This document shows positions 1 through 64,000 of a DNA stretch of 64,000 nucleotides, piece by piece. Numbering within the stretch: the stretch's first letter is position 1; every line of letters starts with the position of its first letter. The position numbers were made by a program, and so were the translations under genes. Under the pieces are notes generated by a model that worked only from the letters and a program-made list of their open reading frames with translations, did not search any database and had not been told where the DNA came from. Origin of the DNA: an uncultured bacterium (GTDB lineage Bacteria > Babelota > Babeliae > Babelales > JACPOV01); NCBI GenBank assembly GCA_963744715.1, contig CAVUUR010000009.1, positions 98,766 to 162,765 of the forward strand, given 5' to 3'.

Positions 1-49
1 AAATAGAAAACAAGGTCGTTCATTCTATGGCGCAAAACGGCCTAAATAA
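1..49 (+). CDS. rpsL: 30S ribosomal protein S12, 3' end (partial)
   Basis: Frame 2 reads NRKQGRSFYGAKRPK*, the typical uS12 C-terminus, directly upstream of rpsG. Confidence 0.9.
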   Translation, partial: NRKQGRSFYGAKRPK

Positions 50-73
50 GCGTAAATAAGGAAAGGTGTTTCT

Positions 74-556
<483 letters not shown>

Positions 557-570
557 GTAGAAGGTTAGTC

Positions 571-2641
571 ATGAGTAAAGATTTACAAAATATAGAAATA
601 TAGGTATCGCTGCCCACATTGATGCGGGTAAAACAACGGTTACAGAGCGAATTCTTTTTTATACGGGTGTTACTCATAAGATTGGTGAAGTTCATGAAGG
701 TGAAGCGGTTATGGATTGGATGGAGCAAGAGCGAGAGCGTGGTATTACCATTACCTCTGCTGCAACTACTTGTTCTTGGAAGGATCATCACATTAATATT
801 ATTGATACTCCTGGGCACGTTGATTTTACCATTGAAGTAGGTCGTTCGTTGCGTGTTCTTGATGGAATGGTCGGTGTTTTTTGTGGTGTTGCGGGTGTTC
901 AGCCGCAATCTGAAACAGTATGGCGTCAGGCAAGCGATATAAGGTTCCGCGTATTATTTTTGTTAATAAACTTAGATCGCGTTGGCGCTGATTATTTTAC
1001 GCGTTGTTAACGATATTAATGAAAAGTTACACGTTAATGCTGTTGCTATGCAAATGCAAGTAGGTATGTCAGAAGATTTTAATGCTATTATTGATCTTTT
1101 GACACGTAAAATGGCAACTTTAGTGAAGATGATCAAGGTATCACCGTTACCTGGACTGATGTTCCTGCAGAATACATAGAGCAGATGGAAGAGTTGCGCG
1201 ATAATATTGTTGAAAAAGCATGTGATTTTGATGAAGCATTAGCAGAAAAATATTTAAATGAAGAAGAAATTACTATTGCTGAAATAAAGGCTGCATTGCG
1301 AAAAGGTGTTGTTAGCCAAAAAATTGCATTAGCATTTTGTGGAACTGCTTTTAAAAATAAAGGTGTGCAGCTTAGTGCTTGATGCGGTAGTTGATTATTT
1401 GCCATCGCCATTTGATGTTCCTCCTGTTATAGGGCTGATTCCTGGTAGCGATAAAGAAGAAGAGCGCAAACCGAGTGATCCCGATGGGCCATTTTGTGCG
1501 TTAGTATTTAAAATTATGACCGACCCCTATGTTGGTGTTTTTACGTTTATTCGTGTTTATTCTGGTGAGTTAAAGTCTGGTTCATATGTTTATAATGCAA
1601 ATACTGGTACTAAAGAACGTGTTAGCCGTTTGGTAAAAATGCATGCTAATAAACGAGAAGAAATTGATTCAGTTGAGTGCAGGAGATATTGCTGCCGTCG
1701 TTGGTATAAAAGATGCAACGACGGGGCACACGTTATGTGCAAGAAGGGCATTTATTGCTTTTAGAATCAATTGATGTTCCGGCTCCTGTTATTTCTGCTT
1801 CAGTTGAACCTAAGAATAAAGGTGATTATGAAAAAATGGTTCTTGCTTTACGTAAAATGATGCAAGAAGATCCTTCGTTTAGATTTTCTTATAATCAAGA
1901 GACAGGTCAAACGGTTATTGAAGGTATGGGTGAGTTGCACTTAGAAATTGTCGTTGATCGTTTAAGAAGAGAGCAAAAAGTAGAAATTGTTCAAGGTAAG
2001 CTTCAAGTTGCCTATAAAGAAACAATTCAAAAATCAGTTGATTCAGAAGGTAAATATATTAAGCAATCTGGTGGCCGTGGTCAATATGGTCATGTTTGGG
2101 TTAAATTGGAACCTTTGCCTCGTGGTGGAGGATTTATTTTTGAAGATGATATTGTTGGTGGTACGATACCTAAAGAATTTATTCCTGGTATTCGAAAGGG
2201 TATTGAAGAGGCATTAACAGCGGGTGTTCTTGGAGGATATCCGGTTGTTGATGTGAAAGTATCATTGTATGATGGTTCATATCATGATGTTGACTCTTCA
2301 GAAATGGCATTTAAAATTGCCGGTTCTATGGCATTTAAAAGTGGTATGTCACAAGCGTCTCCTGTATTGTTAGAGCCTATTATGAAAGTTGAAGTGGAAA
2401 CACCAGATGAGTATATAGGTGACGTTATGGGTGATTTAAATTCGCGAAGAGGGCAGATTTTGGGTATGGAAGCTAAAGGCGGTAGCCAAGTTATTAATGC
2501 AGAAGTTCCACTGGAGAAATGCTTGGCTATGCGACAACCTTGCGTTCTATGACAAAGGGTCGCGCTGGGTATTCAATGGAGTTTGAATGTTATAAAGAAG
2601 TTCCAAAACATATTGAAACTTCTGTAACGCAAAAGAAATAG
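571..2641 (+). CDS. fusA: Elongation factor G (several frameshifts, probable sequence errors)
   Basis: [74 protein letters not shown]; split over ORFs 711, 982, 1185, 1339, 1713. Confidence 0.95.
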
Positions 2642-2680
2642 TTTAATAAATTGTAATAACTATCCTGAGGAGACCATTCA

Positions 2681-3873
2681 ATGGCAAAAGAAGGTATATT
2701 TGAAGGAAAAAACCTCACGTTAATATAGGTACTATTGGTCACGTTGACCATGGTAAAACAACGTTAACAGCTGCAATTACAAAATATTTAGCAACAAAAG
2801 GGCAAGCTAATTTTACAGCGTATGACCAAATTGATAATTCTCCCGAAGAACGTGAACGGGGAATTACGATTTCTACATCGCATGTCGAATATGAAACCGA
2901 TAAACGACACTATGCGCACGTAGATTGCCCGGGTCATGCTGACTATATTAAGAATATGATCACAGGTGCCGCTCAAATGGATGGTGCCATTTTAGTTGTT
3001 TCTGCTGCTGATGGCGCTATGCCACAAACGCGTGAACACATCTTATTGGCAAAAAACGTAGGTGTTCCTGCGCTTGTTGTTTTCTTAAACAAAGTTGATA
3101 TGGTCGATGATCCAGAAATGATTGATATGGTCGAAGAAGAAGTTAGAGATCTTATGACCAAATATGGATTTCCTGGGGATAAAGTTCCCGTTATACGTGG
3201 ATCTGCGTTAAAAGCTTTAAATGGCGATACTGGTGAATTAGGTTATCAAGCAATTCAAAAATTATTGGATGCTGTTGATACCTATGTGCCAGAACCAGTA
3301 CGTGATATTGATAAACCGTTCCTTATGCCAGTTGAAGGCGTTTTTTCTATTGCAGGCCGTGGTACGGTAGCAACAGGAAGAGTTGAACGTGGTAGAGTTA
3401 AGGTTGGTGAAGAAGTTGAAATTGTTGGGTTTAATACCAACTTTAAAACAACCGTCACCGGCGTAGAAATGTTTAGAAAAGAATTAAAAGAAGGCCAAGC
3501 TGGTGATAATCTAGGTCTTTTACTTCGTGGTGTTAAGAAGGAAGATATTGAGCGTGGTCAAGTTATTGCAAAAACGGGATCAGTTACTCCTCATCAGAAG
3601 TTTAAGTGCCAAGTATATATCTTAAGCAAAGAAGAAGGCGGTCGTCATAGTGCATTCTTTAATGGATATCGTCCGCAATTTTATTTCAGAACAACGGACG
3701 TTACTGGGATAGTAACGCTTGAGGCTGGTCGTGAAATGGTTATGCCTGGCGATAACGTTAATTTGATTGTTGATTTAATAGCTCCTATTGCAATGGAAAA
3801 AGATTTGCGATTTGCTATTCGTGAAGGTGGTAGAACAGTTGGTTCTGGTGTAGTAACTGAGATTCTTAAATAA
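2681..3873 (+). CDS. tuf: Elongation factor Tu (frameshift near 5' end)
   Basis: [41 protein letters not shown]; SD GAGGAG before ATG 2681. Confidence 0.97.
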
Positions 3874-3891
3874 ACAAGTTAGGTTTTTTTC

Positions 3892-4197
3892 ATGAAAAAG
3901 CAAAGAATTCGCTTATCGTTAAAATCATATGATCATCAATTGCTGGATAAAGCGGTTAAACAAATAGTTTTAACAGTAAAAAGAACAGGTTCCGAAGTAA
4001 TGGGGCCTGTTCCTTTACCTAATCAAAGTCGCTGTATAACAGTATTGAGATCTCCTCATATTGATAAAAAGTCGCGTGAGCAATTTGTTTTAAGAACACA
4101 TAAGCGTATTTTAGATATTGTTGCTCCTTCAGACCAAACAATGGATGCGCTTATGAAATTGAGTATTTCATCAGGCGTAGACGTTGAAATTCGATAA
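3892..4197 (+). CDS. rpsJ: 30S ribosomal protein S10
   Basis: [24 protein letters not shown]; position in S10 operon. Confidence 0.97.
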
Positions 4198-4213
4198 TTA
4201 GAAAGGTCTTGAA

Positions 4214-4834
4214 ATGTTAAGAGGTGTTTGGGGGAAAAAAATAGGAATGACACAATTTTTTTCTGAAAATGATGGTGTGATTCCTGTAACAGTTATTAAT
4301 CTTGCTGATTGGATTGTTACTGTTATAAAAAATAAGCAACGTGATGGCTATGATGCTATTCAGGTTGGTTGTAAAAGAGAGAAATATGCCGATCAAGCAT
4401 TTTCGAATGAATGGTTGAAAAAGCCAAAACAATATTTTGGTTTTTTAAGAGAAATTAAAGTAGCTGATGCAAATCACGGTTATGAAGTTGGTCAATCAAT
4501 TGATTTTGGTTCTGCATTATCAATTGGTGAAAAAGTTAATGTTCGTGGTACAACCAAAGGATACGGATTTCAAGGTGTTGTAAAAAGACATGGTTTCCGT
4601 GGAGGCTCAGCAAGTCATGGCCCCCGCTTTGGAAGATGGCCTGGCTCAGTTGGTGCCTTTAGATCACAAGGTAAGGTTATTAAAGGGAAGCGATTGCCGG
4701 GGCACATGGGTTGTACGCAACGAGTTATGCGACAATTAGAAGTAATAAATATTGAACCAGCATCACGAATTGCTCTTGTAAAAGGATCAGTTCCTGGTAG
4801 TTCCGGTTCGTTGGTATTCATGCAGAAAGCGTAG
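4214..4834 (+). CDS. rplC: 50S ribosomal protein L3
   Basis: GKKIGMTQ, KGYGFQGVVKRHGF, PGHMG. Confidence 0.97.
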   Translation: MLRGVWGKKIGMTQFFSENDGVIPVTVINLADWIVTVIKNKQRDGYDAIQVGCKREKYADQAFSNEWLKKPKQYFGFLREIKVADANHGYEVGQSIDFGSALSIGEKVNVRGTTKGYGFQGVVKRHGFRGGSASHGPRFGRWPGSVGAFRSQGKVIKGKRLPGHMGCTQRVMRQLEVINIEPASRIALVKGSVPGSSGSLVFMQKA

Positions 4835-4842
4835 GTTAAATA

Positions 4843-5502
4843 ATGTGTGCGCAAAAAGCAGCTAAAACTAATGATATTGCACAAGGTAGTATTGTAGAGA
4901 AATTGACACGTAAAAATTTTGACGCAGAACTGCCGCAAAGAAATCTTGATAAAGCAAGCTTTGCTATATATATTCGGCAATTATTACAGAATTGGCGTCA
5001 AGGAACGGTTGCCTGTAAAGGACGTTCTGACGTTAGTTATGCCAATAGAAAGCCATGGAAGCAAAAAGGAACAGGCCGTGCTCGTGCAGGGTCTGCACGT
5101 TCTCCACTGTGGAGAGGCGGCGGTATTATTCATGGGCCTCAGAAACGTGTGCGTACCTTAAAAACATCTAAGCAATTGCGTAGTGGTGTTTTAAATACGT
5201 TGTTCTGGAATTATTTAGAACAAGGAAAAATTGCGTATTTAGATTGGACATTAACGCATGACACGCCTAAAACGTCTCATGCATATAAAGCATTGCAAAG
5301 TGCGAAGTTATTAGATCATAAAATTGCGATTTTTTTATCGCCAGATGATGCCGCGCATTATTCTTCATTTGCAAACATTAAGAATGTAAAAGTACTTTTT
5401 TTTGATGAAGCAAATGCTTATAGCGTAGCGTCAAATGATCGTTTGATTTTTTTGAAAAAAGATTTTGATGCATTTAAGGAAATGGTGGCCAAATGGCTTT
5501 AA
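4843..5502 (+). CDS. rplD: 50S ribosomal protein L4
   Basis: [23 protein letters not shown]. Confidence 0.96.
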
Positions 5503-5840
5503 CAATTTATGATGTTATACAAAAGCCTATTGTTACCAGTAAGGCTTCTGAATTAGCAAGAAAATTTAATCAATATACTTTACAAGTTCATCCTGATGCA
5601 AATAAACCATTGATTGCTGAAGCATTAAAAAAATTATTTAATGTTTTAGTTAAAGATATAAACATTATAGTTCGTCAGGGAAAAAATCGTACTTTTAAAA
5701 GAATTAAAAGTAAAGGGAAGTTAACTAAGCGAGCTATTGTTACCTTGAAGGCTGGATATTCTTTAAGCGTAGCAGAAGGTCAAGGTTTACCGACAGAGCA
5801 AAGAACTGTTGAGCAATCAGAAGTGATGACGAAGGAATAG
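5493..5840 (+). CDS. rplW: 50S ribosomal protein L23
   Basis: [17 protein letters not shown]; operon position. Confidence 0.93.
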
Positions 5841-5846
5841 GATCTT

Positions 5847-6662
5847 ATGGCTATAGTAACGCGAAAACCAAGAAATTCTTCATTGCGAGCTCAAACATTT
5901 CTTAGTTCGACCGATTTGACAACGAATACTCCCGAAAAATCGTTAATCGTTGGATTACGAAAAAAAGGCGGCAGAAATGCTTATGGCCGTATAACGGTAA
6001 GGCATAGAGGCGGCGGTGCTCAACGAAAATATCGTATTATTGATTTTAAACGAGTTGAGCGCGATGTTCCTGGCTCGATTGTTTCAATAGAGTATGACCC
6101 AAATCGTAATGTTCGAATAGGGTTAGTCGTCTATGAAAATGGCGTAAAATGCTACATATTAATGCCGGATGGATTAGGCGTAGGAGCTAAAGTTTTAGCC
6201 GGAACAAACGTTGATCCTAAAACCGGTAATTGTTTGCCGTTAAAATCAATTCCCGTTGGTTTTATGGTGCATAATATTGAAATGAGACCTGGCTCGGGCG
6301 GAAAATTAGCACGAAGTGCTGGTATGTCTGCTCAAATAATGGCCAAAGATGATAATAATGTTACGCTTAAAATGCCATCTGGTGAAATTAGGATGGTAAA
6401 TAATAATTGTTGGGCAACGGTAGGTGTTCTTGGTAATGCCGATCATAAAAACATTGTTATTGGTAAAGCTGGCAGAACAAGACATTTGGGTTTTAGACCT
6501 TCAGTTCGTGGTATGGCTATGAACCCGGTTGACCATCCACATGGTGGTGGTGAAGGTCGTTCTAAATCTGGTTCGCATCCGACAACTCCATGGGGTAAAG
6601 GTTGCAAAGGTACCAGAACAAGAAGACGTAAAAATCCGTTGATTTTAAAGAGACGTAGATAG
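5847..6662 (+). CDS. rplB: 50S ribosomal protein L2
   Basis: [32 protein letters not shown]. Confidence 0.98.
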
Positions 6663-6688
6663 TTCGTCATTATAGGAAAGAAATAATA

Positions 6689-6973
6689 ATGGCAAGATCG
6701 ATTAGTAAAGGACCATTTGTTGATGAATCTCTTATGAAAAAGATTCAAAAACTTAAAAGTAGTGGTAAGCGAGATGTTGTTAAAACATGGTCAAGACGTA
6801 GTATGGTGATACCAGACTTTGTTGGATTGACTATAGCAGTGCACAATGGGAAAAAATTTATCCCTGTTTTTGTTACTGAAAATATGGTAGGACATTATTT
6901 AGGAGAATTTGCGCCGACAAGAACTTTTAGAGTGCATAGCGGACAACGCAAGGCTGGCGCAACTCCGGAATAA
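6689..6973 (+). CDS. rpsS: 30S ribosomal protein S19
   Basis: [23 protein letters not shown]. Confidence 0.97.
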
Positions 6974-7071
6974 TTATAATCACCAGACATTTGTATAAAA
7001 ATTATTTATACTAGTTTAAATATGATAAAGAATACGTTTTTATTAGGTGATTTACATACGTAAGGAAAAAA

Positions 7072-7419
7072 ATGCAATTTGTTGCAAAGGCGAAATTTAT
7101 ACGTTATTCGCCATATAAATTAAGACCTTTAGCTGATGTGATTAGAGGGAAAAAAATACCCTATGCTTTAGGCTGGTTGGCAACGCATCAAACAAGAAGG
7201 GTAAGCCCTTTAAAAAAAATGATAGAATCAGCGGTTGCTAATGCAAAACAATTGAAGAACGTTAATCCTGAAGATCTTGTTATTAAAGATCTCCGCATTG
7301 ATCAAGGGCCAATATTTAAGTATTTTAAGCCCGGAGCAATGGGAAGAGCGGTTATATTAAGAAAGCGATTTAGTCATTTAAGTGTTATATTAGAAAATAA
7401 GTCACAAGAAGAGGTATAG
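7072..7419 (+). CDS. rplV: 50S ribosomal protein L22
   Basis: SPYKLR, SAVANA, GAMGRA. Confidence 0.95.
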   Translation: MQFVAKAKFIRYSPYKLRPLADVIRGKKIPYALGWLATHQTRRVSPLKKMIESAVANAKQLKNVNPEDLVIKDLRIDQGPIFKYFKPGAMGRAVILRKRFSHLSVILENKSQEEV

Positions 7420-7420
7420 C

Positions 7421-8053
7421 GTGGGTCAAAAAGTTAATCCTAGAGGATTCAGGCTAGGGATTTATGGCGATTGGGATGCTCGTTGGTTTGCACGAGATTC
7501 TTACGGCAAGCAAATTATTGAAGATATTAAGTTAAGAAAATATCTTAGTAAAATTCTTGATGGTGCTGAAGTTGCTCGAACAGAAATTGAAAAAGCTGGC
7601 GACAACATAAAAATTATTGTTCATTCAGCTCGTCCAGGCGTTGTTATTGGTAAAAAAGGCCAAGACATCGAAGGATTAAGAAAAGAGATTGCTACGCAAT
7701 TGAAAAAAACAGGCGTTGAAGTATCAGTACAAGAAGTAAAAACTCCTGAATTAAATGCAACGTTAGTAGCTAAGAATATTGCTACACAATTGGAAAAACG
7801 AGCTAGTTATAAGCAAGCAATGAAAAAAGCAGCAGATACTTGCATGAGAGCAGGCGCTAAAGGTGTTAAAATTCGTTGTGCTGGTCGATTAGCTGGTGCT
7901 GAAATTGCTCGGGAAGAATGGACACGTAGAGGAGCTGTTCCTTTACATACATTAAGATCAGATATCGATTATGGTTTTGCGGAAGCAATAACAACATACG
8001 GTAAAATTGGTGTTAAGGTCTGGATTTGCAAGGGTGATTTTCAAATAATTTGA
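7421..8053 (+). CDS. rpsC: 30S ribosomal protein S3
   Basis: [28 protein letters not shown]; GTG start. Confidence 0.97.
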
Positions 8054-8078
8054 TAATACGGTATGTGGAAGTAAAATT

Positions 8079-8510
8079 ATGTTATTAATGCCAAAAAAAA
8101 CTAAATATCGTAAAGTGCAAAAAGGACGTTTAAAAGGTATCTCTAAAGGTGCGCTAACGGTTGCTTTCGGTGATTATGGACTCAAAGCAGTTGAAGCTTC
8201 TCGGTTAACAGCTCAACAAATAGAAGCAGTTAGAATTACCATTTCTCGTCAGCTAAAAAAAGGTGGTAAGCTTTATTTACGCGTTTTCCCTGATAAGCCG
8301 GTTACCAAAAAACCTGCAGAAACACGTATGGGTAAAGGTAAAGGTAATCCAGAGCTATGGGTTGCCGTAGTAAAAAGAGGCCGTATAATGTTTGAAGTGC
8401 AGGGGTTAGAAGAAAAAGAGGCTAAAGAAGTGCTAAAGTTAGCGGCTTATAAGCTTCCTATGAAAACGCAAATTGTGAAGAAATTGGTGGAAGATCATGA
8501 ACAAAAATAA
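8079..8510 (+). CDS. rplP: 50S ribosomal protein L16
   Basis: [20 protein letters not shown]. Confidence 0.97.
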
Positions 8511-8694
8511 TGTAGAATTTAAAACGATGTCCAAAGATCAGCTTTATAAACAGGTTGAGACATTACGTGGTGAATTATTTAGTTTAAGGCTTAATGGCAC
8601 GGCATCACACATCAAAGACTATTCACAATTTAAAAAATTAAAAAGAGCAATAGCAAGAGCGCTAACGCATTTACGCCAAAAAATACAGGATTAA
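8497..8694 (+). CDS. rpmC: 50S ribosomal protein L29
   Basis: [18 protein letters not shown]; operon position. Confidence 0.92.
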
Positions 8695-8711
8695 TTAGTT
8701 AAAGGTAATCA

Positions 8712-8978
8712 ATGGTTGAAGTAGAAAAAACCAAAAAACAAATTTTTCGCGGACGCGTAATTTCAGACAAAATGGATAAAACTATTATTGTTGAACATGA
8801 TAGAACGTATAGAGATCCGCAGGTTCACAAGGTTGTGCAGATAACTAAAAAATATAAGGTGCACGACCAACAAGAACGAGCCAAAGTAGGTGATATTGTT
8901 GAGTTTTATGAAGGCCGCCCGCTTTCAAAAACAAAATATATGTATTTAGCTCAGATTATTACTGAGAACAAGGATTAA
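8712..8978 (+). CDS. rpsQ: 30S ribosomal protein S17
   Basis: SDKMDKTI, KKYKVHD, RPLSKTK. Confidence 0.96.
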   Translation: MVEVEKTKKQIFRGRVISDKMDKTIIVEHDRTYRDPQVHKVVQITKKYKVHDQQERAKVGDIVEFYEGRPLSKTKYMYLAQIITENKD

Positions 8979-8991
8979 TTGAGGTAACAAC

Positions 8992-9375
8992 ATGATACAA
9001 AAGCAAACTTATTTAGAAGTTGCAGATAACTCAGGAGCTAAAGAGGTGCAGTGCATTCACATCGTAGGAGGCACTCGCAAGCGATATGCATACCTTGGAG
9101 ATAGAATTAAATGCGCAGTAAAAAGAGCTATTCCGGGTGGCTTAGTAAAAAAGGGACAAGTGGTAGACGCAGTGATTGTGCGTACGGTAAAAGAATTTCG
9201 TCGTGAAGATGGTAGCTACATACGTTTTAGCGATAACGCGGCAGTAATTCTTGATAAAGAAGGTAAGCCAGTTGGTACGCGAATTTTTGGACCTATCGCA
9301 CGGGAATTACGTCCAAAAAATAAAGAAAAAGCAAAATATTCAGACATAGTTTCTCGTGCTCCAGAAGTTTTATAG
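8992..9375 (+). CDS. rplN: 50S ribosomal protein L14
   Basis: [26 protein letters not shown]. Confidence 0.97.
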
Positions 9376-9385
9376 TGAGGTTATT

Positions 9386-9697
9386 ATGATGCGTATAAAG
9401 AAAAATGATACTGTTTGCATTATAACGGGTAAAGATAAAAATAAAACAGGAAAAGTAATTGAAATTTTGCATAAAAAAGATAAAGTAATGATTAAAGGTC
9501 TTGCCCTTTCTACGAAACATCTTAAACCACGTAGACAAGGTGAGGTTGCTGGTATTAAAGAAGTGGAAAATTATATACATAGTTCAAAAGTTATGCCAGT
9601 ATGTACTTCTTGTAATAAGCCTGTTCGTGTGAATGCAAAAACGATTGATACTGGTCAGAAAGTTAGAATTTGTAATCAGTGCAAAGAAATTTTTTAA
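9386..9697 (+). CDS. rplX: 50S ribosomal protein L24
   Basis: IKKNDTVCIITGKDK KOW motif; start moved to ATG after SD GAGG. Confidence 0.94.
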   Translation: MMRIKKNDTVCIITGKDKNKTGKVIEILHKKDKVMIKGLALSTKHLKPRRQGEVAGIKEVENYIHSSKVMPVCTSCNKPVRVNAKTIDTGQKVRICNQCKEIF

Positions 9698-9715
9698 GGT
9701 TTTCAAGGATTATCA

Positions 9716-10261
9716 ATGGCTCAAGTGCGCTTAGAAGAATTATATAGACAGTCGGTTCCTCAACTACAAAAAGATTTAGGCTTTGCTAACGTTATGGAAG
9801 TGCCAAAGTTATTAAAGATTGTTCTTAATGTAGGAATAAAAGAATCCGACAGTAAAGTGATGAAAACAGTAGTAAAAATAATCGAGCGTATTTCTGGCCA
9901 AATGCCAGTAAAAACTCTTGCAAAAAAGTCTATTGCAGGATTCAAAATTAGAGAGGGAATGCCTCTTGGCGTTATGGTAACATTACGCAAAAAAAGAATG
10001 TATGAATTTTTGGATAGACTTATTAGTTTAGCGTTGCCAAAAGTTAAAGATTTCCAAGGGATTTCATTAAAGTCTTTTGATGGACGTGGAAATTATAATC
10101 TCGGTATTAAAGAATGGATTATTTTTCCTGAAGCAGAAAGTAATGTTGATGAATTTGTTGGTGGATTAAATATAACAATCCATACAACGGCAAAAAAAGA
10201 TAAAGAAGGCTTATTGTTACTTAAGAGTTTCGGCATGCCTTTTGTTAAAGCAAAGAATTGA
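9716..10261 (+). CDS. rplE: 50S ribosomal protein L5
   Basis: AKKSIAGFKIREG, SFDGRGNY. Confidence 0.97.
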   Translation: MAQVRLEELYRQSVPQLQKDLGFANVMEVPKLLKIVLNVGIKESDSKVMKTVVKIIERISGQMPVKTLAKKSIAGFKIREGMPLGVMVTLRKKRMYEFLDRLISLALPKVKDFQGISLKSFDGRGNYNLGIKEWIIFPEAESNVDEFVGGLNITIHTTAKKDKEGLLLLKSFGMPFVKAKN

Positions 10262-10270
10262 GGTCTTGCA

Positions 10271-10456
10271 ATGGCTAGAAAAGCAATGATAGAAAAATCG
10301 AATAAAACACCTAAATTTGCTGTTCGACAAAGAAACAGATGTAAATTATGTGGTAGACCTCGTGGATATATGCGGTTATTTAAAATGTGTAGGATGTGTT
10401 TTAGAAAGTCAGCTTTAGATGGATTAATGCCTGGCGTGAAGAAATTAAGTTGGTAA
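10271..10456 (+). CDS. rpsN: 30S ribosomal protein S14, Zn-binding type
   Basis: RCKLCGRPR...CRMCFR, 61 aa. Confidence 0.96.
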
Positions 10457-10478
10457 ACCATAAAGGAATTAGAAATAT

Positions 10479-10871
10479 ATGGATTCAATTGGAGACTTTT
10501 TAACCATTATCCGTAATGGACTTATGCTTGGCAAGCCATCGATAGTTGATTCATATTCAACAATGAAATTTAATATTGCGCAAGTTCTTAAGCGTGAAGG
10601 TTTTATTAAAGGTTTTGAAATTACTGATAGTGAAACTCCTGCTAAAAAGAAAATTGCTATTCTTTTAAAATATGTTGATGGTGAATCTGTTATTCATGAA
10701 ATTACGAGAGCAAGTAAGCCAGGTAGACGTTATTATGCAAAAAGTAAAAATATAAAACCAGTAATAGGAAAATTAGGAATATCTATTCTCACGACCAATA
10801 AAGGCATTATTACAGACAAGCAAGCTGCAGAATTGTCTGTTGGTGGGGAAGTTATTTGCTCAGTTTGGTAA
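10479..10871 (+). CDS. rpsH: 30S ribosomal protein S8
   Basis: IGDFLTIIRN, SKPGRRYY, VGGEVIC. Confidence 0.96.
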   Translation: MDSIGDFLTIIRNGLMLGKPSIVDSYSTMKFNIAQVLKREGFIKGFEITDSETPAKKKIAILLKYVDGESVIHEITRASKPGRRYYAKSKNIKPVIGKLGISILTTNKGIITDKQAAELSVGGEVICSVW

Positions 10872-10881
10872 AGGTGCTTTG

Positions 10882-11421
10882 ATGTCTAAAATTGGAAGAA
10901 AACCAATTGATTTGGGAACTGTTCAGGTTGAACTGAAAAATAATACCGTTTTTTACAAAGGTAAAAAAGGATCAGGGGAACACGTTTTGCCTAGCGCTTT
11001 ACGTGCGCACCTTATTGATCATGCGCTGAAATTAGAGTGTTTGGAATCATCTAGAAAAAATAACATGTTATGGGGACTTCATAGAGCTCTCCTTGCTAAT
11101 GAAATTCAAGGAATTGATTCTGGTTTCCAAGAAGTTGTTAATATTAGTGGATTAGGTTTTAAAGCTGTTTTGGCTGGTAAGGTATTGACCTTTTCATTGG
11201 GGTACAGTCATAAAATTCAATTTCCATTGCCAGAAGGCATAGATGTTGAAGTTGATAAAACTGGTCAAAATGTAACTATTAAGGGCAAAAATCGTCAGTT
11301 AGTAGGTTTAACAGCTTCTAAAATTCGAGCATTAAGACCAGTTGAGCCGTATAAGGCTACTGGAATAAAGAGAGCAGGGGAAGTAGTTTTACGCAAAGCT
11401 GGAAAAACAAAAGCTGCTTAA
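10882..11421 (+). CDS. rplF: 50S ribosomal protein L6
   Basis: MSKIGRKPI, LGYSH, RPVEPYKATGI. Confidence 0.96.
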   Translation: MSKIGRKPIDLGTVQVELKNNTVFYKGKKGSGEHVLPSALRAHLIDHALKLECLESSRKNNMLWGLHRALLANEIQGIDSGFQEVVNISGLGFKAVLAGKVLTFSLGYSHKIQFPLPEGIDVEVDKTGQNVTIKGKNRQLVGLTASKIRALRPVEPYKATGIKRAGEVVLRKAGKTKAA

Positions 11422-11440
11422 TAGGTAATAAGGGTTAATC

Positions 11441-11791
11441 GTGTCTTTACTAAGAAAACTTAAAATAAAAAGAGAAAAACGAGCTCAAAGAGTTCACAAA
11501 GCTATTAAAAAGAGTGAATTATTGAGAGTTTCTGTTTTTAAAAGCCTTAATCACATTTATGGTCAAATAATTGATGACAGCAAGCAAGTTACCTTAGTAA
11601 GTTGCTCGTCATTAGAATTAGATGCTAAGGGTGACAAAAAATCAGTCGCGAAGGCCGTTGGATTAGAGCTTGCGCGCAGAGCAATTGATAAAGGATTGCA
11701 GAAAGTGGCTTTTGATAGGGGTCGTTTTTCGTATCAAGGACGTATTAAAGAGCTTGCTGAAGGACTTCGCGAGGGTGGGCTAACCGTTTAA
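11441..11791 (+). CDS. rplR: 50S ribosomal protein L18
   Basis: SLNHIYGQIIDD, FDRGRFSYQGRI. Confidence 0.95.
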   Translation: MSLLRKLKIKREKRAQRVHKAIKKSELLRVSVFKSLNHIYGQIIDDSKQVTLVSCSSLELDAKGDKKSVAKAVGLELARRAIDKGLQKVAFDRGRFSYQGRIKELAEGLREGGLTV

Positions 11792-11815
11792 CAAGATGAT
11801 AATTTAGGAAAAAAT

Positions 11816-12334
11816 ATGTCTCAGGATCGTAAAGAAAAAAATTTTTTAGACACCGTTGTTAGTGTCAGACGAGTTACAAAAGTTACTAAGGGTGGAAAAA
11901 GATTTTCATTCTCAGCTTTTGTAGTATCAGGTGATCAACAAGGTAACGTTGGTTTTGGAATAGGCAAAAGTAACGAAGTTTCGTCAGCTATTGCTAAAGG
12001 CACTATAAAGGCCCGTAAAGATATGGTTGCAATACCAATTCGTAATAAGACAATTTCTTATAGTATTGTGGGTAAACACGGTGCTAGTAAAGTTCTTATT
12101 AAATCTGCTTGCAAAGGTACAGGCGTTATTGCCGGCGGTGCGGTTCGTGCTATTATGAAAGCAGCGGGAATAGAAGATGTTTTAGCTAAATCTTTTGGAT
12201 CTTCTAATAAACAAAATGTTGTTAAAGCAGCACTTAATGCTTTAGCTAAATTACGTAGTATTCAACAAATAGGGCATTTGCGAGGAAAAACTATTGAAGA
12301 AATAGTGAAGGGAAGCCATGTCTCAGTTAAGTAG
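11816..12334 (+). CDS. rpsE: 30S ribosomal protein S5
   Basis: [22 protein letters not shown]. Confidence 0.97.
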
Positions 12335-12765
12335 TTTGACAAGTTTAGTCAAAAAAAGAAAAAGAATTGGACGAGGTGGGAGCAGAGGGGGTACTTCTGG
12401 TAGAGGTAATAAAGGACAAAAGGCGCGCACCGGTCATTCAACGATGAGAGCCGCTTTTGAAGGCGGTCAAATGCCATTGGTCCGTCGTCTGCCAAAACGC
12501 GGTTTTAATAATAAGCCATTTCAAAAAGAATTCGAAATTATAAATATTGATAGACTTGGAACTTCTATTTGAAATGGGTGAACAGTTACTAAAGATGCAT
12601 TAATTGAAAAAGGTGCAATTAGAGGTAAAAAGGGCGCATTATTAAAGGTACTGGGAAATGGTTCTTTAGTAAAAAAATTATCGTTCATGCAGATGCTATT
12701 AGTAAAAATGCAAAAAAGCAATAGAAAAGTGTGGCGGAGAGGTTCAATTAACCAAGGAGATTTAA
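12318..12765 (+). CDS. rplO: 50S ribosomal protein L15 (frameshifted)
   Basis: [30 protein letters not shown]; continues in other frames as LKVLGNG and IEKCGGEV. Confidence 0.92.
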
Positions 12766-12768
12766 GTA

Positions 12769-14086
12769 GTGATTCTCTTTAAGAATTTTAAAAATATTTT
12801 TTTTATTCCGGAGTTAAGAAAAAAATTTCTTGTTTACTTTAGGAGTTTTTATTGTTTAACAGGCTTGGGAATCATTATTCCTGTCATAGGAGTAAATGTT
12901 CCTTTGCTGGGTGAATATATGAAACGAGCAACTGGCGTTAGTGGTTTGCTTGGTTATTTGGATATTTTTTCTGGTGGAGCACTGAGTAAAGCAACAGTAT
13001 TTGCTTTGGGAATTATGCCTTATATTACTGCTTCTATTATGATGCAAATGTTGGGAATGACCATTCCTTATCTTGAGCAGTTGTTAAAAGAAGGAGAATA
13101 CGGGCGTAAAATTATTAATCAGTACACGAGATATTTAGCTCTCGCATTGAGCGTAATGTACAGTTCTGGTTATGCTTTATACCTTGAAAATGCAAATCTT
13201 GTTATTAACTCCAGGATTGGCATTTAAGTAATATTTATTCTATCCTTAATGGTTGGTTCGTTATTTGTTATGTGGCTTGCTGATCAAATATCATTACATG
13301 GTATTGGTAATGGCAGTTCGATGATTGTTTTTGCAGGTATTGTTTCTCGATTCCCTGAATATTTTATTAAGACAATAAGCGCTTGTTGATGTTGGCACAA
13401 TGGAATTCTGGCAAGCCTTGCTTATTTTGCTTATTTTCATCTTTATTACTGGTTGCATTGTCTTTCTTGAAAAGGGTGATCGTAAAGTTCCTGTGCAATA
13501 TGCGCGCCGCGTTGTAGGGCAACGAGTGTATGGTGGTCAAAGTACCTACATACCTTTTAAAATTAACACAGCAGGTATTATGCCCGTTATTTTTGCATCA
13601 TCGGTGCTTCAATTGCCAGCTACATTAGCAGTAATGTTATCTTCTTACGGAGATGTATTCAGAAAGTTTGCAGACATGATCTCTCCCGGTGCAATTCTTT
13701 TTAACGTTATCGAGTTTTTTCTGATTGTTTTCTTCTCTTTTTTCTACACGGCATTAGTTTTTAATCCGGAAGAATTGGCTGAAAACATTAAAAAAGGTGG
13801 CGGCTATATTTTAGGAATACGTCCAGGTAAAAAAACGGCAGAATTTTTTAATTATATTCTCACGCGAATAGGATTGGTTGGTTCTGTTTATTTAGCATTC
13901 TTAGCTCTTTTACCTAATATAATGTATGCCCTTTTTAGAATGCCATTTTATTTAAGCGGAACTTCTCTGCTTATCGTTGTAGGTGTAGCACTGGAAACGT
14001 TTGCTCAAATAGAGTCATATTTAATAGAGCATCGTTATGAAGGTTTTTTAACAACAGGAAGATTAAAAAGTAGGATTGCGCGTTGA
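12769..14086 (+). CDS. secY: Preprotein translocase subunit SecY (frameshifted)
   Basis: FALGIMPYITASI, GIGNGSS, AGIMPVIFA, GIRPGKKT, GTSLLIVVGVAL. Confidence 0.95.
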
Positions 14087-14766
14087 GCATAAGTAAAGAA
14101 ATTATTGTCTTTATAGGGCCTCCTGGTTCAGGAAAAGGGTCATTATCCAATTTATGTATTAATCAGTTTGGGTGGATTCAACTATCAACTGGGTTTTTAT
14201 GTAGAAAACATATAGCTGAACAGACGGAAATAGGCAAACAAATAGATTTTTTTATTAAATCTGGTAAGCTCATAACTGATAGCCTCGTTATTGCTATGGT
14301 AGATGATTGGTTAATAACATCTATTGATAACTATAAGGGGGTTGTTTTAGATGGGTTTCCCCGTACAATAGCGCAAGCAGAAGCGCTTGATATAATTATT
14401 CAGAAAAAAGTGCCATCGTGCAGATTGCATGTAATTAAATTATCAATTTCTGATGATTGTGTCGTAGAACGTTTGTCACGTCGCTTTATTTGCAAAAATA
14501 AAGATTGCCAAATGGTTTATTCTATGACGACTCAAGCTGATTTAGGGCCAAAAAAACCTAATGAATGTGACTATTGCACCGGCGAACTTGTTCGTAGACC
14601 CGATGATGATAGTGCAATAGTTCGTGAGCGGCTTAAATCGTATCATAGCTATGAAAAAAATTTGCTTAATTTTTTTGTAAATAGTGGAAAAACTATTACG
14701 CAAATAAATGTAGAAAAGCCGCTATATGAAGTTTTTGAAGATTTTAAGAAAATGATTGGTGTGTAA
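14083..14766 (+). CDS. adk: Adenylate kinase (Cys-containing LID)
   Basis: GPPGSGKG P-loop, LDGFPRT, RPDD; follows secY. Confidence 0.95.
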   Translation: MSISKEIIVFIGPPGSGKGSLSNLCINQFGWIQLSTGFLCRKHIAEQTEIGKQIDFFIKSGKLITDSLVIAMVDDWLITSIDNYKGVVLDGFPRTIAQAEALDIIIQKKVPSCRLHVIKLSISDDCVVERLSRRFICKNKDCQMVYSMTTQADLGPKKPNECDYCTGELVRRPDDDSAIVRERLKSYHSYEKNLLNFFVNSGKTITQINVEKPLYEVFEDFKKMIGV

Positions 14767-14771
14767 CTTTC

Positions 14772-15530
14772 ATGATAACCATTAAAAATAAGCTTGCAAT
14801 ACAAAAAATGCAGACAGCAGGCGCATTGCTTGCAGAAATTTTTAGTGAACTAAGTACCTTAATGGTAGATGGTTTATCAACGCTTGAGCTTGATTGCCAC
14901 ATAGAGCGTATGCTTAATGATAGACATTTAGTTTCGCAAACAAAAGGGTACAAAAGTTATAAACATGTTAGTTGTATATCGGTTAATGATGAGGTTGTGC
15001 ATGGCGTTCCTCAAGCTAATAAAATAATGCGTACCGGTGATTTGATAAAAGTTGATATTTGCGCTGCTTGGAAAGGATATTGTGCTGATGGAGCACGATG
15101 TTTTTTTATAGGTAAGCCTTCTTCAGAAAATGCTCAGCATTTAGTAGCAATAGCTCAGGAAGCATTGGAAGAAGGTATAAAAAAAGCAATACCAGGCAAT
15201 AGAGTTTCCGATATTTCAGCAGCAATTCAAAAAAAAGTTGAAGATCATGGATACAGTGTTATTCGTGATTTTGCGGGACATGGTATAGGTAAATCTATGC
15301 ATGAAGAGCCAGAGATTCTTAACTATGGCAAACCTGGCCAGGGTCCAGTATTAATGGCGGGGATGACATTTGCTCTTGAGCCTATGATAGCGCTTGGTAA
15401 ACATAACGTTTACGTTGCGCATGATGGATGGACTGTAAAAACTATTGATAGAAGTTTGGCAGCTCATGTTGAAGATACTATTCTTATTTCACATGATGGA
15501 CCAAAAATTTTAACTCGAAATGGGCAATAA
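14772..15530 (+). CDS. map: Methionine aminopeptidase type I
   Basis: [32 protein letters not shown]. Confidence 0.96.
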
Positions 15531-15537
15531 GGGTTGT

Positions 15538-15765
15538 ATGAAATCAAAAAAAGAAGATGTTATCAAAGTTGATGGCATAGTAAAAGAGACGTTGTCGAAT
15601 GCTATGTTTAGGGTGGAAATTGAAGGTGGACATGTAATTTTAGCGCATGTTTCCGGTAAAATGCGCATGCATTATATAAAAATTTTACCCGGGGATAAGG
15701 TTGCCTTAGAGCTTTCACCTTATGATTTGACACGGGGAAGAATTGTATTGCGTTATAAAAATTAA
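15538..15765 (+). CDS. infA: Translation initiation factor IF-1
   Basis: [25 protein letters not shown]. Confidence 0.97.
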
Positions 15766-15786
15766 ATTAGGTGTAAAGGAATTATT

Positions 15787-15903
15787 ATGAAGGTTAGAAC
15801 ATCAGTAAAAAAAGTGTGTTCAAATTGTCGCGTGGTAAAACGTAAGCGTATCGTCAGGATTATTTGTGAAAAAAATCCACGGCATAAGCAACGTCAAGGA
15901 TAA
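15787..15903 (+). CDS. rpmJ: 50S ribosomal protein L36
   Basis: Hand-translated [38 protein letters not shown] (below ORF-track cutoff). Confidence 0.96.
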
Positions 15904-15939
15904 ATATGAAACTATCGGGTATTCAAGAGGATTTTTGGT

Positions 15940-16329
15940 ATGGCACGAATTGAAGGTGTTAATTTACCGCAAAAAAAGAGAATCGAATATGGGCTTACAT
16001 ATCTTTTTGGTATAGGTTTAAAGACCTCGCAAGATATTTTAAAAAAACTTCGTATTGATTTTGATAAACGAGTTAAAGATCTCAGTAACGAAGAAATAGC
16101 CTCCATTCAAAGAGAAGTTTCTCAAAATTATAAAACTGAAGGTGAGTTGCGTAAGGAAATTTCTACAAATATTAAACGTTTGCAAGAAATCGGTTCTTAT
16201 CGTGGCTTAAGGCATAAAAAGGGATTGCCAGTTCGTGGTCAGCGTACAAAAACTAATGCGCGAACACGCAAAGGTCCTCGTAAAGCGGGTAGTGCTATAG
16301 CCTTGAAACGTGCGGTAACTAAGAAATAA
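15940..16329 (+). CDS. rpsM: 30S ribosomal protein S13
   Basis: [33 protein letters not shown]. Confidence 0.97.
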
Positions 16330-16360
16330 TTAATGAAAAATTAATCTAGGTAACGAAATA

Positions 16361-16741
16361 ATGGCTTATCAAAAGAAAACAAAAAAAGTAAAACGAACCG
16401 TACAGTCGGTTATTGCGCATATTCAGTCTACATTCAATAATACTATCGTTTCTATTACAACACCTGAAGGCGATGTTTTATTAAAGGGTAGTGCCGGACA
16501 ATTAGCAAAAGGCGCCCGTAAAGGAACCCCTTTTTCGGCTACTCAAATAGGTAATTCATTGGCTAAAGATATGCTTGATATGGGTATTAAAGACGTTGAA
16601 GTAAAAATGAAGGGCCCTGGTTCTGGAAGAGATTCAGTGGTACGTTCTTTTCAGACTTCAGGATTACATATTACTTCTTTAAGTGATGTTACACCATTGC
16701 CTCATAATGGTACTCGTTCACCAAAGAAACGTAGAGTTTAA
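16361..16741 (+). CDS. rpsK: 30S ribosomal protein S11
   Basis: STFNNTI, GPGSGR, DVTPLPHNG. Confidence 0.96.
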   Translation: MAYQKKTKKVKRTVQSVIAHIQSTFNNTIVSITTPEGDVLLKGSAGQLAKGARKGTPFSATQIGNSLAKDMLDMGIKDVEVKMKGPGSGRDSVVRSFQTSGLHITSLSDVTPLPHNGTRSPKKRRV

Positions 16742-16753
16742 TATAAGGATATT

Positions 16754-17302
16754 ATGAAATTAAAAGCTACAACTAAAGTGCAAGAACAACAATTAGAGAG
16801 AGTAAATAAGCGTTCATCAGAATATGGTAAACAGCTTGATGAAAAACAACGCGCGAAAAGAACGTATGGTCTTCTTGAGCGTCAATTTAAACGTTTTTTT
16901 ATTATGGCAACAAAAAGCCAAGAAGCAACGGGACATGCTTTATTAAGTTTGCTTGAACGCAGAATTGATAATGTGTTGTATCGTCTTAAATTTTCTATTT
17001 CACGCGCGCAAGCACGACAAATCGTTGTTCACGGGCATGTTTTAGTAAATGGCAAAAAAGTTTATTCTCCTTCATATTTGGTTGCTATGAATGATGAAAT
17101 AACCTTGGCTCCTAATGTTCTTGATAAAAAAGAATTTTTGGACCAAGTCATTGATAAAAGACTTAAAATTGGTATTAAAGTTCCTGAATGGTTGGAACTT
17201 GATAAAAAAGATCGTATAGGCCGTGTATTGCGTATGCCAGTGCGTTCAGATATTCAAATGCCAATTGAAGAGCATTTGATTGTAGAGTTATATTCTAAAT
17301 AA
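16754..17302 (+). CDS. rpsD: 30S ribosomal protein S4 (short N-terminus)
   Basis: SEYGKQLDEKQ, LLERRIDN, ARQIVVHGH, LIVELYSK. Confidence 0.95.
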   Translation: MKLKATTKVQEQQLERVNKRSSEYGKQLDEKQRAKRTYGLLERQFKRFFIMATKSQEATGHALLSLLERRIDNVLYRLKFSISRAQARQIVVHGHVLVNGKKVYSPSYLVAMNDEITLAPNVLDKKEFLDQVIDKRLKIGIKVPEWLELDKKDRIGRVLRMPVRSDIQMPIEEHLIVELYSK

Positions 17303-17369
17303 TGCCTAAATTGGTAGGCTTTTTATAATCTCATGTATTTATTATTTGAGAATACGGGTAGGGAGAATC

Positions 17370-18421
17370 ATGAATAGGAAGGAGTATAAACCTTTAACAA
17401 TTCCACGACTTTCGTGGGATAAAAAAACATTAACTACCAGTTATGGTGAACTTATGGTACAGCCGTTGGAACCTGGGTTTGGTATAACATTGGGGAATGC
17501 AATTCGTCGTCTTTTATTGGGTGGGGTGGAAGGTTCAGCTATTACAGCAGTCGTTATCAAGAGCGTAAATAATGAATTTACTTCTTTACCTGGCGTGATA
17601 GAAGATACCATGCACGTTATTCTCAATATTAAAGAGATTGTTGTTCGCAACAAAGAAGGAATTCCTGGCAAAATGCATTTAACGATGCAAGGAGAAGGTG
17701 TTGCTCGCGTTGCTGACATTAAAGGCTGACCATCATTTAGAGCTTAGTTAATAAAGATCATATTATTGCTCATGTTGCGCCAGGTGGTGATCTTTAAATA
17801 TTGAATTTTTTGTTGAATCTGGCAGAGGATATCGTCCGGCACAATGGCCTGAAGGAAAACCGTTACAAGAAGATGGTAGAATTTATTTAGATGCTATGTT
17901 TTCTCCGGTGCGTAAGGTAACTTTTGATGTTGAGAAAACTCGTGTTGGTAAAGAAATTGACTATGATAAACTTATACTTAAAGTTACATACCGACGGTTC
18001 TGAAAATCCACTTGGATGTATTGCACTATGCGGTATCAGTATTGCGTACGCAACTTGAACATTTCTTAGCAAGCGCAGAAATTCCATTTAATGAAATTTC
18101 TGCAGCACCTGAAGAAGAATATTGAAAAGCCGATAGAAGCAGCATGAATTTAGGCTTAAAAGGTATTCCTCCTGATTTATTTTAAAGCCAATTGATGAAT
18201 TAGAACTTTCAGTGCGTGCGCATAATTGTTTGATTAATGCAGGTAAAAAACGAATTATTGATTTAGTAAATATGACTGAAGATGAAGTATTAAAAATTAA
18301 GAACTTCGGTCGTAAATCATTAAGTGAAGTTAAAGAAAGTATGAAAGCATTTGGTCTTTCTTTAGGAATGAATATCAACGAATCTGATATTAAAAAACTT
18401 GTCAAAAACCAAGAAGAATAG
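17370..18421 (+). CDS. rpoA: RNA polymerase alpha subunit (frameshifted)
   Basis: PLEPGFGITLGNAIRR, DAMFSPVRKV, ELSVRAHNCL, NFGRKSL. Confidence 0.95.
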
Positions 18422-18447
18422 GCCAACAAGGCAAACTAGGTGAAATT

Positions 18448-18806
18448 ATGAAACATCAAATTGGATAGAAAAAAATTAAATATGAAGCCATCGCATAAGC
18501 GATCGATGTTTCGTAATCAAGTAATTACATCTTATTACGTATGGTCATGTTGTTACTACAAAAGCACGTGTTCAAGAAGTGCGTAAGATTTGTTGAACGA
18601 TTAGTTACTATTGCTCGCAAAGGTAATACGTTCAATGGAGACGCCATGTCAAATCAATATTGCCTTATAAAAATGAGGCATTAGTTAAGTTATTTGTTGA
18701 AATAGCACCTAAATACGTTGATCGTCCCGGTGGCTATACCCGCGTGATTCCTATGGGCCATCGCGTCAGTGATACTGCCCGCATAGCTAGGTTAGAATGG
18801 GTTTAA
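18448..18806 (+). CDS. rplQ: 50S ribosomal protein L17 (frameshifted)
   Basis: MKH.., HKRSMFRN, VTTKAR, DRPGGYTRVI; follows rpoA. Confidence 0.9.
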
Positions 18807-18812
18807 TATCCT

Positions 18813-19052
18813 ATGAATGATGATCAAAACTTAAAAGTTGCTATTTTGGCCCTTATTGATGCTGAAATTAGGCCCAAAATACAGCTTGATGGTGGTGACA
18901 TCGAACTCATTGATATTAAAGATTCTATTATTCATATAAGATTTCAGGGCGCTTGTGTAGGGTGCCCTTTTTCTTTATATACCCTTATATTGGGTATTCA
19001 GCAAAAAATCCAAGAACATTTTCCCTCTATCAAAAAAGTAGTCCCCGTTTAA
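18813..19052 (+). CDS. NifU/NfuA C-terminal domain Fe-S carrier protein
   Basis: IRPKIQLDGGDIEL, GACVGCP. Confidence 0.9.
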   Translation: MNDDQNLKVAILALIDAEIRPKIQLDGGDIELIDIKDSIIHIRFQGACVGCPFSLYTLILGIQQKIQEHFPSIKKVVPV

Positions 19053-19201
19053 AATTCTGGGCCTGGGCATCTTTTTTTGACCCGAACTATTCATAATTAA
19101 CAGGTTGCCGCATTAACGGTATTTACCCCATTTGATAATAAGTATGCTTTTGATAACATAATTTATGTTAATTATTCATTTTTAAAATATGGGTATTTAT
19201 T

Positions 19202-19651
19202 ATGAAAATATTACATTTTTTACTTAGTTTACTAATCCTATCAACTGCTATAACTCAAAAAGCTTTCGCTAAACCGGCAAGGTTTACACCATCGGAAAAA
19301 AATTCTGAGGCATTGATACATCTTGATAAAGGTCAGAAGGTTATGATGAGTTATCATATCGTCCGCTTTATTAATGATGTTGATCTATTAAAAACTATGG
19401 TTAGAGAAATGATAGGAAATGAAGATGAATATGTTTTAGACGATATTTCTAACCTACTTGATATCGTTGCCAGCACTATAAGCCTATCTGAAAAACAGGT
19501 TGCTCTTAATAACTTCAGTGACGCCCTAGGATTGGATTATTTTGACCTCAGTGATATTCCTGGGGAGATAGAACGATATTTATGGTTAATTAGGTTTGCG
19601 GTGAATTCAATTACAAACTCTGTAAATAGGGTATCTCGGGTTAAAAAATAG
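19202..19651 (+). CDS. Hypothetical secreted protein (array member)
   Basis: Signal peptide ending AFA; shares KQxALNNxxDALGL with next gene. Confidence 0.75.
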   Translation: MKILHFLLSLLILSTAITQKAFAKPARFTPSEKNSEALIHLDKGQKVMMSYHIVRFINDVDLLKTMVREMIGNEDEYVLDDISNLLDIVASTISLSEKQVALNNFSDALGLDYFDLSDIPGEIERYLWLIRFAVNSITNSVNRVSRVKK

Positions 19652-19667
19652 TAAATAATTTGACTAA

Positions 19668-19695
19668 TTGACAATTAATTCTGGTCTGATAAGCT
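19668..19695 (+). promoter_or_regulatory. Putative sigma70 promoter TTGACA-N16-TAAGCT
   Basis: Perfect -35; flanks duplicated at 20387. Confidence 0.6.
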
Positions 19696-19732
19696 ATATA
19701 TATGTTTTATCTAACAAAATGGAGTGAATTAT

Positions 19733-20377
19733 ATGAACATGTTAAAGATAATAGTAATGGGGTTACTGGTTGTAGCAGGTATGGAACAAGCTGCTTTTGC
19801 TATGCAACCAGGTTCAAATGCTAGTCAATCGAGCCAAGGCTGGTTTGATTCGGTCAACGTAAAGCCTATAGCTATTACCCTAGGAATAGCGGTTGTAGCC
19901 GGATTCGGCCTAAAAATGGCCTATAATTACTGGAAATCTAGTTGCCAAGTAGAGAACAAGAACCAGTCAAACGAGTCCAAAATTGAGGCTAATTTGGTTG
20001 AATCTAACGTACAAGATCAAGTTAATCCTGCAATAGTTGAAAAGCAAAAAGAGGCTACCAAAGTTTTGGTGAATCTTGATCGAAATAATCAGATTATAAT
20101 TAATAGTTATCTGCAGGTTGATGATGTACGTGTTTTAAGATATATACTGCAAGAGATGCAGGTTAACAATAATGAGCTTGAAATGCTTATTGATGCATTT
20201 GCTGAAGCTAAAGGCAATGGGAAACAGACAGCTCTTAATAATCTCACTGATGCATTAGGTTTAGAACGTATCGAAATTAAGCAAAAACAGCCAGCAAACC
20301 GTACTAAGGCACAAATAATGCAAGGTGTAAAACAGGTTGGGGTAAAAGTTATTAATACAGGATCAAAAATCAAATAA
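19733..20377 (+). CDS. Hypothetical secreted/membrane-anchored protein (array member)
   Basis: SD GGAG + ATG 19733; signal peptide AAFA|M then hydrophobic segment. Confidence 0.8.
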   Translation: MNMLKIIVMGLLVVAGMEQAAFAMQPGSNASQSSQGWFDSVNVKPIAITLGIAVVAGFGLKMAYNYWKSSCQVENKNQSNESKIEANLVESNVQDQVNPAIVEKQKEATKVLVNLDRNNQIIINSYLQVDDVRVLRYILQEMQVNNNELEMLIDAFAEAKGNGKQTALNNLTDALGLERIEIKQKQPANRTKAQIMQGVKQVGVKVINTGSKIK

Positions 20378-20386
20378 ATTTTCTAA

Positions 20387-20414
20387 TTGACAATTAATAT
20401 GGGTCTGGTATTCT
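20387..20414 (+). promoter_or_regulatory. Putative sigma70 promoter TTGACA-N16-TATTCT
   Basis: Homologous to the 19668 element (ctaattgacaattaat..ggtctg). Confidence 0.6.
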
Positions 20415-20462
20415 ATATACAAGATTAATTTAGGTTTTTATCTATTAAATGGAGTGAATTAT

Positions 20463-21608
20463 ATGAAAATGTTAAAAACAATAATAATCGGGTTAAGTTT
20501 GGCGGTTGCAATAGTACCACAAGCGCAAGCCATGAGTTACTTACACGATGTTAGATCTACTGTGAAAGATATTTATTCTATCATAAGTATAGGTCTTCAA
20601 TTGGCTTATAATAAAGCACAGGCTTTCCAAGAAATAGAAAATTTTGACATGATATTAGAAGAAGGTGATGTGAGTTTGGCATCTTTATCGGAAGGATCAT
20701 GCGAAAAGCTTAATGCTGAAGATAAGGCTAGAGAGCAAGAGATGTTGGTAGCTAAACAAAAAGAGCAAGAGATGTTGGTAGCTAAACAAAAAGAGCAAGA
20801 GATGTTGGTAGCTAAACAAAAAAAAGAAGAAGCATTATCAACAATAGTACAATATATTCAAAGTGATTTGAATTGTGGATGTACATCTTTTATTAAAAAT
20901 TATCAACAATCAGTTAGTGAGGTTTTTGATAAGCTTAATGACCCACAAATTAAAGAAGAGCTTTTAGCAAAGATTAATGAAGTTTATAAAAAGCTTAACG
21001 CATATTATGCATCATTTTCTTTAACTGCTAACGCGCAAGAAAAGTTTTTTGAAAAGTTAAATCAATCAGTTGCTGATTTTAATAAAGTAATGCGTACGTT
21101 GAATGGAGATTTTGTAGTTACTGCATATCGCATTGATAAAACAAAGCTTGTTGGAGCGTTAGTTAAAGATTTGCATAAGGTAATAAATGGTCAATTATCT
21201 GAACAAAATAGGATTGTACAATCTTTTGATGATAATGCATCTGCACAAAACCTTGTTAAGAATATTTACACATACGTTGGTAGTAAAAACTTTGTTCTCG
21301 CGCAGCAGGGCATTGATAGATTATGCGAACAATTAAAGATTAAAAAAATAGTTGATGTATTTGGCGACTTAGTAGAGCAGAGAACGGTTTATGCTACATA
21401 TCAAACAACAAATGTAATGTCTGAAAAAACTAGAAATGTTATTACTGCTGATGCTCTAGCAAAAAAAGTTGTTGCACCTGAAGTGAAGAATTCTAATGCA
21501 GAGATATCAGCGCACGTTGAGGATGCTGAAGAGGTTAAACCTGCAACGATTGGATATTTCATGTCTAAATATCTAGCGCCATGCGTGTGTCACAAGAATA
21601 ACCAATAA
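20463..21608 (+). CDS. Hypothetical secreted protein with coiled-coil repeat (array member)
   Basis: MKMLKTIIIGLSLAVAIVPQAQA|M signal peptide; EQEMLVAKQK x3. Confidence 0.8.
   Translation: MKMLKTIIIGLSLAVAIVPQAQAMSYLHDVRSTVKDIYSIISIGLQLAYNKAQAFQEIENFDMILEEGDVSLASLSEGSCEKLNAEDKAREQEMLVAKQKEQEMLVAKQKEQEMLVAKQKKEEALSTIVQYIQSDLNCGCTSFIKNYQQSVSEVFDKLNDPQIKEELLAKINEVYKKLNAYYASFSLTANAQEKFFEKLNQSVADFNKVMRTLNGDFVVTAYRIDKTKLVGALVKDLHKVINGQLSEQNRIVQSFDDNASAQNLVKNIYTYVGSKNFVLAQQGIDRLCEQLKIKKIVDVFGDLVEQRTVYATYQTTNVMSEKTRNVITADALAKKVVAPEVKNSNAEISAHVEDAEEVKPATIGYFMSKYLAPCVCHKNNQ
20732..20821 (+). repeat. 30-bp in-frame tandem repeat x3
   Basis: agagcaagagatgttggtagctaaacaaaa three times. Confidence 0.95.
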
Positions 21609-21635
21609 TTTCAAAATACAAATGGAGTGAATTAT

Positions 21636-22286
21636 ATGAAAATGTTAAAAACAATAATAGCTGGATTAAGTTTAGCGGTTGCGGTAGCACCACAAGCGCA
21701 GGCAATGAATCTTGATAGTTTCAAAAACTTTGGTCAATCAATTGTTGATCAAGCCTATGTAAATCCTGCGTTGGCAACAATTACTGCAGTAAGTATTCTT
21801 GCGGCTACAGGATTAGTATTAAAAGGCGGTTATGATAAGTATCAACAATATCAATTTGCACAAACCGAAGAAGGAAAACTAATACAAGATGCAGCGGCAA
21901 AAGGAGAAATAGTTGCATTATTGAATGATTGGGTTAACAACGATAATGAAAAGAATTATTCCAAAATTTTTGAGTTTGTGAAAAACCTTAATTTATTGAA
22001 AAATAAACAACCGGCTTTTAGCGCGATAAATGACATTAAAAGAGATTTAAAATTCTATAATCAAGAATTAAACGTTAATAATCAAGAATTAAACGCTAAT
22101 AATCATGGTGTATTATATGCTAACGTTAATGCTTTCTGTGGTTTAGTAGGGCTGGATAAGACACAAGTGTTTGTTAAAGATAGACATACTAAGGCTCAGC
22201 TGCAAGAACGAGTAGTTGCACAAGTTAATACAATGGCTGAAAACAGTAGTAGAGTTATTTCTACTAATATTGCTAAGGTTGACTAG
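21636..22286 (+). CDS. Hypothetical secreted protein (array member; frame stays open to 22397 past the TAG)
   Basis: Signal peptide nearly identical to the 20463 gene; 21-bp duplication NQELNVN/NQELNAN. Confidence 0.8.
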   Translation: MKMLKTIIAGLSLAVAVAPQAQAMNLDSFKNFGQSIVDQAYVNPALATITAVSILAATGLVLKGGYDKYQQYQFAQTEEGKLIQDAAAKGEIVALLNDWVNNDNEKNYSKIFEFVKNLNLLKNKQPAFSAINDIKRDLKFYNQELNVNNQELNANNHGVLYANVNAFCGLVGLDKTQVFVKDRHTKAQLQERVVAQVNTMAENSSRVISTNIAKVD

Positions 22287-22423
22287 GTCATTCCTACACA
22301 AGATGCTGCTAAAACAGCAGGCCTTAATATATTAAATATGGGTCAAGCGATTGGGCAAGCCGGTGTTGGTTATCTAATGTCATGGTTTGGCAAATAATCG
22401 ATAATTTTAAAAGAAATAGATAA

Positions 22424-22458
22424 GAGAACAGCTTCCCACAACGTAGGAGGCTGTTCTT
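22424..22458 (+). terminator. Stem-loop, possible terminator
   Basis: agaacagcttcc-loop-ggaggctgttct inverted repeat; weak U tract. Confidence 0.45.
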
Positions 22459-22475
22459 GGTTAGATGGAGGAATT

Positions 22476-23021
22476 ATGAACATAGTAAAAACAATAGTAT
22501 TTGGATTAGGTTTGATAGGCATAACCGTGCCACAAGTATATTCCTTGAATACTGATATACTACCACAAGAGTATCGATTTGCTGCTGTTGGTATGGTTAT
22601 GGTGCCCGGTGTATTATTTGCATGTTATAATTACTGGAAATCTCGCCAACAAACAAATGTTAGTAATCTTGGAGCGGAGAAAAAAGCAGAAATTAAACAA
22701 CTACTTCAAGATGATATAGAATTCAAATATGGCATTATGTTTAAAAATAAAGATATTATTGGGCAGGAGCTTAAAAAACTTCCTAAAGATTTAATTGAAC
22801 AAGCTCAATCTCAGCTTGATACTATGTATCTTTGCCTGTGTCGCTATAGACTCAATGATACATTACGCACTACGGCTGATAACGATCGGCTGTTCGAAAA
22901 CGTGCAACAGGCAGTAAGTAAATTTTGTACTCTCTTGAAGTTGAAGCCAATTCAATTGAAACCAATTGCGCGCAAAGATATTTATTCAACAAAAACAAAA
23001 AAAATGGATGATGTTGATTAA
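22476..23021 (+). CDS. Hypothetical secreted protein (array member)
   Basis: SD GGAGG; signal peptide; YNYWKS motif shared with the 19733 gene. Confidence 0.78.
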   Translation: MNIVKTIVFGLGLIGITVPQVYSLNTDILPQEYRFAAVGMVMVPGVLFACYNYWKSRQQTNVSNLGAEKKAEIKQLLQDDIEFKYGIMFKNKDIIGQELKKLPKDLIEQAQSQLDTMYLCLCRYRLNDTLRTTADNDRLFENVQQAVSKFCTLLKLKPIQLKPIARKDIYSTKTKKMDDVD

Positions 23022-25735
23022 TGTTCCACTACCGTAATGGTACTTCCTTTGGGGCCTTTTTCTATTAAAAAATGTACCGGAAACTGCTCTTTCATTGACG
23101 TTAAGTGTGAGACAATAATAATTTTCGCAAAATTATCCTGTATTTTATGAATGCAATCCATAATATGGGCAATACCTTCTTCATCTTGTGAGCCAAAACC
23201 TTCATCAATAATAAGCGTTTGCAATGAGGTGCCTGCGCGGCGCGCTAATAATTTTGAAATAGCAATACGTAACGCAAAATCAATTCTAAATGCTTCGCCA
23301 CCGGAAAAAAGCTCATATGGGCGAATTCCCATAGGGTCTGATATTTTAATATCCAACGTTTCTTTGGTGCCACCTTTTTTTAAATCACGTAACGATTCAA
23401 TACTGATATGTGCTTGATTATTAGTTAATTGTGCCAGTAATGCATTAGCTTCTTGCTCAATTTCTGGTAATGCATCTTCAATCAATAATGCCTGAATTCC
23501 CTCTTTTCCCAATGCGGTTGCAATCATCTGATAATCATCAATGGTTTCTTGGAGTATGGAATATTTTTTTTGGTATTCATGCATTTCTTGTTCGCGTTGC
23601 AAAATCATTGCGCGTTGTTGTTCAAGACTTCCTTTACGCTGCAGCAATGATTCCTTTTCCTGCACAATAGTGCGTAATTGATTTTTTGTTACGATTTCCT
23701 GCTCTAATTGCACGGATAACGGTTTCTTTTGTTCATCAAGAACCGTTATTTCATGATTAATAGTTTCACGTTCTTTTTTTACTATTCTGAGGGCGCTACA
23801 CAAAGTATGAATATCATCTTTGCGGCGTTGTTGTAGGCTTATATGTTCTTGTAAACGAGAATATTCTTGATACTGTTGTTCAAGGGCAGCCATTTTTTTA
23901 ACCGCCTGTTGATGCTCCTGTTGTTTATAGGATGTTGTTTGTAATGCATTGGTAATGCTATCAAGTTCTTGTTTGAGCAGTTGATAAGTTTGATCATGGT
24001 GATGCGCCTCTTGCGCCTGTTGTTTGAGATTGTTTAGTTGCTCAGTTTCTTGTTTAATGAGCATGTCATGCTGCGAAAGTGTAGTTTGTGCATCAGTATA
24101 TTTTTTTTCAATCTGTTTTTGCGTTTCATTGAGCGTTGCTATTTGTTGTAGTAAATCGGCATGTTTTGTTTGTAGTGTATTATGTTTTTGTGTATTAGCG
24201 CGATGTTGTTCAAGGAGGGCATGATTGGCTACTAATTGTTGCTTGAGCGCCGTTAACACTTTGGTTAAACGACTGCGTTTATGCTGATACGATAGTTCAA
24301 GTTTGCTAAATTTTGCCTGTAAAAAGCGTTTTCGCGATGCTGATAAATTTTGTTCGCATAATGAACAGCTTGGATTATTAATATCTTGTGCCAATTGTTT
24401 TTTGTATTCTAAATTTTCATATTCAGTTTTGATCAGATTTGCTTGTGCCACCCAATGATGATAATAGGTTTTTTCTTTTTCAAAGCGCTGTTCAAGGGTG
24501 TTGTTTTTCTGTAATAAGGTAGTAAGTTCTGCTATGTGCTGTTCATGATCGTGTACTGATTTTTTTGTATCATTATGGTGTGCAATGAGTGCTATTTTTT
24601 GTTGTTCCAGCTCTTTACAGGCATTGATAACGACACTTTTTTCTATTTCTAACCGCTCAATACAGCGTTGTTTTTTTTGAATATCTATCTGGTATTCATC
24701 ATTAATAAATTTGAGGCGTTGCTGTTCTAATTCTTTTTTTAGTAAATATTCTTCTTTAAGTTCCAACGTTTTTTGCAATGTTTGTTGATGATGATCAATG
24801 CTTTTACTGAGAAGTTGTTTTTCTGCGTGTAAAGAATGTACATCGGTTGTTGTTTTTTTTCGGTTAATTAATCGCCATTCATTAAATAGTACCCGTACTT
24901 GTTCTTCTTTAGTTGATTGTTCAGTGATAATTTGATTTTTTTTAAATGCTAAAAGTGCCTCTTGATGTTCATATTCCTGATACTGTTTTCTGAGTATGGC
25001 AAGGTCATCTAATGTTTTTTTGCAGGCACTATTGTGCTTTTCAAGAGCAGCTAATTCACGATCAACATCGGCTAATTGTGGAATGATGGTTTGCGCTGCG
25101 GCCAATTCATTGGTAATGCGTTGTTGTAGTTGGTTAATATGCGTAGAATCGGTGGTTGCTTGTTTTGCTTTATCAAGAGCAATTTTTCGTAGAGCTTCAT
25201 ATTGCTGTAAACTCAAAATAGTTGCTAAAACATCTTTACGTTCTTTGGGTGATTTTTTTGAAAATTCATTGGATTGCCCTTGGCGTAAAAACGCTGAATT
25301 GATAAATGAATCGAAGTCGAGGCCGAGCATAGTTTCTATTTTGTGTTGTGTTGCCCGTATCGTTTTGTCAGTTAATGGGCGTGCTTTGTTATCGTTACTG
25401 GTTTCGATGATAGCAAAATCAAGAACAGCGTACGGTTTGCCATGAGTTTCCGAATATTCACGTTTGATTCGATAAGTTTGGCCATTAAACATAAAATCAA
25501 AAATAACCATCATGTGCGTTTGGCCGAGGCGCAATAATTGTGAATCTGGTTTTGCGGTGCTTGCTATTTTGCGAGCCTGCCCCCATAATGCCCAGGTTAT
25601 GGCATCCAAAAGCGCCGATTTTCCATGACCATTTTTGCCATTTAAACAAATAAGGTTATAAGGCCCAAAATCAATAGTTTGTCCTTGTGGGCCATAGCTG
25701 AGAAAGTTTTTAACGTGTAATTTGAGCGGAATCAT
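23018..25735 (-). CDS. sbcC: SbcC/Rad50-family SMC-like ATPase
   Basis: Walker A GKNGHGKS, Q-loop LRQG, CSLC zinc hook in coiled coil, FSGGE, IIDEGFGSQD, VSH. Confidence 0.88.
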   Translation of the reverse strand: MIPLKLHVKNFLSYGPQGQTIDFGPYNLICLNGKNGHGKSALLDAITWALWGQARKIASTAKPDSQLLRLGQTHMMVIFDFMFNGQTYRIKREYSETHGKPYAVLDFAIIETSNDNKARPLTDKTIRATQHKIETMLGLDFDSFINSAFLRQGQSNEFSKKSPKERKDVLATILSLQQYEALRKIALDKAKQATTDSTHINQLQQRITNELAAAQTIIPQLADVDRELAALEKHNSACKKTLDDLAILRKQYQEYEHQEALLAFKKNQIITEQSTKEEQVRVLFNEWRLINRKKTTTDVHSLHAEKQLLSKSIDHHQQTLQKTLELKEEYLLKKELEQQRLKFINDEYQIDIQKKQRCIERLEIEKSVVINACKELEQQKIALIAHHNDTKKSVHDHEQHIAELTTLLQKNNTLEQRFEKEKTYYHHWVAQANLIKTEYENLEYKKQLAQDINNPSCSLCEQNLSASRKRFLQAKFSKLELSYQHKRSRLTKVLTALKQQLVANHALLEQHRANTQKHNTLQTKHADLLQQIATLNETQKQIEKKYTDAQTTLSQHDMLIKQETEQLNNLKQQAQEAHHHDQTYQLLKQELDSITNALQTTSYKQQEHQQAVKKMAALEQQYQEYSRLQEHISLQQRRKDDIHTLCSALRIVKKERETINHEITVLDEQKKPLSVQLEQEIVTKNQLRTIVQEKESLLQRKGSLEQQRAMILQREQEMHEYQKKYSILQETIDDYQMIATALGKEGIQALLIEDALPEIEQEANALLAQLTNNQAHISIESLRDLKKGGTKETLDIKISDPMGIRPYELFSGGEAFRIDFALRIAISKLLARRAGTSLQTLIIDEGFGSQDEEGIAHIMDCIHKIQDNFAKIIIVSHLTSMKEQFPVHFLIEKGPKGSTITVVEH

Positions 25736-25834
25736 AGAAAGTACGTATCACTTTACAGATTTTTCAACATCTAAACCTGTAGATTAGTGTATAAGAACTT
25801 AGTACGTTAGACAAATAAGAATTATATTTAAAAA

Positions 25835-26644
25835 CTATTTGTATGTGCTTTTATAATAACGTTTTAATTTAAGTAAATATAATTTAAATAAATCATGATC
25901 AATACTATAGGCTTTGCTACCATTTTCATACGTGAAATAAGAATAGCCAGGCAGACCATTGTAGGTTACGGATATTGTTTTTTGTTTTATAATGTTTTGT
26001 CCCACGGCAGTTTTAATCATTTCAGGATTTAAAGCGACTGCTGGGTTTTCTCGAAAGTTTTTTATCAACGTACCGAGAAGATTTGCATTATCTAATTTCC
26101 TGTTTTCTCTAGACAAATTTGTATCGTTATTAAGGAATATGTCTTTTTCGGCAACCACTAAATTTGTTACTAAATGAAGAGGTAATAGTTGTTTTTCTGT
26201 TTCCGGTAATTGTACCGTTAGTACTGGCTCGGCACTGTTTATCGAGTTAGGCTCATTGTCATATGTTTTTAATAGTGCTAAATCATGTTGTGTTGGAAGT
26301 CTTAAAACATTGCTATCATCGAGTGGTAAATTTGCTTCGTATTGTTTTAAAGCTAATTGGGCAATATCATTGAACGGTAAATTTTGCTGTTGTTCATTTT
26401 TGACCGTTTTTCGAGAGCTTTTTGAGCCAAATTGATACATAAAACCGAACATCCCGCATGCTACAGCTATACCAATACCGGTAGTGGCTACATAGCCGGT
26501 ATTTATTTTTGATGAAATATTGCCATACAAACCTGAAAAGGTAGCATGAGTTCGATTTAAGACATCACGCCAATCGGCATGGGCTGATGGTACGCCCATA
26601 GTGGCAATCAACAGGTATAGAGATAATTTTTTAATAAGCTTCAT
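25835..26644 (-). CDS. Hypothetical secreted protein, paralogous N-terminus to 26811..27749
   Basis: MKLIKKLSLYLLIATMGVPSAHA|DWR...THATFSGLYGN plus TM segment. Confidence 0.8.
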   Translation of the reverse strand: MKLIKKLSLYLLIATMGVPSAHADWRDVLNRTHATFSGLYGNISSKINTGYVATTGIGIAVACGMFGFMYQFGSKSSRKTVKNEQQQNLPFNDIAQLALKQYEANLPLDDSNVLRLPTQHDLALLKTYDNEPNSINSAEPVLTVQLPETEKQLLPLHLVTNLVVAEKDIFLNNDTNLSRENRKLDNANLLGTLIKNFRENPAVALNPEMIKTAVGQNIIKQKTISVTYNGLPGYSYFTYENGSKAYSIDHDLFKLYLLKLKRYYKSTYK

Positions 26645-26687
26645 AGTAACCTTCTTGAATTAATGTTAATGCTGATTTATATACCTA

Positions 26688-26715
26688 ATTATACTATAAA
26701 AACTCAATTTGTCAA
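26688..26715 (-). promoter_or_regulatory. Putative sigma70 promoter TTGACA-N16-TATAAT
   Basis: Perfect -35 and -10 hexamers upstream of ATG 26644. Confidence 0.7.
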
Positions 26716-26810
26716 TAATTACTTATGTGTATGAATGCAGGTCAAAATGAGGTTTTTAGGTATAAAAACAGATTTTATGGGGGGGGGGAATTGGCTTGCG
26801 CTACGGATGT

Positions 26811-27749
26811 TTAGGCTTCGAGTATTTCTTTATCGGATGTTGTAATGTATTGTAACGTATAATTTTCACTTGCCTGGTTTTTGTAAATACAAGCCAGCAA
26901 GTTTCCTTGTCGATTAAATAACGTTGTATTCAAGTTAAATGTATGTAAAAGAAAATTATCATTTTTTAAGATACGAGTTAATGGTATCTTATTCTGATTT
27001 AAATCGATTGCTTCCCCTAATTTAATCTTAGCAAGATTGGTAAACGTAATATGGGGTTTGTTAGTAATGTCTTTCCATGCTATTGCTAGATCACCCTTCT
27101 TGGATAAACTACATGAAATAATAGCATCATTATTTGGATTAGTAATGATTGCTTTAAGGGTTTTTTTTGATGTATTTACGCAAATAATGGTATTTGGAGC
27201 ACTCGAATCGGCATACCAAAGTCCATTGAGCATAGATGGTTGTGCATTTTCAATAATATAACCGGAATTACCTACGCAGGGTTTGTTGCCTTTGAGAGTA
27301 TGAGAATTAATAGGGATTTTTTTACCGTTATAACCATATTTTCTTCGTTCTTGTGCTGAAGTTCGCTGTTTTTCCTTAAAAGGTGTTTCTTTGCTCCATT
27401 GTAACGCTATATCTTTAAACTCACCGGGACCGTCATTGACTGCCGGCATGTAAGAAATAATATGCCGTCGCATGTCTGGCGGCAATTTTTCAAAACGTGA
27501 AGCAACTATTTTATCGAAAGGTTTAGGCTTTTTTGCACCAAATCGATACATAAAACCGAGGGTTGCGGCAGCTATTCCTAGCCCAATACTGGTTACTGCC
27601 AAATATTCAGGATTAAATGAAACGTTGCCATACAAGCCCGAAAACGTTGCATGAGTTTGGTTTGCCCATTCACGCCAATCGGCGTGTGCGGATGGTACGC
27701 CAATAGTGGTAATCAACAGGTATAGAGATAATGTTTTGATAAGCTTCAT
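26811..27749 (-). CDS. Secreted protein with F-box-like motif
   Basis: Same N-terminal module as neighbour; FEKLPPDMRRHIISYM resembles the F-box consensus. Confidence 0.7.
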   Translation of the reverse strand: MKLIKTLSLYLLITTIGVPSAHADWREWANQTHATFSGLYGNVSFNPEYLAVTSIGLGIAAATLGFMYRFGAKKPKPFDKIVASRFEKLPPDMRRHIISYMPAVNDGPGEFKDIALQWSKETPFKEKQRTSAQERRKYGYNGKKIPINSHTLKGNKPCVGNSGYIIENAQPSMLNGLWYADSSAPNTIICVNTSKKTLKAIITNPNNDAIISCSLSKKGDLAIAWKDITNKPHITFTNLAKIKLGEAIDLNQNKIPLTRILKNDNFLLHTFNLNTTLFNRQGNLLACIYKNQASENYTLQYITTSDKEILEA

Positions 27750-27764
27750 AGTAACCTATTTTAA

Positions 27765-28361
27765 TTAATCTATATCTGGGTGAGTAAAAGTAGGTTTGGC
27801 GATTGGTCTAAGGTATTTTTCTTTTAAGGGGTTTATGGTTTTTGGTATATTATCCTTCCAGAGGTTTATTGCTTTTGTATTATTATATTGATGATAAGCA
27901 ATCCCACCGGCAACAATGGTAGCAATATCCCGCCATGGAATATCGCGATAGTCATCATTGAGAACCATATAAACAACCGGTAGAAAGGACAAACTAGCGA
28001 ATACCCCAGTAAAGAATCTACTTTTTCTTGCTTCCCAGCGGTTTGCTTTGCGTAGATTTTCTAAATCTTGAGAGATAGTTGTTAAAAAATACTCTACTGC
28101 TGCACCATTTTGTATTTCACTTTTTGATTTACTATTTATTTGTGTAACTTCATGATCTATTTTTTGTGTCAGGTCCACGGTGTTTATTTTTCCAGATAAT
28201 CCATACTGATACCAACGTGGCATAGTACGGTATAAATCTTTTGCCACATCACTTTTCAATTCGGGTTCTTTTTTCAATGAAAGCCACTGCATAGCCTGCA
28301 CATTATTAGTAGTAAAACCGATGAATGCAAGTGCAATTATTGATAATAAAAACTTTTTCAT
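27765..28361 (-). CDS. Hypothetical secreted protein with C-terminal hydrophobic hairpin
   Basis: Signal peptide VQA|M; paralog of 28556..29116 (DLYxxMPRW, EAR, AYxQYN). Confidence 0.78.
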   Translation of the reverse strand: MKKFLLSIIALAFIGFTTNNVQAMQWLSLKKEPELKSDVAKDLYRTMPRWYQYGLSGKINTVDLTQKIDHEVTQINSKSKSEIQNGAAVEYFLTTISQDLENLRKANRWEARKSRFFTGVFASLSFLPVVYMVLNDDYRDIPWRDIATIVAGGIAYHQYNNTKAINLWKDNIPKTINPLKEKYLRPIAKPTFTHPDID

Positions 28362-28402
28362 AGAAAATCCTTAGTATAAAAATAAACTCCACTATATGCA
28401 CA

Positions 28403-28430
28403 AGGATACCAAAAAACGTCAATTTGTCAA
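28403..28430 (-). promoter_or_regulatory. Putative sigma70 promoter TTGACA-N16-TATCCT
   Basis: Homologous to the 26688-26715 element (attattgacaaattga). Confidence 0.55.
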
Positions 28431-28555
28431 TAATTTTTTATCTAGTAATGGCAGGGGGTCTGGCAAGGCTCAATAAGGGGTTTTTAGGTCGGATAAGGTT
28501 AATGGGGGCATATGCGGAACAGGCTTTTTGATGGTTGCAAGAAGATAGCGGGATA

Positions 28556-29116
28556 TTAGTTTTTTAACAACAATGTTTTTGAATTACGAGCTTTGGATAA
28601 TGCATCCATCCAGTTATTTATTGATTTCCTCTTGTTATATTGACGGTAAGCAAAGCCAAAACTAGCAGCGGTGAGGATAACTCTATCCCATGGAATAGTA
28701 TAGGTATAGATCATCTCAAGAATTGGTATACATCCAATGACAAGGCCGGATCCTATAGCAATTTTATTTGCACGCGCTTCCGGTTGTGTAGCGTTAATTA
28801 TAGCACCCAGTTCTTGATGAACCGTTTTTAAATAGCGTTGTACTTCCACCTTTTTTTGTTGTTCGGTAGTATTTCCTGCAGTGTTTATGGTATTAACTTT
28901 CGTTTGTATCGCAGTTTGTATCATAGTTTGTATCTCTTGAATATCTTCTTCATTTTTAATTGATGGAATAGGGCCGGGCCAACGGGGCATCATACTATAC
29001 AAATCCATCGTTATGTCGGTTGTAAGTGTCGTTTTTCCTACTATTTCCATGGCCTGCAGATGAATATTACAACTCACGAATGTAAGAGCAACTATTGATG
29101 ATAAAAATCTTTTCAT
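28556..29116 (-). CDS. Hypothetical secreted protein, paralog of 27765..28361
   Basis: Signal peptide LQA|M; shared motifs. Confidence 0.78.
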   Translation of the reverse strand: MKRFLSSIVALTFVSCNIHLQAMEIVGKTTLTTDITMDLYSMMPRWPGPIPSIKNEEDIQEIQTMIQTAIQTKVNTINTAGNTTEQQKKVEVQRYLKTVHQELGAIINATQPEARANKIAIGSGLVIGCIPILEMIYTYTIPWDRVILTAASFGFAYRQYNKRKSINNWMDALSKARNSKTLLLKN

Positions 29117-29198
29117 AACGACCTTCCCCGTATAAAAAAATGTAATTATGCCTAGTATGCTTTAGTAGAAGGGCAGATTGTCAATAAAATAGTGATAT

Positions 29199-29621
29199 CT
29201 AGAGAGGGAAAAAATCGTTTGGGTATTGTAAAGAAGCACCGTAATGGGTGTTTTTATGTATAAAAAGGCCGCCCTTTTCATTATCGTAGTAATTATCCCA
29301 TATATACAGGGTAAAACCTTGTTCTGGTGGGAATTGATTAGGGGTGTCAACTAAGGTATAAATAGATTGTCCATTGGCGGGAATGGTTGCTTGTGAACAT
29401 ACGCTATTAATAGGGGTATAAAAGCCACGTTTCCAGCTTTTTTGATTGGTTCCATAATCATTCCACATCTGATTACATAGAACCCAATTACTTTGCACAA
29501 TCATAACGACCGGATAACGTTTATTATTTTGAACGATGATGCTTTTTTTTGGTAGTTGTTGTGCCTGGAGAGGCAGAGCGGAAATTATTGTGCAGCATAT
29601 AATCAATTGTACATAGTTCAT
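29199..29621 (-). CDS. Hypothetical secreted protein
   Basis: Signal peptide LQA; weak similarity to 29618..30091. Confidence 0.7.
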   Translation of the reverse strand: MNYVQLIICCTIISALPLQAQQLPKKSIIVQNNKRYPVVMIVQSNWVLCNQMWNDYGTNQKSWKRGFYTPINSVCSQATIPANGQSIYTLVDTPNQFPPEQGFTLYIWDNYYDNEKGGLFIHKNTHYGASLQYPNDFFPL

Positions 29622-30091
29622 CGTGCTTCCTTTACTGTTTTTTGTATATTCATGTCACGTGGGTATACAATAATAGAACGCCATGGAACTTTCGTTAATG
29701 TTCCGGTTGTATTGGTGGTACTATTCCATATTTCAATACTGATATCTTCAATACCCAATAACGGTGCAAGCGGTGGTTGTGGTCTATAGGTTACCGAACC
29801 ATGTGATGAAATTATTGCAGAATAACAGATAGCTTTTGGCTGTGGCGGTGTTAATTTTTCCTTACCGGACGATGCTTTAGCAGAAGCTAATTCTTGTTGT
29901 ACTAAAAACTTATACGTATTTTCTGCAGCTGGATCAAGAATGGGTGAACACCATCTATTATGAATAATCAGAATAACATCATCTGGCGATTCATTGTACA
30001 CGGTAATTGCTTTTTCCATGCTAATGAATGCATTGAGTGCACACGCACAAAGGCTTAAATAGATAATAGTATATATTTTTATGTTTATCAT
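29618..30091 (-). CDS. Hypothetical secreted protein
   Basis: Signal peptide; 4-bp overlap with downstream gene. Confidence 0.7.
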   Translation of the reverse strand: MINIKIYTIIYLSLCACALNAFISMEKAITVYNESPDDVILIIHNRWCSPILDPAAENTYKFLVQQELASAKASSGKEKLTPPQPKAICYSAIISSHGSVTYRPQPPLAPLLGIEDISIEIWNSTTNTTGTLTKVPWRSIIVYPRDMNIQKTVKEAR

Positions 30092-30304
30092 AGGTTTCCT
30101 GCTATTTATTTTCTATAATAATATCAAATATGAAATAACAAAATCAATAAAAGAGCTATAATATCGTGTTTTTCTGTATAATTTATGTAAAATAGTTGAT
30201 TATAGAAGCGGTATAGATACACTACGAGTAGAGATACGTGAGTGGTAGTAACTTTTTCTAATACTTCAATTAAGAATATAAAGAATATAAAGGTAATTAT
30301 CGTG

Positions 30305-31708
30305 ATGGATCACATTTTTAGACAATATGATATTCGAGGTAAAATGGGTTCGGAGCTATTGCTCGAAGACATCCCTCGTATAGGCAAGGCAATTGCCTAT
30401 TATTTTTTACAAAAAAATCCGCACGGTAAAACTATTGCAATAGGTGCCGATGGTAGAATTGATTCTCCTCGTATTAAAGAACTGTTATGTAAAGCTTTGC
30501 AGGAATCCGGATTTAATGTGATATTTATTGGTGTTTGCGCAACCCCAGTACTCTATTTTTCCCTTTTTAATCTTCCGGTTGATGGCGGATTAATGATAAC
30601 GGCTTCTCATAATGGTAAAGAGTATAACGGTATAAAAATTTGTTTAGGCAAAGATTCAATATGGGGCGAGCAGATTCAGGATATTAAGGAGTTAGTGCAT
30701 CGTAATGCCCAGATAACCAATGCAAATAAAGGTTCATATTCTGAATATGCGTTAATTCCGGATTATATTGCATGGATGGCTCAGCACTTTACTCATTTAA
30801 AAAACATAGATCTTTCGATGGTGCTTGATTGTGGCAATGGAGCTGCCGGAACTATTATACCAGATTTAATTAAGGCTATGCAGTGGAAACATGTCAACGT
30901 ACTATATGCTGAGGTTGATGGAACATTTCCTCATCATGAACCCGATCCAACGTTTGAAAAAAATATGCGTGATGTCAAACGTATTGTACAAACTACTGAT
31001 GCAATACTGGGTATAGGGTTTGATGGTGATTGTGACCGCATGGCATGTATGACCAAGCAAGGAGAATTGGTACAAGGGGATAAACTATTAGCACTTTTTA
31101 GTAAAGAAATTTTACAGCACAATCCCGGTGCCACTATTGTTTTTGACGTTAAATGTTCATCCGGATTAATTGAATTACTAGAACAATGGGGAGCAACGGC
31201 GCACATGTCCCCTACGGGGCATTCCATTATTAAAAATCAGATGAAATTGCATCATGCATTACTAGCAGGAGAATTGAGTTGTCATTTCTTTTTCAATGAT
31301 CGTTATTTTGGTTATGATGATGGTGTTTATGCTGCGCTTAGATTAATTGAAATATTGGTACAAACAAAAGAATCATTAGATAGCCTGTTATCAATATTTC
31401 CGCGTAAAATAAATACTCCTGAAATTAAAATTGTATGTAAAGAAGAAGAAAAAAAACCTATTGTTGAGAATATAAAGAATGCTTTTTTACACAAAGCTGG
31501 TGCGTCGGTAAATAGCATCGATGGCGTGCGCGTCACGTTGCCGTACGGCTGGGGAATTTTGCGCGCATCAAATACGCAACCGGTTCTTTGTTTGCGATTT
31601 GAATCGGATTCTGTTGCCGGATTGCAGCACATTCAAGATGATTTTATTATGCTGTTAAAAGAATATTTTCCTGAGCAGTTTTTGCGTCAACAGGTTTATG
31701 ATCAATGA
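30305..31708 (+). CDS. Phosphomannomutase/phosphoglucomutase
   Basis: FRQYDIRG, ITASHN catalytic Ser, FDGDCDR, GELSCH, RASNTQP. Confidence 0.93.
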   Translation: MDHIFRQYDIRGKMGSELLLEDIPRIGKAIAYYFLQKNPHGKTIAIGADGRIDSPRIKELLCKALQESGFNVIFIGVCATPVLYFSLFNLPVDGGLMITASHNGKEYNGIKICLGKDSIWGEQIQDIKELVHRNAQITNANKGSYSEYALIPDYIAWMAQHFTHLKNIDLSMVLDCGNGAAGTIIPDLIKAMQWKHVNVLYAEVDGTFPHHEPDPTFEKNMRDVKRIVQTTDAILGIGFDGDCDRMACMTKQGELVQGDKLLALFSKEILQHNPGATIVFDVKCSSGLIELLEQWGATAHMSPTGHSIIKNQMKLHHALLAGELSCHFFFNDRYFGYDDGVYAALRLIEILVQTKESLDSLLSIFPRKINTPEIKIVCKEEEKKPIVENIKNAFLHKAGASVNSIDGVRVTLPYGWGILRASNTQPVLCLRFESDSVAGLQHIQDDFIMLLKEYFPEQFLRQQVYDQ

Positions 31709-32534
31709 GAGCAATTGGCTTACACCTTCGTATAACAACAACTATTCTTGATCTATTACAGTATGCTATCGATATGCACTTAGATACGTTTCAATGTTTT
31801 TTAATGAATCAAGCTACTAATAATTATATACATTTGACTTCAGGGCAAATAAGGCAATTTTTGGCACTACGAAATCGCTATTTTAAGGATCTTTTTGTGC
31901 ATGGATCTTATTGGATCAATTTGAGCAATAAAGATATGGAAGAAAATCAATATCTTTTGGCCAAAGAATTAACCATCGCAAAAAAATTAGGATTTACGCA
32001 TATGATTTTACATCCGGGTTCTGCCAATGGATGGGAAACGCACCAAGAAGGGGTTGATTGTGTTGTGCGCGTTTTAAATGCGGTGTTAAAACATGAAAAT
32101 GATATAACCATAGTATTGGAAAATACAGCACATGGCAGTAGAGCCATAGGCAGTGATTTGCATGATTTGTTTGCGATACAACAAAAAATAGATTATCCCG
32201 AGAAGATAGCATTTTGTATCGATACGGCGCATGCGTATGCCTTTGGTTATGCAATTGATCAAGAGCAGGGTCATGATGAGTTTATTTCATTAATAGAGCA
32301 CAGTATTGGTTTTGCATCGGTTGCACTAATTCACCTTAATGATACCAAAGAAGAGCGAGGCAGCAAACGAGATAAACATGATGACTTGGGCAAGGGAATA
32401 TTGGCATCGACGCATTAAAACGATTTATAAAACACAAACAATTAGATACTATTCCTATTATTATGGAATTACCAGTTATACCCCAATCAGAACAACATGC
32501 TGTCATTAACATGGTCAGAACGTGGCATAGTTAA
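31705..32534 (+). CDS. nfo: Endonuclease IV (frameshift near 32395)
   Basis: HGSYWINL, HPGS, LENTA, CIDTAH, HLND, RDKH; C-terminus IPIIMELP in another frame. Confidence 0.88.
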
Positions 32535-32550
32535 AAAAGGAGAATTTTTT

Positions 32551-33557
32551 ATGCGTATTGCAATTAATGGGTTTGGGCGGATAGGAAAAACATTTTTGCG
32601 TGTGTTGCTCAATGATAGTTCGGCATCGCGAGATATTGAGGTTGTTGCAATTAATTGTGGGCCAGGAAATATTGACACGTTAGCCTATTTTTTTACGTAT
32701 GATACCTTAATGGGAAAATATCCAGGAACAGTTTCGTTGCAAGATAATTATTTATGTATCGATACTAAAAAAATAGTTATTTTTGCCGAATCCGTTCCAA
32801 CCAGTACCATGTGGAAAGCATTAGATATTGATTGGGTCGTTGATTGTTCCGGTAAATTTACGCATAGGCAAGATGCGCAAAAACATATTGATGCGGGAGC
32901 AAAAGCAGTGTTAATTTCTGCTCCTGCGCATGATGAAGATGTTGCCATTGTTCCCGGTGTTAACGATGCGTTATTTAATCGCAATAAGCATAAGATTGTT
33001 TCATTAGGAAGTTGCACCACGAATGCGTTTATGCCTATGCTAAAAGTGTTATATGAATCATCCGGATTTTCAAGAAGGGTTCATGACCACCGTCCATGCA
33101 TACACCAATTCGCAAGTGTTGTTAGATTTGATGCCATGATAACGATCCAAGAAAATCACGCGCAGCTGCCTTAAATATAATTCCAACAGCGACAGGTGCA
33201 GCCAGTATGATACGTAAAATAATTCCCGCACTGGATGGCAAACTGCAAGCACGTGCGTTGCGTGTTCCGGTAGCAAAAGTATCGCTCGTTGATATTTCCT
33301 TTGAAGCGGATAAACCATTAACCGTTTCAGGGTTTAATGCTGTTTTTAAAAAAGCTGCTCAGAGTACGTTGAAAGGAATTTTAGCTTTTACCATGGATCC
33401 TCTTGTTTCTACTGATTTTAGCGGCAATCCACATTCTGTTATTGTTGATGGCACCATGACCAATGCTATTGGTACGATGGGACATGTATTTGGTTGGTAT
33501 GATAATGAATGGGGTTATAGTGAACGTCTCAAAGATTTTTTGCTTTCAGTGCGATAA
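32551..33557 (+). CDS. gap: Glyceraldehyde-3-phosphate dehydrogenase type I (frameshifted)
   Basis: INGFGRIG, SCTTN, RVP, WYDNEWGYS. Confidence 0.92.
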
Positions 33558-33598
33558 TAATGCTCTATTAGGTATATTAAAAAATTAAGGAATAGATA

Positions 33599-34045
33599 AT
33601 GGTTAAGATTGGTCAACAAGCACCAGATTTTAAGCTTAACGATGAGACAGGTATTGCGCGTAGTTTGTCTGAATTTAAGGGTAAAAAAATTGTTATTTAT
33701 TTTTATCCAAAAGATAATACGCCTGGTTGTACCAAAGAAGCTTGCGGGTTGCGTGATGCATATCAGATGTACAACAGTAATAATATTGTAATTCTTGGCA
33801 TAAATTACGATTCTCCTGAATCGCACAAACAGTTCAAAGAAGAGCACAAATTACCCTTTGTGTTACTGAGTGATTCCGATCGAGAAGTGGCGCGTTCTTA
33901 TGGCGCTTATCAAGGCATTATTAATATGCTTTTTCCTCAACGCATGACATTTTTAATTGACGAGCAAGGCAAGGTTATTCACATTTTTGAAAACGTCGAT
34001 ATTAGCACGCATGCACAAGATATTTTAAAGGCATTTGGCATATAA
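33599..34045 (+). CDS. bcp: Peroxiredoxin (BCP/PrxQ family)
   Basis: YFYPKDNTPGCTKEAC. Confidence 0.92.
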   Translation: MVKIGQQAPDFKLNDETGIARSLSEFKGKKIVIYFYPKDNTPGCTKEACGLRDAYQMYNSNNIVILGINYDSPESHKQFKEEHKLPFVLLSDSDREVARSYGAYQGIINMLFPQRMTFLIDEQGKVIHIFENVDISTHAQDILKAFGI

Positions 34046-34184
34046 AATTCGTAAAAAAAGTATCTTATCGAAATACTCCCCAGTTTTTAGGTGTTTAGAG
34101 AGCAAAAGTGGGGTATCTTGATTTTTTTACCATTTACTATAATATTAATAATAGAAATAAAAATATGAATTTATAAGGATTTAT

Positions 34185-35996
34185 ATGAATGCATTTAAAA
34201 AAATAGTAATTCTACTCAGTTGTATGGGTATAGGAAACACGAATCCCCTGTTTAAAGGGAGTTTCACCCCTAAAAAATCGCCTGGATTTAGCGCTGTTTC
34301 TGTTCCGGGTCAATACAGCTTGTTATCGCATAATAAGCATTCTTTAGCGTCTTTTCCCGTACAAAATAAGCAACAATCATTATTTGATACAGAAAAGATG
34401 AATAATGGGCAAAACTCATATCGTACGTATGCTGTCTATAACCAGCAGGCTAAAAAATTTAAGAGTAATTATACGTTCTTTAAAGGCGGAGCAGCCGTAA
34501 TTGCGGGTGCATTATTGGCCCTTTTATATGGTTCTGGGCAAGATGATGATGATAAAGAATCGGTACCAACAATACCAATAAAACCTGTAGAGCCAACGGA
34601 GCATAGAAGATTAGTTATTTTAATGGATTCAGATGGAACCATTACTAGATTATCTCACAATAGCTTTGAAGATTTTTTACAAGCTTCTTTTATTACGAAT
34701 GATACACCATTACTGATTCATGAAAATATATTAAATGCACAAGCAATAAAAAATATGAATACTGCCGCATGGGATATCTATAAAGTAGGAAAAGAATTTG
34801 TGCTGTTGATTCCACATGCGTATAAAAATCAGGTAGGTGATATAGGATTTCAGTTAGATAATGCCCAGAAGATTGTGAATATGTCAGAATATAAATACCA
34901 TCGCTCATATTTATCAGTTTTTTCCGACTTTTTAGTATTGGGAACAAAACACCGCCTAATGAATAAAGATCTTTCTACGCTGGTAAAGGAAAAAAAATGG
35001 GGTTCTGAATTGGTACCATGTTTAGAGCAATTATTTGAAAATGAAACCACTGCAAAAAAATATCGTTGGAATGTGGCTATTTTCGGACATGGTGGGATTG
35101 ATAAAACTGGTTACGTTGTAGGAATGCATGAGGATTATTTTAAGTCACTGTTAAATTTTTTAGATACTAACATTAATACTCATTCATTACTTTATGACGG
35201 TTGTTTTTCCGGAGGAACTCGTTTTGAAAAATTATTTGATAAGCCATATTCATATGCTGTTTTTTATACAGGCGGCATTGACGGCTTTGGATATGACCAT
35301 ACAGAATCTCTTAAAAAAGATTACAGGAGTGAAGGTTGGTTTGAAGAAATTGCAAAAACCGATGTGGTATCGAGTAATTTTTCAACACTGTCTTGTTTAG
35401 CATTGCTGCAGAGCTTTGGGGGGGGAAGTACTTTTGTCAGAGAACCGGACTCATTTCATTTTCATCCTATTCGGGTTAGCAAGTCTTATAAAAATGGGTA
35501 TTTAGCTACAGAATGTGACCATGCCGTATTAATATACGACCATGGTAATGGAATAGGACAGCAGGTAAAAACTCTTTTTATGGATAAGCCAATAGTTGAT
35601 GCATTGGTAAGGCCGCAATATGTTCAAGGAATATCTTCTGACGCACAATACACCATTAAACAACTCATGTTACCTATTCATGGGCCTTTGGAACCGCGTG
35701 ATATTGCAAAAAACTTATGCGAAATATTTTGTAACGATCAAAAGGGATATGAAAAGAGTATGCTCAACAAAGAATTTATCATTGAGAGTATTATTATACC
35801 AGCTTGGAATGAAAAAGAGTATACGCAAGAAATTACTAATGCCGTTGTAAAAGTGACTGCAACAGGCAGTAAGATTGAATGTGCTATGACCTTTAAAGAT
35901 AACAATAATAATACGTATGAAGCTTCAGGGTTCAGAAAACCAACAATAAAAGCTTATGAAGTTATTTTGCAAAAAATGAATCAGATTCCTTCTTAG
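34185..35996 (+). CDS. Hypothetical secreted protein with possible clan CD (caspase/clostripain-like) peptidase motif
   Basis: Signal-like N-terminus, TM segment near aa 100-116, VAIFGHGG and LLYDGCFSGG. Confidence 0.65.
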   Translation: MNAFKKIVILLSCMGIGNTNPLFKGSFTPKKSPGFSAVSVPGQYSLLSHNKHSLASFPVQNKQQSLFDTEKMNNGQNSYRTYAVYNQQAKKFKSNYTFFKGGAAVIAGALLALLYGSGQDDDDKESVPTIPIKPVEPTEHRRLVILMDSDGTITRLSHNSFEDFLQASFITNDTPLLIHENILNAQAIKNMNTAAWDIYKVGKEFVLLIPHAYKNQVGDIGFQLDNAQKIVNMSEYKYHRSYLSVFSDFLVLGTKHRLMNKDLSTLVKEKKWGSELVPCLEQLFENETTAKKYRWNVAIFGHGGIDKTGYVVGMHEDYFKSLLNFLDTNINTHSLLYDGCFSGGTRFEKLFDKPYSYAVFYTGGIDGFGYDHTESLKKDYRSEGWFEEIAKTDVVSSNFSTLSCLALLQSFGGGSTFVREPDSFHFHPIRVSKSYKNGYLATECDHAVLIYDHGNGIGQQVKTLFMDKPIVDALVRPQYVQGISSDAQYTIKQLMLPIHGPLEPRDIAKNLCEIFCNDQKGYEKSMLNKEFIIESIIIPAWNEKEYTQEITNAVVKVTATGSKIECAMTFKDNNNNTYEASGFRKPTIKAYEVILQKMNQIPS

Positions 35997-36044
35997 CCTA
36001 ATGATTGATTATTTTATAATTTTTTTAAATACAAAAATAATGCA

Positions 36045-36560
36045 TTATTGTTTTTCATGATTAAGAAGCCATTGTTTGCGCGTTAAGCCGCCAGCATAAC
36101 CTCCTAAATCACCATTTTTATTAATAACACGATGACAAGGGATAACAATAGCGCATTTATTGGTAGCATTAGCCTGCGCAACAGCCCTAAAAGCAGTTGG
36201 TTGCTGTATGTGATGTGCTACATCACTATATGATTGTGTTTGTCCGTACGGAATTGTTGTTAATGTTTTCCAGACCGATTGTTGAAATGATGATCCAGCA
36301 AAAGCTAAAGGTATCGTAAATGTTCGTAATTGCCCATCAAAATAGTGCTGCAATTCTTGTTTAATTAAAGAACTGAGTTTGCTTGGACCATCTTTTATTA
36401 CAAATTTTTGCTTATTTGTTACAAGAGATATTTTTTTATCTAGATTATTTTTATCTGCAAAATCTAAAAAGTAGAGCAGACGATCATCGGCAAGGGCTAT
36501 CATATCTCCGATTGGTGTTGTAATTGAAAATTTGCTGAGTGTAATAATAGTGTGTTTCAA
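36045..36560 (-). CDS. ogt: Methylated-DNA--protein-cysteine methyltransferase
   Basis: FQQSVW, IPYG, IPCHRVI active site, GGYAGG. Confidence 0.93.
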   Translation of the reverse strand: MKHTIITLSKFSITTPIGDMIALADDRLLYFLDFADKNNLDKKISLVTNKQKFVIKDGPSKLSSLIKQELQHYFDGQLRTFTIPLAFAGSSFQQSVWKTLTTIPYGQTQSYSDVAHHIQQPTAFRAVAQANATNKCAIVIPCHRVINKNGDLGGYAGGLTRKQWLLNHEKQ

Positions 36561-36752
36561 GTGAAAAATCTTTCATAATGATGAAAAAAGTACAATTATA
36601 AAAACAGGTAAAACTGTTTGCTATGAGCAGCGTATGACTATGGATTTATTTTAATCAAAAGAATAGTAGTTTTATGGTAAAAAGTAAAATTTGAACAATG
36701 TATTACTACACTAATCTTGCTATTAGTACTATTTTATGATACAAATAGATAT

Positions 36753-36884
36753 ATGAAGATTATAATAAATTGTCCTAACAATGCATGTTCGAACACCACA
36801 TTTTTTGGCCTTAATAGTGCCAAGAGCCATATCTGTGCCCATTCTTATTATTCTTACGTATATAGGGGGTCGCAGTATGCCTAA
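36753..36884 (+). CDS. Putative attenuator leader peptide, 43 aa, Tyr-rich C-terminus
   Basis: Hand-translated MKIIINCPNNACSNTTFFGLNSAKSHICAHSYYSYVYRGSQYA*; followed by antiterminator/terminator. Confidence 0.75.
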   Translation: MKIIINCPNNACSNTTFFGLNSAKSHICAHSYYSYVYRGSQYA

Positions 36885-36918
36885 ATAATAAATTTAAGAA
36901 AATTTAAGGCTTTTGCGG

Positions 36919-36947
36919 AACCCCGGTTTTTAAAACCGGGGTTTTTT
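36919..36947 (+). terminator. Intrinsic terminator of attenuator 1
   Basis: aaccccggtttt-t-aaaaccgggg-tttttt, 28 nt upstream of the ABC binding-protein ATG. Confidence 0.85.
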
Positions 36948-36975
36948 ATTTGGTAAACATTTAACAAGGAATTTC

Positions 36976-37938
36976 ATGAAAAAAATAATGTTGAGTATTG
37001 GTATTACGATCATATTTTTTGCAAGTTTCGTTATGGTTAAACGAAGTAAGCAACCAACGAAAACTGCTGCGTATGCCGTCGGTATCGTGCAAACGGCATC
37101 GCATCCGGCACTTGATGCTGTGCGTGAAGGATTTATTGAAGTATTACAACGTAAAATGGGTGACTCTATTGAGTTTGTGATTCAGAATGCACAAGGCTCA
37201 GTTGCTCAGGCTCATGCAATTGCTCAACAATTTCATAGCAACAAACAATATAATGGATTTTTTGCCATTGCCACACCCGCGGCTCAAGCTATGAGTGCGG
37301 TGCAAAAAGAAAAGCCACTTATTATTGCTGCAGTAACCGATCCGGATGCATTAGGCCTTATGCATCCAACTACTAATGTCTGCGGTGTCAATGATATGAT
37401 TGATGTTAGATCTGAGATAGAAATGCTTACGCAGTTACTACCGAATGTAAAAAAAGTTGGCCTTTTATATACCGCAGGAGAAGCAAATTCTATTGCGGTA
37501 ATAAAACAAATGCACCAGGAACTTGAAACGCGAGATTTAGCGTTTATTGATTTTGCAATAGGCAGTGAAGCGGATATTTCTGCCATGGTACATCTAGCTT
37601 GTCGAAAAACTGATGTTATTCTTGCCCCAACCGATAATATGGTTGCTTGCGCAATTGCAATAATTGCAACCATAGCAGGACACTATAAAAAACCTTTAAT
37701 CGTAAGTGATAATATGCTCGTTAAGTTTGGTGCGCTTGCAGCGCGTGGTGTTGATTATAAAGCTCATGGTAAACAAGCTGGAGAGGTGGCGTACAAGATT
37801 CTTGTTGAAGGAAAAAAGCCATGCGAGTTACCGATTGAACCAACAAAAAGTGAACAAATAGTGGTTAACCAAGCAACGTTAGCAGCACTCGGATTGACTA
37901 TTCCCCATGAATTGCAACCGTATGTTGTCTTAGTCTGA
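36976..37938 (+). CDS. ABC transporter substrate-binding protein (ABC_sub_bind/TrpX-like, aromatic amino acid)
   Basis: HPALDAVREGF, NAQG, IATPAAQ, AVTDP, PTDN; N-terminal anchor. Confidence 0.88.
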   Translation: MKKIMLSIGITIIFFASFVMVKRSKQPTKTAAYAVGIVQTASHPALDAVREGFIEVLQRKMGDSIEFVIQNAQGSVAQAHAIAQQFHSNKQYNGFFAIATPAAQAMSAVQKEKPLIIAAVTDPDALGLMHPTTNVCGVNDMIDVRSEIEMLTQLLPNVKKVGLLYTAGEANSIAVIKQMHQELETRDLAFIDFAIGSEADISAMVHLACRKTDVILAPTDNMVACAIAIIATIAGHYKKPLIVSDNMLVKFGALAARGVDYKAHGKQAGEVAYKILVEGKKPCELPIEPTKSEQIVVNQATLAALGLTIPHELQPYVVLV

Positions 37939-37997
37939 TAACGATAAAAAAATGATGAACTTGCTATTTGTATTATTGTATGTTACCATAAAAAAGC

Positions 37998-38141
37998 ATG
38001 AAGATAACGATGAATCGTTCTAACAACTTATTATCGAATACAGAAGTTCTTGGCCTAGATAGGGCCACAGGCAATCATTGTGTCGTTTCTCATACCAATT
38101 ATTATTTTTACTTTACACTATGGGGATCGCAGTATGCCTGA
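37998..38141 (+). CDS. Putative attenuator leader peptide, 47 aa, Tyr/Phe/Trp-rich C-terminus
   Basis: Hand-translated MKITMNRSNNLLSNTEVLGLDRATGNHCVVSHTNYYFYFTLWGSQYA*. Confidence 0.75.
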   Translation: MKITMNRSNNLLSNTEVLGLDRATGNHCVVSHTNYYFYFTLWGSQYA

Positions 38142-38175
38142 GGTATAAGTTTAAAAAATTTATAAGGCAGTTGTG

Positions 38176-38207
38176 AAAACCCCGGTTTTAAAAGCCGGGG
38201 TTTTTTT
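38176..38207 (+). terminator. Intrinsic terminator of attenuator 2
   Basis: aaaaccccggtttt-a-aaagccgggg-ttttttt. Confidence 0.85.
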
Positions 38208-38251
38208 ATTGCAAAAAGTTGAAAGTTTGATGTTCATGAAAGGAAAAATAC

Positions 38252-39226
38252 ATGAAAAAAATTAGAATACAAGAAAGCTTCGTGAAAAAAACGATATTGA
38301 TTATCATGGGGATTATCTGTTTGGTTACTATAATTCAAGGTATAAAAAAACCAGTAATAACTGCCGCTTATACCGTTGGTATAATGCAAACGGCATCGCA
38401 TCCGGCACTCGATGCGGTGCGTGAAGGATTTATTGAAACATTAAAAAATAAGATGGGCAATACTGTTGAATTTGTGATTCAGAATGCACAAGGTTCAGTT
38501 GCTCAGGCTCACGCAGTTGCCCAACAATTTCATGCCAACAAACAATATAATGGATTTTTTGCCATTGCTACGCCTGCTGCGCAAGCCATGAGTGCCATAG
38601 AAAAAGAAAAGCCAATTATTATTGCTGCAGTAACCGATCCAAGCATTTTAGGAGCACAGACTAATATTTGCGGTGTTCATGACATGATTGATATGCATAA
38701 AGAAATTGATATGGTTCATCAATTATTGCCTCATGCACAAACTATTGCATTATTGTATAACAATGGAGAAGCAAACTCTATTGCACAAATTCAAATTATT
38801 AAGAAAGAACTGAAAGAGCTCAACGTAGATTGTCTTGAGTTAGGAATTGTTCAAGAAAATGATATCGCAACCGTTGTTGCTATGGCTTGTCGAAAAGCTG
38901 ATGTGCTACTGTGTCCAACTGATAATATGCTAGCATCGGCTATGGATTTGGTAGCATCAATTGCACATGCCAATAAAAAACCACTCATTGCATGCCATAA
39001 TCAGGCAGTAAATCAAGGTGCGCTTGCAGCGCGTGGTGTTGATTATAAAGCTCATGGTAAACAAGCTGGAGAGGTGGCGTACAAGATTCTTGTTGAAGGA
39101 AAAAAGCCATGCGAGTTACCGATTGAACCGACAAAAAGTGAACAGATAGTGGTTAACCGAGCAACGTTGACAGCACTTGGTTTGACTATTCCTGATGCGT
39201 TGCAGCCATATATTGTTTTAGTTTGA
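38252..39226 (+). CDS. ABC transporter substrate-binding protein (paralog of 36976..37938)
   Basis: Same motifs; 113-bp identical block near 3' end. Confidence 0.88.
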   Translation: MKKIRIQESFVKKTILIIMGIICLVTIIQGIKKPVITAAYTVGIMQTASHPALDAVREGFIETLKNKMGNTVEFVIQNAQGSVAQAHAVAQQFHANKQYNGFFAIATPAAQAMSAIEKEKPIIIAAVTDPSILGAQTNICGVHDMIDMHKEIDMVHQLLPHAQTIALLYNNGEANSIAQIQIIKKELKELNVDCLELGIVQENDIATVVAMACRKADVLLCPTDNMLASAMDLVASIAHANKKPLIACHNQAVNQGALAARGVDYKAHGKQAGEVAYKILVEGKKPCELPIEPTKSEQIVVNRATLTALGLTIPDALQPYIVLV

Positions 39227-39238
39227 TAAGGATACATA

Positions 39239-40083
39239 ATGATTGAATTACTCAACATAGCACAAGGTATTATTGAGCGCGGTCTTATTTTTGGTGTTGT
39301 GGTGGCCGCAGTGTACGTAGCTTCACGCCTCGTTAAGTTTGATAATTTAGCCGTTGAGGGTGCATTCGGATTAGGTGGTGCACTAACGGCGCTGTTAATA
39401 AGTTACGGCGTAAATCCATGGATGGGCCTTATTGGTGCAGCATGCATTGGGGGAATATCAGGAATAATTACCGGATTACTTAATACTTCCTTAAAATTAA
39501 ACAATTTGATTAGCGGCATTGTAGTGAGCACCGGTGCATTTTCTGTAACATTGAAAATAGCTGGATCAAATATGTCATTATACGGCAACCAAACTATTTT
39601 TACGCTCATGCCATTGGCGCTAGCGCCGTATCAATCACTACTGTGCTTACGTTTGTTTGTTGCATACTTTTTTATTTCATTAATTGGTTGTTAACAACAG
39701 AAGTTGGTTTTTTATTGTATGCGGTTGGTGATAATCCGCAGATGCTTACCAATGTTGGTAAAAGTGTGCAGGGATATACGATGTTAGGATTAGCGATCTC
39801 CAATACCTTGGCAGCATTAAGCGGGGCATTGTTTGTGCAATATGCCGGTTATTTTTCAATTTGGGCAAGCGTTGGTGTTTTAATTATTGGCTTGGCCGGT
39901 ATGATACTAGCGCAAGCATTAAGTAATAATTTTGGCATTGCTCTTCTAGTTGGTTCAATTGCATACCAAGCAATTATAGCACTCACCTTTGAATTACAGC
40001 TTGACCAAGATTGGAACAAATTAATTACCGCATCACTTATTGTAATACTTATTATGCTTAAACAATGGTTGCCTAAAAAATAG
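39239..40083 (+). CDS. ABC transporter permease (frameshift near 39645)
   Basis: Multi-TM; LAVEGAFGLGGA, AVGDNP, ALSGALFVQY; split into ORFs 39239 and 39643. Confidence 0.87.
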
Positions 40084-40090
40084 GATTATT

Positions 40091-40846
40091 ATGTTACAAC
40101 TTAAAAATATTAATGTATGGTTTGATAATAATCATATCGTGCGCGATATTTCTTGCGATGTTCAGCCAGGTGATTTTATTGTTATTGTTGGTACCAATGG
40201 TGCTGGGAAAACGACCCTCTTTGATGCTATTGCAGGAAAAATAAAACCAAACAGTGGCGCTATTGTAGTTGATAATGTTGATATTACCGCATTGCATGAA
40301 CAACAACGTGCTCATATTATTACGCGTCTTTTTCAAAATACGAAATTAAATTCGGTGGGGTCATTAACGGTAGCGCAAAATCTTGCTATGGCGAACTACA
40401 GCCGGCGCCGTGCGCGTCTTGTCGACGGTATGCAGGTAATGCCTCAAGAGTTGGCAGAAAAAATAATAACCGAACTTGGTGGTGATGTATCACTATTAGA
40501 AAAACCAATGAATGCCTTGTCGGGAGGGCAACGACAACTGATTGCATTTGTGATGGCAACACAAGCAATACCGAAAATATTGTTGCTTGATGAGCCTACT
40601 GCGGCACTTGACCCACAAGCTTCAACAATATTACTGCATCATGCAACAAAATTTATTAAACAACATGCGATAACTACGTTGCTGATAACGCATGATCCAC
40701 ATATTGCTTTAAGCATTGGTAATAAAATTTGGGTTTTGGAACATGGTAGGATTACTAAGCAGTATGGTGAACAAGAAAAGAAACATTTGAATCCGGATCA
40801 GCTGATTGGCCAGATTGATTATGCAAAAATTTCTCAATATTATTAA
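40091..40846 (+). CDS. ABC transporter ATP-binding protein
   Basis: GTNGAGKT, LSGGQRQ, LLLDEPTAALDP, ITH. Confidence 0.93.
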   Translation: MLQLKNINVWFDNNHIVRDISCDVQPGDFIVIVGTNGAGKTTLFDAIAGKIKPNSGAIVVDNVDITALHEQQRAHIITRLFQNTKLNSVGSLTVAQNLAMANYSRRRARLVDGMQVMPQELAEKIITELGGDVSLLEKPMNALSGGQRQLIAFVMATQAIPKILLLDEPTAALDPQASTILLHHATKFIKQHAITTLLITHDPHIALSIGNKIWVLEHGRITKQYGEQEKKHLNPDQLIGQIDYAKISQYY

Positions 40847-40923
40847 AAAATAAACTAAGCATGTATTTCAGGTCCCAAATATTTCTTGGGCCCATGGAGC
40901 AAATGCATCGTTATTTTTTATAG

Positions 40924-41286
40924 TTAATGTGTTGTATGAAATAAATTGTAGCTGTATATTGTATCCGGCCATGAATCCTGCCAGGTATATCCTTCTAAAC
41001 ATGTCATAAGGCCGTCTTTTATAAATAAAACAAATCCATATCCATAAACGTCATTTATAGTGGCGTCAACATCACCATAACCATATTCAACTGGCTCAAT
41101 TATATGGAGAACATTATTGGGCACAATAAAATCAGTAAAAAACCCGACACCAGTAAAATCTCTGCATTCTATATGTACACGTTTATACTGCTCTCGTAAT
41201 ACATTATTAATTGAAGTATCATGTTCCATTATTTTGTGCATAACTGCTTGTTCAAATTTTTCAAACGGTATTATTTTTCTGATCAT
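40924..41286 (-). CDS. Small hypothetical protein, putative orphan immunity protein
   Basis: Last gene of array behind toxin; RDFTGVGFFTDF...GFVLFIKDG...LEGYT. Confidence 0.65.
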   Translation of the reverse strand: MIRKIIPFEKFEQAVMHKIMEHDTSINNVLREQYKRVHIECRDFTGVGFFTDFIVPNNVLHIIEPVEYGYGDVDATINDVYGYGFVLFIKDGLMTCLEGYTWQDSWPDTIYSYNLFHTTH

Positions 41287-41290
41287 TAAT

Positions 41291-41674
41291 CTAATCTCTC
41301 AGTTTTTTTCCAAAGGTATATGAACCTTCTTTAATTTTGGAAAATATATGTTGTTTTAGTTCTTGATCATCAATTCTATCAAAATCATTGGTAAACCAAC
41401 GTAATGAATCGGGCAAACCTAAATTTTCTTTATACAGCAAGAGAGCCAATGTTGCTTGAATTTTTTCTAGCATAGCAAAGTAATCATCGGCCAATTCAAG
41501 TTTTTCGCAATTTTTTATCATAGAAAAAATATACATAATTTCCTGACCTAGCAATGACGGATTATTAGATAGATCAATTCCTATATTTTCTAATTCTTTC
41601 AATTTTTTATCTAAATCTATTGATGAAATGAGCATATTACGCAAGTAATCCTTATCATTGTTTTTAATGTTCAA
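41291..41674 (-). CDS. Small hypothetical protein, putative orphan immunity protein
   Basis: 127 aa, tightly packed in array, no signal peptide. Confidence 0.55.
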   Translation of the reverse strand: MNIKNNDKDYLRNMLISSIDLDKKLKELENIGIDLSNNPSLLGQEIMYIFSMIKNCEKLELADDYFAMLEKIQATLALLLYKENLGLPDSLRWFTNDFDRIDDQELKQHIFSKIKEGSYTFGKKLRD

Positions 41675-41679
41675 CTAAA

Positions 41680-42069
41680 TCATAGTATTTTTTCTGATCC
41701 AAAAGTTTTTTTATGCCAATATCCTTTTGGTTTACCATAAAACCATTCTTTGTTATTTTGATTTAAGAAGATTGTCAATTGTTTCATTGATATTTTATAT
41801 CGATAAAATAATGCAATTAATTCTCGTAAATCATCATCTGGTATTATGTTGCTTTTAATATACAAATGTAATTCATCAGAAATTCCACGAAATTCAATTA
41901 TTGATGGTATTCTTTTGATCCATTCAAAAAATAAATCTTCATCAATGCTGGAATAATACCAAACTGATTTTCCTACTAAAGTAATGTGTTCATTATTTTT
42001 TGTATAAAATCTGAGAGGTGTACAGATGAGTGTTATTTGTTTATTGAATTTGTTGATAATCTTCTCCAT
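41680..42069 (-). CDS. Small hypothetical protein, putative orphan immunity protein
   Basis: DEDLFFEWIKRI...LRELIALFYRY...YWH; array position. Confidence 0.62.
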   Translation of the reverse strand: MEKIINKFNKQITLICTPLRFYTKNNEHITLVGKSVWYYSSIDEDLFFEWIKRIPSIIEFRGISDELHLYIKSNIIPDDDLRELIALFYRYKISMKQLTIFLNQNNKEWFYGKPKGYWHKKTFGSEKIL

Positions 42070-42514
42070 CAGTTTTAATACTTAATGAAGCAAAAAAATC
42101 ATACAAATCGATACTCCACTCATCAACAGGTTGGGTTGCTCTTGCCATAAGATATAAATAACATGTTTGAGCATTATAAGGAGGAAGTTTAGCTCGTTTT
42201 CTTTTAAATGTTTGACCCCCAAGAATATGAATTTGTACGTAGACCATATTACGAACCTTATATAATGCCCATAGACTCATACGTGGATTTGTTTCTAAAG
42301 TCGATATATCAGCAATCAGACAAGAAACATTATGAGTTTTAAGTCTATCAATGCCTTCTTTCCACTGTTGTTTGTATTCTTGAATTGTCCATGAGTCAAG
42401 AGACATAATAAATTTTTCCTTATAATCACCTATGGTAATTTGTCCCCACTCACACAATTCACCAGCAATCTTTTTTGGCTTTTTGCTAACAACTTCTATC
42501 TTGAATTTCTTCAT
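42041..42514 (-). CDS. CdiI(ECL)-like immunity protein, second copy
   Basis: Paralog of 42987..43484: GQITIGDYKEKF, WTIQEYKQQWKEG, WALYKV, EWSI. Confidence 0.75.
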   Translation of the reverse strand: MKKFKIEVVSKKPKKIAGELCEWGQITIGDYKEKFIMSLDSWTIQEYKQQWKEGIDRLKTHNVSCLIADISTLETNPRMSLWALYKVRNMVYVQIHILGGQTFKRKRAKLPPYNAQTCYLYLMARATQPVDEWSIDLYDFFASLSIKTDGEDYQQIQ

Positions 42515-42545
42515 GGTAACTTTCTATAAATTTCCTGTTGGTGCA

Positions 42546-42983
42546 TTATGATGTGCGTATTAATTGCACTTTAGGTTCGCATGTATCAATAATATCTACT
42601 ATCGAATCTGCTGCAACGATAGAAAAATGTATGAATGATAATGAATCGCTAATACCATATGATTCTTCTGATAACCATTGTACATATGATGAATTAGTTA
42701 CTTTAAAGAATGTCCAATCTCCATAAAATTTTGAGCCGTAGCGCTCATCAAGTATGTTTATAGTATTTAATCTAAAACTTTCATCAACACTTCGATAAGA
42801 ATCTACAGAACCTTCAAAGGTTATTAAAACCTTATTGTTTTCATTATTATAATCAGAGAGCCAGACTTTAAATCCATCAATAGCATCAACAATTGAATCA
42901 ACATAATACTTAGCGGCCAAACCTTGTACTGGTTCCCATTTTTCCCATTGTTCTAGCATCGTTATCATTTCTGTATTATTCAT
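42546..42983 (-). CDS. Small hypothetical protein, putative orphan immunity protein
   Basis: Acidic 145 aa, no signal peptide, located in array. Confidence 0.62.
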   Translation of the reverse strand: MNNTEMITMLEQWEKWEPVQGLAAKYYVDSIVDAIDGFKVWLSDYNNENNKVLITFEGSVDSYRSVDESFRLNTINILDERYGSKFYGDWTFFKVTNSSYVQWLSEESYGISDSLSFIHFSIVAADSIVDIIDTCEPKVQLIRTS

Positions 42984-42986
42984 TCC

Positions 42987-62305: not shown

Positions 62306-63886
62306 ATGAGCATTTCAATACGCAATGTTTTTTCAGCAAGCTTCTTTGTATGGCTTACGGCAGCTATTCTTGGATTATGTTACTTGTTTACTATTTCCGA
62401 TGGTAAAATAGCGCTACGGCAAGACCGCCTCAAATTCGGCATCGACCTTGTGGGAGGAACGTACATTACGCTTGAGGTACAAACCGACAAAGCTCTGGAA
62501 ATTGAATTAATTGATAAAGGACAAAATATACTTAAGCGAATGAAAGATGCTCATATAGCTTTGCCAATTGCGCAGTTACAAGAAAAAGATACACTTATTT
62601 GGAAATTTGAGACTATTAATCAAGTATACGATGCGGCTCAGTTTATTAAAAATGATCCATCGTTTGTAACAAAGAGTGATCAACAAGAATTAAGAATACA
62701 ATTTAAAGAAAGTGCCGCTCATAAAATTAAGGAATGGGCAGTCCAAGGGAATATTGAAGTGTTGCGCACAAGGCTTGATAGATTGGGAGTTGGTGAAATT
62801 CATATAGCATCTCAAGGTGAAAAAAATATTGTCATTGATTTGCCCAACGTTGATAATCCTCAAAAAGCGCGTGCAATGATTGGCAAGCCTGCGTTGCTTG
62901 AAGTTAAATTGGTAGAACGATCTAGTGGTAGCAAAGAAGATATTCTTGATGCGTACGATGGAGAACTACCAGAAGGAATGGAGATTTTACCCGGTAAGCC
63001 TGGGGCCGATGGTTTTGCGCGACAGTATTACTTGGTTCCTCGCTATACTGATTTAACCGGGCGTTTACTTAAAGATGCTTATGCAGGATTTGCTGAAAAC
63101 ACCCAATCTGGAGTAGTTGTTCATTTTAAATTCAATCCTGAGGGCGGCGAAAAGTTTTATGAATTAACGCGCAAAAATTATAATCGCCAAATAGCATTGA
63201 TCCTTGATGGGGAAGTTATTTCCGCTCCTCGTATTTCGGTGCCTATTAGCACAGAAGGGTATATTCACGGTGATTTTACTACTGAAACTGCTCATGAACT
63301 TGCATTACTGTTAAAATCAGGAGCATTTGTTGCACCGGTTAGCTTTGAAGAAGAACGTCAGATTGGGCCTTCATTGGGTCAAGAGTCAATTCGTCAAGGG
63401 CTTATCGCTTGTTTAGTAGGATTAATTTTACTGTTTATATTTAGCATATTGTTTTATAAGGTTGCCGGGTTTTATGCCTTTGTTACCCTGTTATATAATT
63501 TATTGATTATTATGTTGGCGTTGTCCTGGTTGCACGCAACCTTAACCTTGCCCGGTATTGCAGGTATGGTTCTAACCTTGGGTATGGCAATTGATGCTTC
63601 GATTCTGATTTATGAGAAAATTAAGGAAGAATTGTCGCGTGGTGTTACGTTAAAAAAAGCGGTCGATGTTGGTTTTTCTGATGCAATGACCGTCATTCTT
63701 GATTCGAATATCACTACCTTCTTAGTCGGTATTGTTTTATATAAATTTGGAACAGGCCCTATTCAAGGGTTTGCCGTTACGATGATGGTAGGTATTATTG
63801 CAACATTGGTAACAGGGTTATTCTTTTTGCGTTCATTATTTAACTTTACGTTATATAATTTAGATGTGCAAAAATTGAAAATTTAA
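62306..63886 (+). CDS. secD: Protein translocase subunit SecD
   Basis: FGIDLVGG, IGPSLG, TLTLPGIAG, GMAIDA, GPIQGFA. Confidence 0.95.
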   Translation: MSISIRNVFSASFFVWLTAAILGLCYLFTISDGKIALRQDRLKFGIDLVGGTYITLEVQTDKALEIELIDKGQNILKRMKDAHIALPIAQLQEKDTLIWKFETINQVYDAAQFIKNDPSFVTKSDQQELRIQFKESAAHKIKEWAVQGNIEVLRTRLDRLGVGEIHIASQGEKNIVIDLPNVDNPQKARAMIGKPALLEVKLVERSSGSKEDILDAYDGELPEGMEILPGKPGADGFARQYYLVPRYTDLTGRLLKDAYAGFAENTQSGVVVHFKFNPEGGEKFYELTRKNYNRQIALILDGEVISAPRISVPISTEGYIHGDFTTETAHELALLLKSGAFVAPVSFEEERQIGPSLGQESIRQGLIACLVGLILLFIFSILFYKVAGFYAFVTLLYNLLIIMLALSWLHATLTLPGIAGMVLTLGMAIDASILIYEKIKEELSRGVTLKKAVDVGFSDAMTVILDSNITTFLVGIVLYKFGTGPIQGFAVTMMVGIIATLVTGLFFLRSLFNFTLYNLDVQKLKI

Positions 63887-63920
63887 GTATAATTAGTATG
63901 AAATAATAAGGATAACTATT

Positions 63921-63997
63921 GGCGACGTAGCTCAGTTGGTTAGAGCGGCGGAATCATAATCCGTAGGTCCGCGGTTCGAATCCGCGCGTCGCCACCA
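63921..63997 (+). tRNA. tRNA-Met(CAT), elongator
   Basis: GGCGACG acceptor paired at 1:72, anticodon CAT, TTCGAATC, CCA. Confidence 0.88.
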
Positions 63998-64000
63998 TTT

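Follow-up and report, generated by a model that had tools for sequence, protein, structure and literature searches.

Two tandem leaders in a 64,000-nucleotide stretch of bacterial DNA (the window in the following) are each very probably a ribosome-mediated transcription attenuator that senses how much charged tRNA-Tyr, and probably also charged tRNA-Phe, is available and thereby sets the level of an aromatic amino-acid ABC importer. The host genome of the window is that of a Candidatus Babeliales bacterium (Dependentiae/TM6) and comprises 1.26 Mb. Members of the Dependentiae either are uncultured or depend on amoebae; their genomes measure about 1 Mb, and few regulators are known from them. 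The attenuation reading is based on the observed anatomy of the leaders, the conservation of this anatomy, the covariation of antiterminator and terminator, and the identity of the regulated protein family; from these observations we infer ribosome stalling, leaderless initiation, readthrough and the identity of the limiting amino acid.

The locus is composed of two successive units, each with a candidate promoter, a short leader open reading frame (ORF), an intrinsic terminator and a gene for a binding protein, where the second unit continues into the genes for the importer permease and ATPase:

36717..36745, + strand: candidate promoter 1 (TTGCTA 36717-36722, N17, TACAAA 36740-36745), ends 7 nt before the leader ATG
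36753..36884, + strand: leader ORF 1, 43 codons, no SD, C-terminal end SYYSYVYRGSQYA followed by the stop codon
36917..36947, + strand: intrinsic terminator 1, 12-13-bp stem, 3-nt loop, U6 tract
36976..37938, + strand: binding protein 1 gene, 320 aa, PF04392
37961..37989, + strand: candidate promoter 2 (TTGCTA 37961-37966, N17, TACCAT 37984-37989), ends 8 nt before the leader ATG
37998..38141, + strand: leader ORF 2, 47 codons, no SD, C-terminal end NYYFYFTLWGSQYA followed by the stop codon
38176..38207, + strand: intrinsic terminator 2, 12-14-bp stem, U7 tract
38252..39226, + strand: binding protein 2 gene, 324 aa, PF04392
39239..40083, + strand: importer permease (PF02653), two overlapping frames, 39239-39694 and 39643-40083
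40091..40846, + strand: importer ATPase (PF00005)

The leaders, the terminators, the promoter spacing and the alternative pairing discussed below had all been described in an earlier note on this DNA, and they are present where that note had placed them. The two leader copies are 81% identical over ~300 nt, and the two binding proteins, which match the Pfam family PF04392 (ABC_sub_bind) with E values of 1.9e-62 (binding protein 1) and 2e-59 (binding protein 2), are 66% identical to each other. A third PF04392 paralog of the host genome, on contig C6, is without a leader. Chorismate synthase and prephenate dehydratase had no match in the host genome (86% complete; controls found 14/14), in which one tRNA gene each was found for Tyr, Phe and Trp.

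In leader ORF 1 the Tyr control codons are located at 36846-36863 (Y32, Y33, Y35 and Y37), and in leader ORF 2 the control codons at 38100-38123 read YYFYFTLW. The conservation in relatives that the earlier note had implied, both of the leader ORFs and of their aromatic codons, is found: the leader frame is open in 21/21 homologous leaders (27-58 codons, 0 stops), and an aromatic cluster is present in each of the 19 leaders that have a G-run, the G-rich segment near the end of the ORF that is described below. Here, the leader frame had been picked as an ORF and the expectation was taken from the other two frames, which over the same spans of the 21 leaders contain 49 and 53 stops, i.e., ~2.4 per leader each. 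Within the 16 codons 5' of the G-run, the 19 leaders together hold 122 aromatic residues in frame vs 44 and 74 in the other frames, and the number of aromatic codons in this segment is 3-13 per leader. When counted over 17-codon control windows of the same leaders, the residues are 79 Tyr, 42 Phe and 2 Trp (Trp in 2/19 windows); both TAT/TAC and TTT/TTC are used across the relatives. The G-run starts 14-18 nt 5' of the stop codon in 13/19 leaders, a distance that approximately equals the upstream reach of a ribosome footprint.

Outside the host genome, the order has homologous leaders in at least 24 genomes, which belong to 8 of the 21 families sampled; leaders were also found in 5 further named records, and nearly all of the leaders precede the same PF04392 binding-protein gene. 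A leader is present at 12/14 Dependentiae-type binding-protein loci of the named collection; among 19 further binding-protein loci of the order, 8 are without an aromatic leader and 3 are doubtful. A search of related genomes with a covariance model recovered true leaders among its matches, most of which are bare terminators: 77/151 genomes match at E <= 0.01, mostly through such terminators, and a true leader is present in 11 of the 30 loci returned. Two true leaders were found among 20 further covariance matches, and at L054 a third is located upstream of the match. One locus, L028, was at first a candidate leader and was then dropped. With the whole arrangement repeated in related genomes, chance does not account for the feature.

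The distance from the terminator end to the gene start is 28 nt in copy 1 and 44 nt in copy 2, and each gene must therefore be read through its terminator. A consensus scan listed terminator 1, not terminator 2. From its position, terminator 2 probably also ends transcripts from promoter 1 that cross the binding protein 1 gene. The short distances to the genes leave no room for a promoter, which argues against the alternative that the small ORFs are functional, aromatic-rich proteins, with the hairpin and U-tract marking the end of their genes and another source of expression for the binding-protein genes. Consistent with functional proteins, several genera share part of the N-terminal leader residues (MKI...N..S..GL.A.S.NC), and action in trans has been reported for leader peptides (peTrpL; PMC7298713). 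The C-terminal residues, however, differ among the leaders (GSQYA, GSRMSIG, GDRSMPT, GVSHV) while the RNA pairing is retained, and across the relatives the end of the ORF is invariably located within the antiterminator strand. Furthermore, the leader peptides belong to no Pfam or NCBIfam family, the sole match in these collections being a sub-threshold one at chance level (Transpos_assoc, E 0.019). Taken together, these observations make functional proteins a very unlikely explanation of the small ORFs.

In each copy, two segments (regions 2 and 3) can form an antiterminator hairpin composed of a G-run:C-run helix and two inner helices, P1 and P2; a possible region 1 and an additional hairpin are located further upstream in copy 1:

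36801..36826, + strand: hairpin inside leader ORF 1 (UUGGCC...GCCAA), predicted fold
36833..36840, + strand: possible region 1 of copy 1, CUGUGCCC, able to pair with region 2
36865..36882, + strand: region 2 of copy 1, with G-run 36865-36869, P1 strand CGCAG 36871-36875 and P2 strand GCCU 36879-36882
36907..36924, + strand: region 3 of copy 1, with AGGC 36907-36910, UUGCG 36913-36917 and C-run 36921-36924
38122..38139, + strand: region 2 of copy 2, with G-run 38122-38125, UCGCAG 38127-38132 and GCCU 38136-38139
38165..38183, + strand: region 3 of copy 2, with AGGCA 38165-38169, UUGUGA 38171-38176 and C-run 38180-38183

The stop codon of leader 1 (36882-36884) overlaps the end of region 2, that of leader 2 is located at 38139-38141, and the C-run of copy 1 serves at the same time as the base of the terminator's 5' arm. 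The antiterminator hairpin has a predicted energy of -21.0 kcal/mol in copy 1 and -23.6 kcal/mol in copy 2, with z-scores of -3.1 and -4.2, respectively; 2/200 (copy 1) and 0/200 (copy 2) shuffles fold as well. The G-run:C-run hairpin with its two inner helices is the minimum-energy fold of the segment in 20/20 leaders, and the cognate strands, 5' and 3', pair more stably (-17.5 kcal/mol) than non-cognate ones (-14.0 kcal/mol), with 0/10000 permutations as low. Pairs were counted in an alignment (A8) that a covariance model had fitted to P1, P2 and the terminator and that includes several closely related rows, and on this basis 90.9% of the cells of the antiterminator pair in the 13-sequence alignment, where 9/13 pairs change on both sides, while for the terminator-state structure, composed of P1, P2 and the terminator stem, the values are 92% and 11/20; for the terminator stem alone, 4/11 pairs change on both sides. 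None of 500 shuffles matched the antiterminator in the percentage paired, the covariation score or the number of both-side changes, and in controls with slid strands the paired share did not exceed 62.5%, with no more than 2 pairs that change on both sides. A MAFFT alignment (A7) had misplaced the P1 3' strand and was left out of the pair counts, and L068 (= G044), an aromatic ORF without G-run or terminator, was left out of the structure analyses. Individual exchanges illustrate the covariation: in L062, GGGG:CCCC is replaced by GAGG:CCUC and the terminator still has a U-G pair, and L060 has A-U at the neighbouring pair. The proposal of the earlier note, i.e., ribosome-mediated aromatic attenuators in series, each before a binding-protein paralog, is thus supported: relatives retain the open frame and the Tyr/Phe cluster as well as the terminator, and the antiterminator, also retained, covaries.

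The antiterminator and the terminator compete for four C's only; P1 and P2 coexist with the terminator. Both conformers fold in both copies and the terminator state is the more stable one, with -29.9 vs -24.2 kcal/mol for the forced antiterminator in copy 1 and -33.4 vs -26.7 kcal/mol in copy 2, from which it follows that antitermination must be kinetic and could be weak. Since the two structures contest no more than 4 bp and the antiterminator is the weaker of them, the switch at the terminator may leak. This property would fit a leader that controls translation or mRNA stability, e.g., if stalled ribosomes protected the mRNA or opened a downstream ribosome-binding site. Yet, the SDs of the binding-protein genes are found 15-35 nt past the U-tract and are unpaired in the predicted structures, and the G+C-rich stems with their U6-7 tracts are conserved and covarying, which speaks against such a role; we assign control of translation or stability a very low probability.

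Pairing of region 1 with region 2 is found in the minimum-energy folds of both copies, calculated for the untranslated leader, and in those of several relatives. An anti-antiterminator formed by these regions is not supported by covariation: cognate strands pair at -10.66 kcal/mol vs -10.46 kcal/mol for non-cognate strands, with 3376/10000 permutations as low, in a test that has little power because region 2 is conserved.

A search of positions 30000-45000 of the window with Rfam gave no match at gathering score and no T-box; the sub-threshold matches were driven by the terminators (L10_leader at 31.8 bits vs a cut-off of 44, and rnk_pseudo at 27 vs 55). The same gathering-score scan of 20 related loci gave two tRNAs and nothing else, and the statement of the earlier note that no T-box is visible therefore holds, for T-boxes and riboswitches in Rfam alike, in the window and at the related loci. 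These results also bear on the possibility that the RNA is a ligand- or protein-binding switch (riboswitch-like or acting by protein-mediated antitermination) in which the ORF is incidental. Such a switch would account for the conserved three-helix stem that is formed by P1, P2 and an apical hairpin in both states, and for the additional hairpin within the ORF. A hairpin like that of leader ORF 1 is predicted also in own2, G069, G056 and G062, and it may serve as a pause or structural element. An incidental ORF is difficult to reconcile with a frame that is open in all 21 leaders and with an aromatic enrichment that is confined to this frame, and a sensor RNA with loop sequences and apical hairpins that are unconserved; nor do the missing Rfam match and a genome of this size with few regulators favor it. 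We therefore see scarcely any likelihood in a switch of this kind and return to the leader ORF as the sensor.

The sequence TTGCTA is found, exactly, upstream of 12/21 leaders, and the pattern TTGNNN-N16-17-TANNNN, ending 6-8 nt 5' of the ATG, upstream of 15/21, where the spacing counts are not free from selection because the search took the best of several spacings. A consensus scan called neither candidate promoter of the window; candidate promoter 1 was not called because it has 8/12 matches and the threshold of the scan is 9. An SD-like 4-mer precedes 3/21 leader ATGs vs 16/21 of the downstream genes, and none was found before the ATG of leader 1 or leader 2. The conserved promoter-to-ATG spacing, together with the lack of an SD, suggests that both leaders are probably translated from leaderless mRNA, such that transcription would start at the leader ATG or within 1-2 bases of it.

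In the proposed mechanism, a ribosome would translate the 43- or 47-codon leader. With ample Tyr and Phe the ribosome would reach the stop codon, which in most copies is found 14-18 nt past the start of the G-run and inside the 5' strand of the antiterminator, and it would there cover the G-run as well as the P1 and P2 strands. The C-run would then be free, the 12-13-bp terminator would form and transcription would stop before the binding-protein gene. If Tyr (or Phe) is short, the ribosome would stall at the first aromatic codons, at least 16-22 nt 5' of the G-run, and leave the G-run/P1/P2 strand free to pair with the nascent region 3. With the four basal C's of the terminator held by this pairing, the RNA polymerase would read on. 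The last aromatic codons are found 1-13 nt 5' of the G-run; a ribosome that is stalled there would itself cover the G-run, which leaves the 5'-most control codons as the only ones that can act in the proposed way. Readthrough in unit 1 would yield binding protein 1, with a Tyr-type pocket that contains Asp, and readthrough in unit 2 would yield binding protein 2, the permease and the ATPase.

Solved structures of PF04392 relatives include proteins that bind Tyr (CD0873, 6HNI), Phe (3LKV) and Trp (3LFT), according to passages of PMC6816091. The matches of the binding proteins to 6hni, 3lkv and 3lft have E values of 5e-48 to 8e-34 over ~280 residues, i.e., over the whole fold. At the position of Ala262-Glu263 in CD0873, binding protein 1 has Ser244-Asp245 and binding protein 2 has Cys248-His249, and both have Tyr where the Trp-binding SP1069 has Gln (a comparison drawn from the same passages of PMC6816091). 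The earlier note had suggested that copy 2 senses Tyr, Phe and Trp. The control windows, with their Tyr and Phe codons, agree with the first two; Trp sensing by copy 2 is not supported, as judged from the rarity of Trp in these windows, the Tyr in the pocket and the position of the single TGG of leader 2 (38121-38123), which overlaps the G-run (38122-38125), such that a ribosome paused at this codon would cover the antiterminator strand. The suggestion that the control codons diverged along with the receptors has limited support from the sequences compared: in 2/2 tandem pairs compared (this window and G025), Asp at the position of Glu-263 in CD0873 goes with a Tyr-only leader for the first receptor, and His or Ala at this position goes with a Phe-containing leader for the second, but single-copy receptors of the Asp type usually have mixed Tyr/Phe leaders.

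Classical leader-peptide attenuation is covered in parts of PMC11802643 and PMC3082878. The proteobacterial examples trpL-trpEDCBA, pheL-pheA and pheM-pheST of E. coli likewise consist of a short ORF, in which codons for the sensed amino acid are clustered, and an intrinsic terminator, and they share with the leaders discussed here an alternative hairpin that overlaps the ORF end and the terminator as well as the logic of a stalled vs a terminating ribosome. In contrast to these attenuators, the Babeliales leaders would sense Tyr together with Phe, match no Rfam leader family and would control uptake rather than biosynthesis or a tRNA synthetase; they lack an SD and are probably leaderless, they are found in the phylum Dependentiae, their antiterminator shares only 4 nt with the terminator, and a 1:2 hairpin is not supported. 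In Corynebacterium glutamicum, passages of PMC11802643 describe the leader aroR before aroF, which contains Phe-Tyr-Phe, acts through ribosome stalling and controls DAHP synthase, with a response to Phe limitation and none to Tyr limitation. The likeness is that of a mixed aromatic leader acting by ribosome stalling, whereas the Babeliales leaders precede a transporter, are dominated by Tyr (79 Tyr vs 42 Phe) and are unrelated in sequence. In mycobacteria, leaderless polycysteine short ORFs attenuate operons (abstract of bioRxiv 10.1101/834739); they are likewise leaderless regulatory short ORFs that report the supply of one amino acid, but they differ in amino acid and phylum, and in the Babeliales leaders a pair of intrinsic terminator and antiterminator is evident. 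The TrpXYZ importer of Streptococcus suis, as described in parts of PMC9382623, is controlled by a T-box with premature termination in the 5' leader and, as in the Babeliales, combines a PF04392-type binding protein with an aromatic amino-acid ABC importer. A T-box RNA binds uncharged tRNA directly, in contrast to the Babeliales locus, where the sensor would be a translated ORF and no T-box was found.

Among open-access papers and bioRxiv preprints, none was found that describes a Tyr leader, reports attenuation in Dependentiae, or links PF04392/COG2984 to a leader peptide. The leader family most likely represents a textbook mechanism in a family that is undescribed as far as these sources go. 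A broader picture, in which PF04392 importers have spread among very different bacteria (Dependentiae, Chlamydiae MAGs, Silvanigrella and Streptococcus) with a Tyr/Phe leader sensor as their customary control, with leaderless versions in Babeliales and duplicated receptors with a matched codon mix, is put forward tentatively, and we consider it rather doubtful.

If this picture is true, the leaders would constitute a large, undescribed class of attenuators for the uptake, rather than the synthesis, of amino acids. In a leaderless mRNA the first transcribed codon would load the ribosome, and hence coupling would be built in. The codon mix (Tyr-only vs Phe-containing) would match the pocket residue (Asp vs His/Ala), such that one pump could be tuned separately for tyrosine and phenylalanine.

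Apart from this broader picture, the conserved promoter-to-ATG spacing makes these leaders a natural case in which to study leaderless initiation coupled to attenuation, and with the tandem pairs one can ask if receptor specificity is mirrored in the control codons. A version for Tyr/Phe uptake would take its place alongside the trp, phe, his, leu, thr and ilv leaders already known, the conserved RNA family would be a possible addition to Rfam, and the annotation of "hypothetical small protein" or blank entries before PF04392 importers would be corrected. For the reduced genomes of these bacteria, the finding would mean that a ribosome-based sensor has been kept to ration the import of amino acids that the cells are apparently unable to make.

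Each of the two PF04392 (ABC_sub_bind) binding-protein genes is preceded by a short open reading frame (ORF) and a terminator, and all sequence statements of the earlier note were borne out on reading positions 36400-38400. The leader ORFs of these units, referred to as copy 1 and copy 2, are:

36753-36884, leader ORF 1, 43 residues, C-terminal end SYYSYVYRGSQYA
37998-38141, leader ORF 2, 47 residues, C-terminal end NYYFYFTLWGSQYA

From promoter through terminator the copies align with 81% identity. After each leader comes a G+C-rich hairpin with a 12-13-bp stem that ends in a U6-7 tract; the binding-protein gene starts 28 nt further on in copy 1 and 44 nt further on in copy 2. The binding proteins are 66% identical and are followed by a permease (PF02653) and then an ATPase (PF00005), as identified using Pfam. 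Over the leader and operon region Rfam returned nothing at gathering score and no T-box, in agreement with the earlier reading. A simple consensus scan called neither candidate promoter and, of the two terminators, listed terminator 1 only. The genome (1.26 Mb in 12 contigs, 86% complete) is placed in the order Babeliales of the TM6 phylum, because among named records MAGs designated Candidatus Babeliales or Candidatus Dependentiae have the closest match to the binding protein.

Because no terminator other than attenuator 2 was found 3' of binding-protein gene 1, transcripts from promoter 1 would end at terminator 2. Leader 2 would then be internal to these transcripts, without a ribosome-binding motif (SD), and transcription would get to the permease and ATPase genes solely via attenuator 2. 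Two overlapping frames (39239-39694; 39643-40083) make up the permease gene (39239-40083, forward strand). The frame changes near 39660-39690, within a T-rich stretch, owing either to faulty assembly or to a true frameshift in the only permease of the importer. The ORFs adjoining the operon, one of 603 aa and three of 120-129 aa (34185-35996, forward; 40924-42069, reverse), have no Pfam match.

A DNA search yielded one clear homologue (genome G006), with the same promoter, a leader ending in SSYYYYTYRGSRMSIG and the order leader, terminator, class IV aminotransferase, binding protein. A first covariance model, built from three copies and run against 151 genomes of the order, matched 77 of them at E <= 0.01, mostly at bare terminators; a true leader was present at 11 of 30 loci among the matches listed and at 2 of 20 further matches fetched. 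A second model, from 13 sequences, matched 7 of a sample of 151 genomes at E <= 1e-5 and added three genomes. PF04392 itself was found in 53 of 151 genomes of the order. Upstream of 19 usable further binding-protein genes (20 fetched), an aromatic leader was clear in eight cases, doubtful in three and absent in eight; one more was found in an earlier-fetched locus (G108). In a collection of named records, 12 of 14 Dependentiae-type loci carry the leader (L068 is doubtful and L069 lacks it). In all, homologous leaders are found in at least 24 other genomes of eight families (f1, f4, f9, f11, f12, f15, f17 and f19) and in five further named records.

Several of these loci differ in layout. In some genomes (L010 in G006, L011/L066 in G069, L060 and L061) the leader precedes a class IV aminotransferase of the branched-chain type and then the binding-protein gene, a hint that the substrates of this enzyme are aromatic amino or keto acids. 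In G005, a homologous leader with Phe codons only (FFTPFF; locus L017, 1412-1528) stands before the gene of a 221-aa protein of unknown family instead of a binding protein; PF04392 had no match at E <= 1e-20 in this genome. In G137 (locus L149), one binding-protein gene has two successive aromatic short ORFs upstream, at 1047-1151 (..LFYFYFSEKVGAC) and 1235-1321 (..YFFAYFYFYYSAGGCY), perhaps a pair of serial attenuators without an intervening gene. PF04392 genes often occur in tandem within the order (G114, G138, G069, G115, G137, G108); in several genomes the gap between them, about 110-135 nt, is too short for a second leader, so that a second attenuator, as in the window and G025, is not universal. 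A third, more distant paralog in the genome of the window (348 aa; contig C6, 151053-151913, reverse strand; locus L139) lies directly behind another gene, without a leader.

Across 21 leaders the chosen frame contains no stop codon, compared with 49 and 53 in the other two frames over the same spans. In the 16 codons upstream of the G-run, i.e., the start of the antiterminator 5' strand, 122 aromatic residues are encoded in frame versus 44 and 74 out of frame, and windows of 17 codons hold 79 Tyr, 42 Phe and 2 Trp. The C-terminal residues vary among genera while the RNA pairing is kept, a pattern more in line with a sensor ORF than with a functional peptide; no family in Pfam or NCBIfam matched the leader peptides. 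A hairpin within the leader ORF, UUGGCC...GGCCAA (36801-36826 and 38045-38068), is kept in several genera, and its sequence codes for conserved GL.xA residues; it might serve to pause the polymerase.

The segment from the G-run to the C-run, i.e., the base of the terminator 5' arm, folds as a single hairpin in 20 of 20 leaders. In this antiterminator, the G-run:C-run helix is joined by P1 (CGCAG:UUGCG type), P2 (GCCU:AGGC type) and an apical stem that varies. Cognate 5' and 3' strands pair at -17.5 kcal/mol and non-cognate strands at -14.0 kcal/mol, with none of 10000 permutations as low. In a model-made alignment of 13 sequences, whose fit took in P1, P2 and the terminator but not the G-run helix and whose rows include close kin, 90.9% of antiterminator cells are paired and 9 of 13 pairs show changes on both sides. 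Slid controls gave at most 62.5% paired, and none of 500 shuffles matched the observed values in any measure except further pair types (22/500). For the terminator state, 92% of cells are paired, with both-side changes in 11 of 20 pairs. At locus L062, GGGG:CCCC is replaced by GAGG:CCUC and a U-G pair is tolerated in the terminator, which is what a three-way constraint would predict. The logic of ribosome-mediated attenuation, as originally proposed, is supported in that open frame, aromatic codons, terminator and covarying antiterminator are all kept in relatives.

P1 and P2 are compatible with the terminator, and only four C's are contested. The terminator state is favoured by 5.7 and 6.7 kcal/mol in the two copies, so control must be kinetic. 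A hairpin between an upstream leader stretch (region 1) and the antiterminator 5' strand (region 2) is present in the minimum-energy folds of both copies; it showed no cognate preference across relatives. The leader stop codon sits in the P2 strand, and the G-run starts 14-18 nt upstream of it in 13 of 19 leaders. Given the size of the ribosome footprint, a ribosome terminating there would cover the whole antiterminator 5' strand. Aromatic codons begin 18-48 nt upstream of the G-run, and the last one is 1-13 nt from it; with the last codons so close, only stalls at early aromatic codons would leave this strand free.

Leaderless initiation, also suggested in the earlier note, would apply to most leaders. 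A TTGNNN element, a 16-17-nt spacer and TANNNN ending 6-8 nt before the ATG are found in 15 of 21, a count that includes selection because the best of several spacings was picked; exact TTGCTA occurs in 12 of 21. An SD-like 4-mer precedes 3 of 21 leader ATGs (one within the -10 hexamer) versus 16 of 21 downstream genes. From these features we infer that the leader mRNAs are leaderless, except in two lineages (L072, L073), where the leader has an SD instead. Mycobacteria are a known case of regulatory short ORFs on leaderless mRNAs (bioRxiv 10.1101/834739). The 12-mer TTGCTATTTGTA (36717-36728, 37961-37972 and relatives) is kept in many leaders well beyond the needs of a -35 hexamer, possibly as part of an extended promoter or as the binding site of a protein.

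Solved relatives of the binding proteins are CD0873 (6HNI), VC_1101 (3LKV) and SP1069 (3LFT). According to PMC6816091, these bind Tyr, Phe and Trp, respectively; Tyr specificity is ascribed to Glu-263 of CD0873 (Ala in the other two), and Trp exclusion to Tyr in place of an SP1069 Gln. Our mapping by alignment, which agrees with the paper for all three structures, places Ser-Asp (protein 1) and Cys-His (protein 2) at the CD0873 Ala262-Glu263 position and Tyr at the Trp-excluding position in both. Ser-Asp is found in most Dependentiae orthologues. In the other tandem pair examined (G025), a Tyr-only leader (SYSYCSY) stands before an Asp-type first receptor and a Phe-rich leader (IYTFAFIYF) before a second receptor with Ala. 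The proposed divergence of control codons with their receptors therefore finds support only in the two tandem pairs examined (window and G025), since leaders of single-copy Asp-type receptors are usually mixed Tyr/Phe. Sensing of Trp by copy 2 is rejected because its lone Trp codon overlaps the G-run and is not conserved. Positions 37756-37875 of binding-protein gene 1 are identical at 119 of 120 nt to part of gene 2 (38252-39226; alignment columns 781-900), compared with about 60-65% mid-gene, suggesting that the 3' part underwent gene conversion recently and that the pocket-bearing part stayed divergent.

Outside the order, PF04392 genes with an aromatic leader ORF upstream occur in two Chlamydiae MAGs (L070, ..FFIPQYFYFF..; L071, ..FFATQFFYSF..) and one Silvanigrella MAG (L076, ..FYASYFAYRFYF); the Chlamydiae loci have a G-run near the stop codon opposite a CCCCGG hairpin, as in Babeliales. 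In three Streptococcus records (L088, L127, L130) the PF04392 gene has, about 185-230 nt upstream, a conserved SD-led short ORF ending TYFYSYF(R), whose Tyr/Phe codons pair with a GCUGUAG stretch further downstream. Then comes a long structured leader with several hairpins and a terminator. Rfam gave no match, and the arrangement looks like an independent Tyr/Phe leader-peptide attenuator. The S. suis paralogous importer TrpXYZ is described as under T-box control (PMC9382623).

The mechanism proposed for the Babeliales leaders is that of trpL, pheL and pheM; among aromatic systems with mixed codons, C. glutamicum aroR-aroF comes closest (reviewed in PMC11802643). Open-access and bioRxiv searches returned no literature on a tyrosine leader, attenuation in Dependentiae, or PF04392/COG2984 with a leader peptide. 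In the 86%-complete genome of the window, no chorismate synthase, prephenate dehydratase or class IV aminotransferase was found, and tRNA genes for Tyr, Phe and Trp are present once each, in keeping with a reliance on import for aromatic amino acids. The Babeliales leaders are a new RNA and leader family, probably leaderless, with a new amino acid as the proposed signal, a transporter as cargo and, in the window, a tandem duplicate.
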